A stretch of DNA of 64,000 nt, taken from contig JAVRCJ020000002.1 of NCBI GenBank assembly GCA_034530875.2, forward strand, positions 128,001-192,000. The letters run 5' to 3'. This document shows positions 1-64,000 of this stretch, piece by piece (position 1 is the stretch's first letter; the number at the start of each line of letters is the position of its first letter). This DNA is from Nostoc sp. DedSLP01 (lineage in GTDB: Bacteria > Cyanobacteriota > Cyanobacteriia > Cyanobacteriales > Nostocaceae). A program made the translations under genes and the position numbers. The notes under the pieces are model-generated. The model saw only the letters and a list, made by a program, of their open reading frames with translations, was not told the DNA's origin and searched no databases.

Positions 1-423
1 AGATTGTTGAAGTTTTTTATGAAAATATTCTAATTCTAAAGGTTCAGCTAAAATATTATTACAATTCCATCTGCCTATAACTGCACGCTCTTTTGTATTA
101 TCTACTCTTTGAGTTATATCAGTATTCGCAAAACACCACCACAACTTGTTTTCAAAATGATTTATTCATAAAGTATTTTCATCAGATAAATAGAAATTGC
201 GAATTTCATTACGACGACGTGTAATTGTTGTATTATCGAAATGTTTCTTTAATTCTTCTTCAACTTCAATCCATTCATTCTTTGATTTACACTCAAGACA
301 AAGTTCATGAGATATTTGTATATAGCCTAAACGAATAGTATTATCTCTATAAATACAGTCATTACGCCATTTGTTTTTTGGCCCAAGAGTGATATACAAA
401 ATTTGAGTAGGGTTAATTTTCAT
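1..423 (-). pseudogene. Hypothetical AT-rich gene interrupted by an in-frame TGA at 168-166; the frame stays open past it to the window edge
   Basis: Reads ...FYLSDENTL*INHFENKLWWCFANTDITQRVDNTKERAVIGRWNCNN... in the same frame with no further stop to base 1. Confidence 0.6.
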
Positions 424-716
424 AAATTTTCTTTATTGTTTAAAATTTATAGACAATTCAGATATTGACGCATATATTTCAAAGCAAACTAAAATCTAGC
501 TCAAAAATAATGACACATTTTATAAAAACTTAATTAATTCTGTGTTAGCATATAAAATTAATTATGCAAATACTAAGTTATATAAAATTAAGATTAGTAA
601 ATAATCTCAGGTCAACTTTGTTTGGTTAAGAATCAAACCTGTTTGTCTAAATTAATATTTTAGATAAGCTTTCCTTTCTGTCTTATAGCTCTACCCTTAT
701 TCATTGACTAAATATT

Positions 717-1394
717 TCAACTCAAAGCATCTGGATCTATCCCCATTTTTCGCAATTCTTCTGCCAATCTTTGAGCGCGTTGTTCGGCAGCATTAGCGCG
801 TTCTTCTGGTGTTAAATATCTAACTTTTTGCGCGTCGTACCAATACAACCAATCCCGCGTAATTCCTTGATAAGTTCCGCGTTCGTAGCCAATTGCTAAA
901 TTTATTTCTGGTAACCAAACTGGGTTTCCAGGTTGCAATACATATTCGCCATTTACAAAACGGTAAACTTCTAAAGGTGGTTTTCTTCGACGTTGGGGAT
1001 TGTAGACAACATAATATAAAATTTCCATCTCAGCATAAAGTTTCTTTTTGCTGGTGTATTCCCCACGCCGTCTGTGAGAAACAACTTCTAATGCCATAAT
1101 TGGCATCACCTTTTCTTCCCACAGCACATAACTTAAACGCAAGTTCTCATCAAAAACTCGCTCGACTCCCAAGCTTAAAAATCCATCTGGGACAATAGGA
1201 GGTAATTCCGGATCGTAATAAATCCCCATATCAACGCCAAAAAACCAATCCATACGGTTTGCCCACAGCCAAGCTAAAATGGCTTCTAGCAAGCCGGGAA
1301 TCAAGTGTTGTAGTTGATTATCTACAGGTTCATCGTCAGAATCGGGCAGATCCTCGGCGGAGGGTAAACAATGCAATGGGTTGTAATTTAACAT
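717..1394 (-). CDS. Uma2/DUF820 family putative endonuclease
   Basis: LPDSDDEPVDN, GVDMGIYY, PDGFLSLGV, LEVVS...EY..KK.LY motifs and C-terminal AEQRAQRLAEELR coil typical of cyanobacterial Uma2. Confidence 0.9.
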   Translation of the reverse strand: MLNYNPLHCLPSAEDLPDSDDEPVDNQLQHLIPGLLEAILAWLWANRMDWFFGVDMGIYYDPELPPIVPDGFLSLGVERVFDENLRLSYVLWEEKVMPIMALEVVSHRRRGEYTSKKKLYAEMEILYYVVYNPQRRRKPPLEVYRFVNGEYVLQPGNPVWLPEINLAIGYERGTYQGITRDWLYWYDAQKVRYLTPEERANAAEQRAQRLAEELRKMGIDPDALS

Positions 1395-1610
1395 GGTGGG
1401 TGCGCTACAGACTTATAGCCAACTCATAATATTGATAATATCTATCCAGCTCTGACTTTTTCTTGCGATAATTCCCAAGGAGACCTAAAGAGAAGGGACG
1501 AGGGAGGCACAGCAGCAGAGGGGACAAGAAGAATAATTCTTAATTCTTGTACAGACGCGATTCATCGCGTCTCTCAGCACTCGGCCTTGAGTACGGTAAA
1601 AGGGGGATAG

Positions 1611-3188
1611 ATGACACTTAAGCGGTTCGTTTTAACTTTTATATTGACGCCAATGGCAGTTCTGTTGGCACTTTTGTCTTTATTTGGTAGTTGGCAAGAA
1701 CCTCAGTTTCAAAGCCGCTTAGAACTGTACCAAACTAATATTGCTCTACAAGCCCAAGCGTGGCGATCGCAAGATAGCAGCGATGGCAATCTCCAAGCAA
1801 TTAGAGATGCGATTCTGGGGGAGAAACCTTTGGAAACCGCTACTCAGCAGTATCAAGAGGCGCGTCAATCTGTTCAAACTAATTTAGACAAAGTTAACAA
1901 CAAAGTTGTACAGTTGCGTTCTCAACCGGAAATAACTCCCACACCTCCTAAACCTCTACCCGATCTTTCTCTAACTACTAAAGCTTCTCAGCCAGGACAG
2001 CAGCAAAAGTTAGAAAAATCCCTCAAGGAACTACAAAAATTACTGGCTGAATTAGACCTGCGGTTGGGAATTTTGCAAGCGCAGCAAGGACAAACGGATG
2101 CAGCTGTGAAAACTTGGAGTGAATTACAACAACGCTCGAATATCAATCCAGAATTTCAGGAAACTGCTACTGTATTGAGTGGACTTTGGAGCAATCCTCC
2201 TCGTCTGCTCCCGGATGCTCAACAACCAATTCAAAAGAATTTAGAAGGTTGGTTTCGCTCTACTGCTTTGGTTCGGCTATATCAACTCCAGCAGCGAGAA
2301 GAAACCTTGTCAGCAGTTAAAACTGCACAGCAAGAAGCAGCTACCCGTGCTGTTTTAAAATTGGCAATTATCGGTACTATTCCGACTTTGGCAGCATTAA
2401 TTGGTCTAATATTGCTAATTTTCTTATTCGCCCAACGTTTACTCAAAGGAAAAGAATCTTTATTAGGTCAAAATAGCGATTTAGTTTGGTCAACGCCTTG
2501 GGATGGGGAAACGGTTTTGCAGGTTTTTGTGGTGGGCTTTTTCTTCATGGGACAACTTTTTGTACCCATACTACTATCACTACTCCCCATCCCACGCCCC
2601 GTTACCGATGTGCGACTTCAGGCTTTTTCGGTTTTAGTTAGTTACATTCTGGTAGCATCAGGTGCGCTGTCAGTCCTGTATTTCTCTATTAAACGCTTTT
2701 TTCCGCTACCAAAGTTCTGGTTTCGCTTTCGTTTTCAAGACAATTGGTTTTTGTGGGGGCTAGGGGGCTATTGCGCTGCTTTACCCATAGTTGTAATAGT
2801 ATCTCTGATTAATCAACAACTCTGGCAAGGACAAGGTGGTAGCAATCCACTGTTGCAGCTAGCCCTGGAAAGTCAAGATGGTGTCGCACTTGCCGTATTT
2901 TTCTTTACAGCAGCGATCGCAGCACCATTTTTTGAAGAACTTCTATTTCGCGGCTTTTTGCTACCCTCTCTCACTCGCTATTTACCGGTGTGGGGATCGA
3001 TTATTGTCAGTAGTTTGCTATTTGCGATCGCTCACCTGAGCTTATCAGAAATTCTCCCACTCACCGCATTAGGCATTGTATTAGGCGTAGTCTACACGCG
3101 ATCGCGCAATCTCTTGTCCTCCATGCTCCTCCACAGCCTTTGGAATAGCGGCACATTATTAAGTCTGTTTTTATTAGGTAGCAATTAA
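1611..3188 (+). CDS. CPBP (Abi/CAAX type II) family intramembrane metalloprotease with long N-terminal domain
   Basis: EELLFRG, FAIAH and H.LWN motifs in a multi-TM C-terminus. Confidence 0.9.
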   Translation: MTLKRFVLTFILTPMAVLLALLSLFGSWQEPQFQSRLELYQTNIALQAQAWRSQDSSDGNLQAIRDAILGEKPLETATQQYQEARQSVQTNLDKVNNKVVQLRSQPEITPTPPKPLPDLSLTTKASQPGQQQKLEKSLKELQKLLAELDLRLGILQAQQGQTDAAVKTWSELQQRSNINPEFQETATVLSGLWSNPPRLLPDAQQPIQKNLEGWFRSTALVRLYQLQQREETLSAVKTAQQEAATRAVLKLAIIGTIPTLAALIGLILLIFLFAQRLLKGKESLLGQNSDLVWSTPWDGETVLQVFVVGFFFMGQLFVPILLSLLPIPRPVTDVRLQAFSVLVSYILVASGALSVLYFSIKRFFPLPKFWFRFRFQDNWFLWGLGGYCAALPIVVIVSLINQQLWQGQGGSNPLLQLALESQDGVALAVFFFTAAIAAPFFEELLFRGFLLPSLTRYLPVWGSIIVSSLLFAIAHLSLSEILPLTALGIVLGVVYTRSRNLLSSMLLHSLWNSGTLLSLFLLGSN

Positions 3189-3946
3189 TACGCAAAAATA
3201 CTGTTGTCAAAAAGTGAAATATCTGATTTTATCTGCATAGATAGCAACAAATTACTAGTAATAATTAGTTGTAAGCATAAATACTCGCTAAAAGCCAAAT
3301 AAAAAATGGCAAAAGCAAATTAAATAATGCTTTGAACATAGACAACAAACTATCTAGTTAAGCATTTATTTTCATCTGGGTGATTTGAGCCATTTTCGAG
3401 ATGTGTTAATTGCCTTAGGAAGTTATTTGTGTCTGTAACTAATTAGATTGCAAATTCAGTTTGCACTAGGTGTTAAGTCGCGATCGATAACTCAACAGAA
3501 GTTACGATTCTGCATTTTTACTACCCACGCAAGCAATACTTGTGATTGCTGCGATTATAAAAAACTCCGGAAATAACACTGATGGAGTTGTAAAAAGTGG
3601 TATGGTCTAGCAGTTGTTGTTGATTATTAAGGTTAATTCTTGTCAAGATAAATATCTTGCCTGAAAATCGGCATAATTGCTGCACTAGGATTTGCGATCG
3701 TAATCCACCAAAAGCCCTCAACGAGAAACGGACAGATTTTTAGGCAATTTTGAAAGACATTTATGATGTCTGATATTGCCAGTGCCATCCTGAGACTAAA
3801 ATCGCACTGATTTTAGTTACCCATTTTGGCGCGAATTCATACTCAAAAAATTAAAAAATATATTTGCTTGGCAAATATATTCACTCACTTTTATTACAAT
3901 AAAAGCTTTATTTTTATACCTCACTAATTAAGGAGCAGCACTGAAT

Positions 3947-4222
3947 ATGGCAAATCTCAACCCCAGTCATCCTACTAAACAACTTTTAGCTGGTTACTGC
4001 GGCATTATTCTCGGAGGATTTGGCGTTCATAAGTTCATTCTAGGATACGCCCCAGAAGGCTTGATCATGTTGGTAATTTCTCTAGTTGGGGGTTCTTTTA
4101 CCTACGGTCTTGCCTTACTGATTATGCAACTTGTAGGTTTAATTGAAGGGATGATCTATTTGAATAAGTCCCCCGAACAATTTGTAAATACGTACTTTGC
4201 GAATAAGCAGGGTTGGTTTTAG
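3947..4222 (+). CDS. TM2 domain membrane protein
   Basis: LGGFGVHKFILGY...GLIEG.IYL.K pattern; AAGGAG RBS upstream. Confidence 0.85.
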   Translation: MANLNPSHPTKQLLAGYCGIILGGFGVHKFILGYAPEGLIMLVISLVGGSFTYGLALLIMQLVGLIEGMIYLNKSPEQFVNTYFANKQGWF

Positions 4223-4596
4223 TACATCGTGGTGCAAGTTTGCTTATATTGAACAAGGGGTCTAAGCCCCTTGCCTATTAATTTATGTCTAGCTGGCTTG
4301 GTGCTTTGCCGTACTAGTAACGCTTCGGATAATTCGTAATACTCGCCTCCGTCGAGAAGCAAGCTACGTAATGGGCTACGCCCCGCTACGCTAACGTAAT
4401 TACTGTTGCGTAAGGGTTTTAAGCATTTCAAATGGTATGTTTATTTCCACGCCCGCTGTAGTAGTAGGTCATGGCGTAAATACAGAATTATTTAAAAATC
4501 CTCAAAAGCTCATTCCATATACTTTTGACTCCACAACGGTAGTAAGCTGAACCAGAGCAGCAGTTATACAGCACTTTTACATTTATCCTTCTTGAT

Positions 4597-4800
4597 ATGG
4601 TCGTTGTCAAATCTAAGCAGCTTAGTTGGACTATGCTTCTCTTTTTGGGCATAGGGTATTTCAGTATCATGTCTCATCTGGAAATCAACTATTTCTTGAA
4701 AAGCCTAATTGTCGTCATGCCATTACAGATTGCGGCTATTGTTTATGTGACTTATATACGCTGGAGCCGTCGTCATGCTCGGCACGGTACCATAAATTAA
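4597..4800 (+). CDS. Small two-TM hypothetical membrane protein
   Basis: 67 aa, two hydrophobic segments, basic tail. Confidence 0.5.
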   Translation: MVVVKSKQLSWTMLLFLGIGYFSIMSHLEINYFLKSLIVVMPLQIAAIVYVTYIRWSRRHARHGTIN

Positions 4801-4910
4801 TAAATTTAATATGGTTGACATTAAGTCGTAGTTCCATATTTCGCCTACGCTCAAATTAGAGACGCTTTTAGCCAAGCGTTAAATTTCCGTAGCGAATCTA
4901 AACACTTGCC

Positions 4911-7406
4911 ATGCAACTTGTTCCCAAAACTAAGGTAGACCAAGAATTTGTCCCAACCCTGGAGAAAATTATTCTAGACGTCGGAGGTATGAAGTGTGCC
5001 GGGTGCGTGAAAGCAGTAGAGCGACAACTCACCCAGCATCCAGGAGTCAAAAGTGCCTGTGTGAACCTAGCGACAGAGGTAGCAGTTGTAGAGTTAGAAA
5101 CTGGTGTCGTAGATGCAGATGCACTCGCAAAGCAATTAACAGCCGGTGGATTCCCGACTCAACCCCGAAAAGCCAACGGTTCAGTAGCAGGGGAAATAGC
5201 TAACTTTCCAGACCCAGTAGAGCGACAACGCCAACAAATGCACTCTTCACTCAGACAGTTGGCGATCGCTGCCGTGTTGCTGGTGTTGTCGGCAAGTGGA
5301 CATTTTGGTAATCTTGGCAGTTCAATACTACCCGAGTTGAATAACATCTGGTTCCACTGTGGGCTAGCAACCATCACCATCCTAATTCCCGGTCGCCCAA
5401 TTATAGTAGATGGTTGGCTGGGATGGCGGCGAAACGCACCTAACATGAATACCCTAGTGGGATTGGGAACCCTGACAGCCTACATTGCGAGTTTAGTAGC
5501 ACTGCTTTTTCCCCAAATGGGTTGGGAGTGCTTTTTTGACGAACCAGTAATGATGCTGGGCTTTATTTTATTAGGAAGGACATTAGAACAACACGCTAGA
5601 GGTCGCGCTGCTGCTGCATTTAGGCAATTGCTGGCACTCCAGCCACTCTTAGCGCGGTTAATTGCCAACCCAGAGAAAGCTGGAGTCGGGTCTTCTAGTG
5701 TAGAGATTCCTGCCGAACAGGTGCGGGTTGGAGAATGGTTACAAGTACTGCCAGGTGATAAAATCCCCGTTGATGGTGAAGTGGTAGCCGGTCAAACAAC
5801 AGTCGATGAATCGATGTTGACTGGGGAAGCAGTACCAGTTAGCAAGCAGCCGGGAGATGTGGTGACAGCCGGCACGCTAAACCAGTCAGGAGCGATCGCT
5901 ATTAAAGCCACACGTGTCGGCAGCGATACAACTTTAGCTCAAATTGTTGCCCTAGTAGAAACTGCTCAAACTCGCAAAGCTCCAGTACAAAAATTAGCAG
6001 ATACAGTCGCAGGTTACTTTACCTACGGGGTACTGACGGCATCTGTATTGACATTTATCTTTTGGTACTTTTTTGGCACTCACATCTGGGCTGATATCAC
6101 CATGTCTGGTGGTATGGAAATGGCTCACCACTCCCCAATGAGTACATACGCGATGAATGGCGTCTCTACGCATTCCCCTTTATTAATTAGCTTAAAGTTA
6201 GCGATCGCCGTTATGGTAGTCGCCTGTCCCTGTGCCTTGGGACTTGCCACGCCAACAGCCATTCTTGTCGGTACTGGTATGGGTGCAGAACGGGGTCTGT
6301 TAATCAAAGGCGGCGACGTTTTAGAAAAAGTACACAAGCTAAACACAGTAGTTTTTGATAAAACTGGCACGTTGACTACGGGTAATCCAGTCGTCACAGA
6401 TTGTTTGTTAATTTCACAAATGGGGAGTGGGGAGGAGGGAGTCGGGAGTGAAAATCCCTACTCCCTCCTCCAACTAGCCGCAGCAGTCGAAGGCGGTACT
6501 TACCATCCCCTAGCAAAAGCAATTGGGCAAGAAGCACAGCGGCAAGAATTATCGATTCCGGAGGCTGTGGGCTTTCACACTGAACCAGGACTAGGGGTAT
6601 CTGCTGTAGTAGAGGGTACAGTTGTGCTGTTGGGTAATTCTGACTGGTTGAGTTGGCATGGAATTACCATCAGCGCCACTGCACAACAGGTAGCACAAGA
6701 TTGGGCAACAGCTGGTAAAACAGTAGTTTTCGTGGCAGTTGGCGGAACTTTAGCCGGAGCGATCGCTGTTTGCGACCCCCTCAGACCAGATGCCAAAACC
6801 ACCGTAGACAAATTACGCCAGATGGGTTTACGGGTAATGCTGCTCAGTGGCGATCGCCAAGAAGCAGCCAACGCGATCGGCAAACAATTAGGATTAGATA
6901 GTAGTAATGTCGTCGCAGGCGTTCCGCCAACCAAAAAAGCGGCTGTCATCCAAGCCCTCCAACAAGGGACAAAGGGACAAGGAGACCAGCAAAACTCGTC
7001 ACTCCTCACTCCTCACTCCTCACTCCCTAATCAACACTCCTTTGTCGCAATGGTCGGCGATGGCATCAACGATGCTCCAGCTTTATCCCAAGCTGATGTC
7101 GGAATAGCACTATACTCAGGGACGGATGTGGCGATGGAAACTGCTGAAATTGTCTTGATGCGCGATCGCTTAAATGATGTCGTTGAATCTATTAAACTCA
7201 GCCGCGCCACCTTCAACAAAATCCGTCAGAATCTATTCTGGGCTTTTGCATATAATACAGTTGGTATTCCTTTAGCAGCAGGTGTTTTATTTCCTAGCCT
7301 TGGTTTTGTTCTTAACCCATCAGGCGCAGCTGCATTAATGGCTTTTAGCTCTGTTAGCGTCGTCACAAACTCAATATTATTAAGGCGCTTGGCTCATCAG
7401 CCATAG
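4911..7406 (+). CDS. Heavy-metal (Cu+) translocating P1B-type ATPase, CtaA-like
   Basis: GMKCAGC HMA domain, TGE, CPC, DKTGTLT, HP, GDGINDAPAL, YN and MAFSS motifs. Confidence 0.95.
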   Translation: MQLVPKTKVDQEFVPTLEKIILDVGGMKCAGCVKAVERQLTQHPGVKSACVNLATEVAVVELETGVVDADALAKQLTAGGFPTQPRKANGSVAGEIANFPDPVERQRQQMHSSLRQLAIAAVLLVLSASGHFGNLGSSILPELNNIWFHCGLATITILIPGRPIIVDGWLGWRRNAPNMNTLVGLGTLTAYIASLVALLFPQMGWECFFDEPVMMLGFILLGRTLEQHARGRAAAAFRQLLALQPLLARLIANPEKAGVGSSSVEIPAEQVRVGEWLQVLPGDKIPVDGEVVAGQTTVDESMLTGEAVPVSKQPGDVVTAGTLNQSGAIAIKATRVGSDTTLAQIVALVETAQTRKAPVQKLADTVAGYFTYGVLTASVLTFIFWYFFGTHIWADITMSGGMEMAHHSPMSTYAMNGVSTHSPLLISLKLAIAVMVVACPCALGLATPTAILVGTGMGAERGLLIKGGDVLEKVHKLNTVVFDKTGTLTTGNPVVTDCLLISQMGSGEEGVGSENPYSLLQLAAAVEGGTYHPLAKAIGQEAQRQELSIPEAVGFHTEPGLGVSAVVEGTVVLLGNSDWLSWHGITISATAQQVAQDWATAGKTVVFVAVGGTLAGAIAVCDPLRPDAKTTVDKLRQMGLRVMLLSGDRQEAANAIGKQLGLDSSNVVAGVPPTKKAAVIQALQQGTKGQGDQQNSSLLTPHSSLPNQHSFVAMVGDGINDAPALSQADVGIALYSGTDVAMETAEIVLMRDRLNDVVESIKLSRATFNKIRQNLFWAFAYNTVGIPLAAGVLFPSLGFVLNPSGAAALMAFSSVSVVTNSILLRRLAHQP

Positions 7407-7810
7407 AATTTTCACTTGCAGGATTTACAAACAAAAATCTTGCTTATTTGTAAACTATTAGGCACTGAAGTTGCTTATTTACTCTTGGAGGTTGTGATTA
7501 ATCATTATCCATTCGTTACTTTTAGTTAACAAAAAACAAAGTTCACACATCACTTCTGAGACTACGGGTTCTCCCTACCCCTACTTTGAATTAAGGTTGG
7601 GTGTAGCTTCTCGTATAGAAATAGTGCAAGTGCTGAAAACTTTGCAACACAGTAGCTTAACAGCAGTTCCTTTAAGCGGGGGAACCCCGCCAACGGACTG
7701 CCTCAACTTTGTAAGATAGGACAAATGACAAACCACGAGTAGAACGCCCATGTTCTACTCTTTCAAGGTATTATGCATTTTTAAAGCTTATTTAGATTGC
7801 CACCACAAAT

Positions 7811-8329
7811 ATGGTGAGAATGGCAGAATACTATACTAAACAAATCTTGATTAATAAAAGTTCCACCGATTTTAGCAACGATTTGTCAATGGCAGCAGAA
7901 ATCAATGAAAACCATCTACTGATTATTGAAGACGATCAAGGTCGCAAAGAATTTTCTTTGGAGCAGCCCGTCTATTCTATTGGTAGAGACCGCGAATGTA
8001 ATATCCGTTTGATGTCGCAGTTTGTCTCCCGCCGCCATGCCACATTAGTGAGATTGCCACGAGAGCATAATAGTCATAGCTACTATTACCGCATTGTAGA
8101 TGGCGATGCCAAAGGAAAGCCTAGCTCCAACGGTTTAATGATTAATGGACGCAAAATGCCAGCCCACGATCTAAAAAATGAAGACGAGATCGTTTTTGGG
8201 CCTCAAGTACGTGCCATTTATTACTTGTTAAGAAATACTCAGCGCTTGGGGCAAACAGATTCCAGTGAGTATGACATTACATTAATAAACCCCGGTATGA
8301 CCGAGGATTTAGAGGATCTAGACGACTGA
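7811..8329 (+). CDS. FHA domain protein (start could be 7820 or 7889)
   Basis: IGR...VSRRHA...SSNG..ING FHA signature. Confidence 0.9.
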   Translation: MVRMAEYYTKQILINKSSTDFSNDLSMAAEINENHLLIIEDDQGRKEFSLEQPVYSIGRDRECNIRLMSQFVSRRHATLVRLPREHNSHSYYYRIVDGDAKGKPSSNGLMINGRKMPAHDLKNEDEIVFGPQVRAIYYLLRNTQRLGQTDSSEYDITLINPGMTEDLEDLDD

Positions 8330-8650
8330 ATTACGACTACCCAAGTGGAAAAGACCCATTAAAAATTCAAAATTCAAAATGACGCTCCTTCGCGTAGCGT
8401 GTCGCAGACAGAACTCGCTAACGCTACGCTAACAAAATTCAAAACATTTCAGACAAGGACTATTATCTCGACTGAAACTAAGGCTGCATTGGTTGTGTCT
8501 GAGCGTCAGTTTCCGGCTCAGACACGCGAAGGACGGCTTGCAGCAGACGTCGGAACTTTGTAACACAGGGGTCTTAAACCCTTTAATTTACTATAAAAGT
8601 CTGGAATTCCACAGCCTGAAGCTGTGGGAGGATCTATCTCAACATCAAAC

Positions 8651-8998
8651 CTATCCTGCAATAATTTCAATCAACTGCCAATGACGGTTAGTTTCGATCG
8701 CCTGCTTGATGAATTCAAACATTTGTCGGCAGTAATTATCCACTTGCAGTGGCAGTTCTTCATTTTTAATTACAATAGTCATCCGGCTTTCTGTTTCAGT
8801 ACTTTTTGATTTATCAACCAGTATTTCCACTGTGACTAATTTAGAAAACGGAACATTACCAGGAAATTCACGAGCGATAATGTAATCGTTTCCCTGGTAT
8901 TGAATATTCAACTGACACTCCTGTAGAAGTTCTACAAGTAACGGCTGAAGATGGTCACTAGGAACAGAAACAAGAAATGAACAGGTATAGCGACCCAT
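8651..8998 (-). CDS. Conserved hypothetical protein
   Basis: 115-aa ORF with normal composition filling the gap between flanking genes. Confidence 0.7.
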   Translation of the reverse strand: MGRYTCSFLVSVPSDHLQPLLVELLQECQLNIQYQGNDYIIAREFPGNVPFSKLVTVEILVDKSKSTETESRMTIVIKNEELPLQVDNYCRQMFEFIKQAIETNRHWQLIEIIAG

Positions 8999-9195
8999 AT
9001 TAGCCCCACGCCTTGCAACACTGCGTCCATCCTATAATACCGAAGCATCTAAATACCAAGTCATTAAAAAGGCAAACTTTTTGAGTTTGTTCCCTTGTCT
9101 CCTTATCCTCATGTCTTCTTGTCTCCTTGTCCTCTTCGCGTAAGCTGAAAAATTGATAAAAAACTTTAAAATAAGGCTTTAGCAGAGGGTAAAAA

Positions 9196-10116
9196 ATGAA
9201 AATAGCAGTTACTGGAGCAACAGGGTTTGTCGGTAGTCGTTTAGTACAAAAACTCCAGACCCAAGGTCATAGAATACTAGTGTTAACTCGGAACACTGCT
9301 TTTGCTCAAAAAGTTTTTCCATCTCAGGCTTTCCCCAATGTTGAAATCGTTGCTTATACGCCGACTAAATCCGGTTCTTGGCAAAATGCGATCGCCAACT
9401 GTGATGGAGTAGTTAATTTGGCAGGAGAACCCATTGGTGAGGGGCGCTGGACGCCAGAACGCAAGCAAGAAATCCTCAATAGTCGCAAACTAGGCACGCA
9501 AAAAATTGTGGAAGCAATAGTTAATGCTAACCCTAAACCAACTGTGTTAATAAATGCTTCAGCTATTGGCTACTACGGCACCAGTGAAACAGCTGCCTTT
9601 GATGAAACCAGTTTGTCCGGTAACGATTTTCTCGCTCAAGTCTGCCAAGCCTGGGAAGCAGAAGCTACAAAAGTAAAAGATGCCGGCGTGCGGCTAGTAA
9701 TTCTGCGCTTGGGCATTGTTTTGGGCAATGGTGGTGTTTTGGGTAAAATGATTCCACCATTCAAACTCTTTGCTGGCGGGCCCATTGGCAGCGGTCGCCA
9801 GTGGTTCTCTTGGATTCACGTAGACGACTTAGTTAATCTGATTTTCCAAGCTCTAACTAAACCAGAAATTGAAGGCGTATATAATGCCACAGCACCTCAA
9901 CCAGTGCGGATGGCAGATTTGAGTCATACTTTAGGACAAGTGTTGCATCGTCCTTCTTGGTTACCCGTCCCTGGTTTTGCGATCGAGGCGCTTTTAGGAG
10001 ACGGGGCAATAGTAGTTTTAGAAGGTCAAAAAGTCTTACCCAAGCGTACCGTAGAAACAGGCTTTGAGTATCAGTATTCTAATTTACAATCGGCATTAAC
10101 AGAAATTCTGAGATAG
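9196..10116 (+). CDS. TIGR01777 family NAD-dependent epimerase-like protein (ThyD/YfcH type)
   Basis: TGATGFVG, VNLAGEPI..RWT, SAIGYYG, GSGRQWFSWIH motifs. Confidence 0.9.
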   Translation: MKIAVTGATGFVGSRLVQKLQTQGHRILVLTRNTAFAQKVFPSQAFPNVEIVAYTPTKSGSWQNAIANCDGVVNLAGEPIGEGRWTPERKQEILNSRKLGTQKIVEAIVNANPKPTVLINASAIGYYGTSETAAFDETSLSGNDFLAQVCQAWEAEATKVKDAGVRLVILRLGIVLGNGGVLGKMIPPFKLFAGGPIGSGRQWFSWIHVDDLVNLIFQALTKPEIEGVYNATAPQPVRMADLSHTLGQVLHRPSWLPVPGFAIEALLGDGAIVVLEGQKVLPKRTVETGFEYQYSNLQSALTEILR

Positions 10117-10225
10117 AGTCAAAGGGACTAGGGATTGGGGGCTGGGGACTGGGAGAGACTTGTTGCAAGTTGCATTTGTGTCTCCTTGTCTCCTAGTTCC
10201 TAATCCCCAATCCCCAGTCGCTTGA

Positions 10226-10471
10226 CTATTGACTAGAGAAAAATTTTTTGGAAACCCAGCTGATAATACCGCTGAGAATGGCACCGCCCATGAGAATACC
10301 AATTGCTGGGTTAAATAAAGGTTGCCATAATTGATGCCACAAATCCAAGCCTAGGTTTACCCCCGCAGCATCACCTACTGCTGCGATCGCTAACCAACCA
10401 AAGCCAAGTAAAACCAAAAATACATCTGCTACTAAAATCAGGTTTAGCCAATTTAACAACTTATCTTTCAT
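10226..10471 (-). CDS. Small hypothetical membrane protein
   Basis: Start taken at MKDKLL; the longer upstream frame is STRR-derived; two TM segments. Confidence 0.7.
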   Translation of the reverse strand: MKDKLLNWLNLILVADVFLVLLGFGWLAIAAVGDAAGVNLGLDLWHQLWQPLFNPAIGILMGGAILSGIISWVSKKFFSSQ

Positions 10472-10586
10472 AATTCGCAATGGGGCATTAGACATTGGGC
10501 ATTGGACATTGGGCGTGCGGCATGGGGAGGTGGGCAATAACTAATGCCCACCTCCCCATCTCCCCATCTTCCCATCTCACTACTGC

Positions 10587-11009
10587 CTACTCTTCAAACA
10601 ACCACTTTTTGACTTTTATCAAACTCTGCCAATCTGGTTTTCTGGCTAAACCATCTTCAATACTCTTTTTAACTTCATCTTCCCATTCGGGGTTGACAAA
10701 AATTAATTGTTGTGCAAAGTCTATGTGTTCCCGCAAACCTTTTTGACCTGTTTCCAACATTGCTAAGGCGAGATTGATTCTCCCCTGTGGGTCTTGTGGA
10801 TTTAACTTCACTGCTTTGTTAGCAGCTTTGTAAGCCAAGTTAGCCTTGTTATTGAGTAGATACAACCACGCCAAACAAATCCAAGCTGCACTGGATTTAG
10901 GAGCGCGATCGCACACTTCCTTAAACACAGGGATTAAAGAATCCACTGCTTCTCCAGCTTTATAACGTTCTAAACCTGTATCAAACAGGGATTCTACTGT
11001 TTGAGTCAT
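10587..11009 (-). CDS. TPR-repeat protein
   Basis: AAWICLAWLYLL...A.KAVKLNPQDPQ.RINLALA helical repeats. Confidence 0.8.
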   Translation of the reverse strand: MTQTVESLFDTGLERYKAGEAVDSLIPVFKEVCDRAPKSSAAWICLAWLYLLNNKANLAYKAANKAVKLNPQDPQGRINLALAMLETGQKGLREHIDFAQQLIFVNPEWEDEVKKSIEDGLARKPDWQSLIKVKKWLFEE

Positions 11010-11101
11010 ACTAAATTAGTCAATAGTCATTGGTTTTTGGTCATTGGTGGTTAGTCATTGGTCATTTGCTTGGGACAAACGACAACTAACAAATGACAAT
11101 A

Positions 11102-11458
11102 TTACACCCCAAATGACTTACCGCAACCGCAAGTTTGGCTGGCGTTGGGGTTAGTGAATTGGAAGCCGCCACCAATCATTGCATCGCTGTAATCGAGCAT
11201 TAAGCCATAGAGATATAATAGGCTCTTGCGATCGCTAACAATTTGGAAGCCGTCATAGTCGAAAACTTCATCCTGAGGGCCGATCTTGCTGGTATCCTCA
11301 AAGTCCATCATGTAAGACATACCAGAGCAACCGCCCTGACGTACTCCTACCCGCAAGCATAGGTCTTTGCCTTGCTTTTCCTGGAGGGATTTTACCTGGC
11401 GCAATGCGGCTTCGCTCAACAGAATTCCGCGTTGTTGAGGCTGAATTGCTTGTGTCAT
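11102..11458 (-). CDS. iscA: A-type Fe-S cluster assembly protein (IscA/SufA/HesB family)
   Basis: GGCSGMSY and C-terminal CGCGKSF motifs. Confidence 0.9.
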
Positions 11459-11786
11459 CTGCTTTTCAACTCCTTAGTTAGTCCAAGCGTTACCCTGTAT
11501 AGGCTTGTTATTGCCTCTGGATTTGCCCTTGGTGTTTTTGGATCCATTCTAACGATATAGATGTCGCTAAGTGCCAAATTGTAAACACTCTGTCAAAAGC
11601 GGCCAAAGATTTCTATTCTAGAATTGAGAGACTCACTGTATTTACATAGATTGGTATTTTTGGAGTTTAAGCCTTTTGGCAGCCACAGATGCAACCACCC
11701 TTCTGGTGCAGCCATGAAAAATTAATCCCAGGCTAGCCATCCCCAAAAGTTTACTTCTAAATTGCTTCTTTTGATTAAGTTACTCT

Positions 11787-13427
11787 ATGACAAGTTTTAA
11801 TCGCTCTACCAGTCGTCGGTTGAAGAAATTAACCCAAATTCCTTCTGTATGGGAGGGCGATCGTCGTCCGTTGTCATCACCAAATCAGCATTCAGATTCA
11901 GAAGCCAAGGGAGAATGCATTCTTTGGGTAGATTACTCCCAAGGTATTGTCCGAGGCATGGATGTAGTCGCTTCAGATATCGGCCCGGAAGCAATAGTTC
12001 GCACCTTAATGCGAGCAATGGAACATCCCCATAGTCCTGCAAAACCAGCCAGACCCCAAAGAATTGTAGTCAAAGACCGCGAAATCCAATTTTACCTGCG
12101 AGGGGTACTGCAAGATTTGGATATCGCCATTGACTACGCACCGGAACTACCTTTAATTGACGAATTGTTTCGCGGGTTCGCTGACATCCTTGATAGCCAA
12201 ACCCCCGATTTACCTCCACAATACGCCCAAATTTTGCGAGAGAAGGCATTTGCAATTTGGCAAGCGGCACCTTGGGAATTTCTGGAAGAACAGCAAATTC
12301 TGTCAATAGAAATTAATAAGTGGGATGTTGGTACGCTCTACGCTTCCATTATGGGAATGCTGGGAATGGAGTATGGGATTTTATTTTATCGTTCAGAAGA
12401 GTCTCTCAAGCGGTTTCGCGCCGCAGTTTTAAGAGATGAAGAATCAAAAGAGCGTTTAGAAGAAGCTTTCCTCAAGCAAGATTGTCTGTTTCTCACTTTT
12501 GAAAGTAATGACGAAACCGACGAAGATGACGATGATATGGGCGATTTGGCAGATTTGCCGCTTTCAGATATCGATCCCACTTTCGGTAACATCCACCCTT
12601 TGGAAGGACTGCGTTCTGTTTTGTATGACGAGGAAGCACTTGTAATCTATGTTGCCATCGAAAGCTTAAGTCGTTTTCTGCGCGACCACCGACGCCAGCT
12701 GCATTCTGAAACTTTCCCCAGCCTCAGCCGTCGCTATCGGATTTCTCCCCCACAGTCTGAAGAATCAACAAAATCTGTGTCTGTGACAGTCTCTACTATG
12801 CCGGAGTTAGCAGCAGAATTAGAGGAAATGGCTGGCTTTGGTGTTGAGGATCGAGAAATTGACAACCTTGGCGCGGAAAATTTCCGTTCGTTACAAGATG
12901 ACTTGATCCCCGAAGATTCTTTCCTCAGTTTAGGTGTGGTGTCTTGGGAAATGTTGGAGTATCTACGTAAAGGCGTCAATTACCATAAGGCTGGCGAAAT
13001 CAAACAAGTGGGTGACGGTTTGCCGGTGATTTTAATTCAAACTTCCCGACCGAAGGCTAAAACTGTAATCGAAAGAATTGAAGCAGCAGGCGGACTCAAA
13101 GCAATTTGCTTTAATCCAGGCGCTGACCCATTTGATGGCGATCGCTACGATCTCGGTTTATTACAAACTGAAAATGACGAATTGTTCTTATTCGGTGAAT
13201 TTTTAGATGAAGATCCCATCCATCTGGAAGCCCGAAAAAAATGGAATCAGCGCTGTAAAAATACTAAAGGCTACTGTGGTTTAATCATTGCCAAAGGACT
13301 CACCGGCGCTTCTCGCGGTAATCCCCAGTTACGAGATATGATGGCTTTGTTTGAAGCGCGATCGCTTTCACCTAAAGATTTAGGCATTGGCACTCTCCAA
13401 CTCATGCCTCAGCTTAAATTTGAATAG
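11787..13427 (+). CDS. Conserved cyanobacterial hypothetical protein (DUF6930-like)
   Basis: 546-aa acidic ORF, WQAAPWEFL and SIMGMLGMEYG segments; family name from memory. Confidence 0.75.
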   Translation: MTSFNRSTSRRLKKLTQIPSVWEGDRRPLSSPNQHSDSEAKGECILWVDYSQGIVRGMDVVASDIGPEAIVRTLMRAMEHPHSPAKPARPQRIVVKDREIQFYLRGVLQDLDIAIDYAPELPLIDELFRGFADILDSQTPDLPPQYAQILREKAFAIWQAAPWEFLEEQQILSIEINKWDVGTLYASIMGMLGMEYGILFYRSEESLKRFRAAVLRDEESKERLEEAFLKQDCLFLTFESNDETDEDDDDMGDLADLPLSDIDPTFGNIHPLEGLRSVLYDEEALVIYVAIESLSRFLRDHRRQLHSETFPSLSRRYRISPPQSEESTKSVSVTVSTMPELAAELEEMAGFGVEDREIDNLGAENFRSLQDDLIPEDSFLSLGVVSWEMLEYLRKGVNYHKAGEIKQVGDGLPVILIQTSRPKAKTVIERIEAAGGLKAICFNPGADPFDGDRYDLGLLQTENDELFLFGEFLDEDPIHLEARKKWNQRCKNTKGYCGLIIAKGLTGASRGNPQLRDMMALFEARSLSPKDLGIGTLQLMPQLKFE

Positions 13428-13493
13428 TTGCACTTATAGCTGTAATCCTTAACGTCAGATTGCAGTTATAAAAATTAAATTTATCTCAATCCC

Positions 13494-13530
13494 CGTAATA
13501 CCGCACTCTCTTTTAGAGTGCGGTATTACG
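13494..13530 (+). terminator. Strong hairpin downstream of the 546-aa gene
   Basis: Perfect 16-bp stem CGTAATACCGCACTCT-ctttt-AGAGTGCGGTATTACG followed by TTT. Confidence 0.65.
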
Positions 13531-15359
13531 TTTGGGAGTGAAGATAAGATTCTGAAGGTATATAAAAGCGAACTATCTCTCTATCTCCATTCCTGCAAAG
13601 CTTTATTTGTAGTAATTAAAACGGTTTAAAAAAACCAAACTATGTAAAGAAAAATGAAATAGGCTCAAACTCTGTTTCCTCCTGTCTTATGTCTTCAGCA
13701 TAGCTGCCTTATTCCAGTAATAAATATTCACACCGACTTATACCGTTTCTCTAAAATCTAGTTACACATAAATCTTTGCATCTCCCAGTCTCCACGTCAC
13801 CGCGTCATCATTACCTACTTTTGGAGAATTGGTATTACTTAGCCCCAGTCGAAGCAAGCTAGCAAAATTCTCTCTAAGAGTTCTGTGAAACTTGCAGACA
13901 CGACTTAGCTGCCAAGCGTTAGTTTAGAGTTCTCTACCTTCTACCTCTCCTCTAGCCTCTGCTTGGCTTGTTCTCGTCAACACCAATAACCACCCTTATA
14001 CCAATTTGAAAAAAGAATTCAATACATCGAGCAGCAGTTTGCTTTACCCGAATTTCATGAAGTAGCCATATTCTCAGATTTCTCGGTATTTTTATTTATA
14101 TATTTTTAATATTAATTATTGCATTTTTATCATTTTTATTTATAAATAATCTTTTGATTGAACCTAGTTAACGCACTTAAATATCTAAATCTTTTTTGAA
14201 ATTGCTTTTTCAGCTTAATGTCTTGTTATGTATCAAGATTTTTAAGTAAAAGTTTAAAAGCTTATCTTCTACTTTGTAAGTTCTTTATAAAGAGCAAAAA
14301 AAGCTATTCTTCCTACCTAAATAAAGATTATTTAAAGCGTATATTTCCTGGTTATAATGAATCCAATTGCTACAAAACAATGAAGATTGAATTATTATCT
14401 CTCGGGATTGTTATTACTAAACAATGATTTGATTTTCAACATTTTTAGGCAATTATTTATATCCTGATTTAGATAATTTAAAGAGTTTAACTCTTAAATC
14501 TGTCATACAATGAATAACTCAGAATAATTTCTATCCCATTCAGCATCGATGAATAGAATTAGGAAAAAATGATTTTTTGTTTTAACAATAAACCACGTAA
14601 CTCAAAGGAAGAAAAACATTCAAAATTTCATTGTATCTTTACGGTAAATTAATTTAAAAACATGAAACAAAACTAAAATATTATTAGAGGCAACAGTCAA
14701 GTAACATCACATTAATGTCATCCATTAATCTGTGTAATATTACAGATGATGTTGTTAAAATTTAGCAGCAAATCTTGTATATTTATACTCCTGTTTTCTT
14801 GGCTACAAAACAGAGGAAATCAATCTGTTGCATCGGCAAAAGCTCAAAGTTGTGACATTTAAAATAACTTTTAGCTAATTGATTAGAGTAATGCATGTAA
14901 ATAATGTTTGCTTTGGAGTAATCGCTTATTTGCCTGCTTTTAAGTAACTGTTTGCTAGTTAGGTACACCATTGAAACCTGCTTCAGGTTAAGCATTGAGG
15001 TATATAAATCATTCTTGAGTTAGATTTTCAGGTATTAGGTCAATAGTTTTAGAAATCTTGATTTAGTCAACAGTATGCATCTCAAAGTCACTCTTGAAAA
15101 TTTAATTGTCAGGGTTTACTCATGCTGTTAATGGGGTTATTATTTTCAAAAGCAAGTATGTGCCTTTTATGCTGTCACAATAGTAACAAAAAGTGTAGTT
15201 ATTTGATTTTTTTAGAAAATCATGAATCTTTTGACAAAGATGAACAATCTTAATATTAATAATATTACTTGTTTCCTGACACAAACTCTGATAATCTGAT
15301 CGTTTTCCTCTTTAGTTAGACTTTTTTAATGATGCAAATATACAGCAAACAGCATGATA

Positions 15360-15530
15360 ATGACAAATAAAAAATGGGCCGTAAAACGTATAACTGTCAA
15401 TCTCGCAACACAGGAAGCGGAGAAGCTAGAAAAATATTGTCAGCAAACAGGTAGACCCGCAACTGATGTGATTCGCGAACTGATTAGAACTTTGCCTTTA
15501 TCTGAAGATGGAAAGGATGTAAATAGGTAA
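15360..15530 (+). CDS. CopG/ribbon-helix-helix small transcriptional regulator (56 aa, below the ORF track cutoff)
   Basis: MTNKKWAVKRITVNLATQEAEKLEKYCQQTGRPATDVIRELIRTLPLSEDGKDVNR: beta strand plus two helices of RHH type; alternative ATG at 15354. Confidence 0.85.
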   Translation: MTNKKWAVKRITVNLATQEAEKLEKYCQQTGRPATDVIRELIRTLPLSEDGKDVNR

Positions 15531-15791
15531 CAAAATGTTTTTACTAACTACTTGACTACCAAAAAATTACGATACTTTTTTGAGTCCGCTGCAATGGACA
15601 AGAGTTTGTTTAATCGATACAGGCGCGTTTTTCTCGCGCTTGATCGCTTGCTTAGGACTAACAAGAGTAATCAAAGATGTTTTAGTATTGACATCACCCA
15701 GCCTTTATCTGCTGGTGGAGTTGATATTAAGTAGCAAATTCCGTCGCCAACCCAGTTACAATCTGTAAAGAAACTGAAAAGGAACGACGGA

Positions 15792-17231
15792 ATGCGTGTT
15801 GCAATTGTAGGTGCGGGACTGGCTGGGCTAGCAACAGCAGTAGATCTAGCTGATGCTGGTTGCGAAGTGCAGATTTTTGAGTCCCGTCCCTTTGTGGGTG
15901 GTAAAGTTGGCAGTTGGGTTGATGGAGATGGCAACCATCTAGAAATGGGGTTGCATGTATTTTTTGGGTGCTACTACCAATTATTTGACTTGATGAAAAA
16001 AGTGGGGGTGTTAGACAACCTACGCCTCAAGGAACATACCCACACTTTTATTAACAAAGGAGGTCGGACTGGTGCTTTAGATTTTCGCTTTATTACAGGT
16101 GCGCCTTTTAATGGCTTGAAAGCATTTTTTACGACTTCTCAGTTATCATTACAGGATAAATTGCAAAATGCGATCGCCTTGGGTACTAGTCCGATAGTTC
16201 GCGGATTGGTAGACTTTAACGGGGCGATGAAAACCATCCGTAATTTAGATAAAATTAGCTTTGCTGACTGGTTCCGCAGTCACGGCGGCAGTAATGGTAG
16301 CATCAAAAGAATGTGGAATCCCATTGCTTACGCATTGGGATTTATTGATTGCGAAAATATTTCTGCCCGTTGTATGTTAACCATCTTCCAGTTCTTTGCA
16401 GTCAGAACTGAAGCTTCAGTCCTCCGAATGTTGGAAGGTTCTCCAGCCGAATATTTGCACAAGCCGATTCTGGAATATCTGGAAGCCAGAGGCACTAAAG
16501 TTTATACGCGTCGGCAAGTGCGGGAAATTCAATTTACACAATCAGGCGAACAAACCAGCGTCACTGGGATTGTAGTTGCCCAAGGTGATACAGTACAAAC
16601 TATTACTGCTGATGCTTATGTCTTTGCTTGCGATGTTCCAGGAATTCAGCGCATCGTTCCACAAGAATGGCGTAAGTGGTCAGAATTTGACAATATTTAT
16701 AAGCTAGATGCAGTGCCGGTAGCAACAGTACAGTTGCGCTTCGATGGTTGGGTGACAGAACTCAACGATGAAGCACAGCGTAAACAATTAAAACACGCCG
16801 CTGGAATAGATAATTTGCTTTATACAGCCGATGCTGACTTTTCTTGTTTTGCCGATTTAGCGTTGACTAGCCCTGCTGATTATTATCGCCCAGGACAGGG
16901 ATCGTTGTTACAGCTAGTGCTGACGCCGGGAGATCCGTTTATTGCACAAAGTAATGAAGCGATCGCTCAACATGTTCTCAAGCAAGTCCACGAACTCTTT
17001 CCCTCATCACGCGAGTTAAATATGACTTGGTACAGCGTGGTCAAACTTGCTCAATCTCTCTATCGAGAAGCGCCGGGAATGGATGTGTATCGTCCCAACC
17101 AAAAGACACCAGTGCATAATTTCTTCCTTGCAGGAAGTTATACCCAGCAAGACTATATTGACAGTATGGAAGGAGCAACTATTTCTGGACGGCGTGCAGC
17201 AAAAGCGATTTTGGAGAGTTTAAAAAATTGA
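15792..17231 (+). CDS. crtQ: 9,9'-di-cis-zeta-carotene desaturase
   Basis: GAGLAGL FAD motif, [28 protein letters not shown]; followed by an SRPBCC gene as usual for zds. Confidence 0.93.
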
Positions 17232-17282
17232 CATAGGCAATATGGCTTGTGTCAAAAAATCGACGCCAAGGAAGAAAAAATA

Positions 17283-17726
17283 ATGCCAAATTGGTTAGAG
17301 CATACTGTGCAAATAGAAGTAGAGGCTCCCATAGATTTAGTATGGAGCCTCTGGTCTGATTTGGAGCAAATGCCGCGATGGATGAAGTGGATTGATTCAG
17401 TCAAGATTCTGCCAGATAATCCGGATATATCTCTTTGGAAATTGAGTAGTAGCGGTCTAGAATTTACTTGGAAATCCCGAATTCTGAAAGTTGTTCCCAA
17501 CCAAATTATTCAATGGGAATCCATTGATGGTTTGCCGAATCAGGGAGCGATTCGCTTTTACGATCGCCACGGTAGTACTATCGTTAAAATGACTATTTCC
17601 TACGCTATTCCTGGTGTTATTGGCAAAATAATGGATAGCTTATTTTTAGGGCGGATAGTTGAATCAACAATTCAAGCTGATTTAGAAAGGTTTAAACAAT
17701 ACGCTTTAAATATTAAATCTAATTGA
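17283..17726 (+). CDS. SRPBCC/polyketide cyclase family protein
   Basis: WLEHTVQIEVEAP..VW.LWSDLEQMPRWM...DLERFK. Confidence 0.85.
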   Translation: MPNWLEHTVQIEVEAPIDLVWSLWSDLEQMPRWMKWIDSVKILPDNPDISLWKLSSSGLEFTWKSRILKVVPNQIIQWESIDGLPNQGAIRFYDRHGSTIVKMTISYAIPGVIGKIMDSLFLGRIVESTIQADLERFKQYALNIKSN

Positions 17727-17863
17727 TATAGATCGCAAAAACAGGCAGTAGGCAGCTTTTGTATTTTGTTTTTTACTGCCTAAAAGTGGCTATTGCATTT
17801 GGTGATAACCAAAATAACTGCACAAATTGTGTAACATTAGTCACTAGCTATTAAAGTAGGTTA

Positions 17864-18079
17864 CTACACCCTACTTACTGTTGGTTCTGGAAGTGAGTCA
17901 CCCGTAGCTTCGTAAGCGATAATTAGAGACTCTAAGGCTTCAATCCCATTTGCCACCGCTAACTGGTAAGTATCTCCATGAGTCCGCCAACGTTGTCCTG
18001 GAAAATCAGGGAATCCTACTAAGAAACAATTATCTTCTTCAGACCATTGAATAATCATTTGGTACTTAAGCTTACTCAT
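17864..18079 (-). CDS. hicB: HicB family antitoxin (short form, no DNA-binding domain)
   Basis: IQWSEEDNCFLV.FPDFPG...THGDTY..AV.NG.EAL...LPEP; overlaps the hicA stop. Confidence 0.85.
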   Translation of the reverse strand: MSKLKYQMIIQWSEEDNCFLVGFPDFPGQRWRTHGDTYQLAVANGIEALESLIIAYEATGDSLPEPTVSRV

Positions 18080-18284
18080 CTTCTTTTTTCCCTTCTACTT
18101 CCTCAATTGCCTGTTTCACTTCCTTCTCTTGGTAGCGTTTAGCATCTGCTCCATCTTTTCCTGAAATCGTGATTTTTCCGTTGTAGAGAGGATGAACCCA
18201 GTTAGTGTGACTTCCTTTTCCTGGGACTTCTGTAAAACCTGCTTGGTAAAGCATTTGCTTGAGTTCTCGGATTTTCTTTGGCAT
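18072..18284 (-). CDS. hicA: HicA family toxin (mRNA interferase)
   Basis: L..AGF....GKGSH..W.HP motif, upstream of hicB. Confidence 0.9.
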   Translation of the reverse strand: MPKKIRELKQMLYQAGFTEVPGKGSHTNWVHPLYNGKITISGKDGADAKRYQEKEVKQAIEEVEGKKEDE

Positions 18285-18318
18285 TAATTTTTTATCCCTT
18301 GACTTAACAAAGGCAACA

Positions 18319-18555
18319 TTACCAAGTTGGGTCGCTAAACAAATTAATCGTTAATTCCTCGCGTGGCGGTACTGCTGTGATACAAGCGCGGATGTTCTCT
18401 CCATCTTCTAATTCCACGGTGCAAGCGTAACAAGACCCCATCAGACAACCAGTGGGAATAAATACTCCAGCCCGGTCTGCTACATCCAAAAGGGCTTCTC
18501 CCACTTCAGCGTCTACTGTCACGTCATCTGGTAAAAAGCGGACACGAACAATCAT
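18319..18555 (-). CDS. 2Fe-2S ferredoxin-like protein
   Basis: C-x4-C-x2-C (CLMGSCYAC) plus RAC. Confidence 0.85.
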   Translation of the reverse strand: MIVRVRFLPDDVTVDAEVGEALLDVADRAGVFIPTGCLMGSCYACTVELEDGENIRACITAVPPREELTINLFSDPTW

Positions 18556-18737
18556 CAATACTTACACTTTTGATTTGGAATTGGTTCCTAAGGTTTGTTA
18601 TTTGTCCTTTGTCAAGACAAATGACAAATAACTATCTTAGCGAAAAAATTTGCAATTTATTCTATGCAACTTATACCAATTTGAAAAATTATTACTCAGA
18701 TTCACCAACACTATTCCTAATCCAAAATGGTATTAGG

Positions 18738-20216
18738 TTAAGACAAAAACGGACTTAAGTCTAAATGGCTTTCAACTTGAGTGGCTAAAGAATCTAAAAT
18801 TTGCTCTCGCTGTTCTCGGTAGTTAGCAACACCAGTGGGCAAAGATTTTAGACCGCGTTGTTGGCGGAGGCGGTTTAACCAAGCCCGACGCCAAGGGCCG
18901 TTGTCAAAAATTCCGTGGAGGTAAGTACCCCACACTGATTGACAACTATCCACCAACCCTAAGTTAACATCGTCAAATAACGCATGGTAAGATTGGCTAT
19001 CTATTCCTTGTTGTTCAATGCGCGATCGCCCTTGATGAATCTCAAAGCCATTGACTGGCAAGCCCAACTGCGGATAATTCGAGCTAACTTGCCGTTGGCG
19101 GGCAATTTTCTGTCCTGTAATTACAGTTCTGATTGGTAAAAGATTTAATCCCTGATACCTGCCAGCTTGTCCCTCTATTCCTTCTGGGTCGGCTATGATT
19201 TGTCCGAGCATTTGATACCCGCCACAGATACCTAAAACTGTGCCTCCAGAGGCAGCGTAATGTTGGATTGCTTCTGCCATACCGCTTTTTTGCAGCAGTA
19301 GTAGATCGGCAATTGTAGTTTTTGTACCTGGGATAATTACTGCATCCGGATGTCCCAAATCTTGTTTAGGACTAAGGAATTTTATTGAGACAGTACTTTC
19401 TGATTCTAGTGGATCAAAGTCGGTGAAGTTGGCAATTCTTGGTAAGCGGATAACAGCGATGTTGAGGTCGGTTTGGGCTTTGGTTGATTGACGTTCTAGT
19501 AAGTCAAGGGAATCTTCGGCGGGAAATACTTCTTCCAAGTAAGGTATAACGCCAACAACGGGGATACCAGTACGTTCTTCTAACCATTTTATTCCTGGTT
19601 CTAAGAGCGATCGCTGTCCTCGGAACTTGTTAATCACTACGCCTTTAATTAAGGCACGTTCGTCCGGTTCCAATAACTCTAGAGTGCCTACTACATGGGC
19701 AAAAGCACCACCCCGGTCGATATCAACGACTAGTAGAGTTGGCGCATTCAAATATTTTGCTACCCGCATATTCGTTAAGTCGCGGTGCTTGAGGTTAATC
19801 TCCGCGGGACTACCGGCACCTTCACAAACCAGCAAATCGAATTCTGTTCCTAAATGCTGTAGCGATTCTTCAATTGTCCGCCACCCCAATTCAAAATATT
19901 GCTCGTAGTAATCTGCGGCACCCACTTTACCTACAGGTCTACCTTTCATAATTACTTGCGAAGTCATATCGCCTTGGGGTTTGAGTAAAATTGGATTCAT
20001 TTCTACCCAAGGCACGACTCCTGCTGCCCAAGCTTGTACTGCTTGCGCGTAGCCAATTTCTCCACCACTGGCAGTGACATAAGCATTTAAAGCCATATTT
20101 TGACCTTTAAAAGGAGCCACTCGCCAGCCGCGTCGAGACAAAATTCGACAAATAGCTGTACTTAAGAGTGATTTCCCTGCGTGAGATGTCGTCCCCACCA
20201 CCATAATTGATTTCAT
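18738..20216 (-). CDS. cobQ: Cobyric acid synthase
   Basis: GTTSHAGKS, PFKGQNMALN, EGAGSPAEINL, GICGGYQMLG, GTYLHGIF. Confidence 0.95.
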   Translation of the reverse strand: MKSIMVVGTTSHAGKSLLSTAICRILSRRGWRVAPFKGQNMALNAYVTASGGEIGYAQAVQAWAAGVVPWVEMNPILLKPQGDMTSQVIMKGRPVGKVGAADYYEQYFELGWRTIEESLQHLGTEFDLLVCEGAGSPAEINLKHRDLTNMRVAKYLNAPTLLVVDIDRGGAFAHVVGTLELLEPDERALIKGVVINKFRGQRSLLEPGIKWLEERTGIPVVGVIPYLEEVFPAEDSLDLLERQSTKAQTDLNIAVIRLPRIANFTDFDPLESESTVSIKFLSPKQDLGHPDAVIIPGTKTTIADLLLLQKSGMAEAIQHYAASGGTVLGICGGYQMLGQIIADPEGIEGQAGRYQGLNLLPIRTVITGQKIARQRQVSSNYPQLGLPVNGFEIHQGRSRIEQQGIDSQSYHALFDDVNLGLVDSCQSVWGTYLHGIFDNGPWRRAWLNRLRQQRGLKSLPTGVANYREQREQILDSLATQVESHLDLSPFLS

Positions 20217-20356
20217 AGTCACTACCAGGTTTTTAATATATATAAGGTCAAATTTTACGGGCATTGGGCATTGGGAAAAGGGAAAAGGTAGGATTTACTG
20301 CCATTGCACTTTGCCCTTTGCCCTTTTCCCAAGGCGAAGCCTTTTGGCGTCTTCCC

Positions 20357-20395
20357 ATGCCCAATGCCCAATGCCCAATGCCCAATGCCCCATAT
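20357..20395. repeat. STRR heptamer tandem repeat (CCAATGC)n
   Basis: Several tandem heptamers; related STRR arrays at about 23033-23091, 33322-33435, 34560-34640 and 52243-52274. Confidence 0.85.
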
Positions 20396-20497
20396 CCAAT
20401 ACCCCACCACATTGTAAAGACTTCATGAATGGGTGTCACGTTTCCGTATATTATTGTTCCCTTTGATTCACAAATCCTAACTATTTAGGTTTCTGTT

Positions 20498-20902
20498 CTA
20501 AAAGGGTAAGCGTAACCAACGAATCACAGCATTATATAAGCGATCGCGCCATGAAGGAGTACGCCAATTTTTTCCCTGGTATTGTTCTATCAACTGCCGT
20601 CCTAAGGGAGTGAGGCGAAAACCATCAGTAATTCCCTGGCCATCAACTTCTCGCCGCAATACGCCCACTTGAATCAGCCAACTCAAGGCGTTGTCACATA
20701 CTAATTCTGATAAAGGACGCTGAGTATAACCTTGCTTAAATCCATTTTCCAGGGCGATCGCACTTAATGACACGCTTTGGTGTCGCATGGCTTCAAATAA
20801 AGATGGATTAAAGGGCGAACATATTAGCGATCGCTCGGCTCTTGCGATTGTGCTGGCAGGATATACAAAAGTTTTTGGGTTTTGGGAATCAACAGTAGGC
20901 AT
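20498..20902 (-). CDS. Npun_F0494 family conserved cyanobacterial protein
   Basis: WLIQVGVLRREVDGQGITDGFRLTPLGR signature. Confidence 0.8.
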   Translation of the reverse strand: MPTVDSQNPKTFVYPASTIARAERSLICSPFNPSLFEAMRHQSVSLSAIALENGFKQGYTQRPLSELVCDNALSWLIQVGVLRREVDGQGITDGFRLTPLGRQLIEQYQGKNWRTPSWRDRLYNAVIRWLRLPF

Positions 20903-21099
20903 TGTGCAGGAGTAGATATTTTTCTTTTTTGTTTTAATAAAAATTAATCTATAAATCTATTTTATTTTTCAACTTAGCTAACTAATTTAAACAAAATTGG
21001 TTATTCCAAGATAGCCATGCTGTTTTTTAGCATTTATATCATTGTAAATTATTGTAAAATTTCAAGTGCATCAACAATCTGAAACAGGAAAGCTTAATT

Positions 21100-21537
21100 A
21101 TGCCTCTAGCAGTTGGTACGGATGCACCTGCATTTACCGCCAAAGATACAAACGGCAACACAGTCTCTTTATCTGATTTTGCTGGGAAGACAGTTGTTTT
21201 GTATTTTTACCCCAAAGATGACACTCCAGGCTGCACCAAACAAGCCTGTAGTTTCCGGGACGCCCAATCTAAATATCAAAATAAAGATGTTGTAGTGTTG
21301 GGAGTCAGCGCCGATGATGAAGGCTCTCATCAGGCATTTACTCAAAAATATAATTTGAATTTTCCTCTATTGGCCGACACTGACAAATCCCTCATCAAAG
21401 CATTTGATGTGGATGGCGGCGGTTATGCCAAGCGCGTCACCTACGTAATTGGCCCTGACGGCAAAATTACCCATGTTGACGCTAGTGTAAATACCAGCAC
21501 TCATGCTGAGGATGTGTTAGCTGCACTTGGGCTGTAG
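21100..21537 (+). CDS. Peroxiredoxin Q (BCP type)
   Basis: YFYPKDDTPGCTKQACSFRD. Confidence 0.93.
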   Translation: MPLAVGTDAPAFTAKDTNGNTVSLSDFAGKTVVLYFYPKDDTPGCTKQACSFRDAQSKYQNKDVVVLGVSADDEGSHQAFTQKYNLNFPLLADTDKSLIKAFDVDGGGYAKRVTYVIGPDGKITHVDASVNTSTHAEDVLAALGL

Positions 21538-21572
21538 TTTTTTGCCTAATAACTAACCATTTTTAAAAAATT

Positions 21573-21605
21573 TAACCCCAATTCCAAACTTTGGGATTGG
21601 GGTTA
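21573..21605. terminator. Likely bidirectional terminator between convergent genes
   Basis: TAACCCCAATTCCAAA-c-TTTGGGATTGGGGTTA hairpin. Confidence 0.6.
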
Positions 21606-21617
21606 TTGTTTTGAATT

Positions 21618-22106
21618 TCAGTTACCCGATGGTAATTTAACCGATGGTAACTGTGGGGTTGTTTGCTGTGCTTGTTGGCATTGCAATGGTTGTTGATTTG
21701 GTTTCAAAGCATTTGCTGTTGCTGGTTGAGTTGATGATGTCGCCGACGCCGATGCAACTGATGGCTGGGGAGTTGTTTGTTGCGCTTGTTGCTGACATTG
21801 GAGTAATTGTTGTTGTCTGGCTCTAAACGCTGCTGCGCTTGAATCTAGTTGTTCGTTCTGTTGTTGAGAATTCCAGTTGAGAGTTCCGAAGTTTGCTCGA
21901 TGAATCAGATCGAACATGTTGAAATTATCTGAGTTCGAGCGAGAGAACGGATCGGTATTTTGGTCTGTTGTACTAGTACTGGGAAAAGCATCTGCTGGGC
22001 TGCTAATCTGAGCCGAACTGGGTTGAGCCATCAGTAAGGGCGCAAAGCTAATTCCTGCAACTGTAGCCAACAAGAGTCTAGTAATTTGTAAAAATGGTTT
22101 TTTCAT
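21618..22106 (-). CDS. Secreted low-complexity hypothetical protein
   Basis: Signal-peptide-like N-terminus, FDLIHRANFG core, Q-rich tail. Confidence 0.7.
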   Translation of the reverse strand: MKKPFLQITRLLLATVAGISFAPLLMAQPSSAQISSPADAFPSTSTTDQNTDPFSRSNSDNFNMFDLIHRANFGTLNWNSQQQNEQLDSSAAAFRARQQQLLQCQQQAQQTTPQPSVASASATSSTQPATANALKPNQQPLQCQQAQQTTPQLPSVKLPSGN

Positions 22107-22138
22107 GGGTTTTGACTCGGAAATTGCTTTCTTTTATC

Positions 22139-23026
22139 TTAAGCAAGAGTCCGTCGTAGTTGGGGCTGAATGCTAACTAAAGCAACAAGAGCAAATCCAA
22201 ACAACACCAATAACGCCCCACCAAAGGTAACATCACCCCAAGGAGCCTGCATAACTACACTATCTAATGCCCAACTACTGTGGAGATAGAGATAGCGAAT
22301 GGGTTCGATCGCATAACTGAGAGGATTTAAGGTAGCTACAACCTGCAACCACTTAGGCATAAACGATAGAGGAGCCAAAGCGGTACTAGCAAACAATAAT
22401 GGTAGGTTAGTGACGAAAATTACCGCAATCAATTCAATGTGACCGGGTAGGGCAAAAGCCAAGCCTAGAGAAATGGCTGTCACACCCAAAGCTAGGAGGA
22501 AAACAATTAAAGCGATCGCACCCAAACCAGTTGCATCAGGTATTCCCGCACCTAAAAACGCTGCTGCTCCTACAATGACTGCTGCTTGCAGTAAACTTTG
22601 GCTGATAATAAAGATTGCCGAAGCAAAGACAATGGAAAACCGCGATGCTAAAGGTGCTACCAGTAAACGATTCAAAAAGCCGAACTCGCGGTCAAACATC
22701 ACAGGCAAGCCAGCATTCAACGCTCCTGCAAAGGCTGTAAATACAATTACTCCAGCAGCCAAAAATTGTCCGTAATTTGTCGTACTGCCAAACAAGCCTT
22801 TGGGTGCATTTTGGAATAAAGCACCAAACAGCACCAACCACATCACTGGCTGAATAATTCCAGCAACTAATGTCGAAGGACGGCGTTGCAATTGAATAAA
22901 CAAGCGACGAGTTAAAGCCAGGGTCTCTTGTACCAATTCACCGAAAAAATTAGAAGGAGGATTAGCATCGACTTGGGGTGATGCTAATGTCTGCCAATCG
23001 ATCTCAGATTTAGGGGTAACACTCAT
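22139..23026 (-). CDS. ABC-2 type exporter permease (DrrB-like)
   Basis: DREFGFLNRLLVAP, NPLSYAIE, six TM segments. Confidence 0.9.
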   Translation of the reverse strand: MSVTPKSEIDWQTLASPQVDANPPSNFFGELVQETLALTRRLFIQLQRRPSTLVAGIIQPVMWLVLFGALFQNAPKGLFGSTTNYGQFLAAGVIVFTAFAGALNAGLPVMFDREFGFLNRLLVAPLASRFSIVFASAIFIISQSLLQAAVIVGAAAFLGAGIPDATGLGAIALIVFLLALGVTAISLGLAFALPGHIELIAVIFVTNLPLLFASTALAPLSFMPKWLQVVATLNPLSYAIEPIRYLYLHSSWALDSVVMQAPWGDVTFGGALLVLFGFALVALVSIQPQLRRTLA

Positions 23027-23131
23027 AATAATTAGGGATTGGGGATTAGGGATTGGGGATTAGGTATTGGGGATTAGGGATTGGGGATTAGGTAAACTCT
23101 TTCCCAGTCCTCAGTCACCAGTCCCCAGGTC

Positions 23132-24151
23132 CTATCTCATATTCTGCTTTTTCTCAGCTTTAGGATCGCGAGTGGCGATGGCTGCTAGTTCTGCATCCAT
23201 GAGGGTGCGTCCTGTGGCGGCGAGGTAAACATCATCAAGACTGGGGCGAGATTGGGCGATGCCAAATATGGGCAAGCCTGCTGTATTTAGGGTTTGCTGG
23301 ATGTTGATGAGAACATCGTTTTGGGGTGTCACCACTAAGTTGAGAGAATTACCTTGAGCGTTGTTAATGATGACTTCTTGGACGAAGGGCAAAGATTGGA
23401 GGAGGTTTTTAGCAATTTCTGCTTCTTCAATGGGGGAAAACTCCTGAATTCGCAAAGTGATGCGATCGCCCCCTACTCTGTCTTTCAATTGGGAAGGTGT
23501 CCCAGCAGCGATGACAACACCGCGATCGATTATTGCCACGCGATCGGCTAGGGCGTCAATCTCTTCTAAATAATGGCTGGTAATTAATACCGTCGTCCCA
23601 GAGGCACGTAATTTTCTCAAAAAATCCCACACCACAAAACGGCTTTCTATGTCAAGCCCTACAGTCGGCTCGTCCAAGACTAAAACATCCGGTGCGTGGA
23701 GTAACCCAGCAGCTAAGTCAAGGCGCTTGCGTAAACCGCCAGAGTAGGTTCCGGTTTTTTTATTGGCGTATTCTTGTAAACCGAGTAAATCTAATACTGT
23801 TTCAATACGCTGTTTGGCTATTGCACCTGGCAGGTGATAAAGTGCTGCTTGCAATTGCAGCAGTTCTCGTCCAGTTAACACCTTATCTATAGCGACTTCC
23901 TGAGCTACATAGCCTAGTCGTTGCCTTGCCACTCTCGGATTATCTAATACAGAGATGCCGGATACTTCGATTTTGCCAGCATCGGGTGTGGTGAGGGTAC
24001 ACAAGGCGCGCAAGGTGGTAGTTTTTCCCGCACCGTTGGGGCCCAGCAAACCAAAGATTTCTCCTGATTCTACCTGAAAGGAAACATCCTTAACAGCAAC
24101 TACCGTGCCGTAGGATTTTTGCAGATTTTGAATTAAAACGGCGGGAGCCAT
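23132..24151 (-). CDS. ABC exporter ATP-binding protein (DrrA-like)
   Basis: GPNGAGKTT, YSGG, LDEPTVGLD, SHYLEE, PSLDDVYL. Confidence 0.92.
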   Translation of the reverse strand: MAPAVLIQNLQKSYGTVVAVKDVSFQVESGEIFGLLGPNGAGKTTTLRALCTLTTPDAGKIEVSGISVLDNPRVARQRLGYVAQEVAIDKVLTGRELLQLQAALYHLPGAIAKQRIETVLDLLGLQEYANKKTGTYSGGLRKRLDLAAGLLHAPDVLVLDEPTVGLDIESRFVVWDFLRKLRASGTTVLITSHYLEEIDALADRVAIIDRGVVIAAGTPSQLKDRVGGDRITLRIQEFSPIEEAEIAKNLLQSLPFVQEVIINNAQGNSLNLVVTPQNDVLINIQQTLNTAGLPIFGIAQSRPSLDDVYLAATGRTLMDAELAAIATRDPKAEKKQNMR

Positions 24152-24284
24152 GACAGCTTTTCCCCAACTATACAAATCTCAATAAATCTATCTTTATTGT
24201 AGAAGGTGGGGAGAAGGAAATAGCGCACGAGCGAAAATCTGTAAATCAGTTCGCTTCATGCGCCATGCTGCCAAAAATTTCTGA

Positions 24285-24494
24285 TTATTTTACGCAAGTT
24301 GTTCGATCGCGTTTGTGGCGAAATACACCAAATGCGATCGCAACTAATCCTAAACCTGGTAGATTGGCAGGTTCGGGAATCGAAGCAGGATTAGGAGGGT
24401 TATTGTTATTTGTAGTATTAGGGGGAGTGTAATAATTCTCAGTTTTTGGTTTAGGAAGCTGCTTGATTTGATTAAGATTATCAAGTTGCAGCTT
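24285..24494 (-). pseudogene. Orphan C-terminal fragment of a PEP-CTERM protein
   Basis: Open frame lacking ATG: KLQLDNLNQIKQLPKPKTENYYTPPNTTNNNNPPNPASIPEPANLPGLGLVAIAFGVFRHKRDRTTCVK*. Confidence 0.65.
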
Positions 24495-24501
24495 CTAAAT
24501 T

Positions 24502-26028
24502 TTATACTTTTACGGATTCTGCACTTGAAAGAATTACAGAATTAGTAAGTGATTTCACTACTTTTAAAGTTTTTAGCGTAGTGTCATGGCAACCACCAAT
24601 CGATCCTCCCATTGCTTTAATTTTTTGCAAGTAGTCGAGAACAGGTTTGGTAATAATTTCTCCCGGCATTAATACAGGAATTCCCGGTGGATAGGGACAG
24701 ACGATTTCAGCACAAATACAATCGCAAGTCTGTGCTAAAGGTAATGTTTCACTAGCAGCAAAAAAAGCTTCACGGGGAGATAAACACACATTACTACTAA
24801 CTGTTCTGGCAAAATTCTGAAAAATATCGTTTTTAACAGTCACATTGGGTTGCCTATATTCTTTGGCAAGCATGGTAAAACCTTTTACTAATTGCTCGAT
24901 ATCTGAAGGGGTGTTGCCTAAACTAATGATAAAAGTCAGGTGTTGCTGAGAGGGAAATTCAGGAGTAACGCCAAATTTTTCATCTAAAATTTCATCTGCT
25001 GCAAATCCAGTTAAACCTAGATTAGAAACAGTTACAGTTAGTCTTGTTTTATCTAAAGCTACAAAGCCGGGAGATCCCTCAAAACCCCCTTGGTTAAGAA
25101 GTTCTAACACAGATAATCCAGGAATCTCCCTGATTCTGGTTCTGGCTTCTTCAGCAAGTTGCAAAGTCTGAGACATCAGCATTTTGCCGTCAAGTGCCAT
25201 TTGCTGACGCGCTGCATCTAGAGAAGCTAAAAGTATATAGCTAGGACTGGTAGACTGTACAAGTCGTAAAGCTTTACTAATGCGATCGCTATCTATCCTA
25301 TTACCTTGAATGTGCAACATTGATGTTTGGGTCATCGCACCGAGTACTTTATGGACGGACTGTACAGTTAAATCCGCACCTGCGGCTAAAGCTGAAATGG
25401 GTAATTTGGGATGAAAGCTAAAGTGTGCGCCGTGTGCCTCATCTACAAGTAGAGGAATATTGTATTTATGGGCAATGTTAGCGATCGCCTTTAAATCTCC
25501 ACAAACACCGTAATATGTTGGGTAGACTGCAAACACTGCTTTAGCGTCGGGATGTTCTCGGAGTGCAGATTCTACAGCAGCAGGCGTGATACTGTGGGCA
25601 ATATCTAAAATTGGGTCATATTCAGGATTAAGAAAAATTGGAATAGCACCAGAAAGAATTAAGCCACCTATGACCGAAGAATGGACATTTCGAGGCAAAA
25701 TGATTTTATCGCCAGTGCCACAGGTAGCGAGAATTGCCGCCTCAATTCCACAGGTAGAACCATTAACAAGAAACCATGTTTGTGAAGCGCCAAATGCTTC
25801 AGCCGCCAATATTTGTGCTTTTTGAATTACCCCTTGGGGTGAAAAAAGATTATCTAAATCAGTTAATTCTGTTAAGTCAGCACGAAATACACTTTTGCCA
25901 ACTAAATCGGCTAAAGGCTGAGAAATGCCCTTGCCTTGTTTGTGTCCTGGCATATAAAAAGGAGCATGGGGACGTGTTGCATTGACTTTTAAAGCATCTA
26001 ACAGGGGTGTTTGATTTTGATTGAGCAT
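24502..26028 (-). CDS. Orn/Lys/Arg decarboxylase family PLP enzyme
   Basis: MPGHKQG, LVNGST, DEAHGAH, QSVHK PLP lysine, STSPSY, YPPGIP. Confidence 0.92.
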   Translation of the reverse strand: MLNQNQTPLLDALKVNATRPHAPFYMPGHKQGKGISQPLADLVGKSVFRADLTELTDLDNLFSPQGVIQKAQILAAEAFGASQTWFLVNGSTCGIEAAILATCGTGDKIILPRNVHSSVIGGLILSGAIPIFLNPEYDPILDIAHSITPAAVESALREHPDAKAVFAVYPTYYGVCGDLKAIANIAHKYNIPLLVDEAHGAHFSFHPKLPISALAAGADLTVQSVHKVLGAMTQTSMLHIQGNRIDSDRISKALRLVQSTSPSYILLASLDAARQQMALDGKMLMSQTLQLAEEARTRIREIPGLSVLELLNQGGFEGSPGFVALDKTRLTVTVSNLGLTGFAADEILDEKFGVTPEFPSQQHLTFIISLGNTPSDIEQLVKGFTMLAKEYRQPNVTVKNDIFQNFARTVSSNVCLSPREAFFAASETLPLAQTCDCICAEIVCPYPPGIPVLMPGEIITKPVLDYLQKIKAMGGSIGGCHDTTLKTLKVVKSLTNSVILSSAESVKV

Positions 26029-26209
26029 TTTCTAGACAAAGAATATAAGATGAGGTTCGCACAAAGACAAGGCAGCACATTCAGCGGCTTTGTCAACTTT
26101 TACTCCTTTCCTACAGGATGTTTGCAACACGTTCTGCGAACGCCTAGCTTACATCTCCGTAGGAATGCGGAGAACTTCAAGTCTAACAAGTGCTGCGAGA
26201 ATATAGAAA

Positions 26210-26920
26210 ATGAACAAACCTTATCATCAAATTCCGATTTGGGAGTGTGGGGAAAGACTCCTCAGGATTCCTTTAGAATTGTTTGCGGTAGAATCTCCCC
26301 ATCCTTATGAAAAGTTAGGCGCACCTTATGGCGATCGCTCTCCCTATTATCTCCGTGAAAGTGCCATTGAAAATTTGATTGCAGCGCAAAATTACTTAGA
26401 ATTGTCGCATCCCAACTGGCGGATTCAAATTTTTGATGCCTATCGGCCGATCGCAGTCCAGCAGTTTATGGTAGATTACAGCTTCGCCCAAGCAGTACGA
26501 GAAAGGGGACTTACTGAAGCCGATTTATCGCCAAACCAACGTCAAGAAATTTGGCAAGCGGTTTATGAAATTTGGGCTATGCCGAGTTTCGATGAAAAAA
26601 CTCCCCCTCCGCATAGTACTGGTGCTGCGGTGGATATAACGCTGGTAGATGATACTGGGGAAATAGTCGATATGGGTTCGCCCATTGATGAGATGTCAAA
26701 GCGATCGCTTCCCGATTATTATGCCAATAGCGCCCATCCAAAAGCAGAGAAATATCACGCTAACCGTCAGCTATTGCGAGATGTAATGTTAAAAGCTGGC
26801 TTTCAACGCAATCCTAAAGAGTGGTGGCATTTTTCTTTTGGCGATCAAATGTGGGCTTGGCTGAATAATCTATCCAATCCAACCAATCCTGTTAGCGCGC
26901 GTTATGGGCGTCTTGTATAG
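26210..26920 (+). CDS. M15 family D-Ala-D-Ala dipeptidase (VanX-like)
   Basis: DAYRP, HSTGAAVD, EWWHF zinc motifs. Confidence 0.9.
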   Translation: MNKPYHQIPIWECGERLLRIPLELFAVESPHPYEKLGAPYGDRSPYYLRESAIENLIAAQNYLELSHPNWRIQIFDAYRPIAVQQFMVDYSFAQAVRERGLTEADLSPNQRQEIWQAVYEIWAMPSFDEKTPPPHSTGAAVDITLVDDTGEIVDMGSPIDEMSKRSLPDYYANSAHPKAEKYHANRQLLRDVMLKAGFQRNPKEWWHFSFGDQMWAWLNNLSNPTNPVSARYGRLV

Positions 26921-27115
26921 AAAGAATTCAGGAGTCAGAATTCAGAATTCAGAATTAAATTAAAGTCCAACTGGCGGAAGAATAAATGGTGAAATCATCA
27001 TACTAAATCTTTCCTGCCGAAGACTGCGCTAACGATAAGCACTCATCCTTCAATTCTTATTCTGGCTCCTGTTAGCGTAGCGGGGCGTAGCCCATTCTGA
27101 ATTCTGAATTCTTCT

Positions 27116-27589
27116 TCAAGCATCTTGGGGATTTAATTCCCTTAACTCTTCAGTGGTGTAAGTACCAATGGGAGTCCAAATTAGATAAGGAAGAAGTAAC
27201 AGCGCTGCTAATGGAGAAATCGGCAAAACGCAAATTACTAGGAGAACGGCACAAATCAAACCGGATACTCCGAGAATTTCTCCAACTTTGAGACTACGAA
27301 ACCTCAGCATTAAAGGTATGTAAGCGACGGTGATAATTTCCACCAACAGGTACAAAACCATTAACAGCCAAGTAATTATGCTTCCTGAGTTTTTTTGCCA
27401 AACAAAATTAGCTGAAGCTGCACCACAAATAAATATTACAGTCCAGATGAATGGAATCAGCGGCTCAAAAACTAGCCATTGAGGGCGACTTAACTTGGCA
27501 AACCATTTAACATCGCGGGGGGTGATGAAGAAACTACCAAGGGCGACTAAGAAAGTTACAGCCCCAATTATTATCCAAGATGGAATCAT
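27116..27589 (-). CDS. TspO/MBR family tryptophan-rich sensory protein
   Basis: WF..L.RP.W...IWTVIF...LLLPYL.W. Confidence 0.88.
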   Translation of the reverse strand: MIPSWIIIGAVTFLVALGSFFITPRDVKWFAKLSRPQWLVFEPLIPFIWTVIFICGAASANFVWQKNSGSIITWLLMVLYLLVEIITVAYIPLMLRFRSLKVGEILGVSGLICAVLLVICVLPISPLAALLLLPYLIWTPIGTYTTEELRELNPQDA

Positions 27590-27679
27590 ACTGCACTCTT
27601 GCTTTGTGTATTTTGTCAATTAGTACACTGCAAGTTTGACAATTTAGAAGATAAGTTTAATCATTCGTTAGTGCTAATC

Positions 27680-28153
27680 TTAGGCATCTTGAGGATTGAG
27701 ATTAATCATCCGCCAAGTGGTATAAGTTCCGATGGGACTCCAAAGTAAATAAGGAACTAGTAACAGCGCCGCCCAACCAGAAATACTTAAAACTGCAAGT
27801 GTCAATAAAGCACCAATAATAAAACCTGTACCGCCTAGAACTGTACCTATTTTTAGGCTTCGCAGCCTAAACATTACAGGGGTATAAGCAATAGTGACAA
27901 TTTCTAATAGTAAATATAAACCCATAATTAACCACGTTGAAGTGCTTCCTGGGTCTTTTTCCCAAACAATATAAGCCGACCAACCACCGCAAATAAATAT
28001 TACAGTCCAAATAAGTGGAATTGCTCCTTCAAAAGTTAGCCATCTTGGTCGCTGTAAGCGCTTGAACCACTGGCGATCGCCTGGTGTAATTGCATTGGCT
28101 GCTAGAGCAACTAAAAAACCCACACCTGCAATGACCATCCAAGATTTAATCAT
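27680..28153 (-). CDS. TspO/MBR family protein, tandem paralog
   Basis: Same motifs; both proteins end in LNPQDA. Confidence 0.88.
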   Translation of the reverse strand: MIKSWMVIAGVGFLVALAANAITPGDRQWFKRLQRPRWLTFEGAIPLIWTVIFICGGWSAYIVWEKDPGSTSTWLIMGLYLLLEIVTIAYTPVMFRLRSLKIGTVLGGTGFIIGALLTLAVLSISGWAALLLVPYLLWSPIGTYTTWRMINLNPQDA

Positions 28154-28432
28154 GCCCTTTATCCTTTACAAGTGCTATCTATCGCTTAAATATCACTATT
28201 TATAGTGTAATTTTGTCAATTTAGTCGCTAATTATTCATCATCCTTGAGTTTGATAACTTTTCATCGTTTGGCAGGATTTTATTTAGTTATTGGTTATTG
28301 GTTATTTTTCTGTGGCTTTGCGTTCTTATTGGCGATTTATTCCCTACGATTGCAAGGCGATTCTGTCTCAAGGTGGGCGTATGGGGTAAAGCGGCGAAAT
28401 ATTGTGAGCAGTAGGAGTATAAGGTATTTAAT

Positions 28433-29002
28433 ATGCAAACTGAATCAGAAATACGTTCGCCAGCGCCAGAAACTAAAGGAATTGGTAATACTATTCGCAT
28501 TACAGGCTGGATTAGTTTTTGGTTACAATTGGGGCTTGCAGTGGTTTCTGCGTTAGCTTTATTTTTTGCCGTGACTGCTCGTGGCTTGGCACAGCAACCA
28601 AACACTGGCCTTGGAGTTGGCGTATTTTGGGCTATATGTGGAATTGTAGTACTGTTAATCGCTGTCTATTGGGATTTTCGTAATGTTCGTATCGGCAAAA
28701 GTTTACAAAATCCTAATCCAGCCCTACATATAAGTAAAGCAGATACAATTAACATCCTCCGACTTGGGGTAATTATAGGTTTGGTGGGAATGCTTTTAAG
28801 CCTTTTAGGTGCTGGAGCAACAATTTTAGTATTAATTGCAAAATCTATATCCCAACCACCAGGAGTCGCAATCACTGACCCCTACAGAGTTATTCGAGCG
28901 CTGGATGTTTTTGTAGCTGTGGCAAACATCGCTGGAATTGCTGCTCATTATGTCGGTACTGTCGGATCTTTATGGTTGCTGGAGCGAGTGCATCAACACT
29001 AG
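28433..29002 (+). CDS. DUF3611 family (Tic21/PIC1-like) membrane protein
   Basis: GWISFWLQL.LAVVS...IRALDVFV..AN...I.AHYVG. Confidence 0.8.
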   Translation: MQTESEIRSPAPETKGIGNTIRITGWISFWLQLGLAVVSALALFFAVTARGLAQQPNTGLGVGVFWAICGIVVLLIAVYWDFRNVRIGKSLQNPNPALHISKADTINILRLGVIIGLVGMLLSLLGAGATILVLIAKSISQPPGVAITDPYRVIRALDVFVAVANIAGIAAHYVGTVGSLWLLERVHQH

Positions 29003-29328
29003 TACTGCTTTGAGACGTTCGTAATTCTTAATTTGAACTCTATTAACGAGTATTTGATATTCGTAGTGGCGATCGCAATCCAAAAAAAGAGCCATAAGAT
29101 ACTGATTCCTTACTCCCCAAGACCGCAGTGACTCGTTCCTGGCTACATAGATAAGTGCAAACTTAAAACTGATTACTATAGGTTTTACATTCCCTTTGAG
29201 GTCTTAAAGTTGCGCCTTTAAGACAAATGTGCTTATTACTTATGATAGTTACTAAGACTCACCTGAATAAGTGAAAGTAGTGAGAGCAATGAGTGAGGTA
29301 AATATACTTAGTAATTGAGGTTCAAAGC

Positions 29329-29568
29329 ATGAACTCAACAGGTGAGGCTCAAACTGTGGACTCGTCCTGGTATCTTCCACTGCCGTTGAAAGAGTATGCA
29401 ATGAGCCGAGTGACTGTCTACTTTTATAGCGACGGGTGGGTTCCAATTAAATATTGTTTTTTGGAAAAGGCAATTTTGCTATATAACAGAGCAAAATTAG
29501 AGGGCAAGGAGATTTTATTATTTCCTCCTGATTTAGACCCTAATGAATTCTCACACACTTTTAATTAA
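29329..29568 (+). CDS. Small hypothetical protein (start may be 29401)
   Basis: ORF with GAGG upstream and globular-looking sequence. Confidence 0.45.
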   Translation: MNSTGEAQTVDSSWYLPLPLKEYAMSRVTVYFYSDGWVPIKYCFLEKAILLYNRAKLEGKEILLFPPDLDPNEFSHTFN

Positions 29569-29917
29569 AATCCATTTAGCTCTGCCATTTTTCAAAAAAA
29601 CATTGTAATAATTTTTTCCAATATACTGGCGTACTTTGTACGCCTTTATTAATCAATATCTTCTCTAAAATTTTATTAGTTTTAATATTAAATACAATTA
29701 TAAATTTTAAATTTAAGATGGATATAATTATTTTTAAAGGTTAAATTTTTAGTAAAAACGAGTAAAAAAAGGATTTTTAGTTTATTTGTTTTCAATAAGT
29801 TATTAATTTTATAATTAGGAAGAATCAAACTATTAAAAGTGAAATTAAACGCCGATTCTCTGGATATTGCCCATGAGATATAAAATATAAGAATTCAGTA
29901 AGTCAGCAAAGGTCAGT

Positions 29918-30352
29918 ATGCGATTACTACATACAATGTTGCGGGTAGGCAACCTTGAAGAGTCATTAAAATTTTATTGTGAAGTTCTGGGTATGAAATT
30001 ACTGCGGCGAAAAGATTATCCAGGAGGAGAATTTACCCTAGCTTTTGTAGGCTATGGTGACGAAAGCGATAACACGGTGATAGAACTAACCTACAACTGG
30101 GGAGTAGAAAAATATGAATTAGGTAATGCTTACGGTCACATTGCTCTTGGGGTTGATGATATTTACAGTAAATGTGAAGAAATTCGCAATCAAGGCGGTA
30201 AAATCGTGCGCGAACCAGGGCCAATGAAACATGGTTCGACAGTAATTGCTTTTGTGGAAGATCCAGATGGGTATAAAATTGAACTGATTCAACTGGGAAC
30301 TCAAGGCTCGGCAATCAAACCCGAATCACAAGAGCAACTTGTAAGTCAGTAA
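29918..30352 (+). CDS. gloA: Lactoylglutathione lyase (glyoxalase I)
   Basis: [35 protein letters not shown]. Confidence 0.95.
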
Positions 30353-30667
30353 TTCTAAAACTAAGAATTTATTTACTGTTGTTAACGAGCAACGCAGCGA
30401 TCGCTCTAAATAGTACCATTTGGCAAACTACGCTCATCAGCATGTTTTCGTTTTAAATTAGGGAATAGGTAGGGATTGGGGAGATGGCTTCGCTAAGGGC
30501 AAAGGCAAAGGGCAAGGGGTAAAGGGCAAGGAGCAAAGGGCAAGGGGCAAAGGAGAAAGGGAATAAACCCTACCTTTTCCCTTTCCCCTTTCACCTTTTC
30601 CCTACCCGAAGGGTTTTGCCCGATACCCAATCCCTAAAATAAAAATCTCAAATCGAAACTTTTAAAG

Positions 30668-33310
30668 ATGCAACCTACAGATCCGAATAAATTTACAGAT
30701 AAAGCCTGGGAAGCGATTGTGAAATCTCAGGATATAGTTCGTGCTTATCAACAACAGCAACTAGATGTCGAACATTTAATTATTGCTCTGTTAGAAGAAC
30801 CCACTAGTTTAGCAATACGTATTTTAGCTAGGTCTGAGGTCGATCCAATCAGGTTGCAGCAGCAATTAGAAGCTTTTACCCAACGTCAGCCAAAAGTTGG
30901 TAAAAGCGATCAGCTTTATCTCGGTCGCAGTTTAGATGTTTTGCTAGACCAAGCCGAGGAAATTAGAGCCAGAATGAAAGATTCCTACATTTCTGTAGAA
31001 CACATTCTGCTAGCTTTTGCAGATGATGAACGCGTTGGGCGGCGGGTGCTCAAAGGCTTTAATGCAGATCCAGCGAAGTTAGAAGCCACAATCAAAGCTG
31101 TTCGCGGTAGCCAAAAAGTCACAGATCAAAATCCAGAATCCCGCTACGAGGCTTTACAAAAGTTTGGCAGAGACTTAACAGAACAGGCAAAAGCTGGAAA
31201 ACTCGACCCGGTAATTGGACGGGATGACGAAATTCGTCGCGTAATTCAGGTATTGTCACGCCGCAGCAAAAATAATCCGGTCTTGATTGGCGAACCTGGA
31301 GTTGGTAAAACTGCGATCGCGGAAGCATTAGCACAGCGTATGGTCAATGGTGATGTTCCCGAATCCCTGAAAAATCGCCAACTCATTTCTTTAGATATGG
31401 GTAGTTTGATTGCTGGGGCAAAATACCGGGGTGAGTTTGAAGATCGTTTGAAATCTGTTCTGCGCGAAGTGATGGAATCGAACGGTCAAATCGTTCTGTT
31501 TATTGACGAATTACACACCGTAGTCGGCACAGGTTCCAATCAACAAGGGGCGATGGATGCGGGAAATTTACTCAAACCCATGCTCGCGCGGGGAGAATTG
31601 CGTTGCATTGGTGCTACTACTTTGGATGAGTTCCGCAAACACATTGAAAAAGATGCTGCCCTAGAACGCCGCTTTCAGCAAGTATTCGTAGATCAGCCAA
31701 GTGTAGAAAATACTATATCCATTCTGCGGGGATTGAAAGAACGCTACGAAGTCCATCACAACGTTAAAATTTCTGACTCGGCTTTAGTCGCAGCAGCAAC
31801 CTTGTCAGCACGTTATATTAGCGATCGCTTTTTACCAGATAAAGCCATTGACTTAGTAGATGAGGCCGCCGCACAGTTGAAAATGGAGATTACCTCCAAA
31901 CCCGCAGAATTGGAAACCATCGACCGCCGCCTCATGCAGTTAGAAATGGAAAAGCTGTCATTAGCTGGTGAAGAAAAAGGTACTATCCAAACTAGAGAAC
32001 GTTTGCAGCGAATTGAGGAAGAAATCGCCAATCTGACCGAGAAGCAACACATATTTAACGACCAATGGCAAGGTGAAAAGCAGCTATTAGAAGCGATAAG
32101 TGCCCTAAAGAAAGAAGAAGACGCGCTGCGAGTGCAAATCGAACAAGCAGAACGTGCTTATGACTTGAATAAAGCCGCACAGTTGAAGTATGGCAAGTTG
32201 GAAGGAGTCCAACGCGATCGCGAAGCCAAAGAAGCGAAACTGTTAGAAATTCAAAGCCAAGGTTCCACTTTGCTCCGAGAGCAAGTTACTGAAGCAGATA
32301 TTGCCGAAATAGTCGCCAAATGGACAGGAATTCCCGTTAATCGGCTGTTGGAATCGGAACGGCAAAAATTACTCCAACTAGAAAGTCATTTGCATCAACG
32401 AGTCATCGGCCAACAAGAAGCTGTAGAAGCCGTAGCAGCCGCAATTCGTCGCGCCCGTGCGGGAATGAAAGACCCCTCGCGTCCCATTGGTTCATTTTTG
32501 TTTATGGGGCCAACAGGCGTAGGTAAAACCGAACTCGCCCGTGCTTTAGCTCAATTTCTCTTTGATTCTGACGATGCATTGATCCGCCTCGATATGTCCG
32601 AGTATATGGAAAAACACTCAGTTTCTCGGCTGGTGGGAGCGCCTCCTGGATACATCGGCTACGAAGAAGGCGGTCAACTTTCCGAAACAGTTCGGCGTCG
32701 TCCTTACTCAGTGGTGTTGTTGGACGAAGTAGAAAAAGCACACCCCGATGTGTTTAATATTTTATTGCAGGTATTAGATGATGGCAGAATTACTGATTCT
32801 CAGGGGAGAACAGTAGATTTTCGCAACACCGTCATTGTCATGACCAGTAACATTGGTAGCGAACATATATTGGATGTATCTGGTGATGATTCCAAGTATG
32901 AAACCATGCGGAAGCGGGTAATGGACAACTTGCGATCGCATTTCCGCCCGGAATTCCTCAACCGCATTGACGATTTAATTCTCTTCCATACCCTCAGCCG
33001 TTCCGAAATGCGGCATATCATCCGCATCCAACTCAAACGAGTCGAAAATCTGCTCAGAGATCAAAAAATCTCCTTGGAAATCTCCCAAGGTGCCTGTGAT
33101 TACTTGGTAGAAGCAGGCTATGACCCAGTTTACGGCGCCCGCCCACTCAAACGAGCAATTCAGCGAGAAGTAGAAAACCCCTTAGCTACCAAGTTACTCG
33201 AAAATACCTTTATTTCCGGAGACACCATTCTCATCGATAAAAATGAAAACGGTCTGTCTTTCACGAAAAAAGTACCAGTAAAGGTTTCAGTGACGCAGGT
33301 TGTGACGTAG
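30668..33310 (+). CDS. clpB: ATP-dependent chaperone ClpB
   Basis: Clp N domain, two AAA+ modules ([16 protein letters not shown]), coiled-coil middle domain. Confidence 0.97.
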
Positions 33311-33439
33311 CTCTTGAAAAAGGGAGTAGGGAATAGCGAATGGGGAGTGGGGGAGGCACAGAATCGAAGCGAAAAGAGTACTACAACTTCTCCCTCATTT
33401 TCCCTACTCCCTACTCCCCATTCCCCACTCCCCATTTTT

Positions 33440-34393
33440 TCAGCAATAACCAATTAATTCATTGCCAGTCCATTCCAATGTGTCACCAATTTTTTCGCCG
33501 TCGTGGTAAGCGGCGAGTAAGATTTCGCTGGTTTTACCCCAAGCGATCGCGCCAGTTGCATCTAAGGCGATCGCTCCTAAATCCCGTTGATTTTGGTACG
33601 CTTCCTTAAAGGATCGCTCCATAGCATCCTTCAACGACAAACCATCAGTCACCCGCACCACAATCCTGGGTGCTAAACACTCATCAATAATATCTTCGCC
33701 AATACCAGTACAACTAACTCCAGCTTGTTTAGTAGCATAATTACCTGCGGGCATCGCAGAATCGCTTACCCTACCAATCCGTTCAAAGCCTTTTCCGCCA
33801 GTAGAAGTACCCGCGCTCATATTTCCAAAGGTATCTAAAGCTACTACGCCAATAGTACCGCGACCAGCATTACTCGTTTCTGCCAGTTCGGGTTCTGCGA
33901 TGACATTAGCCATCGTACTTTTAAAATTATCCTGGCGTTCTTGTATCCACTCTTGCAATCGGAGATCGGTTAAAGCGTTATAGCTGGGAATTTGCATTTC
34001 CCGGGCTAATTCAGCCGATCCAAAATCTGATAGCACTCGGTCTGGTGAGGATTGTAAAAATTGTGCCAAATCAATGGGATTTTTTACCCGCGAAATATTA
34101 ATTACACCACTGAATCGCTTTAATGCGCCATCCATTAACGAAGCACTCATACGGATTTGCCCATCGGATTGCAGTACTGAACCAGTACCAGCATTAAAGC
34201 GGGGGTTATCTTCCAGCATTTGGCAACCCTGTACAACCGCTTCACAAGCGGTTGCTCCGGATAATAGCAAAGAATAGACTTGTTCTATTACTATATGAAG
34301 CGATTGGCGTACCGCTTCCAATCCTCCTTTACCGTGGAGAGAACTACCAGCCCCACCATGAATAATTAATTTAGGTTGCACCTTTAACTCCAT
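33440..34393 (-). CDS. Isoaspartyl peptidase/L-asparaginase (Ntn hydrolase)
   Basis: IIHGGAG, FNAGTGS, GTIGVVALD nucleophile Thr, GTSTGG, GRVSDS, TGIGE. Confidence 0.92.
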   Translation of the reverse strand: MELKVQPKLIIHGGAGSSLHGKGGLEAVRQSLHIVIEQVYSLLLSGATACEAVVQGCQMLEDNPRFNAGTGSVLQSDGQIRMSASLMDGALKRFSGVINISRVKNPIDLAQFLQSSPDRVLSDFGSAELAREMQIPSYNALTDLRLQEWIQERQDNFKSTMANVIAEPELAETSNAGRGTIGVVALDTFGNMSAGTSTGGKGFERIGRVSDSAMPAGNYATKQAGVSCTGIGEDIIDECLAPRIVVRVTDGLSLKDAMERSFKEAYQNQRDLGAIALDATGAIAWGKTSEILLAAYHDGEKIGDTLEWTGNELIGYC

Positions 34394-34618
34394 CAATTCT
34401 TTGGCCTATTTGGGTCTGTCTTGCAGTTGATTTCATTGGGGATTGGGCATGGGGCATTGGGTATTGAACAAACAGGGCAAGCAAGGAGTGGCAGAGGTGG
34501 GGGAGGTGTGGGAGGTGTGGGAGGATGGGGAAGAAATCTTTCCCCCCACACTCCCCACACTCCCCACACTTCCCCATCTCCCCATCTCCCCATCTCCCCA
34601 TCTCCCAATCCCCATTCC

Positions 34619-34792
34619 CTAGTCCCCAGTCCCCAATCCCTTGTTACCTTCAGAACGGCGACGGCGACAACGTTCTGAGCAGTATTTCACATCTTCCCAG
34701 CAATCTTGCCACTTTTTACGCCATGTAAAAGGACGTTGACATACCGGACAGATTTTTGTAGGTAGGTCAGATTTAGAACGAACACGTCCCAT
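34619..34792 (-). CDS. DUF2256 family small Cys-rich protein (57 aa, missing from the ORF track)
   Basis: MGRVRSKSDLPTKICPVCQRPFTWRKKWQDCWEDVKYCSERCRRRR... Confidence 0.9.
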   Translation of the reverse strand: MGRVRSKSDLPTKICPVCQRPFTWRKKWQDCWEDVKYCSERCRRRRSEGNKGLGTGD

Positions 34793-35253
34793 ATAAATAC
34801 TTTTTGAATGAAAGTTTGATTTCTCAGAGGGATGGAAAATAATTATAACCAGTTTGCCACGAAGGAAGGATCTGTTGGCAAAATAAATGTGTTGTCAATC
34901 TATCGGAAGACTTATTGTTAAAATTCTAAAGAATTATAAAGCAGCGAGACCTTCTCTACGAGAGGCTACGCGAACGGTGAGCTTCGCTAACGCTGAACCT
35001 TAAGCCAGTTTTATCCATGAAGCGCATCTTTGTTGGACACTCGAAGGGTAGTTGCTGCTTAATATGAATGTTACGCTGCTAACCTTTCTGGGAAAACTAG
35101 TCTCGTTAGCAAATTATTATATTTTCTCGATTTTTATGGGAATTCCTCAAATATTTGCCTTGGCAAACTTACTGCCAGGGGTAGCGTATGAAATTAATCA
35201 TTCAGCTGTTTTGATTGCCGGAAATTTGCCAGCCACTTTAGATGAGGTGTTTC

Positions 35254-37239
35254 ATGTCGGCAGTTAGCCTTAAAAAGATTGTTAACAAAGAAGAGTTAGC
35301 ATCTCTGGTTCAGGATTTAGTATACCGACTGAACATCGCAATTGATATTGAACTGATAGACGGGACAAAGGTAACTAGTATTGGCGAGCAAACATCAGCA
35401 AATCGATATCCAATTGAAGTCTCAGGAGAAATCATCGGTTGGGTTGTTGGCAAAGAACAGGCAACTTTAGTTGCGAGTTTGCTCTCATTTTTGGCAAAAC
35501 AGGAAGTTGAGAAGAAAATACTTGCTAAAGAATTACTGGAGCGATATCAAGAAATTGATTTGTTTGACGATATCTCGACTCAATTGACAACGAGTTTAGA
35601 TAGGCGAGAGATTGCCCAACTCGTGCTTCAGGAAATGAGTCAATTGATTGAATCGTCAGCAGGCATAATTTTATTGCTGAGTCCGGATGCAGCTGAGTTT
35701 GAAATTATTGGTGAATTTGGAGGGTTTTGTGAGCAGAATCAGCTGCAACCAGGCAAGGGAATTATTGGCAGCATTGTACGAACGGGTCGAGCAGAACTAG
35801 TCAATGACGTGCAAAGCGATTCTCGATTATCGGGAGAAAAAAATGTTAATGCTCTGATTTGCGTACCTTTAAGAACAAAAGAACGCGTACTAGGAGCGAT
35901 CGCCATTGGTACAGACAAAACCGACTGCTACAAGGCCGAACACCTAAAACTCGTGAGTATCTTTGCCTCGCAAACAGCGATCGCCATCGAAAAAGCTTTG
36001 CTTTACGAACAAAGCACCCAAGCAGCCATCCAAGCAAAAGCCCAAACGCAAAAACTTCAACAAGCTCTCCAAGAGTTGCAACTGGCACAAACTCAGTTAA
36101 TCCAAAGCGAAAAAATGTCTTCTTTGGGGCAACTAATTGCCGGAGTCGCCCACGAAATTAACAACCCGGTGAACTTCATCTGCGGCAATTTGAGGTATGT
36201 TGCAGAATACGCCCAAGACTTATTACACCTGCTGCAAGACTATCAGAAATTTTTACCTGTGGCTCCACCAGATCTGCAAACAGAGCTAGACAATATTGAT
36301 GTGGAATTTATCATGCAGGATCTTCCCAAACTGCTGGATTCGATGAAATTGGGCAGCGATCGCATTGTCGAAATTGTCCAATCCCTGAAAAATTTCTCCC
36401 GCCATGATGAAGCCCAAATCAAAGCCGTCAACATCCACGATGGCATCGATGGAACGCTGATGATTCTTCGCCATCGTCTGAAAGCCTCTGGTAACCGTCC
36501 AGTAATCGAAATCGTTAAAGACTATGCCAAACTCCCCTTGATTGAATGCTATCCAGGGCAATTAAATCAAGTGTTTATGAACATTCTGGCAAATTCAATT
36601 GATGCTTTAGAAGAGGGAATGGAAAATGGGGAAGAGGACAAGGCGACCCCATTGGACTCCAATTTTCATCTCCCCATTTCCTCATCTCCCCAAATCAGCA
36701 TTCGCACCCAACTGTTGGATGACGAATGGGTGGTAATTCGCATTGCCGATAACGGGCCAGGCATGAAAGAAAAGGTCATCCAACGCATTTACGATCCCTT
36801 CTTTACTACCAAAGAGATTGGTAAAGGAACTGGATTAGGCATGGCAATCAGCCGCCAAATTGTTGTAGACAGACATCGGGGAATTCTCAAGTGTCGTTCT
36901 CACTTGGGTGAAGGCACAGAATTCTGGATTCAAATTCCGGTGAATTATTCAGCGGTAGAAACTGTAAATTCTGCTGTACCAACTTCTATGGGCGAATTAT
37001 CTTCAACTGTCGATCCTGAAGGCTTTATCCCATCGACAACACCAATGCTTAAACCGGCTGATTTGCTCATCCGCCACACTCAGCTCATCCAGCGACTTTC
37101 ACAACACAATCCAGACATTGATGCTGCACCACCAGATCAAATTTACCAGCTCTTCCAACGCCATCCGATTTCCTTAAAGCTTTACGCCACCTTATTGTCC
37201 TGGTTCTGTTGCCAGAACCCCAGCCATCTCAACCAGTGA
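35254..37239 (+). CDS. GAF-domain sensor histidine kinase
   Basis: GAF domain, AGVAHEINNP H-box, NILANSIDA, IADNGPG, FFTTK, GTGLG. Confidence 0.92.
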   Translation: MSAVSLKKIVNKEELASLVQDLVYRLNIAIDIELIDGTKVTSIGEQTSANRYPIEVSGEIIGWVVGKEQATLVASLLSFLAKQEVEKKILAKELLERYQEIDLFDDISTQLTTSLDRREIAQLVLQEMSQLIESSAGIILLLSPDAAEFEIIGEFGGFCEQNQLQPGKGIIGSIVRTGRAELVNDVQSDSRLSGEKNVNALICVPLRTKERVLGAIAIGTDKTDCYKAEHLKLVSIFASQTAIAIEKALLYEQSTQAAIQAKAQTQKLQQALQELQLAQTQLIQSEKMSSLGQLIAGVAHEINNPVNFICGNLRYVAEYAQDLLHLLQDYQKFLPVAPPDLQTELDNIDVEFIMQDLPKLLDSMKLGSDRIVEIVQSLKNFSRHDEAQIKAVNIHDGIDGTLMILRHRLKASGNRPVIEIVKDYAKLPLIECYPGQLNQVFMNILANSIDALEEGMENGEEDKATPLDSNFHLPISSSPQISIRTQLLDDEWVVIRIADNGPGMKEKVIQRIYDPFFTTKEIGKGTGLGMAISRQIVVDRHRGILKCRSHLGEGTEFWIQIPVNYSAVETVNSAVPTSMGELSSTVDPEGFIPSTTPMLKPADLLIRHTQLIQRLSQHNPDIDAAPPDQIYQLFQRHPISLKLYATLLSWFCCQNPSHLNQ

Positions 37240-37252
37240 GGAAACTTCAACC

Positions 37253-40200
37253 ATGTCTAACCAACTTGATGAATATTACCATCAGCTATTTCAACAATGT
37301 CCAGTTGGTCTGGTACTGTGCCGAATGGATGGGACACTGATTGACATCAACCTTGCTTTTGCAGCGATTTTGGGGCAGACTGTCGCCCAAACTCTGAATC
37401 TCAACTACTGGCAGCTGACTTTGGCAAATTATGGTGCTGATGCAGCTATGCTAGAGAGCCTAGAACGAACTGGCCGCTATGGAGCTTGTGAGAAAGAGTA
37501 CATCCACAAAGATGGACATTTGATTCCAGTCAGGCTTTCGGCAGTGCTGGTGGAGAAAGATGGCGATCGCCTAATCTTATTAACTGTAGAGGACATTAGC
37601 GACCTCAAGTCTACCCAGCAACAATGCCAATCTGAAAAAATCTTGCAACGCAGCGAAGCACGATACCGTTCTTTGGTCACAAAAAACACGCAAATTGTTT
37701 GGGTCACCACACCAGAAGGTATTTGCTTTGAACTAGAAAGCTGGATTGCTTATACAGGTCAAAGTTTAGCAGCAGCTGAGAATGGAGGTTGGATTGACGC
37801 CGTTCATCCCGACGATCGCGCCCACACCGCCCAAGTCTGGAACTCTGCCGTCACCAACCGCAGTCTTTATCAAACTGAATACCGAATTTGCGGTCAAGAT
37901 GGTAATTATCGCTACTTTTGGGTCTGTGGTGCCCCAGTGATTGAAGAAGACGGCAGCGTTCGAGAGTGGATTGGTTCCTGCACCGATATTCACGAGCAGA
38001 AGCTGGCACAAGCCGAAAATCAGCGCATCAAAGAACGATATCGCACTCTAGTAACTACTACTTCACAAATCATCTGGGGTGCTACTCCAGAAGGGCTAGG
38101 AATCAGTAGTGAAATGCTGACTTGGATAGCCTACACAGGTCAGACGGAAGAGGAAGTAGGAGGTTGGGGTTGGTTAGATCCGATTCATCTTGACGATCGC
38201 GCCCACAGTGCAGAAGCTTGGAATAATGCTGTGGCAAACCGAGGTATCTACCAAACCGAATACCGACTCCGTGGCAAAGATGGTATATACCGTTACTTCT
38301 CGGTCTGTGGTGCCCCTGTCTTAGAACCAGATGGCAGCATCAGAGAATGGATTGGCACTTGCACCAATATTCACGATCGCAAATTAGCAGAACAAACTCT
38401 GCAACAGAGTGAAGAACGGTTTCGTTGTTTGGTGACAACTATCTCACAAATTTTCTGGGTGGCTACACCTGAGGGAGTGGGAATCCCCAGTGAAATGCTC
38501 AGCTGGATGGCGTACACTGGTCAAACTCAAGCAGAATTTGAGGGGCCGGGTTGGCTCGATGCCATTCATCCTGAAGATCGCGATCGTACAGCAGAAAGCT
38601 GGGTTGAGGGCGTGGCAAAGCGGAGTTTATATCAAACCGAATACCGCCTACGTGGTAAGGATGGCAAATACCGCCATTTTGCTGTTAATGGCACCCCCAT
38701 ATTAGAACCAGACGGCAGCATCAGAGAATGGATTGGCATCTGCACTGATATTCACGATCGCAAGCTAGCAGAAGCGGAAAATCAACGGCTGATGGATATG
38801 TTAAATCATTCCAGCGATGCCATTATCGTCCGCGATATGAACGACAAAATTTTGTACTGGAATCAAGGCGCACAAAGGCTTTACGGCTGGACGCGCGAGG
38901 AAGCAAAAGACCAATACATTTACACACTAATCGAAAAAACTTTTGCCCAACCAAAAGAAGCGATCGTTGCAGAATTATTACAGCAAGGCAATTGGGAAGG
39001 AGAAGTACAACAGATCGGCTGTAATAGTAAGCCGATTACGGTTCAAAGTCGATGGACTTTGCAACGGAGCATTTCTGGCGAACCTTGCGCTGTCCTAGAA
39101 ATTAATACTGATATCACAGCCCGCAAACAAGCAGAAATTGCTCTCAGGCAACTGAATCAAGAACTAGAAGCCAGAGTTGCAGAACGGACTGCTGCCTTAG
39201 AGAATACACTAGCAGAAGCCCAAGGTTTAAACGCCATTTTGGACAACTTAGCGGATGGTTTGTTAGTGACAGATATTACTGGACAAATTACCCACTTCAA
39301 TCCTGCGTTTTTAGCGATGTATGGATTAAAAGCCAATACCCTTAAAGGTGACTATCGGGAACTACCGATATCCGGTTTAGCAGATTTGGTGGAAAAAACC
39401 CAGTCCCATCCCAGCGAAGTGTTTGCTGCCGAAGTTTGCCTAGCAAAAGAACGTATCGGTCAAGCAGTAGCCACAGCCATCTTCAAAAGAGGGTCAGCCA
39501 ACGAAGCTGCTGCTTGCTTTGGTTCGGCGCTGCTGATTCGAGATGTAACTGCGGAAAAAGAAATCGACAAGATGAAGACGGATTTCATCTCCACAGTTTC
39601 CCACGAACTGCGGACGCCACTGACTTCTGTCCTCGGCTTTGCTTCCATCATTAAAGAAAAGTTGGAAACCGACGTCTTCCCCATGTTTACTACTGAAGAC
39701 CGCAAGCTTCAGAAAACAATCAAGCGTGTAGGTGAGAACCTTAACATTATTGTCTCTGAGGCAGAACGACTGACATCTTTGATTAACGATGTCTTAGACA
39801 TTGCCAAGATGGAAGCAGGTAAAGTTGAATGGCAAATGCAACCCCTCGATCCTAGCGAGTTACTAGATTGGGCGACTACTTCCACCTCAGCGTTATTTGA
39901 AACCAATGGCTTAGAGCTAATTACTCAGATCGAACCTGAATTACCCCAAATAGTCGGCGATCGCAACCGTCTACTCCAAGTCTTGATTAACTTGATTTCC
40001 AATGCGATCAAGTTTACCGCATCCGGTTCTATTACCTGCCGGATCCAAAAAGAGAGTAACGCTATTTGTATGAGCATCATTGACACAGGCGTTGGCATAG
40101 CACCTGAAGACCAACCGAAAGTCTTCGAGAAATTCCGGCAAGTTGGCGACACTCTCACCGACAAACCCAAAGGCACAGGCTTAGGACTGCCCATCTGCAA

Positions 40201-41002
40201 GCAAATCGTCGAACATCACGGCGGTAGAATTTGGGTCGAGAGTGAACTAGGTAAGGGTAGTACGTTTTCGTTTATTATTCCGATTTACACCAACAATCAC
40301 AAAAGCAGTGCCAAGCTGAATTTAGATACTCTGGTAAAACAACTCAAAGAACACGTCATTAGTACAAATAAGGCACCCAACGCCAACCGCAAGACCATTT
40401 TAGTGGTAGATGATGATGCCAACATTCGGGAACTGCTGCGCCAACAACTGGAAAACGAAGGCTACAACGTTCGAGAAGCCAAAGACGGTATGGATGCAAT
40501 TCATCAAATTAAAACAGTCCGTCCCGATTTGATTCTCATGGATGTGATGATGCCTCAAATCAATGGCTTCGATGTGGCAGCCGTCTTAAAAAACGATCCC
40601 CAAACCGCAGATATTCCGATTATCATTTTGTCGATTATTGAAAACAAGGAACGCGGCTACCATATTGGTATCGATCGCTATTTTACTAAGCCCATCAACA
40701 CAGAAGACCTGCTTAGCGAAATCGGCTTACTACTTACTCAAGGCACTTCCAGTAAAAAAGTATTAATTGTTGATAAAAATGCCTCAACTTTAAAAACCAT
40801 ATCCGATGTCCTACAAACTCAGGGATACAGCGTAATTGAAGCTTCTAATCCTCAAGAATGCATCAAGAAAGCTTTGTCAGTTAAACCTGATGCGATCGTT
40901 ATTGATTCTATATTCTCTCAAGAAGCTGATTTAGTCGTGAAAACATTACGTTTTGAAAAAGAATTGGAGAATGTATTCTTCATCATGCTGTCGGATCGTT
41001 AA
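37253..41002 (+). CDS. Multi-PAS hybrid histidine kinase with two receiver domains
   Basis: About six PAS domains, VSHELRTPL, GTGLGL, REC (VVDDD...MDVMMP) and a second degenerate REC. Confidence 0.93.
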   Translation: MSNQLDEYYHQLFQQCPVGLVLCRMDGTLIDINLAFAAILGQTVAQTLNLNYWQLTLANYGADAAMLESLERTGRYGACEKEYIHKDGHLIPVRLSAVLVEKDGDRLILLTVEDISDLKSTQQQCQSEKILQRSEARYRSLVTKNTQIVWVTTPEGICFELESWIAYTGQSLAAAENGGWIDAVHPDDRAHTAQVWNSAVTNRSLYQTEYRICGQDGNYRYFWVCGAPVIEEDGSVREWIGSCTDIHEQKLAQAENQRIKERYRTLVTTTSQIIWGATPEGLGISSEMLTWIAYTGQTEEEVGGWGWLDPIHLDDRAHSAEAWNNAVANRGIYQTEYRLRGKDGIYRYFSVCGAPVLEPDGSIREWIGTCTNIHDRKLAEQTLQQSEERFRCLVTTISQIFWVATPEGVGIPSEMLSWMAYTGQTQAEFEGPGWLDAIHPEDRDRTAESWVEGVAKRSLYQTEYRLRGKDGKYRHFAVNGTPILEPDGSIREWIGICTDIHDRKLAEAENQRLMDMLNHSSDAIIVRDMNDKILYWNQGAQRLYGWTREEAKDQYIYTLIEKTFAQPKEAIVAELLQQGNWEGEVQQIGCNSKPITVQSRWTLQRSISGEPCAVLEINTDITARKQAEIALRQLNQELEARVAERTAALENTLAEAQGLNAILDNLADGLLVTDITGQITHFNPAFLAMYGLKANTLKGDYRELPISGLADLVEKTQSHPSEVFAAEVCLAKERIGQAVATAIFKRGSANEAAACFGSALLIRDVTAEKEIDKMKTDFISTVSHELRTPLTSVLGFASIIKEKLETDVFPMFTTEDRKLQKTIKRVGENLNIIVSEAERLTSLINDVLDIAKMEAGKVEWQMQPLDPSELLDWATTSTSALFETNGLELITQIEPELPQIVGDRNRLLQVLINLISNAIKFTASGSITCRIQKESNAICMSIIDTGVGIAPEDQPKVFEKFRQVGDTLTDKPKGTGLGLPICKQIVEHHGGRIWVESELGKGSTFSFIIPIYTNNHKSSAKLNLDTLVKQLKEHVISTNKAPNANRKTILVVDDDANIRELLRQQLENEGYNVREAKDGMDAIHQIKTVRPDLILMDVMMPQINGFDVAAVLKNDPQTADIPIIILSIIENKERGYHIGIDRYFTKPINTEDLLSEIGLLLTQGTSSKKVLIVDKNASTLKTISDVLQTQGYSVIEASNPQECIKKALSVKPDAIVIDSIFSQEADLVVKTLRFEKELENVFFIMLSDR

Positions 41003-41166
41003 TTTAGCGAATAGGGAGTAGGGAATAGGGAAATCGGGAGACAAGAAAACAAGCTGACAAGCAGAATAATTCTTAACTCGTATACACGCAAGGGTTAATC
41101 CTGTCTCTACTCCCCACTCTCAACTCTCAACTCCCCACTCCCCACTTGCCATTCTCCAATCATCCT

Positions 41167-41544
41167 ATGACTCAAAAAATTCTAATTGTTGACGATGAAC
41201 CCAATATCTTAATTTTAATGGAACAAGCCCTAGAAGCTTTAGAAGATGAGGGGGTCGAACTTTTAACTGCTAGAAATGGTGAAGAAGCTCTCGAAATGAT
41301 TAAAACAGAAAAACCAAACTTGGTTTTTCTCGATGTGATGATGCCTAAAATGAATGGTTTGAAAGTCTGTCAAATTGTAAAACACGATCTGCAAATGACT
41401 GATACCTACATTGTGATTTTGACAGCTAAGGGACAAGAATTTGATAAACAAAAAGGAATTGAGGTTGGTGCAGACTTATATCTGACTAAACCATTTCGCC
41501 CCAAAGAAGTACTTGAAAAATCAATGGAGGTCTTGGGCTTTTAA
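41167..41544 (+). CDS. Single-domain response regulator
   Basis: IVDDEP, FLDVMMP, LTAKG, YLTKPF. Confidence 0.92.
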   Translation: MTQKILIVDDEPNILILMEQALEALEDEGVELLTARNGEEALEMIKTEKPNLVFLDVMMPKMNGLKVCQIVKHDLQMTDTYIVILTAKGQEFDKQKGIEVGADLYLTKPFRPKEVLEKSMEVLGF

Positions 41545-41947
41545 GAAAATTTTGACCAAAATTAGGCTGTAGGTGGTAGGTGTGGCAATACCGTTCTTCA
41601 TTTCCTTGCAGGGTATCGGTTTTACGTTAATTTGAGAATAGCTGTGCGCCCTGAAGTTTTTGCCAGAGACTCCATGATTTGCCCTTACAAGGAAGAATCG
41701 ATACAAAAAATCTGAGAACTCATACCGTTTCACTTTAAGGTTGATATATTTAGGCAAGCAGGGGGAGCAGAGGAAGAAAGAAAAATGATTTGTATCAAGA
41801 ATTGAGTGAAATAGTATCAAATAGAATTGCTCTGTTATACCATTTCACTAAAATAATAAAACAGATGTAAACCCACCAAAACCTTGCTAAGTTTTTTAAT
41901 TGCGTTAGCGAAGCGGGGCGTAGCCCATTGCGAATTGCGAATTGGTA

Positions 41948-44896
41948 TTAGGAATCATTACCAGCTAAGGGCAAAACTAAACGGCTAACTACTCGATTAT
42001 CAGGTAACTGATAGAAATTCAGTTCTCCTCCTAGTTCCTGCATGAGATTTTGGCAAATTACCAGGTGCAAACCTGGTGGTTTGTTCAGGTTAGAGGAAGC
42101 AAGGACATCTTTGAATGTCTTTTTTTCTAAGTCTGTCAGTAGTTGTGATTCGATCGCACCATTGTGTGTAATTGATAATTCTAAGGATGCCTGAGGAGTA
42201 GGTGCTACCCTCACACCACTATCTTGTCCGAACTGGGATATATTTCTCTTGGTATCTGCGGATTTATAGTCACTTAAACGACGACACCATATATCAATTC
42301 TGCCGCCACTGGGAGAACGGTTACAAGCATTAACTAATAATTCGTGAATCACTAATTCAATTTTCATAATATCGCCGACGATCGCCATTCCAGATTGAGG
42401 GTTAGAGCCAGGAACAGCTCTTGGTAATAAACCGCTTTTTGGTGACTGTCCATCCTCAATCGGTTGCCCCAAACCGTGTACGCCAATCCACAGCTTTTGT
42501 TGTTTGACTAAATTATCGATGCGTTCGAGCGATCGCTTTAATAAACTAGCTATGGGCATAGTTTCCCAGCTTTTGTGCAGCTGCCACTGTTCTAGTTTGA
42601 CTAATCCACTCATGGAAGTCGCTGCATGGTCTAACTGTCGTAGCAATAGCTGGTAGCGCATCTGAGTTAGTTCGTTTGCAGGAATACCTAAATCTCGTAT
42701 TTGGCTCAAAGACAGTGCTGTTATTCTTTGGATTTCCTCTAGGCGTCGATGTTTGTACCAGTTGAGCTGTCGTAATTCCTCGGTTGTCGATTCTAAGAGC
42801 TGGTTAATTTGCTTTTGACGACGCCACCAAGCTAATTGAGAAATTAGAATTGCTGTGGTGTTCTGACCTTGTTCTGTCCAGGGGCGATCCTGAGTGTCTG
42901 CTAATAAAACTACACTTGTAATTTCATGCACGGTATTAGTACGCAATGCCATGATAAAAATTTGCCCTTTATCTGGAGTATTGAACCATTTACGCGTTTC
43001 GGGCGGTAAATCGTCAACTTTCAAAATCAGGTAGCCTTCTGTATCCAATGCCCATTGAATTAGCGCTTCTGTTTGGATACAAATCGATGCATCGGCAAAA
43101 ATCCCAAATTGGCTGCTGGTAGTTACCCCAGGTATAATTTCTGCCCACCGATCGCCAGGCGACCAGGAAAATAAGACCGCTAGCGGACAGCCTAGAATCG
43201 CCGCTATTTGTTCGAGTGCCGTACATTCTAGTTCCTTTTTTTCTGGCTCAATTTTGCTGTTTTCCGATTCTGCCAGAATTTGCAGGCATCGCTCAAATGC
43301 CTGGGAAATTTTTTGTTGGTGCTGGGTGCGAGCGTGTAACTGCCACTGACGAACAATTACACCAATTTGTTGGCTGACAGCCCAGAGTAATTCTTTTTCT
43401 AAAGTTGTCCAAGTCCGATGAGTTTCGTGAGCGATGACCAAAATTGCTGGTGGTATGTGACCGTGAAGGCATTTACAAATCAGTAGCGATCGCATCCCAT
43501 TTTCTAACAAGAAGGGACGCCAATTAAAAAAGCGTAAATCTTCATCTAAGTTCTCAATTTCCACCGCTTGAGTTGAATTTTGTAAAAGTTGTCCATCTAA
43601 TTCTTTAAGGGTATCGAGGGCAAATTTTAACGCTCGGCGATTATGCGGCTGACTTTGATAAATAAATTGATAGTTATTGTGTTCTGCATCGTACTGCAAT
43701 AGCAAAAAGCGAGTAGCAGTAAATCGAGCTAAAACTCTTTTCGCACAATTTTGTAAGGTTTCTTGAAGTTCGTGTTCGCTAAAAATACCTTGGGCAATCT
43801 GGCTAGTTAATTGGGCATCTTCTTGAATTTGTTTGATTGTACTTTCGCTGTTTTCATTGGGAGCAACTAAAGAAATTAAGCCAGCAGCACCTTGGACAAA
43901 ATTTTTATCTGTCTCTGTCCAGATTCGAGGTTCGTTACTTTCCACCGCTATAAAACCGAGCAAATTTTTTTGCCAAGTAATCGGAGCTGCTAAAATCGAT
44001 CGCACCTTCAAACGTTGCAACAATTTTGCCGTAAAATGGCTTTTTAAAGAACTGCGGGCATCACCAATGGAAACAATTTGGTTGACTGACAAAGCATAAT
44101 AAAAATCGCTCAACTCCTGCACAGTCATTCCCGCTGCTGCCTCAGTCGTCGAATTAGGATCGATTTTCACTAGTTGATTGCTCATCCGGCACCAAAAATA
44201 TCGCCCTTCGCGCTCAAACCAGTAGATATTAGTTCGGTTGGGAGAAACAAATTTATGGGTTGCTTGGACTGCTGCTTCCAGTCTTTGATTCAAGTTACTC
44301 AGATTGCGTACATTTTCTAGCAATTCTAATAATGGCTCGTCGATTCGCCTGCTTTGCTTTTGCTGTAAATGTATTTCATGTTGATAAAGGACTGCCCCCA
44401 GTTGACCTAAAACCATCATCAACCGAGCTTTTGCTTCTCCTGTTAGTAGATAACCCCAGCGTTCTGAACCTAATAACAGCAAACCTAAACAGCGGTCTTT
44501 ATAGCGAATTGGGATCGCAATTGTCCCTTGGACTTGGAATTTTTCTGCAACTTTTCGCCATTCACCTGCACGGGTTTCAGCTCGTAAATCAGCAACGCCT
44601 AAGGGATGTTGTTCAATTACTACTTGCTCTAATAAATCGCCAGGGTTAATAACAACTTTTTGGTATAAAAGGCTTCTATCTTTTTGAGGAATGATACCAC
44701 CTTTACCCGACAATACGTGATTTAGGCGATCGTAAAGAGCAATCCAAACCAGTTTGTAGTCAAACTGTTCTTCGAGATAAGAAATAATAATTTGAATCAG
44801 AACATCAACATCATCTTCTTCCCTAAGGCTCTGGAGGACACGCCCCAATGAAAGGATCTGCTGTTCAGCGGCTATAGTTTTTTGCGGCTGCCCCAT
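41948..44896 (-). CDS. Multi-GAF protein with a degenerate histidine-kinase-like C-terminus
   Basis: Several GAF repeats; ELLVNAC.RSP.GG, ELSITHNG, PPGLHL.IC. Confidence 0.8.
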   Translation of the reverse strand: MGQPQKTIAAEQQILSLGRVLQSLREEDDVDVLIQIIISYLEEQFDYKLVWIALYDRLNHVLSGKGGIIPQKDRSLLYQKVVINPGDLLEQVVIEQHPLGVADLRAETRAGEWRKVAEKFQVQGTIAIPIRYKDRCLGLLLLGSERWGYLLTGEAKARLMMVLGQLGAVLYQHEIHLQQKQSRRIDEPLLELLENVRNLSNLNQRLEAAVQATHKFVSPNRTNIYWFEREGRYFWCRMSNQLVKIDPNSTTEAAAGMTVQELSDFYYALSVNQIVSIGDARSSLKSHFTAKLLQRLKVRSILAAPITWQKNLLGFIAVESNEPRIWTETDKNFVQGAAGLISLVAPNENSESTIKQIQEDAQLTSQIAQGIFSEHELQETLQNCAKRVLARFTATRFLLLQYDAEHNNYQFIYQSQPHNRRALKFALDTLKELDGQLLQNSTQAVEIENLDEDLRFFNWRPFLLENGMRSLLICKCLHGHIPPAILVIAHETHRTWTTLEKELLWAVSQQIGVIVRQWQLHARTQHQQKISQAFERCLQILAESENSKIEPEKKELECTALEQIAAILGCPLAVLFSWSPGDRWAEIIPGVTTSSQFGIFADASICIQTEALIQWALDTEGYLILKVDDLPPETRKWFNTPDKGQIFIMALRTNTVHEITSVVLLADTQDRPWTEQGQNTTAILISQLAWWRRQKQINQLLESTTEELRQLNWYKHRRLEEIQRITALSLSQIRDLGIPANELTQMRYQLLLRQLDHAATSMSGLVKLEQWQLHKSWETMPIASLLKRSLERIDNLVKQQKLWIGVHGLGQPIEDGQSPKSGLLPRAVPGSNPQSGMAIVGDIMKIELVIHELLVNACNRSPSGGRIDIWCRRLSDYKSADTKRNISQFGQDSGVRVAPTPQASLELSITHNGAIESQLLTDLEKKTFKDVLASSNLNKPPGLHLVICQNLMQELGGELNFYQLPDNRVVSRLVLPLAGNDS

Positions 44897-45042
44897 CTGA
44901 TTTATCGTTTTACATAACTTGTAATATATAAGATGCCCAGAAACAGACTCTGAATAATATTGCCGCAGGTATTAAAACAGTAAATAGTAATTAACAAAAC
45001 AGCTATTAACAGGTCAATAGTAAAATACAATAGGGTTTTAAC

Positions 45043-46005
45043 ATGAAAGAACGTAACTTTCGTACTATTAAGACCAACGGCGTTAATCTGAGGACAGTTG
45101 TCGAGGGTCAAGGGCCTCTGCTAATTTTGCTTCACGGTTGGCCTCAATGTTGGTATCTGTGGCGTCACCAAATCGACCCGCTTGTGGAAGCAGGTTTCCA
45201 GGTAGCTGTTCCCGACCAACGAGGTTACGGTGGTAGCGATGCCCCAGAAGACGTAAATGCTTATGACATTATCCATTTGACTGGGGATGTTGTTGGTATT
45301 GCTGATGCCCTTGGTCGTGAAACCTTCACAGTTATCGGTCATGATTGGGGTACAATTGTAGCCTGGAACACAGCACTGCTTTATGAAGAACGAGTAAATG
45401 CTGTTGTTGGTATGAGCGTCCCCTACTCTCGTTACCCAGTCGGACTATTAACAAAGCAAGAGAATTTTGGAGATAATTTTTGGTACACAGTCTATTTCCA
45501 AAAGCCTGGAGTTGCGGAAGCTGAATTGGAAGCCGATATAGCCCGTTCTTTGCGGATGATTTACTCTATTGGTAAGGGTTCCAACGCTGAGGGAATTTTC
45601 TCTAAACCTAAACCATCAACATCTGGTTTTCTAGACGGGTTAATCGATCCTGAGGAGCCGCCCTTGGGGTTAACTCAAGAGGATCTAGATTATTATGTAG
45701 AGCAGTATCAACGCATTGGCTTTCATGGGGGGATAAATTGGTATCGCAATATTGACCGGAACATAGAAATTACCCCTCAACTGCAAGACAAAAAGATATC
45801 CCAAACAGCATTGTTCATTGCTGGTGAAAAAGATCCAGTGCTCAATTTTCCTGGCATGAAACTTGATGACATGAGTAAGTGGTTTTTGAACTTGAAAGAA
45901 CAAGTTATCATTCCTGATGTCGGTCACTGGGTAAGCGTAGAATCTCCCGAAGTAGTTAATCAAGCGTTGCTTAAATTCTTAAAAGGTTTGGGTTCTCAAA
46001 ATTAA
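45043..46005 (+). CDS. Epoxide hydrolase-type alpha/beta hydrolase
   Basis: HGWP, DQRGYG, GHDWG nucleophile, EKD, GHW. Confidence 0.9.
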   Translation: MKERNFRTIKTNGVNLRTVVEGQGPLLILLHGWPQCWYLWRHQIDPLVEAGFQVAVPDQRGYGGSDAPEDVNAYDIIHLTGDVVGIADALGRETFTVIGHDWGTIVAWNTALLYEERVNAVVGMSVPYSRYPVGLLTKQENFGDNFWYTVYFQKPGVAEAELEADIARSLRMIYSIGKGSNAEGIFSKPKPSTSGFLDGLIDPEEPPLGLTQEDLDYYVEQYQRIGFHGGINWYRNIDRNIEITPQLQDKKISQTALFIAGEKDPVLNFPGMKLDDMSKWFLNLKEQVIIPDVGHWVSVESPEVVNQALLKFLKGLGSQN

Positions 46006-46279
46006 CTTCTCTAAACCCGTAACTAACTCCAACCAAATTGCTGATTTAGCTAGTGAAGACGCGACGCCAGTCGCTACAACGGGGAGCCACTGCGTTGGAC
46101 GGGTTTCCCGGCTTGTTCGCCCTTGGCGTTCCCGAAGGGTAGCAAGTGGCGTGGGAACCCCCGCAATGCGCTGGCTCATGAATCGCGTCTCTACAAGATG
46201 ATTTGTTGCATTGTTTTTTTAATTGGTATAAATTCTGAATTCTGACTTCTGAATTCTGAATTCTCTTTACAAAAAGCTA

Positions 46280-47422
46280 ATGGATATTTATCAAGTTGCA
46301 ATTCGTCCACTGTTGTTCAATCTGGTAAAAGCAGACTCAGAGTGGTTACACCAAAAGACAATTAGCAGTTTTAATTGGCTATCACAAGCAGGTAGCAATC
46401 CTGCTGCTAGTTGGGTTAATCATCGGCTACAAAAATCTTTGTGCTTGGATGATTCACGTCTAGAACAAAATTTGTTTGGGCTAAAGTTCCCAAATCCCGT
46501 AGGTTTAGCTGCTGGGTTCGACAAAGATGGCGTTGCTGCTAACATTTGGCCAAGTTTGGGTTTTGGCTTTGCGGAATTGGGAACTGTAACTTTTCACGCA
46601 CAGCCAGGAAATCCGCGTCCGCGTTTGTTTCGCTTGCCATTGGATAAAGCTGCTCTCAATCGGATGGGATTTAATAATAGTGGTGCAGCAGCAATGGCAG
46701 CAAGATTGGCACCAAAAAAGCAGGAGTTAACTCGTTCAATACCCATAGGAATAAATTTGGGTAAATCTAAGGTAACTCCTCTAGAAGCAGCCGCACAGGA
46801 TTATCTTGAGAGTTTTCGCCTGCTTAAGGATTTGGGAGATTATTTTGTTGTTAATGTCTCTTCGCCAAATACGCCAGGGCTACGATCGCTCCAAGATGCT
46901 ACCATGCTCAGTGCCATCTTAGAGTTATTACAACAAGAAAACACTGCACAAAAACCAATTTTTGTCAAGATAGCACCAGATTTGTCTTATGAAGCGATCT
47001 CTGACATTATTTCGCTAGCTAAAACCTACCAACTAGCGGGAATTATCGCCACTAACACTACTATTAGTCGTGACGGACTCAAAACCCAAATAATAGAGCA
47101 AACTGGCAAATCACCACAGTTAGAAGCTGGCGGAATTAGCGGCGAACCATTGCGCGATCGCTCCACTGAAGTAATTCGTTTTATTTGGCGGCAAACTCAA
47201 GGACAAATTCCCATTATCGGCGTTGGCGGCATTTTTTCTTCACAAGATGCTTGGGAAAAAATTATTGCTGGTGCTAGCTTGATTCAGGTTTATACCGGCT
47301 GGATTTATGAAGGCCCAATGATGGTACGCCGGATTCTTAAAGGTTTGCTTTCCCATTTAGAAGCAAGCGGATTAAATTCCATCAGCGAAGCTGTTGGTTT
47401 AGAAGTAAAAAGTCAAAAGTAA
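46280..47422 (+). CDS. pyrD: Quinone-dependent dihydroorotate dehydrogenase
   Basis: [37 protein letters not shown]. Confidence 0.96.
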
Positions 47423-47458
47423 AGCTTTGAAGTTCTTTACTTTTGCCTTGTATCCTGA

Positions 47459-48184
47459 TTATTCTTCCAGTGGGAAAAATTCTTTAGTTTTTTCCGAGTA
47501 TGACCAAGCAATACCATCGGGGTCTCTGCTGCGACTCCACTCTGGAAATTCTGGGTCATTGCGTCGTTTATAAACTGTACTGGAATAAACATTTAGCCGC
47601 TTGGCTAGTTCGGATTGAATTAGAGAGCCAAATACTAATTGTTTTTCTAGCGTTTTTGTAGTTTCGTTATGGGTTGGTTCTGGGAGCGATTCAGTTTCCT
47701 CGTCGGGTTCTTCCTCCTGTTCTATTGATGGTGGTGCTAAAAACGATAGCGGAGTTTTAGAAATTGGTTGAGCTGAAAGTTGCTTGACAGGTTCGCTACT
47801 ATCAAGAATGTTGCCCAGAATGCTGGCAGTTATGAAGTAATAGTACGGAGTTTCGCTGTCATAATTTAGGATACTAGCGCCAAATTCTTGAGCTTTGGTA
47901 TCTAAGTAGCGTTTTGCAGTTGCTCCGGGAAAATTGCCTCGGATTGCCAAATCCATTGGCGTCAGTTTTCCCTGATTTTCCCGAACTAATTGATGAAAAA
48001 TGGGGTTAACTCGCACAGTCCACTGTTGCCATTGATATTCCTGCCAAATCTTGAAGGCAATTACCAGCACAATTCCTGCCAGTAAAATTCTCCACGTGGC
48101 AACCAGGAAAATAATCAAAAACGAGAGGGGCAAAAGTATAACGAGAAAAGCCTTACCGTTACCTTCTATGGTTTGTTCACTCAT
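47459..48184 (-). CDS. Conserved hypothetical membrane-anchored protein with C-terminal HTH-like segment
   Basis: N-terminal TM pair; QSELAKRLNV.SSTV.KR...WSRSRDPDG. Confidence 0.75.
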   Translation of the reverse strand: MSEQTIEGNGKAFLVILLPLSFLIIFLVATWRILLAGIVLVIAFKIWQEYQWQQWTVRVNPIFHQLVRENQGKLTPMDLAIRGNFPGATAKRYLDTKAQEFGASILNYDSETPYYYFITASILGNILDSSEPVKQLSAQPISKTPLSFLAPPSIEQEEEPDEETESLPEPTHNETTKTLEKQLVFGSLIQSELAKRLNVYSSTVYKRRNDPEFPEWSRSRDPDGIAWSYSEKTKEFFPLEE

Positions 48185-48411
48185 GCCTCATTTTTGCCAA
48201 GTGAATTTTGGAAAATAATTACTATTATATTGGCAAAAATTTGGACATTTTTTGTATAGTTTGGCAAATTTTCCGGCAAAAATGTTTTTTGGTGGGTCTA
48301 AGAGATTGGAAAATCGTACAAATTGAAGACTATAACTGAGAAATCTCGCAAAAATTGTTTGCTAAAGTGTAGCGATGCCTGCGGCGAGCTACACCTACGC
48401 ACCCGACCAAA

Positions 48412-48470
48412 GTAGTACAAATAAATTAGTTTGTGAAACACTTGACATCTTGTACTACATAAACTACATT
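48412..48470 (+). promoter_or_regulatory. Sigma70-type promoter for the Y RNA/Ro60 cluster with a flanking inverted repeat
   Basis: TTGACA 48442-48447, 17-bp spacer, TACATT 48465-48470; GTAGTACAA (48412) and TTGTACTAC (48450) are reverse complements. Confidence 0.7.
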
Positions 48471-48512
48471 AATAATACAAGCAGATGTTCATCAAGGAGT
48501 TAGCTTTCCTTA

Positions 48513-48656
48513 GTAGCGGATAGCTCAAATAACAGAGTGCCCACATAAAGTTTCCAACTTGCCTGTAAAGGCCGATATATCGAGGGTTATCGCATACTAA
48601 AACCCCCTCGATTTAACTTCTGGAGATGCAGGTGAAAATCCTGCTCCGCTACACCA
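48513..48656 (+). ncRNA. tRNA-like Y RNA candidate, copy 1
   Basis: 8-bp acceptor GTAGCGGA/TCCGCTAC + A-CCA, D arm GCTC/GAGT, T arm GCAGG-TGAAAAT-CCTGC, internal CTTGCCT-GTAA-AGGCCGA and AGGGTTATCG. Confidence 0.8.
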
Positions 48657-48715
48657 AATAATTTTAGATTTAATCCAAAATCTAAAATTTAAAATCTAAA
48701 ATCCAAAATTTTCAT

Positions 48716-48845
48716 GTGGTGGATAGCTCAGCGGATAGAGCGCCTAAATATCCTTGTTCGCTCCTTGCCTGCAAAGGCCGAAGAATTGAGGGTTATCGCC
48801 TGCCAAGCGGGAGGTCGCAGGTTCAAATCCTGCTCCACTACACCA
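48716..48845 (+). ncRNA. tRNA-like Y RNA candidate, copy 2
   Basis: GTGGTGGA/TCCACTAC + A-CCA, TAGCTCAGCGGATAGAGC D arm, GCAGG-TTCAAAT-CCTGC T arm, CCTTGTTC..CTTGCCT-GCAA-AGGCCGAAGAATTGAGGGTTATCG. Confidence 0.85.
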
Positions 48846-48954
48846 AATTGAGCAAAGTAGTTAGGAGTGAAGAGTTAGGAGTTGAAAGTTTTCAATTCAA
48901 AAATTTTTAACTCAAAACTCATAATTCCTAACTTCTAACTCCTAACTTTAATAT

Positions 48955-49078
48955 GTGGCGGGTAGCTCAGCGGTAGAGCGCTAAACACCCTTGTTCACCC
49001 CTTGCCTGTAAAGGCCGACGAATTAGGGTTATCGATTAGGGTTCGAGAGGTCGCAGGTTCAATTCCTGCTCCGCCACC
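48955..49078 (+). ncRNA. tRNA-like Y RNA candidate, copy 3
   Basis: GTGGCGGG/TCCGCCAC acceptor (no encoded CCA), TAGCTCAGCGGTAGAGC, GCAGG-TTCAATT-CCTGC, CTTGCCT-GTAA-AGGCCGACG. Confidence 0.85.
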
Positions 49079-49079
49079 T

Positions 49080-49111
49080 TTCATTTTTGCCTGCAAAGGC
49101 CGGGAGATGAA
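49080..49111 (+). promoter_or_regulatory. Y-RNA-like hairpin covering the Ro60 ribosome-binding site
   Basis: TTCATTTTT-GCCT-GCAA-AGGC-CG-GGAGATGAA, 3 nt before the ATG at 49115. Confidence 0.6.
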
Positions 49112-49114
49112 GAG

Positions 49115-50716
49115 ATGAATTACAATTTCTTTACTAAAAAGAAAACAACTACACCACAAAATCAGCCTATCCCCGGACGCGAAGCCGAGATGATTCAAGG
49201 ACGTTCCGGTGGTTGGATGTTTGATGCTGGCATTTGGAAGATGCTGCGCCGTTGTCTTTTGATTGGCACGGCAAAAAGCACTTACTATGCTGGCAAACAC
49301 GAATTAACTGAAGATTTTGTCGCAGTAGTTAAAGAAGCTGTTGCTGAAAATCCCAGTCGCGTGGCAGAAGAAATTCTTTATGCTAGCGATGGACGCGCCA
49401 TTAATAACAGTGCGCCGATTTTGGCTTTAGTTTTGCTGTCAATGGGTGAAACGCCAGAAGCAAAAAAAGCCTTTGGTGAAATTTTCCCCCAAGTTGTCCG
49501 CACAGGTAGCCATTTTTATGAATGGTTAAACTACACCAAATCTCTGCGGGGATTTGGCAAGGTGGTGCGCGAAGCTGGTAAAACTTGGCTATCACGAGAA
49601 GATGTCAAAGGTTTAGCTTATCAACTGTTGAAATATCAACAGCGCCAAGGATTTACCCACCGGGATGCATTGCGGTTGTTCCATGTCAAACCGCCTACAG
49701 AAAATCACCGTCAACTATTTGAGTGGGTTGTGAGAGGCTGGGATGAATTACCAGCAGACATCCCTTCAGAAGCGTTGGCGCAGATTTGGTGGTATGAATG
49801 GCTCAAGCGGAACCCTAACCAAACCCATGAAGCTATTTTGCAAGGACGCCTAACTCACGAAATGGCTGCACCTGTGGGCAAAATGGACAAAGCTGCTTGG
49901 CAGTTGCTATTTCAGGAAATGCCGATAGGTGCGATGCTGCGTAACCTGGGTTCTTTGACTGAACTCGGTGTGTTGCGAACTGACGAGGGCGCCAACTTGC
50001 AGCGAGTGGAAGCAGTTCTCAACAATAAAGAATATCTGCGTAAAGGTCGCATCCATCCGATTGATGTTTTGAAAGCACTCAAAACTTATCAATCTGGTGG
50101 TAGATTAGGACGCAGCCAGAAGACTTGGAACCCAGTTTCGCGGATTGTGGACATTTTAGAAAAGGCAGTTGAATTGTCTTTTGATGTGGTGCAACCCACA
50201 GGTAAAGTGTTTATGCACGCCGTAGACGTTTCTGGTTCTATGGGTAGCTTGGTTGCAGATATGGGACTGAGTTGTTGTGAAATTGCCACCACAATGGCAC
50301 TAGTCACAGCAAAAGCAGAGAAAAACTACATAATTCGCGGCTTTGCTACGGAATTTCGAGATTTGGATATCACCGCTAAAGATAGTTTTAGTTCTGCGGT
50401 TCGCAAAGCCAGCAACCAAAACTTCGGCGGAACTGATGCGTCTGTGGCTTACGACTGGATGATTAAAAATAAGTTCAAAGCTGATGTTGTCTGCTTTTGG
50501 ACTGACTCGGAAAGTTGGGCTGGGTATAAGCATCCAAGTCAAGCACTCAAGGAGTACCGCCAAAAGGTAAATCCCAACGTCAAGGCGGTGTATGTTACTC
50601 TGGCACCTTACCGCATTACTTTGGTAGATCCTGAAGATCCGCTGTCTTGGGATTTGGCAGGGTTCGATCCGGGTACGCCTCGGATTATCCAAATGCTAGC
50701 TACTGGTGAGTTATAA
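49115..50716 (+). CDS. rsr: Ro60/Rsr TROVE-domain RNA-binding protein
   Basis: RRCLLIG....YYA, VRTGSHF, KYQQRQG.THRD.LRL.H.KP, AMLRNLG.LT, HP..VLKA..TY, vWA MIDAS DVSGSM, GGTD, TDSESWAG. Confidence 0.93.
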   Translation: MNYNFFTKKKTTTPQNQPIPGREAEMIQGRSGGWMFDAGIWKMLRRCLLIGTAKSTYYAGKHELTEDFVAVVKEAVAENPSRVAEEILYASDGRAINNSAPILALVLLSMGETPEAKKAFGEIFPQVVRTGSHFYEWLNYTKSLRGFGKVVREAGKTWLSREDVKGLAYQLLKYQQRQGFTHRDALRLFHVKPPTENHRQLFEWVVRGWDELPADIPSEALAQIWWYEWLKRNPNQTHEAILQGRLTHEMAAPVGKMDKAAWQLLFQEMPIGAMLRNLGSLTELGVLRTDEGANLQRVEAVLNNKEYLRKGRIHPIDVLKALKTYQSGGRLGRSQKTWNPVSRIVDILEKAVELSFDVVQPTGKVFMHAVDVSGSMGSLVADMGLSCCEIATTMALVTAKAEKNYIIRGFATEFRDLDITAKDSFSSAVRKASNQNFGGTDASVAYDWMIKNKFKADVVCFWTDSESWAGYKHPSQALKEYRQKVNPNVKAVYVTLAPYRITLVDPEDPLSWDLAGFDPGTPRIIQMLATGEL

Positions 50717-50765
50717 AAATTAGTGGAGGATAAAGGATGAAAAACTTTATCCTTCATAACTTCAT

Positions 50766-50874
50766 GGCGGGTTACCCTTGTTCGCAACTTGCCTTTCGGG
50801 GACGAAGAATTGAGGGTTATCGGTTACATCTCCAACATTTTGGGGATTAGCGGGTTCAATCCCCGCACCCGCCT
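50766..50874 (+). ncRNA. tRNA-like Y RNA candidate, copy 4 (no D arm)
   Basis: GGCGGGT/ACCCGCC closing stem, CCCTTGTTC..CTTGCCT-TTCG-GGGACGAAGAATTGAGGGTTATCG, T arm GCGGG-TTCAATC-CCCGC. Confidence 0.8.
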
Positions 50875-51016
50875 TTGTTTTGGTGTTGCTGATTGAGAAT
50901 TATGAATTTATGTCACGCAGAGTCGCAGAGTCGCAGAGAGTAAGAGTTGAGAAGAGGTGATTTTTAGATTTCATATTCAAATTCAGCAATGTCCTCCTCT
51001 GCTCCTCCGCCTCTTC

Positions 51017-52234
51017 TTAAGCACTTCTTAAGGCAACAATTGGGTCGAGTTTAGCTGCGCGACGTGCGGGAACAACACCAAAGAATAAACCGATACCGCC
51101 TGAAACACCGACTGCTGTGGCAATTGCTACGGTAGAAATTCCGGCGTCTAAAGGGGTTAAGGCTGCTACTAAGAGAATGCCACTAACGCCAACGGCGGTA
51201 CCAACTAAACCGCCGGCGGCAGAAACTATTACTGCTTCAATGATGAACTGTAGCAAAATATCTTGCTCTGTTGCACCGATCGCTTTTCTTAATCCGATTT
51301 CTTGAGTGCGTTCGGTGACGGAGACTAGCATAATATTCATGATGCCAATGCCGCCGACAAACAGCGATATGGCTGCGATCGCTGCTAGCATAATTGTCAA
51401 TGCGCCCGTAATTTGACCAACTGTTTGCAAAGCATCTTTCTGGGTGCGAATCGTAAAGTCGTCTTCATCATTAATTTTGTGTCTTAGACGCAGCAAATTC
51501 GTAATTTGGAACTCTGCTGCATCCACACTATTACCATCACGAGCAGCAGCTACCACGTAATCTAAGGCGATTCCATAAGGAGAATTCTTTCCCACAAGGC
51601 GATTTGCAGAAGTTGTAATCGGGATTAAAGCAGCTTCATCATAATCTGCTCCGACGCTGGAACCTTTGGCTATTAATGTCCCAATTACTTGAAAGCTGGT
51701 ATTGCCAATTCGCAATTGCTGGCCGACAGCGTTACCACTACCAAATAATTTTTCTGCTAAGTCTGCACCTAATACAACAACTTGATTGCTGCGCTTAATG
51801 TCTACTTCGTTAAAAAACCTGCCTTTATCAGTTTCAAAATCCCGCACTGATAAAAAGCTAGGAGTTGTACCAATAATGTTGACATTGGTGTTTCGGTTAC
51901 GGTAAATAATTACTTGTCTTCGATTTAACTCTGGTGCAACTCCTATCACTGTTGGCACTTGAGAAGCGATCGCGTCAGCATCTTGCAATACTAAATTTTT
52001 TGGCACTTCAAAGGAAATCCGCTGAGTTTCTTGATTTCCTGGCAGTACAAATAATACATTTGGCCCTAGCGATTCCAGTTGTTTTTTAACAAATTTTTGC
52101 CCCCCTTCGCCAATACCAATCATGGCAATAACTGAAGCATTACCAATAACTATACCCAACATCGTGAGCGCACTACGCAGTTTATTCGATAGCAGGGTTT
52201 TCCCCGCCATTTGCACGCTTTCTAAAAAATTCAT
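51017..52234 (-). CDS. MacB/FtsX-type ABC transporter permease
   Basis: LRSALTMLGIVIG, GGIGIMNIMLVSVTERTQEIGLRKAIGA, PARRAAKLDPIVALR. Confidence 0.93.
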   Translation of the reverse strand: MNFLESVQMAGKTLLSNKLRSALTMLGIVIGNASVIAMIGIGEGGQKFVKKQLESLGPNVLFVLPGNQETQRISFEVPKNLVLQDADAIASQVPTVIGVAPELNRRQVIIYRNRNTNVNIIGTTPSFLSVRDFETDKGRFFNEVDIKRSNQVVVLGADLAEKLFGSGNAVGQQLRIGNTSFQVIGTLIAKGSSVGADYDEAALIPITTSANRLVGKNSPYGIALDYVVAAARDGNSVDAAEFQITNLLRLRHKINDEDDFTIRTQKDALQTVGQITGALTIMLAAIAAISLFVGGIGIMNIMLVSVTERTQEIGLRKAIGATEQDILLQFIIEAVIVSAAGGLVGTAVGVSGILLVAALTPLDAGISTVAIATAVGVSGGIGLFFGVVPARRAAKLDPIVALRSA

Positions 52235-52272
52235 GTCTTAATAATTACGAATTACGAATTACGAATTACGAA

Positions 52273-53742
52273 TTAAGAATTATCCTTTTCTTTGGCCTTT
52301 TCAATTTTGTAATCTTTCGGTGGGTTAACAAAAATGCGATCGCCTTGTTTAACTCCTCCTAAAATCTGAGTTTGGTCTTTGATTTGCGCTCCTACTGTGA
52401 CTTCACGGAATTGAGGTTTATTATTTTCATCTGGTACGAGTACGCCAGTTCTACCTTTTTCGGTGACGATGGAAACTGTTGGTAATACTAAGGCATTATT
52501 AACGCGATCGCCCAAAAAAGTCAGATCCACATTTAAGCCAGAACGCAGTTTATCTATGCCAGTATCCAGAGCAACTCGCACTTGGAAGGATGTCACACCT
52601 TGTTCTACCACTGCTTCCGGAGCAATCAAGCGCACGTGTCCTTTAAAAACTTGGTCTGGATAAGCATCCGCGACAATTTCCACCTGTTGTCCCGGTTTGA
52701 TTCTACCAAGATCGGCTTCGGGAACTTGAGCTAATATTTCTAAACCCCGCGCTACAGCAACAATTGAACTGGAAGTTGCCGACGCACTGGTAGACGCGGA
52801 AGTTGTGGGTGTCACAAACGCACCAACGTTGGCATACTTTTGCGTCACAATTCCCGAAAAGGGAGCGCGAATAATTGTATCTTCCAGCTGCACTTGCACG
52901 CCTTTCAACTGAGCCTCAGCAGATGCGACAGCTGCTTGACGCTGGGCAATTTCCTCAGAACGGGTACCATCTTCCAAGAGTACTAATGCGGCGCGTGCTT
53001 CATTAACAGCCGCTTGACGTTGGGCGATTTCTTCACTGCGAGAACCACTTTGAACTAAAGACAATCGCTTTTTCGCTTCTTCTAAATTAGCTCTGGCACT
53101 TTTATCTTCACTGAGGGCTTGATCGAATAATTGTTTTTTCTCTGCACCCTGTTGATATAGATATTCGTAACGCTTTACTTGTTCGGCGGTGTAATTCACC
53201 TTTGCCTGAGCTGCATCTACTTGGGCTTGAGCTTGGGCAATTTCTTGGGGACGATTACCTACACGAGCTTGGGTTAACTGGGCTTGGGCTTGGGCTAATC
53301 GCGCCTTAGCTTGGGCTATTTCTTGAGGACGGCTACCAGCAAGGGCTTCGGCTAACTGTGCTTGACTTTGCGCTAAGTTTGCAAGATATTGACTTTTTTG
53401 TGCTTCTATGGCTGCGCTATCCATGCGGGCGAGAATTTGCCCTTTTTGAACGCGATCGCCTTGTTCGACATACAATTGCGACAGCACGCCAGGATTTTTG
53501 GGGCTAATATTCACGCTCTCCACTGGCACGACTTTACCGCTAGCCGTTATCCGCAATGTAACGTTTTGTGCGGCAACTGGGACAGTTAGGCGATCGATGT
53601 CTTCTTTGTTTGTACCTTGATTTATCAGCGTAAAGTTTGCAAATGTACCAACAACTAAGGCTCCCCCTGCCATCAGCCCAATTAGCCAGCGTAATGGATG
53701 CTTTACTTTGCCAATAACTGGAATTTCTATGTACGTAACCAT
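52273..53742 (-). CDS. Efflux periplasmic adaptor (MacA/HlyD family)
   Basis: N-terminal TM, lipoyl-like V.QGD.V.KGQ, long coiled coil, IRAPFSGIV. Confidence 0.92.
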   Translation of the reverse strand: MVTYIEIPVIGKVKHPLRWLIGLMAGGALVVGTFANFTLINQGTNKEDIDRLTVPVAAQNVTLRITASGKVVPVESVNISPKNPGVLSQLYVEQGDRVQKGQILARMDSAAIEAQKSQYLANLAQSQAQLAEALAGSRPQEIAQAKARLAQAQAQLTQARVGNRPQEIAQAQAQVDAAQAKVNYTAEQVKRYEYLYQQGAEKKQLFDQALSEDKSARANLEEAKKRLSLVQSGSRSEEIAQRQAAVNEARAALVLLEDGTRSEEIAQRQAAVASAEAQLKGVQVQLEDTIIRAPFSGIVTQKYANVGAFVTPTTSASTSASATSSSIVAVARGLEILAQVPEADLGRIKPGQQVEIVADAYPDQVFKGHVRLIAPEAVVEQGVTSFQVRVALDTGIDKLRSGLNVDLTFLGDRVNNALVLPTVSIVTEKGRTGVLVPDENNKPQFREVTVGAQIKDQTQILGGVKQGDRIFVNPPKDYKIEKAKEKDNS

Positions 53743-54134
53743 ATTATCGAAGCCTGTAAATATTGCTGTGTGAGAGTAGCCTTAGTTAGAGGAAAAGTGC
53801 AGAATACGGAGTTTTGTCAGTTTTGGAATTAAATTTTTATAAACTAGCTAACAACTAGACGCATAATCAGCTTCATAGTTGCTTAATCTTCCTTCATATT
53901 AGGCATCAGTATATCTATATGCCTTCACCTGAATGGGTGACTTGAGCCACTGAAATTGCTCAATGGCATCAAACATCCTACGGTCTTTCTCATTTGCTTG
54001 ACGTACAAAGCAGGGTAGGTAGCACAACTAGCTGTGCTACCCTACAAAATCTAATCATTTAATATCTTCTTTTTTTGTCTTGTTCAGTAAAGACGTAGCA
54101 CTGCTAAGTCTCTACTAAAGAAGACAAAACACGG

Positions 54135-54782
54135 TTAAACACATCCAACTCGCACCGCCCTAGTAGCAGCCTCCGTGCGGTTGGTTGCTCCTAACTTATT
54201 TAGTACCTGACTTACATGATGTCTAATGGTAGAAGGACTCAATTTCATTCGTTGAGCGATCGCTTCATTACTCAATCCTAAAGCCAAGAGTGTTAACACC
54301 TCTGCTTGTCGCCTGCTCAGTTCGTATGCAGGAGGGGATGATGGTTGAGTCGGTTGCACCAACGCCTGAATTACCTCTGCTGCCAAAATAGATCGACCAA
54401 TCGCAGCACAACGTATAGCATCCGCTAACTCATCAATCGAGACGCCCTTGAGTAAATAGCCAATGGCTCCGGCTTGCATTGCTTTCTGTACTAACCCCTT
54501 ATCTAGAAAACTGGTCAAAATTAAAACCTGGATTTCTGGGTATTTTTTGCGGATAACTCTTGTGACTTCCGCCCCATTCATCCCCATCATCATCAAATCC
54601 ATCAGCACTACATCTGGTTGCAAGTTTTCGCAAAGACGTATTGCTTCATCTCCATTACCCGCTTCCCCCACTAACTCAATATCATCAAAGGCCAGCAAGA
54701 GAAATTTAATACCTCCCCGCAAGATTTGATGATCGTCAACAGTTATGACCCGAATTGGTTTGACCAATTTATCTGTTTCCAT
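54135..54782 (-). CDS. NarL/LuxR family response regulator
   Basis: VDDH, LMDLMM, GYLLK; LSRRQ.EVL..L..GLSN..IA...T...H...V..KLG..NRTEA. Confidence 0.93.
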   Translation of the reverse strand: METDKLVKPIRVITVDDHQILRGGIKFLLLAFDDIELVGEAGNGDEAIRLCENLQPDVVLMDLMMMGMNGAEVTRVIRKKYPEIQVLILTSFLDKGLVQKAMQAGAIGYLLKGVSIDELADAIRCAAIGRSILAAEVIQALVQPTQPSSPPAYELSRRQAEVLTLLALGLSNEAIAQRMKLSPSTIRHHVSQVLNKLGATNRTEAATRAVRVGCV

Positions 54783-54974
54783 ATTTAAATCCGGGTTGTT
54801 AAAACTATTTTTTTAATAGATTAATATTATTTTCTATTATTCCATCGTTAATTTTTTAGAAAAAAATCTTAATCTTTAATTTGAATTTTTTACCAGCAGA
54901 CAATAAAACTTTGCAAATGCAAATATCAATAATAATCTGTATTTTCCAAATCAGTCAAGGTAAATAAATATAAC

Positions 54975-55084
54975 TATAGGATTCCGATTTGATTGCTGAA
55001 CTATTCGTAGAGGCAGGAGACAGGGTTGGGCTAAAAACGAATAAAAGTGTACCTAGCTTCGTATAAATCAAATATGAGTTTTAT
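54975..55084. mobile_element. MITE-like element
   Basis: Imperfect terminal IRs ATAGGATTCCGATTTGATT / AATCAAATATGAGTTTTAT. Confidence 0.45.
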
Positions 55085-55306
55085 GTATTGCAATCAGCTT
55101 TAGTTAAGAAAATTCTTCTGTAAAAGTGGGAATAGAGAATAAGAAACAGTAAACAAAGGCAGAAAAACAAGCTTGTCTAAACTGGAATTAACTATATTAC
55201 GAAAAATAAATATCTCTAAAAACCTTACTATTGAGCAATAAAAAGCAAAAATGTCGATTGTATTTAGTTAAGTTTATTTGTGCCCACTTTAATGACTCAT
55301 TTGCAA

Positions 55307-56677
55307 TTATGAATTTTCTATTCTCAAGATAGAGGTTGACCAACTTAGAGAAATGTCAGTTCCCCTTCCTAAATAGCTTGATAAGTGAAAATTAGCGCCA
55401 ATGGACTCGGCTCGTTCTTTCATAATTGCTATCCCTAAATGACCAGATGGTATCTCTCTAGGGTCAAAACCACAGCCATTATCACTGATAGCCAAGACCA
55501 GCTTTTGTAAATCGTACTCAAGGCTGACTGATACTTGCGTAGCTTGGGCATGTTTAATAATATTATTAAGTGCTTCTTGAGTAATCCGGTAGAAAACGAG
55601 CTTTACCTCACTAGATAAAGAAAAATTACCTTTTACCGTTGTTGTTACTTGTAAACTTGCTCGTCCAGAAATCGCCTTGGCTAACTGCTGTATTAATTCA
55701 CCTAATGATTTCTCTGCCAAACCATCGGGACGCAATTCGATTAGTAAATTTCGCATCTCTGCTAAAGCGCCTTGTGTGAGTTGGGCGAGTTCCTCTAATC
55801 CTTGTTGGGCTATGTCTGGGTGGCGTTTCCAAACTCTAGGTAAAGCTTCGGCAATAGTCGCTACAGTAAACAATGTCTGCGACACTGAATCGTGTAAGTC
55901 ACGAGCGAGGCGATTTCGCTCGACTTCCACGGCTGTTTTGCGTAGCCGTTCGCTTTCTAGCAATTGTTCGCGTAGTTTTACCGCTTGGATTAAATCTTTG
56001 GATAAGCGTAGACTCATAATTACCACGAAGGACATAAATCCAAACTCACCCAGGTATATAAATTTGATCTTTCCCAAATCTACTAGGCGATCGTGTTGAA
56101 CAGTTGCTATTAAAATTGCTAAACTTAGTCCGAGAGTGAGTGCTGCTTGTTTCTCGCCGCGCCGATATTGAAGGTAACAGGCAAAAAAAACGAAAACAGT
56201 ATTACTGAAGAAAGCTAATAATTGGAAAATGAATAGGGGATTGAGCGTAGCTTCTGGGTAAGGAATCGATTCGCCCCAAGGCAAAGAAATACTTGATAGG
56301 TTGCTGATATGAGAGTAGAGAATTCCTGTCAGTGAAATTTGGTTGATTAACAGGCTGATGAAGTACAGGCTATTGATTCCTAAAATTAAACGCACTGGTC
56401 TAATATTGGTATACACAGACACAAACCAAGCTATAGTAATGCCGTAAATATAGCCCAAAGAACTTAGTAATTTTGTGGCATTTATATAATCGTCTACATT
56501 CATGGCTTTATATTCAGCTATAAGAGCCAAAACATAACCAAAAGCTACCAAGCAGCTTAATCCAAAGCATAAGTTTAGTGCGGGTTTTAATCGCCCAGAG
56601 GCAATTAGTAAGTGTAAAAAACCAATATATATGATAATCCCAGCAATTATACTTAGAACGGTTAGAATTAAAGTCAT
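55307..56677 (-). CDS. Membrane sensor histidine kinase, HisKA_3 (NarX/LiaS) type
   Basis: About seven TM N-terminal segments; ERNRLARDLHDSVSQ, QEALNNIIKHA, DNGCGF, GHLG...M.ERA. Confidence 0.92.
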   Translation of the reverse strand: MTLILTVLSIIAGIIIYIGFLHLLIASGRLKPALNLCFGLSCLVAFGYVLALIAEYKAMNVDDYINATKLLSSLGYIYGITIAWFVSVYTNIRPVRLILGINSLYFISLLINQISLTGILYSHISNLSSISLPWGESIPYPEATLNPLFIFQLLAFFSNTVFVFFACYLQYRRGEKQAALTLGLSLAILIATVQHDRLVDLGKIKFIYLGEFGFMSFVVIMSLRLSKDLIQAVKLREQLLESERLRKTAVEVERNRLARDLHDSVSQTLFTVATIAEALPRVWKRHPDIAQQGLEELAQLTQGALAEMRNLLIELRPDGLAEKSLGELIQQLAKAISGRASLQVTTTVKGNFSLSSEVKLVFYRITQEALNNIIKHAQATQVSVSLEYDLQKLVLAISDNGCGFDPREIPSGHLGIAIMKERAESIGANFHLSSYLGRGTDISLSWSTSILRIENS

Positions 56678-56782
56678 TACTTATTCTCTGAAAATTTCTA
56701 TCTAGCAATAAATAAGTAATATCACTTCAATAGAAACGTCTCGCCTTTTGTATATAGGTTCTCGATTCTTAAATTAGCTAAA

Positions 56783-56950
56783 TGCATCGGCTTGCACCTT
56801 TGTTGCATTGGGTTGCACCTTTGTTGCATTGGGTTGCACCTTTGTTGCATTGGGTTGCACCTTTGTTGCATCGAGTTGCACCTTTGTTGCATCGAGTTGC
56901 ACCTTTGTTGCATTGGGTTGCACCTTTGTTGCATCGGGTTGCACCTTTGT
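56783..56950. repeat. 21-bp tandem repeat array, 8 units
   Basis: Unit TGCAT(C/T)G(G/A)(G/C)TTGCACCTTTGT. Confidence 0.95.
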
Positions 56951-56969
56951 TGTATTACAGCAGTTTTTA

Positions 56970-57064
56970 TTAGACATCTCCAAGAAATTAATTCTGCGTT
57001 AACCGAAAACCCAGTAGAGACGTAGCATTGCTAGGTCTCTACATTGTTTTTTGGAGATGTCTAA
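56970..57064. mobile_element. MITE-like element with an internal REP hairpin
   Basis: TIRs TTAGACATCTCCAA / TTGGAGATGTCTAA enclosing GTAGAGAC...GTCTCTAC. Confidence 0.7.
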
Positions 57065-57190
57065 GTTATTCTTCTCCCTCCTGGCTCTAAACTTCATACA
57101 AATGAAAACTGCTGTAAATCTTTCACCTTACTGATAGCTTTAGAGTGACAATGGGTACATTAAATACATAACTGATAACAGTATGCTAAT

Positions 57191-57559
57191 ATGGCTACCC
57201 AAAATACAACACGCCGTTTGCGCCCTCAATTAATTAGTGAAGATGTAAGTTCATGGTACGGTTTACAAACCGTCAGTACCTATGAAACTAACCGTGCTGA
57301 TGCCTCTGCTGCCAAATTACAGCAAGCTTATCAAGCTATGTTAGCCCAGCAACAAGCGGAAACCGAAAAACAAACTTTATACCGTGCTGCGGCTGATGCT
57401 GCGCGATTAGCAGAATGGGAATTTCACAATGCCGTATTAGCAATGAAACAAGTTGTGCGCGGACAATATGGATTAGATAGCGATCAAGCTCAAGCAGTAG
57501 GACTGAAGAAAAAATCGGACTATAAGCGTCCTAGTCGCAAAAAGTCAGTCGCATCATGA
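57191..57559 (+). CDS. Small helical hypothetical protein with basic C-terminal tail
   Basis: 122 aa, Ala/Gln-rich helices, QYGLDSDQAQAVGLKKKSDYKRPSRKK. Confidence 0.8.
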   Translation: MATQNTTRRLRPQLISEDVSSWYGLQTVSTYETNRADASAAKLQQAYQAMLAQQQAETEKQTLYRAAADAARLAEWEFHNAVLAMKQVVRGQYGLDSDQAQAVGLKKKSDYKRPSRKKSVAS

Positions 57560-57683
57560 GCTAAGTAAAATTAAGACATTTTAAGTGAGCGATCGCACTT
57601 GATATTACTTGTGCGATCGCTTTCTTGCATAGATGAGAACTCTGCAAAACTCTGTATCACTTGTCATCTGTCATCAAAATTTT

Positions 57684-57820
57684 AACACTGCTAATAAGTA
57701 TAAGTAACTATTATATAGGACAAAGATCCTAGTCAAAACTTGGATCTTTGTTCGATGCGGTGATTAAGGCAATCGCTATATAATCCATCTTGCTACAGCA
57801 AAATTTAGGTAATTACCTCA
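57684..57820 (+). promoter_or_regulatory. Repeated operator/promoter cassette, copy 1
   Basis: ACAAAGATCCTAG-tcaaaa-CTTGGATCTTTGT at 57720, TATAAT at 57779, then GCTACAGCAAA. Confidence 0.75.
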
Positions 57821-57827
57821 CCTGACA

Positions 57828-58367
57828 ATGAATAAAATCTGGTTTGGCAATACTTTATTGTTTAGTTCAGTTTTAGCAAGTACCTTACTTGCTAGTCCTA
57901 ATGTTGCTAGGAGTAACGACTTCACCGTACCCGAAACTCTAGCAAATACAGCACCTTGTCGCCTTAACGTCACTGGTGCTTATCTAACAACAATCTTCAA
58001 CCCAGATAACAGCGTCTCCTCTCGTGGAGTTATTACACTGACCGCAGATGGTAACTTTTTTGTCACTGACTCCAATCAAGGTGGTGTAACCAACGTCTTC
58101 AATCCCTTTAGTAGCGGACAAGGCGCTTGGAAGTGTAATGGCAAAACTGGAGTAAGTGCTAGGTCTATCACCTTTGCTTTTCCTGGAAGTGCAGGAGCCG
58201 GTGGCTTTGGCCGCGCCGACTACCAAGCTACCTTTAATCCCCAAACGCAGACAGTACAAGGGACTATCACACTGCGCTTATTCAACCTCAATGCTAATCC
58301 GTTGTTAAATAATGTCCCGCCTGTAGGAACGTTCAAATTCTCTGGGCAACAAATCAAACCTAATTAA
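57828..58367 (+). CDS. Secreted beta-rich hypothetical protein
   Basis: Signal peptide, two Cys, alternating beta-strand pattern. Confidence 0.75.
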   Translation: MNKIWFGNTLLFSSVLASTLLASPNVARSNDFTVPETLANTAPCRLNVTGAYLTTIFNPDNSVSSRGVITLTADGNFFVTDSNQGGVTNVFNPFSSGQGAWKCNGKTGVSARSITFAFPGSAGAGGFGRADYQATFNPQTQTVQGTITLRLFNLNANPLLNNVPPVGTFKFSGQQIKPN

Positions 58368-58617
58368 TTTTGAACGAAGAAAGGCACAGAGAGTAGAAGG
58401 TTTAAGGATAAATTATTTCCTTTGCCAAAACGGTATTGAGCCACTTAGATATAGCATTCTCGTTTGGATGCAATACGCTGTAGGGGCGCACATCTGTACG
58501 CCTCTACAAAGGAATATTTTTTCTTTGGAAGTCGCTTGAAAAACACTGAAGCGATGTCTACGACAAGGCTTACGCCTACGCCACTCTCATGATTGACATA
58601 AGCAATAGTTATCTAGT

Positions 58618-58730
58618 CCAAAGATTGAAGTTAAAGCTTGGATCTTTGTCCGATGCGCTCACAGAGGCGTAGACGTGCTGCTTCGGCTTGTCGTCAGACA
58701 TCGCTCTATAGTCCACTTCACCTCAGCAAA
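58618..58730 (+). promoter_or_regulatory. Repeated operator/promoter cassette, copy 2, with a 30-bp insert in its HIP1 site
   Basis: CAAAGATTGAAG-ttaaag-CTTGGATCTTTGT; GCG[58670-58699]ATCGC; TATAGT at 58707. Confidence 0.65.
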
Positions 58731-58759
58731 CTTAACAAAAAACAACGAAGGTAATAGCT

Positions 58760-60649
58760 ATGACAACTATCAATTTTGACGATTTAGCTCCTAATACAGT
58801 TGTAAGCAATCAGTATTCAGGAGTAACGTTTTCATCTGGTGTAGGAAGTTCTGTTGTAGCATTTAATTATGGTTCTTTCGCACCCTCTCAACCAAACGCA
58901 ATCTTTGCAATAAATCCCTCCACCGGGTTTGATCGAATTTTGAATGTTGATTTTGCTCAACCAGTTAATAATTTATCATTTTCTGTATTTGCGGATAATA
59001 CTGCTGGTCTTAGTGGCAAAATTGATGTTTTTACTACTACAGGATCGCCCATTACAGTTGATCTCATTACTGATGGTCAGCAGTTAACTCCAGATCTTGT
59101 AAATTTATCATCATTTACAAACATCACCCGCATTAGTGTCAACAACACAGGAGATCCTAACGGTATTGCATTTGATAACTTTCAATTCAACTTTGCTCCA
59201 GTTGCCGTTAATGACAGTGGCACCACTAATGAAAACACCGCCTTCAGTGGCAACGTACTAGCCAATGATACTGACCTAGATACAGGTGATATCCTCACTG
59301 TTAGCGCAGTCAACGGTAGTACGGCTAATGTTGGCAATCAAATTACTTTAACTTCTGGTGCGCTACTCACTCTCAACACCGATGGCACATTCGCCTACAA
59401 CCCCAACGGTCAATTTGAATCCTTGGGCGTAGGAGCTAGTGCCAGCGACAGTTTTACTTATACTATTAGCGATGGCAATGGCGGCACTGCTAGTGCCACA
59501 GTTAACCTGACTATCAACGGCGTTAACGATGCGCCAACAGGTTCACCCACAGCGACTTTAAGTAATACCCCAGAAGATATAGCGATTACCATTACTGCGG
59601 CAAACTTATTAGCAGGCTTTACGGATGTCGATGCTAGTGATATCCTTTCCGTTGCCAACTTAACTGCTACTAACGGTGCATTGGTAAATAACAATAATGG
59701 CACTTATACCTTCACCCCAACAGCCAACTTTAACGGTACTGTCACCCTCACCTACAATGTCACCGATGGCACAGCTAGTTTAACCGGACAAACTCGGAGT
59801 TTCTCTGTCACCCCTGTTAACGATGCCCCTGTTGCTGGTGATGACAGTGCTTCCACATTCTTTGGTACTACCGTCAACATCGCAGTTAGCACCCTACTAG
59901 CTAACGATAGCGATGTTGATAGTTCCTCCCTCAGTATCACTGGTGTCAGCGGTGCTACCAACGGTACTGCCGTCCTCAATAATAACGGCACAGCCAACAA
60001 CAGTGCAGATGATTTCGTTTCCTTTACGCCAAATCTTCTGTTTTTTGGTAATGCCAGCTTTAATTACACCCTCAGCGATGGTAGCCTGACTGATACTGGT
60101 ACGGTGACTGTGGCTGTCGGTCTTAACAGTAATGGCACGAATCAACCGGATAACATAATTGGCACCCTTGGTAACGACATCATCAACGGCGGCAATGGCA
60201 ACGATACCATCTACGGCGGCGCGGGTAACGATAGCCTCAACGGTGATAATGGCAACGACATCTTGTATGGCGATGGGCTGATGGATGGCGGCGCGGGTAA
60301 CGATACCCTCAACGGTGGTAATGGTGATGATACCCTATACGGTGGTGGCGGTAGCGATCGCCTCACAGGTGGTAATGGCAACGATCTCCTTTATGGTGGT
60401 GCTGGCAGCGATACCCTCACAGGTAGCAATGGTAACGATATCTTTGCCTTTGCTGCTCTTGAAGGTACTGACACGATTACTGATTTCTCTAAGGGTAGCG
60501 ATCTGATTGGATTGTATGGTGGTTTAAGCTTTGGGCAACTGAGTTTCTCTGGTAACAATATCTTAGTGACTTCCACTAATGAAATTTTGGCGACGCTGAC
60601 TGGTATTAATACTACGACGCTGAGTGCCGCTAATTTTGTAACGCTTTAA
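58760..60649 (+). CDS. Secreted adhesin-like protein with Ig/cadherin-like repeats and RTX Ca-binding repeats
   Basis: APVAVND...NVLANDTD.D and VNDAP repeats; GGNGND nonapeptides; DTITDF C-terminus typical of type I secretion. Confidence 0.88.
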   Translation: MTTINFDDLAPNTVVSNQYSGVTFSSGVGSSVVAFNYGSFAPSQPNAIFAINPSTGFDRILNVDFAQPVNNLSFSVFADNTAGLSGKIDVFTTTGSPITVDLITDGQQLTPDLVNLSSFTNITRISVNNTGDPNGIAFDNFQFNFAPVAVNDSGTTNENTAFSGNVLANDTDLDTGDILTVSAVNGSTANVGNQITLTSGALLTLNTDGTFAYNPNGQFESLGVGASASDSFTYTISDGNGGTASATVNLTINGVNDAPTGSPTATLSNTPEDIAITITAANLLAGFTDVDASDILSVANLTATNGALVNNNNGTYTFTPTANFNGTVTLTYNVTDGTASLTGQTRSFSVTPVNDAPVAGDDSASTFFGTTVNIAVSTLLANDSDVDSSSLSITGVSGATNGTAVLNNNGTANNSADDFVSFTPNLLFFGNASFNYTLSDGSLTDTGTVTVAVGLNSNGTNQPDNIIGTLGNDIINGGNGNDTIYGGAGNDSLNGDNGNDILYGDGLMDGGAGNDTLNGGNGDDTLYGGGGSDRLTGGNGNDLLYGGAGSDTLTGSNGNDIFAFAALEGTDTITDFSKGSDLIGLYGGLSFGQLSFSGNNILVTSTNEILATLTGINTTTLSAANFVTL

Positions 60650-60680
60650 TCATCTCGATTCATGCAACGTCTTTTAGATG

Positions 60681-60760
60681 CGTAGGTTAGGCTTACCGTG
60701 GGAGAACCCAACCTAGATAGTGTTTTGAGGTGTTGGGTTTCGTCCCTCAACCTAACCTAC
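60681..60760. repeat. GTAG-type REP element; related copy at about 63315-63389
   Basis: GTAGGTTAGGCTTACCGTG...AACCCAAC...GTTGGGTTTCG...AACCTAACCTAC. Confidence 0.65.
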
Positions 60761-60825
60761 ATTTGCATCAGATTTTTTGTGAAAGTTTAACTTTGTTGGG
60801 TGGGCAAATGTTTGCTCACCTAACC

Positions 60826-61008
60826 GCACCTTTGTTGCATCGGCTTGCACCTTTGTTGCATCGGCTTGCACCTTTGTTGCGTCGACTTGCACCTTTGTTG
60901 CATCGGCTTGCACCTTTATTGCATCGACTTGCACCTTTGTTGCATCGGCTTGCACCTTTATTGCATCGACTTGCACCTTTGTTGCATCGGCTTGCACCTT
61001 TATTACAT
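60826..61008. repeat. Second 21-bp tandem repeat array, about 8.7 units, same family and orientation as 56783-56950
   Basis: Unit GCACCTTT(G/A)TTGCATCG(G/A)CTT. Confidence 0.95.
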
Positions 61009-61140
61009 TGCTAATAACTATAACTAATCCTTATATAGGACAAAGATCCTAGTCAAAACTTGGATCTTTGTACGATGCGCTCACAAAAGCGATCGCTCTA
61101 TAATTTCTTTCGCTACAGCAAATTTAGGTAATTACCTAAC
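61005..61140 (+). promoter_or_regulatory. Repeated operator/promoter cassette, copy 3
   Basis: Core at 61040 identical to copy 1, TATAAT at 61099 (same 59-bp offset), GCTACAGCAAATTTAGGTAATTACCT. Confidence 0.75.
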
Positions 61141-61247
61141 TAAAAAACGATCGCTCAACTGATGAAGCGATGAATCTTGTGCCTTTTTTCCCAAGTTGCA
61201 CTTTAGTTGCATTGACCTAGAAAGTTAACTTAACTAGAGACAAAACC

Positions 61248-61814
61248 ATGAATAAATTCTTTTCGACTCTAACCTTAACAACAGCTACAACTTTAGCTAT
61301 TGCATTCACTGGAGCAACAATCGCTAATCACCTTGTTTTAGGGCAGACATCTATTGACTTAGCCAAGTTACGTAGCGATGCTGTATCTGCACACAACACT
61401 TATCGAGCTAAGCATAAAAGTCCTAACGTCACCATTGATGATACTCTCAACCAGAGTGCCCAAGCTTGGGCACAAACCATAGCAGCTAAAGGTGACTTAG
61501 AACACAGTACCAATCGCAACAATGTCGGAGAGAACATATACTGGGGTGGAGAATCAGCAAACTCAGGTACCGAAGCAACTGACAGCTGGTACAGCGAAGT
61601 TAAAGACTATGACTACAACAACCCTGTATTTTCTAGCTTAACCGGACATTTTACTCAGGTAGTCTGGAAAGGCAGTACAAAAGTAGGCTGCGGTGCTGCA
61701 CCCGGCCCTGCAACAATTGAGGGTACTAAGTACGATGGCGTCTATGTAGTTTGTCAGTATTCTCCCGCAGGAAATGTAAAAGGACAGTTTGCTGATAATG
61801 TCCTAAAACCGTAG
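61248..61814 (+). CDS. Secreted CAP/SCP (PR-1-like) family protein
   Basis: HN.YR..H, GENIYW, WYSE, TGHFTQVVWK.S.KVGCG, VVCQYSPAGN. Confidence 0.92.
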   Translation: MNKFFSTLTLTTATTLAIAFTGATIANHLVLGQTSIDLAKLRSDAVSAHNTYRAKHKSPNVTIDDTLNQSAQAWAQTIAAKGDLEHSTNRNNVGENIYWGGESANSGTEATDSWYSEVKDYDYNNPVFSSLTGHFTQVVWKGSTKVGCGAAPGPATIEGTKYDGVYVVCQYSPAGNVKGQFADNVLKP

Positions 61815-61885
61815 TAGTTGATTGCCAACCGCTAGGTTAAGCGTAAAAGGCGATCGCTACATCATCGATTTTGCCACGGCAAACG

Positions 61886-62345
61886 TTTAACACTGCCAAC
61901 AAGTATAAGTATCAATTATATAAAACAAAGATCCTAGTTTTGACTAGGATCTTTGTTTGATGCGATCGTTGGGGTGTAGACGCGCTGCTTCGGCTTGTCG
62001 TAATACTGTTTCACTTTCAACTTGATACAAATACCTTGGTAGGGGCTTTACAGCTGTCATACGTGTCAACTTAACGTGAAAGCCTTGTCAAAACTCGATT
62101 TTGGATTTACTCACTTCCCATGAAGATCCGCGTTACCCCACCCCAGCTTTGCTGACGCAAAACTTCCCCTCTCCTTGCCAAGGGGAGGGGATTGAGGGGT
62201 GGGGTAAAGTGCTGTGGGATAAGCGTTTGACGTTAAGTTGACACCAATGTACAGCTGTAAAGCCCCTACGGAAAATCCAAATGTATCAAAATTTTCGTGA
62301 AATGGTATGAGACATCGCTCTATAATCCACTTCGCTACAGCAAAA
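61886..62345 (+). promoter_or_regulatory. Repeated operator/promoter cassette, copy 4, split by a 337-bp nested insertion
   Basis: Perfect IR AAACAAAGATCCTAG-ttttga-CTAGGATCTTTGTTT at 61923-61958; TATAAT at 62321. Confidence 0.7.
61977..62313. mobile_element. Nested small repeat / MITE / REP insertion
   Basis: Concentric inverted-repeat pairs, detailed in findings. Confidence 0.75.
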
Positions 62346-62433
62346 TTGTCACAACTGCCTAGCCTGTGCAAGCAAAGCGCATAGGTACAAAAGCTTTCAT
62401 ATCAAGGCAACAAATCAAAACTAATTAACCGTA

Positions 62434-63282
62434 ATGACTGGCAAAATCCACTTTATCTCCGGCTTACCTCGTTCCGGTTCCACCTTACTCGCAGCCTTAC
62501 TGCGGCAAAATCCGCGATTTCACGCCAGTATGACAAGCCCCGTCGGGAGTTTGGTAAACCGAATGCTCGAAGCGATGAGCGAAGACAACGAATATTCTGT
62601 CTTTATCACCCCAGAGCAAAAACGGGCATTAACCTTAACGATATTTTCCACATTCTACCAGCCCCAAGCTGATAAAGAAGTCATCTTCGACACTAACCGC
62701 TTGTGGTGTAGCAAATTGTCTTTAATTCACGAGCTATTTCCTGGCTCAAAGGTGATTTGCTGCGTGCGGAATGTGGCTTGGATTATGGACAGCATCGAAC
62801 GGCTGATTAGAAAAAACGCCTTTGATGTGTCGCGGATGTTTAACAATTCTGGCGAAGGTTCCACAGTTTACACCCGCACCGAAGCTTTGAGTGGTGGGGG
62901 AAGGTTAGTCGGATTTGCTTATAACGCCCTCAAAGAAGCTTTTTATAGCGAACACAGTGCTTGTTTGTTGTTGGTGGACTATGACTTATTAACTCAAGCA
63001 CCAGATAAAACCCTATCGCTAATTTATCAATTCATAGAAGAAGAACCCTTTGACCATGATTTTGACAATGTGGAATATGAAGCTGAGGAATTTGATTCGC
63101 GGCTGAATACCAAAGGGTTACATCAGGTGCGTCGCAAAGTTGAGTTTAAACCGCGATCGACAATCTTACCACCGGATTTATTTGCTCAATATGATGCGTT
63201 GTCTTTTTGGCAGAACCCCAGTAATAGCCGAGCGAATGTGATTGTCGCCCAGCCGATACCAGCGGCGAATTCATCAAGCTGA
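62434..63282 (+). CDS. Sulfotransferase family protein
   Basis: 5'-PSB loop ISGLPRSGSTLL and VRN...I.DS 3'-PB motif. Confidence 0.88.
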   Translation: MTGKIHFISGLPRSGSTLLAALLRQNPRFHASMTSPVGSLVNRMLEAMSEDNEYSVFITPEQKRALTLTIFSTFYQPQADKEVIFDTNRLWCSKLSLIHELFPGSKVICCVRNVAWIMDSIERLIRKNAFDVSRMFNNSGEGSTVYTRTEALSGGGRLVGFAYNALKEAFYSEHSACLLLVDYDLLTQAPDKTLSLIYQFIEEEPFDHDFDNVEYEAEEFDSRLNTKGLHQVRRKVEFKPRSTILPPDLFAQYDALSFWQNPSNSRANVIVAQPIPAANSSS

Positions 63283-63431
63283 GAATTTTCTCTCTTTGTT
63301 GCTGCATAGAGACTGTAGGTTGGGCTTACCGTGTGAAAACCCAACAAAGACTTGCAGATGTTGGGTTTCGTTGCGTCAACCCAACTTACCATTTTCTTCT
63401 CATTTACCTAATACCAAAGGAAATCAATCAA

Positions 63432-64000
63432 ATGACAAATTTCACTGTTAACCAAACCACTGATGACGGAACTGGCTTAACTGCTGGAACCCTCAGTTAT
63501 GCCATTCGCCAAGCTAACCAACTGGCAGGGGATGACACGATTACCATTGATAACGATGTCCGCATCACTGGGGTAATGAAAACCCTGGTGAACAGCAACA
63601 TCACCATTGTCGGCAACAACCACAGTATTAGCGGCGATGCGAATAATGACGGCATCAACAATAACGGCGACGTGCGCCCCCTGTTTATCCTATCCGGAAA
63701 TGTGGAGATTTCCAATTTAACCATCACCAACGGACGAGCTAAAGGCGGAGATAGTGGAGCTGGTGGCGGCGGTGCAGGACTCGGCGGCGGCTTGTTCATC
63801 TATGATGGCAATGTTTCCTTAACCAATGTCGCCTTTACTAATAACGCAGCACAAGGCGGTAGTAGCGGTGTCGGCGGCCGTGGCGGCGGCGGTATGTTTG
63901 GCAACGGCGGCGGCAACGGCGGCGGCGGACTGTTTGCCAGTAGCACTGGCGACAACGGGGGCTACGGGGGCTACGGCAACTACGGCGGCTTTGGCGGCGC
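63432..64000 (+). CDS. Gly-rich secreted/adhesin-like protein, N-terminal part (runs off the window)
   Basis: MTNFTVNQTTDDGTGLTAGTLSYAIRQAN...ISNLTITNGRAKGG...GGGAGLGGGLF...FTNNAAQGG, open to the edge; GG...F.NN beta-helix-like repeats. Confidence 0.8.
   Translation, partial: MTNFTVNQTTDDGTGLTAGTLSYAIRQANQLAGDDTITIDNDVRITGVMKTLVNSNITIVGNNHSISGDANNDGINNNGDVRPLFILSGNVEISNLTITNGRAKGGDSGAGGGGAGLGGGLFIYDGNVSLTNVAFTNNAAQGGSSGVGGRGGGGMFGNGGGNGGGGLFASSTGDNGGYGGYGNYGGFGG

Follow-up and report, generated by a model that had tools for sequence, protein, structure and literature searches.

The Ro60 gene of Nostoc sp. DedSLP01 begins behind a short hairpin that copies the Ro60-binding helix of the Y RNAs encoded just upstream, and this hairpin, a helix mimic set at the start codon, probably acts as a translational operator. 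The leader imitates the Y RNA helix in sequence and in structure, is conserved with covarying pairs, is restricted to the start-codon region of Ro60 genes and is independent of the adjacent Y RNAs. We also lean, if only slightly, towards the broader view that a Y-RNA-mimic operator constitutes a widespread, hitherto undescribed loop of Ro60 autoregulation in bacteria and phages, tuned to be weaker than the Y RNAs themselves. The features on which the argument draws are listed below in coordinates of the window, by which we mean the whole 64,000-nucleotide stretch of DNA that was analysed.

48442..48470, + strand: predicted sigma-70 promoter, TTGACA-17-TACATT, for RNAs 1-3 and the gene
48513..48656, + strand: Y RNA copy 1, tRNA order, with an encoded ACCA end
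48716..48845, + strand: Y RNA copy 2, tRNA order, with the GGCCGAAG motif at 48776 and an encoded ACCA end
48955..49077, + strand: Y RNA copy 3, tRNA order, with no encoded CCA, running directly into the leader hairpin
49080..49111, + strand: full leader hairpin with the outer stem that pairs with the Shine-Dalgarno (SD), this outer stem being found in a subset of orthologues only
49087..49103, + strand: conserved hairpin core UUGCCU-GCAA-AGGC, bulged C49101, then GG; a capped copy of the Y-RNA Ro60-binding helix
49103..49106, + strand: GGAG SD, 8 nt 5' of the ATG, standing where the Y-RNA GNCGAA has AA
49115..50716, + strand: Ro60/Rsr gene, 533 aa, with TROVE and vWA_Ro60 domains
50766..50873, + strand: fourth Y-like RNA, after the gene, with an acceptor stem, a variant of the Ro helix and a T arm, without a D arm

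The protein encoded at 49115-50716 fits Ro60/Rsr, combining a TROVE ring, a vWA domain and a histidine equivalent to H187. Its ORF matches the families PF05731 and PF25045, being the sole match to the latter across the genome, and its structural relatives are 2nvo (E 5e-72) and 1yvp (E 1.5e-70). H190 is the alignment counterpart of Xenopus H187 (by position counted along the alignment), and earlier work reports that the H187S mutant loses Y RNA binding (PMC11277228). The nearest named relatives are from Nostoc (96%); the protein homologue search returned close relatives only, and a single-protein viral scan gave no matches. Neighbours of Ro60 in the window are a dihydroorotate dehydrogenase, an ORF without assignment and an ABC permease. 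Clustering of Ro60 with Y RNAs is common to this locus and to the Salmonella-type rsr-yrlBA-rtcBA operons under RtcR; unlike in those operons, no RNA-repair ligase gene adjoins Ro60 in the window. The distribution of the gene is patchy, with matches in 78 of 151 genomes of the family and 49 of 401 genomes of the phylum, and several of the fragments are short or contain stops.

A single promoter may serve RNAs 1-3 and the Ro60 mRNA, since a promoter is predicted at 48442-48470 and no terminator-like site lies between, or indeed anywhere in 48150-51100. A pattern of the TTGACA-17-TACATT type is also present upstream in 11 of the 15 relatives inspected. We dropped the reading of the leader hairpin as a terminator because its U-run lies 5' of the stem and that interval holds no terminator-like site. 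One RNA-library contig covers 48473-50874; such contigs give no transcript ends or levels and are silent on regulation, and DNA may be present (the RNA data comprise eight runs from two studies, with 5-7% of words; four were examined, and all contigs come from relatives). Between and after the promoter hexamers, at 48449-48481, TA(A/C)TACA repeats with a period of about 10 nt are kept in most relatives inspected and are a possible repressor site. AT-rich repeats at 48672-48711 fill the spacer between RNAs 1 and 2, and between RNAs 2 and 3 such short tandem repeats, at 48856-48949, make up an inverted repeat that is long and imperfect; this inverted repeat is the source of sub-threshold miRNA matches, and many other RNA-library contigs match these spacers.

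RNAs 1-3 look like YrlA: they carry a GNCGAAN0-1G-type motif and predicted D and T arms, and they lie on the same strand as Ro60, no more than 4 kb from it. According to Chen et al. (2014, PMC4201824), this likely Rsr-binding motif of YrlA/YrlB and Yrn1/Yrn2 resembles vertebrate GGUCCGA. Copy 2 has the exact motif (GGCCGAAG), paired with CTTGCC, and the variants GCCGAC and GCCGAT stand in copies 3 and 1. The circularly permuted YrlA order, with a closed acceptor stem and RNA ends that lie in the Ro-binding stem, does not fit RNAs 1-3. What fits cyanobacterial Y RNAs better, judging from their predicted pairing, is a tRNA order (acceptor 5' strand, D arm, capped Ro helix, T arm, acceptor 3' strand) with the capped Ro helix at the position of the anticodon arm. 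We favour it because acceptor pairing is far better within copies than across them: mismatches amount to 6 of 833 pairs within copies against 60 of 308 across copies, and among 44 neighbouring copy pairs the within-copy pairing is better in 35 and the cross-copy pairing in 1. In each of the three copies of the window, an additional G-C pair gives an acceptor stem of 8 bp.

The YrlA rows given for cyanobacteria by Chen et al. (2014, PMC4201824), which include Nostoc punctiforme, Nostoc PCC 7107 and Calothrix and lie 104-255 nt from Ro60 in most rows, represent the same RNAs, with GGCCGA..GAGGGTTATCG and D and T arms. The published alignment, however, runs from the Ro 5' strand to the next D arm and the CUUG strand, joining halves of neighbouring copies. 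A preprint's remark on long cyanobacterial acceptor stems follows the permuted order (bioRxiv 10.1101/312249). The tRNA order would correct the way in which cyanobacterial Y RNAs are drawn. As regards standard searches, RF02553 (Rfam) had no match in the window, ARAGORN predicted no tRNA in the window, and Rfam run on the upstream RNAs gave merely a sub-threshold tRNA match in RNA 2. An alanine-type G3.U70 pair in RNA 2 was considered and dropped (4 of 119 in the frame tested).

The copies also differ at their 3' ends. Of 136 non-last copies, 99 are followed by an encoded CCA, which likewise speaks for the tRNA order, whereas none of the 52 last copies that precede a leader is. The absence of CCA from the last RNA suggests a cut at the 5' edge of the hairpin. 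Endonucleases of the RNase Z type act on CCA-less precursors. A cut of this type after the last, CCA-less RNA would leave the mRNA intact.

The motif that links these RNAs to the leader is the 16-mer TTGCCTGYAAAGGCCG, which occurs four times in 47000-49400. Three occurrences, at 48559, 48765 and 49002, lie inside the three tRNA-like RNAs, and the fourth, at 49087, stands without a tRNA body; the recurrence is as the sequence-only reading of this DNA had described it, and its proposal that the hairpin mimics the Ro-binding helix of the upstream Y RNAs is upheld by the identity of the four copies. Under a stricter pattern, the TTGCCTGYAAAGGCCG-type form is found in the 8.57-Mb genome only at those four sites. 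A relaxed pattern had four matches with an SD and an ATG, the core being present only in the Ro60 leader. The rule used for orthologues below matched 37 of 5511 ORF leaders in the same genome; a regulon is unsupported, as the 36 matches other than Ro60 look like background.

Like the Ro60 module of the Y RNAs, including the neighbouring ones, the leader pairs a G-N-C-G strand containing a bulged pyrimidine with UUG(C/U)C. Unlike that module, it is a cis element of an mRNA, of about 17-32 nt, with reversed strands and a short-loop cap; it has no tRNA-like domain, and the GG of the SD replaces AA. The leader thus contains GGCCG and its partner strand and departs from GNCGAAN0-1G in that GCCG is followed by GG, which creates the SD; GG is present in 130 of 142 cyanobacterial leaders, and several distant Ro60 leaders retain CGAA. 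The leader does not have the form of a free Y RNA (80-130 nt, with a terminal stem and a large loop or tRNA-like domain), being a 32-nt capped hairpin that overlaps the SD. No Rfam family was found for it.

The segment 49080-49111 folds as a single hairpin (-11.2 kcal/mol, z -2.3), and 6 of 200 shuffles fold as well; taken by itself, this energy counts as modest evidence. In the minimum-energy fold, bases 49100 and 49101 are unpaired. The register read from the Y RNAs differs from this computed fold: by analogy, G49089 would pair with C49100, C49101 would be bulged, U49088 would pair with G49102, and an extra bulged G would lie farther out. The RBS had been placed 3 nt before the ATG; this distance is correct for the end of the stem relative to the ATG at 49115 and incorrect for the GGAG SD at 49103-49106, which is 8 nt before it, the distance from the G after the bulge being 13 nt. 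An upstream ATG at 49107 (M-K-R-stop, out of frame and overlapping the start) was judged incidental; it occurs in 33 of 84 orthologues and has no SD spacer.

Conservation was examined in loci collected from 151 genomes of the family and 401 of the phylum. Of the 92 loci, 7 distant ones (30-36% identity) and one lacking a standard start codon, L082, were set aside, leaving 84 orthologues; the leader hairpin of L082 is intact, with ATA at the expected start codon, and stands outside the counts. A fixed rule that requires C at the bulge matched 36 of the 84 leaders, and 70 matched when U was allowed as well, against a shuffle mean of 5.3 (maximum 12) and 0 of 28 other genes of the same loci. By eye, 11 of the 14 misses are near variants and 3 (L049-L051) have no leader hairpin although Y RNAs are present. 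A further 79 close Nostoc-type loci, which are not independent, gave 77 matches. The hairpin is conserved over about 67-100% protein identity, and the expectation of the sequence-only reading that orthologous leaders would keep it is borne out in these 70 of 84 leaders, with compensatory pairs, and also beyond the cyanobacteria.

The leader hairpin is conserved, covarying and specific to the Ro60 gene; good support is confined to its inner helix. In an alignment of 71 distinct leaders (L049-L051 and identical rows left out), three positions of the core show no variation, and only pyrimidines occupy the bulge, C in 39 and U in 32; the innermost pair is CG in 44, UA in 19 and UG in 6, and the pair beside the bulge is GC in 61 and UA in 4, with 6 mismatches. 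The five outer pairs are broken in 22-31 of the 71 leaders, RNAalifold returned just the 4 inner pairs, and covariation over the whole structure (0.218) is barely above that of a control slid by +1 (0.197). Across a tree of 83 proteins, which excludes L092 and on which the pattern gives L054 a wrong label, C and U interchange at the bulge about 14 times, at least 4-5 changes being forced. Compared with the near-even split in leaders, the Y RNA bulge is C in 182 of 190. Variants that are tolerated, a G.A pair and a U-A pair, are common to leaders and Y RNAs. A study of Thermus phage Ro60 reports that a minimal stem-bulge RNA is bound at 17 nM and that single C-to-U or A-to-U changes in CGAA weaken binding 3-4-fold (PMC12135203). 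The U bulge of about half of the cyanobacterial leaders is consistent with a weaker Ro60 site; the interchange of C and U could reflect relaxed selection rather than tuning.

These comparisons bear on the idea that the hairpin has no function and is what remains of a fourth Y RNA copy after truncation, retained through its overlap with the SD. The window 16-mer is identical to that of copy 2, and tandem copy number differs between genomes, so that duplication could create such a hairpin. A remnant would nevertheless not account for conservation with compensatory changes across about 67-100% protein identity, nor for the differences between leader and adjacent copy. In 47 cases the leader immediately follows a parsed RNA; its innermost pair is Watson-Crick within the leader in 34 of them, and in only 9 if the strand of the upstream RNA is used instead, and at 28 of these loci the leader has C-G where the 3' arm of the adjacent RNA has A; the pairing is therefore local. 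Furthermore, the hairpin is kept in 17 loci without an acceptor end in the 75 nt upstream (19 listed minus L050 and L051), survives the loss of the SD in L044 and is also present beside Y RNAs whose strand order is the reverse of its own (30 of 38 loci, see below). Sequence comparison thus largely refutes the remnant, which we consider highly improbable; duplication may explain the origin of the hairpin in cyanobacteria, but not its maintenance.

How a leader hairpin of this kind could work is a separate question. The initial proposal, that the SD is sequestered in a long TTCAT/ATGAA stem, was not supported by the comparison: this stem is complete in 28 of 84 orthologues, opening the SD costs just 2.7 kcal/mol, and in distant Ro60 genes the SD starts 0-8 nt after the post-bulge G in 37 of 42 matches. 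The long SD-hiding stem is a Nostoc-type extra, and the conserved feature, as read from the alignments, is a putative Ro60-type site within the ribosome footprint, not SD sequestration. Because of this placement, and because the long stem is of the Nostoc type and its SD pairing weak, steric blocking appears more likely than sequestration.

Opening the RBS region costs 9.8 kcal/mol in the window, against a median of 7.7 in cyanobacterial Ro60 leaders and 6.9 in 300 sampled SD genes, 18% of which are as closed over the initiation region as the window's gene. The hairpin might act independently of Ro60, by directing processing, by protecting the 5' end as a stem-loop or as a fixed initiation damper, and the fairly structured RBS region of the window and the cut at the hairpin's 5' edge suggested by the CCA-less last RNA (0/52 versus 99/136) would suit such a role. 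We regard it as quite unlikely, given that the median opening energy is close to that of the sampled genes, that a pyrimidine bulge with a G after it and the GGC/GGA signature would both be superfluous in a generic stem, that other bulge letters score near background, and that some hairpins have a protein gene instead of an RNA upstream of them.

Ro60 genes far from the cyanobacterial ones provide further evidence for the preferred reading, a Ro60-binding operator at the start codon. The distant sample comprised 224 loci, from which 12 without a usable start and 28 duplicates were subtracted to give 184. A distant rule was fixed after hairpins had been seen by eye in named records and 80 viral loci and before two further sets. 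It matched 14 of 70 leaders of the discovery set and 21 of 51 of the second viral set; among the metagenome leaders it matched 7 of 63, although the register of one, L314, is probably due to chance. Shuffled leaders gave 0.35-0.9 matches on average and at most 4, versions of the rule with an A, G or U bulge gave 0-5 matches, and other genes of the loci gave 1 of 100, 2 of 45 and 1 of 47 in the three sets, one of these being an ORF inserted before Ro60 in L297. The second viral set was retrieved with an alignment whose seeds included loci with the hairpin, and it contains many related phages, so that this set is not fully independent and the metagenome set is the cleaner test. The hairpin lies at the start codon in 42 of 184 loci, compared with 0-7 at 11 other offsets, and is not enriched 25-300 nt farther upstream. 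Pair 2, which the rule does not fix, is C-G in 37 of the 42 matches, and the matches span 13 of 91 protein clusters at 60% identity. A Y-like 5' strand is present in 38 match loci and is uncapped throughout in 30, at which the strand order of the leader is therefore reversed relative to the Y RNAs.

The rule fails in 142 of the 184 distant leaders; it also fails in two proteobacterial plasmid leaders of the rsr-yrlBA-rtcBA type (L177 and L180), and 4 of 19 named records inspected pass it, namely the Streptomyces phages Stigma, Mildred21 and Naboo, and L413. The Mildred21 hairpin extends over the stop codon of the gene before it, and in the leader of Stigma (ON456343) the SD is outside the stem. 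Plasmid pAQ7 of Picosynechococcus PCC 7002 (NC_010474, L181) has a variant form of the leader. Ro60 might also bind the leader with some other outcome, such as protection of the mRNA end, a mark for decay or cleavage, or opening of the SD stem and activation. The sign of the effect is beyond the reach of comparative data, and published work reports that Ro60 stabilises Y RNAs, that Yrn2 accumulation needs Rsr and that Rsr acts with PNPase (PMC4201824), as well as that the Xenopus protein enters the stem and parts the helix (PMC12135203). However, the site always lies in the ribosome footprint, as the SD spacing in 37 of 42 matches and the absence of enrichment upstream attest, and protection or decay would not require such placement; moreover, the SD is outside the stem in most distant matches, which leaves nothing to open. 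An outcome other than repression is unlikely, in our judgement, though it retains some real chance of being correct.

A model built on the operator reading would run as follows. Transcription from one promoter would yield RNAs 1-3 and the Ro60 mRNA together, and tRNA-type processing would free the RNAs and leave the hairpin at or near the 5' end of the mRNA, which is predicted to lie close to 49078. With GG in place of AA and, in many leaders, U at the bulge, the leader would be a weaker Ro60 site than the Y RNAs. Once the Y RNAs are loaded, the Ro60 left free would bind the leader, cover the SD and block ribosome entry, mainly sterically, with the SD-pairing stem of the Nostoc type merely adding to the block. 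The Ro60 level would in this way be matched to the Y RNA supply, limiting Y-free Ro60. In its broader form, the model places the mini-helix just before, inside or just after the SD in separate Ro60 branches, the Ro60:Y RNA ratio being set at translation; in cyanobacteria the operator would be fused to tRNA-order Y RNAs and exposed when the last, CCA-less copy is cut off.

The comparison with ribosomal-protein leaders is apt. The S15, S8 and L20 leaders and the thrS operator are autogenous and mimic the main RNA target of the protein, and the S6:S18 ribosomal-protein leader is said to be a target-mimic autogenous translational operator. The same logic would hold for the Ro60 leader, a target mimic that overlaps the RBS of its own gene and is apparently weaker than the target, but here the partners are Ro60 and a Y RNA, and repression, demonstrated in those systems, is inferred. 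For Ro60 this logic may be new: we found no report of Ro60 autoregulation or of Ro60 binding to its own leader in the literature searched, which takes in a minority of the subscription journals.

In Deinococcus, as described by Chen et al. (2014, PMC4201824), Y-free Rsr serves rRNA maturation and Y-bound Rsr serves decay with PNPase. The papers searched do not address how cells set the ratio of Y-free to Y-bound Ro60, and a leader operator, if true, would offer a concrete mechanism. The leaders would also represent dozens of putative Ro60 sites of minimal size provided by nature, among which the variation would show which changes the protein accepts, and the hairpin flags the likely start codon of Ro60 genes. 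If the reading is true, any Ro60 present in the cell could influence how much Ro60 is made from phages that bear the hairpin.

Several further observations concern distant loci. A second placement, with the SD in the loop or stem and followed by the bulged C-G-A-A before the start codon, was noticed after the rule had been fixed and has weaker controls (L203, L229, L234, L343, L351, L352, L359, L370, L383 and L416). A wider post hoc rule matched 11 of 63, 23 of 70 and 30 of 51 leaders, with shuffle means of 4.2, 4.0 and 1.8, and we treat placement after the SD as a lead, not a result, because other bulge letters score up to 13 of 70. In L297, a clean leader hairpin precedes a GIY-YIG-like ORF (703-1504; label from a reading of its N-terminus) whose stop overlaps the Ro60 ATG; this ORF has the appearance of an insertion that has captured the operator and whose translation is coupled to that of Ro60. 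Finally, Y-like RNAs near Ro60 in L214, L274 and L332, hairpins of standard order, score against Rfam RF01656 (nematode ceN72-3_ceN74-2), the score being above gathering in L274.
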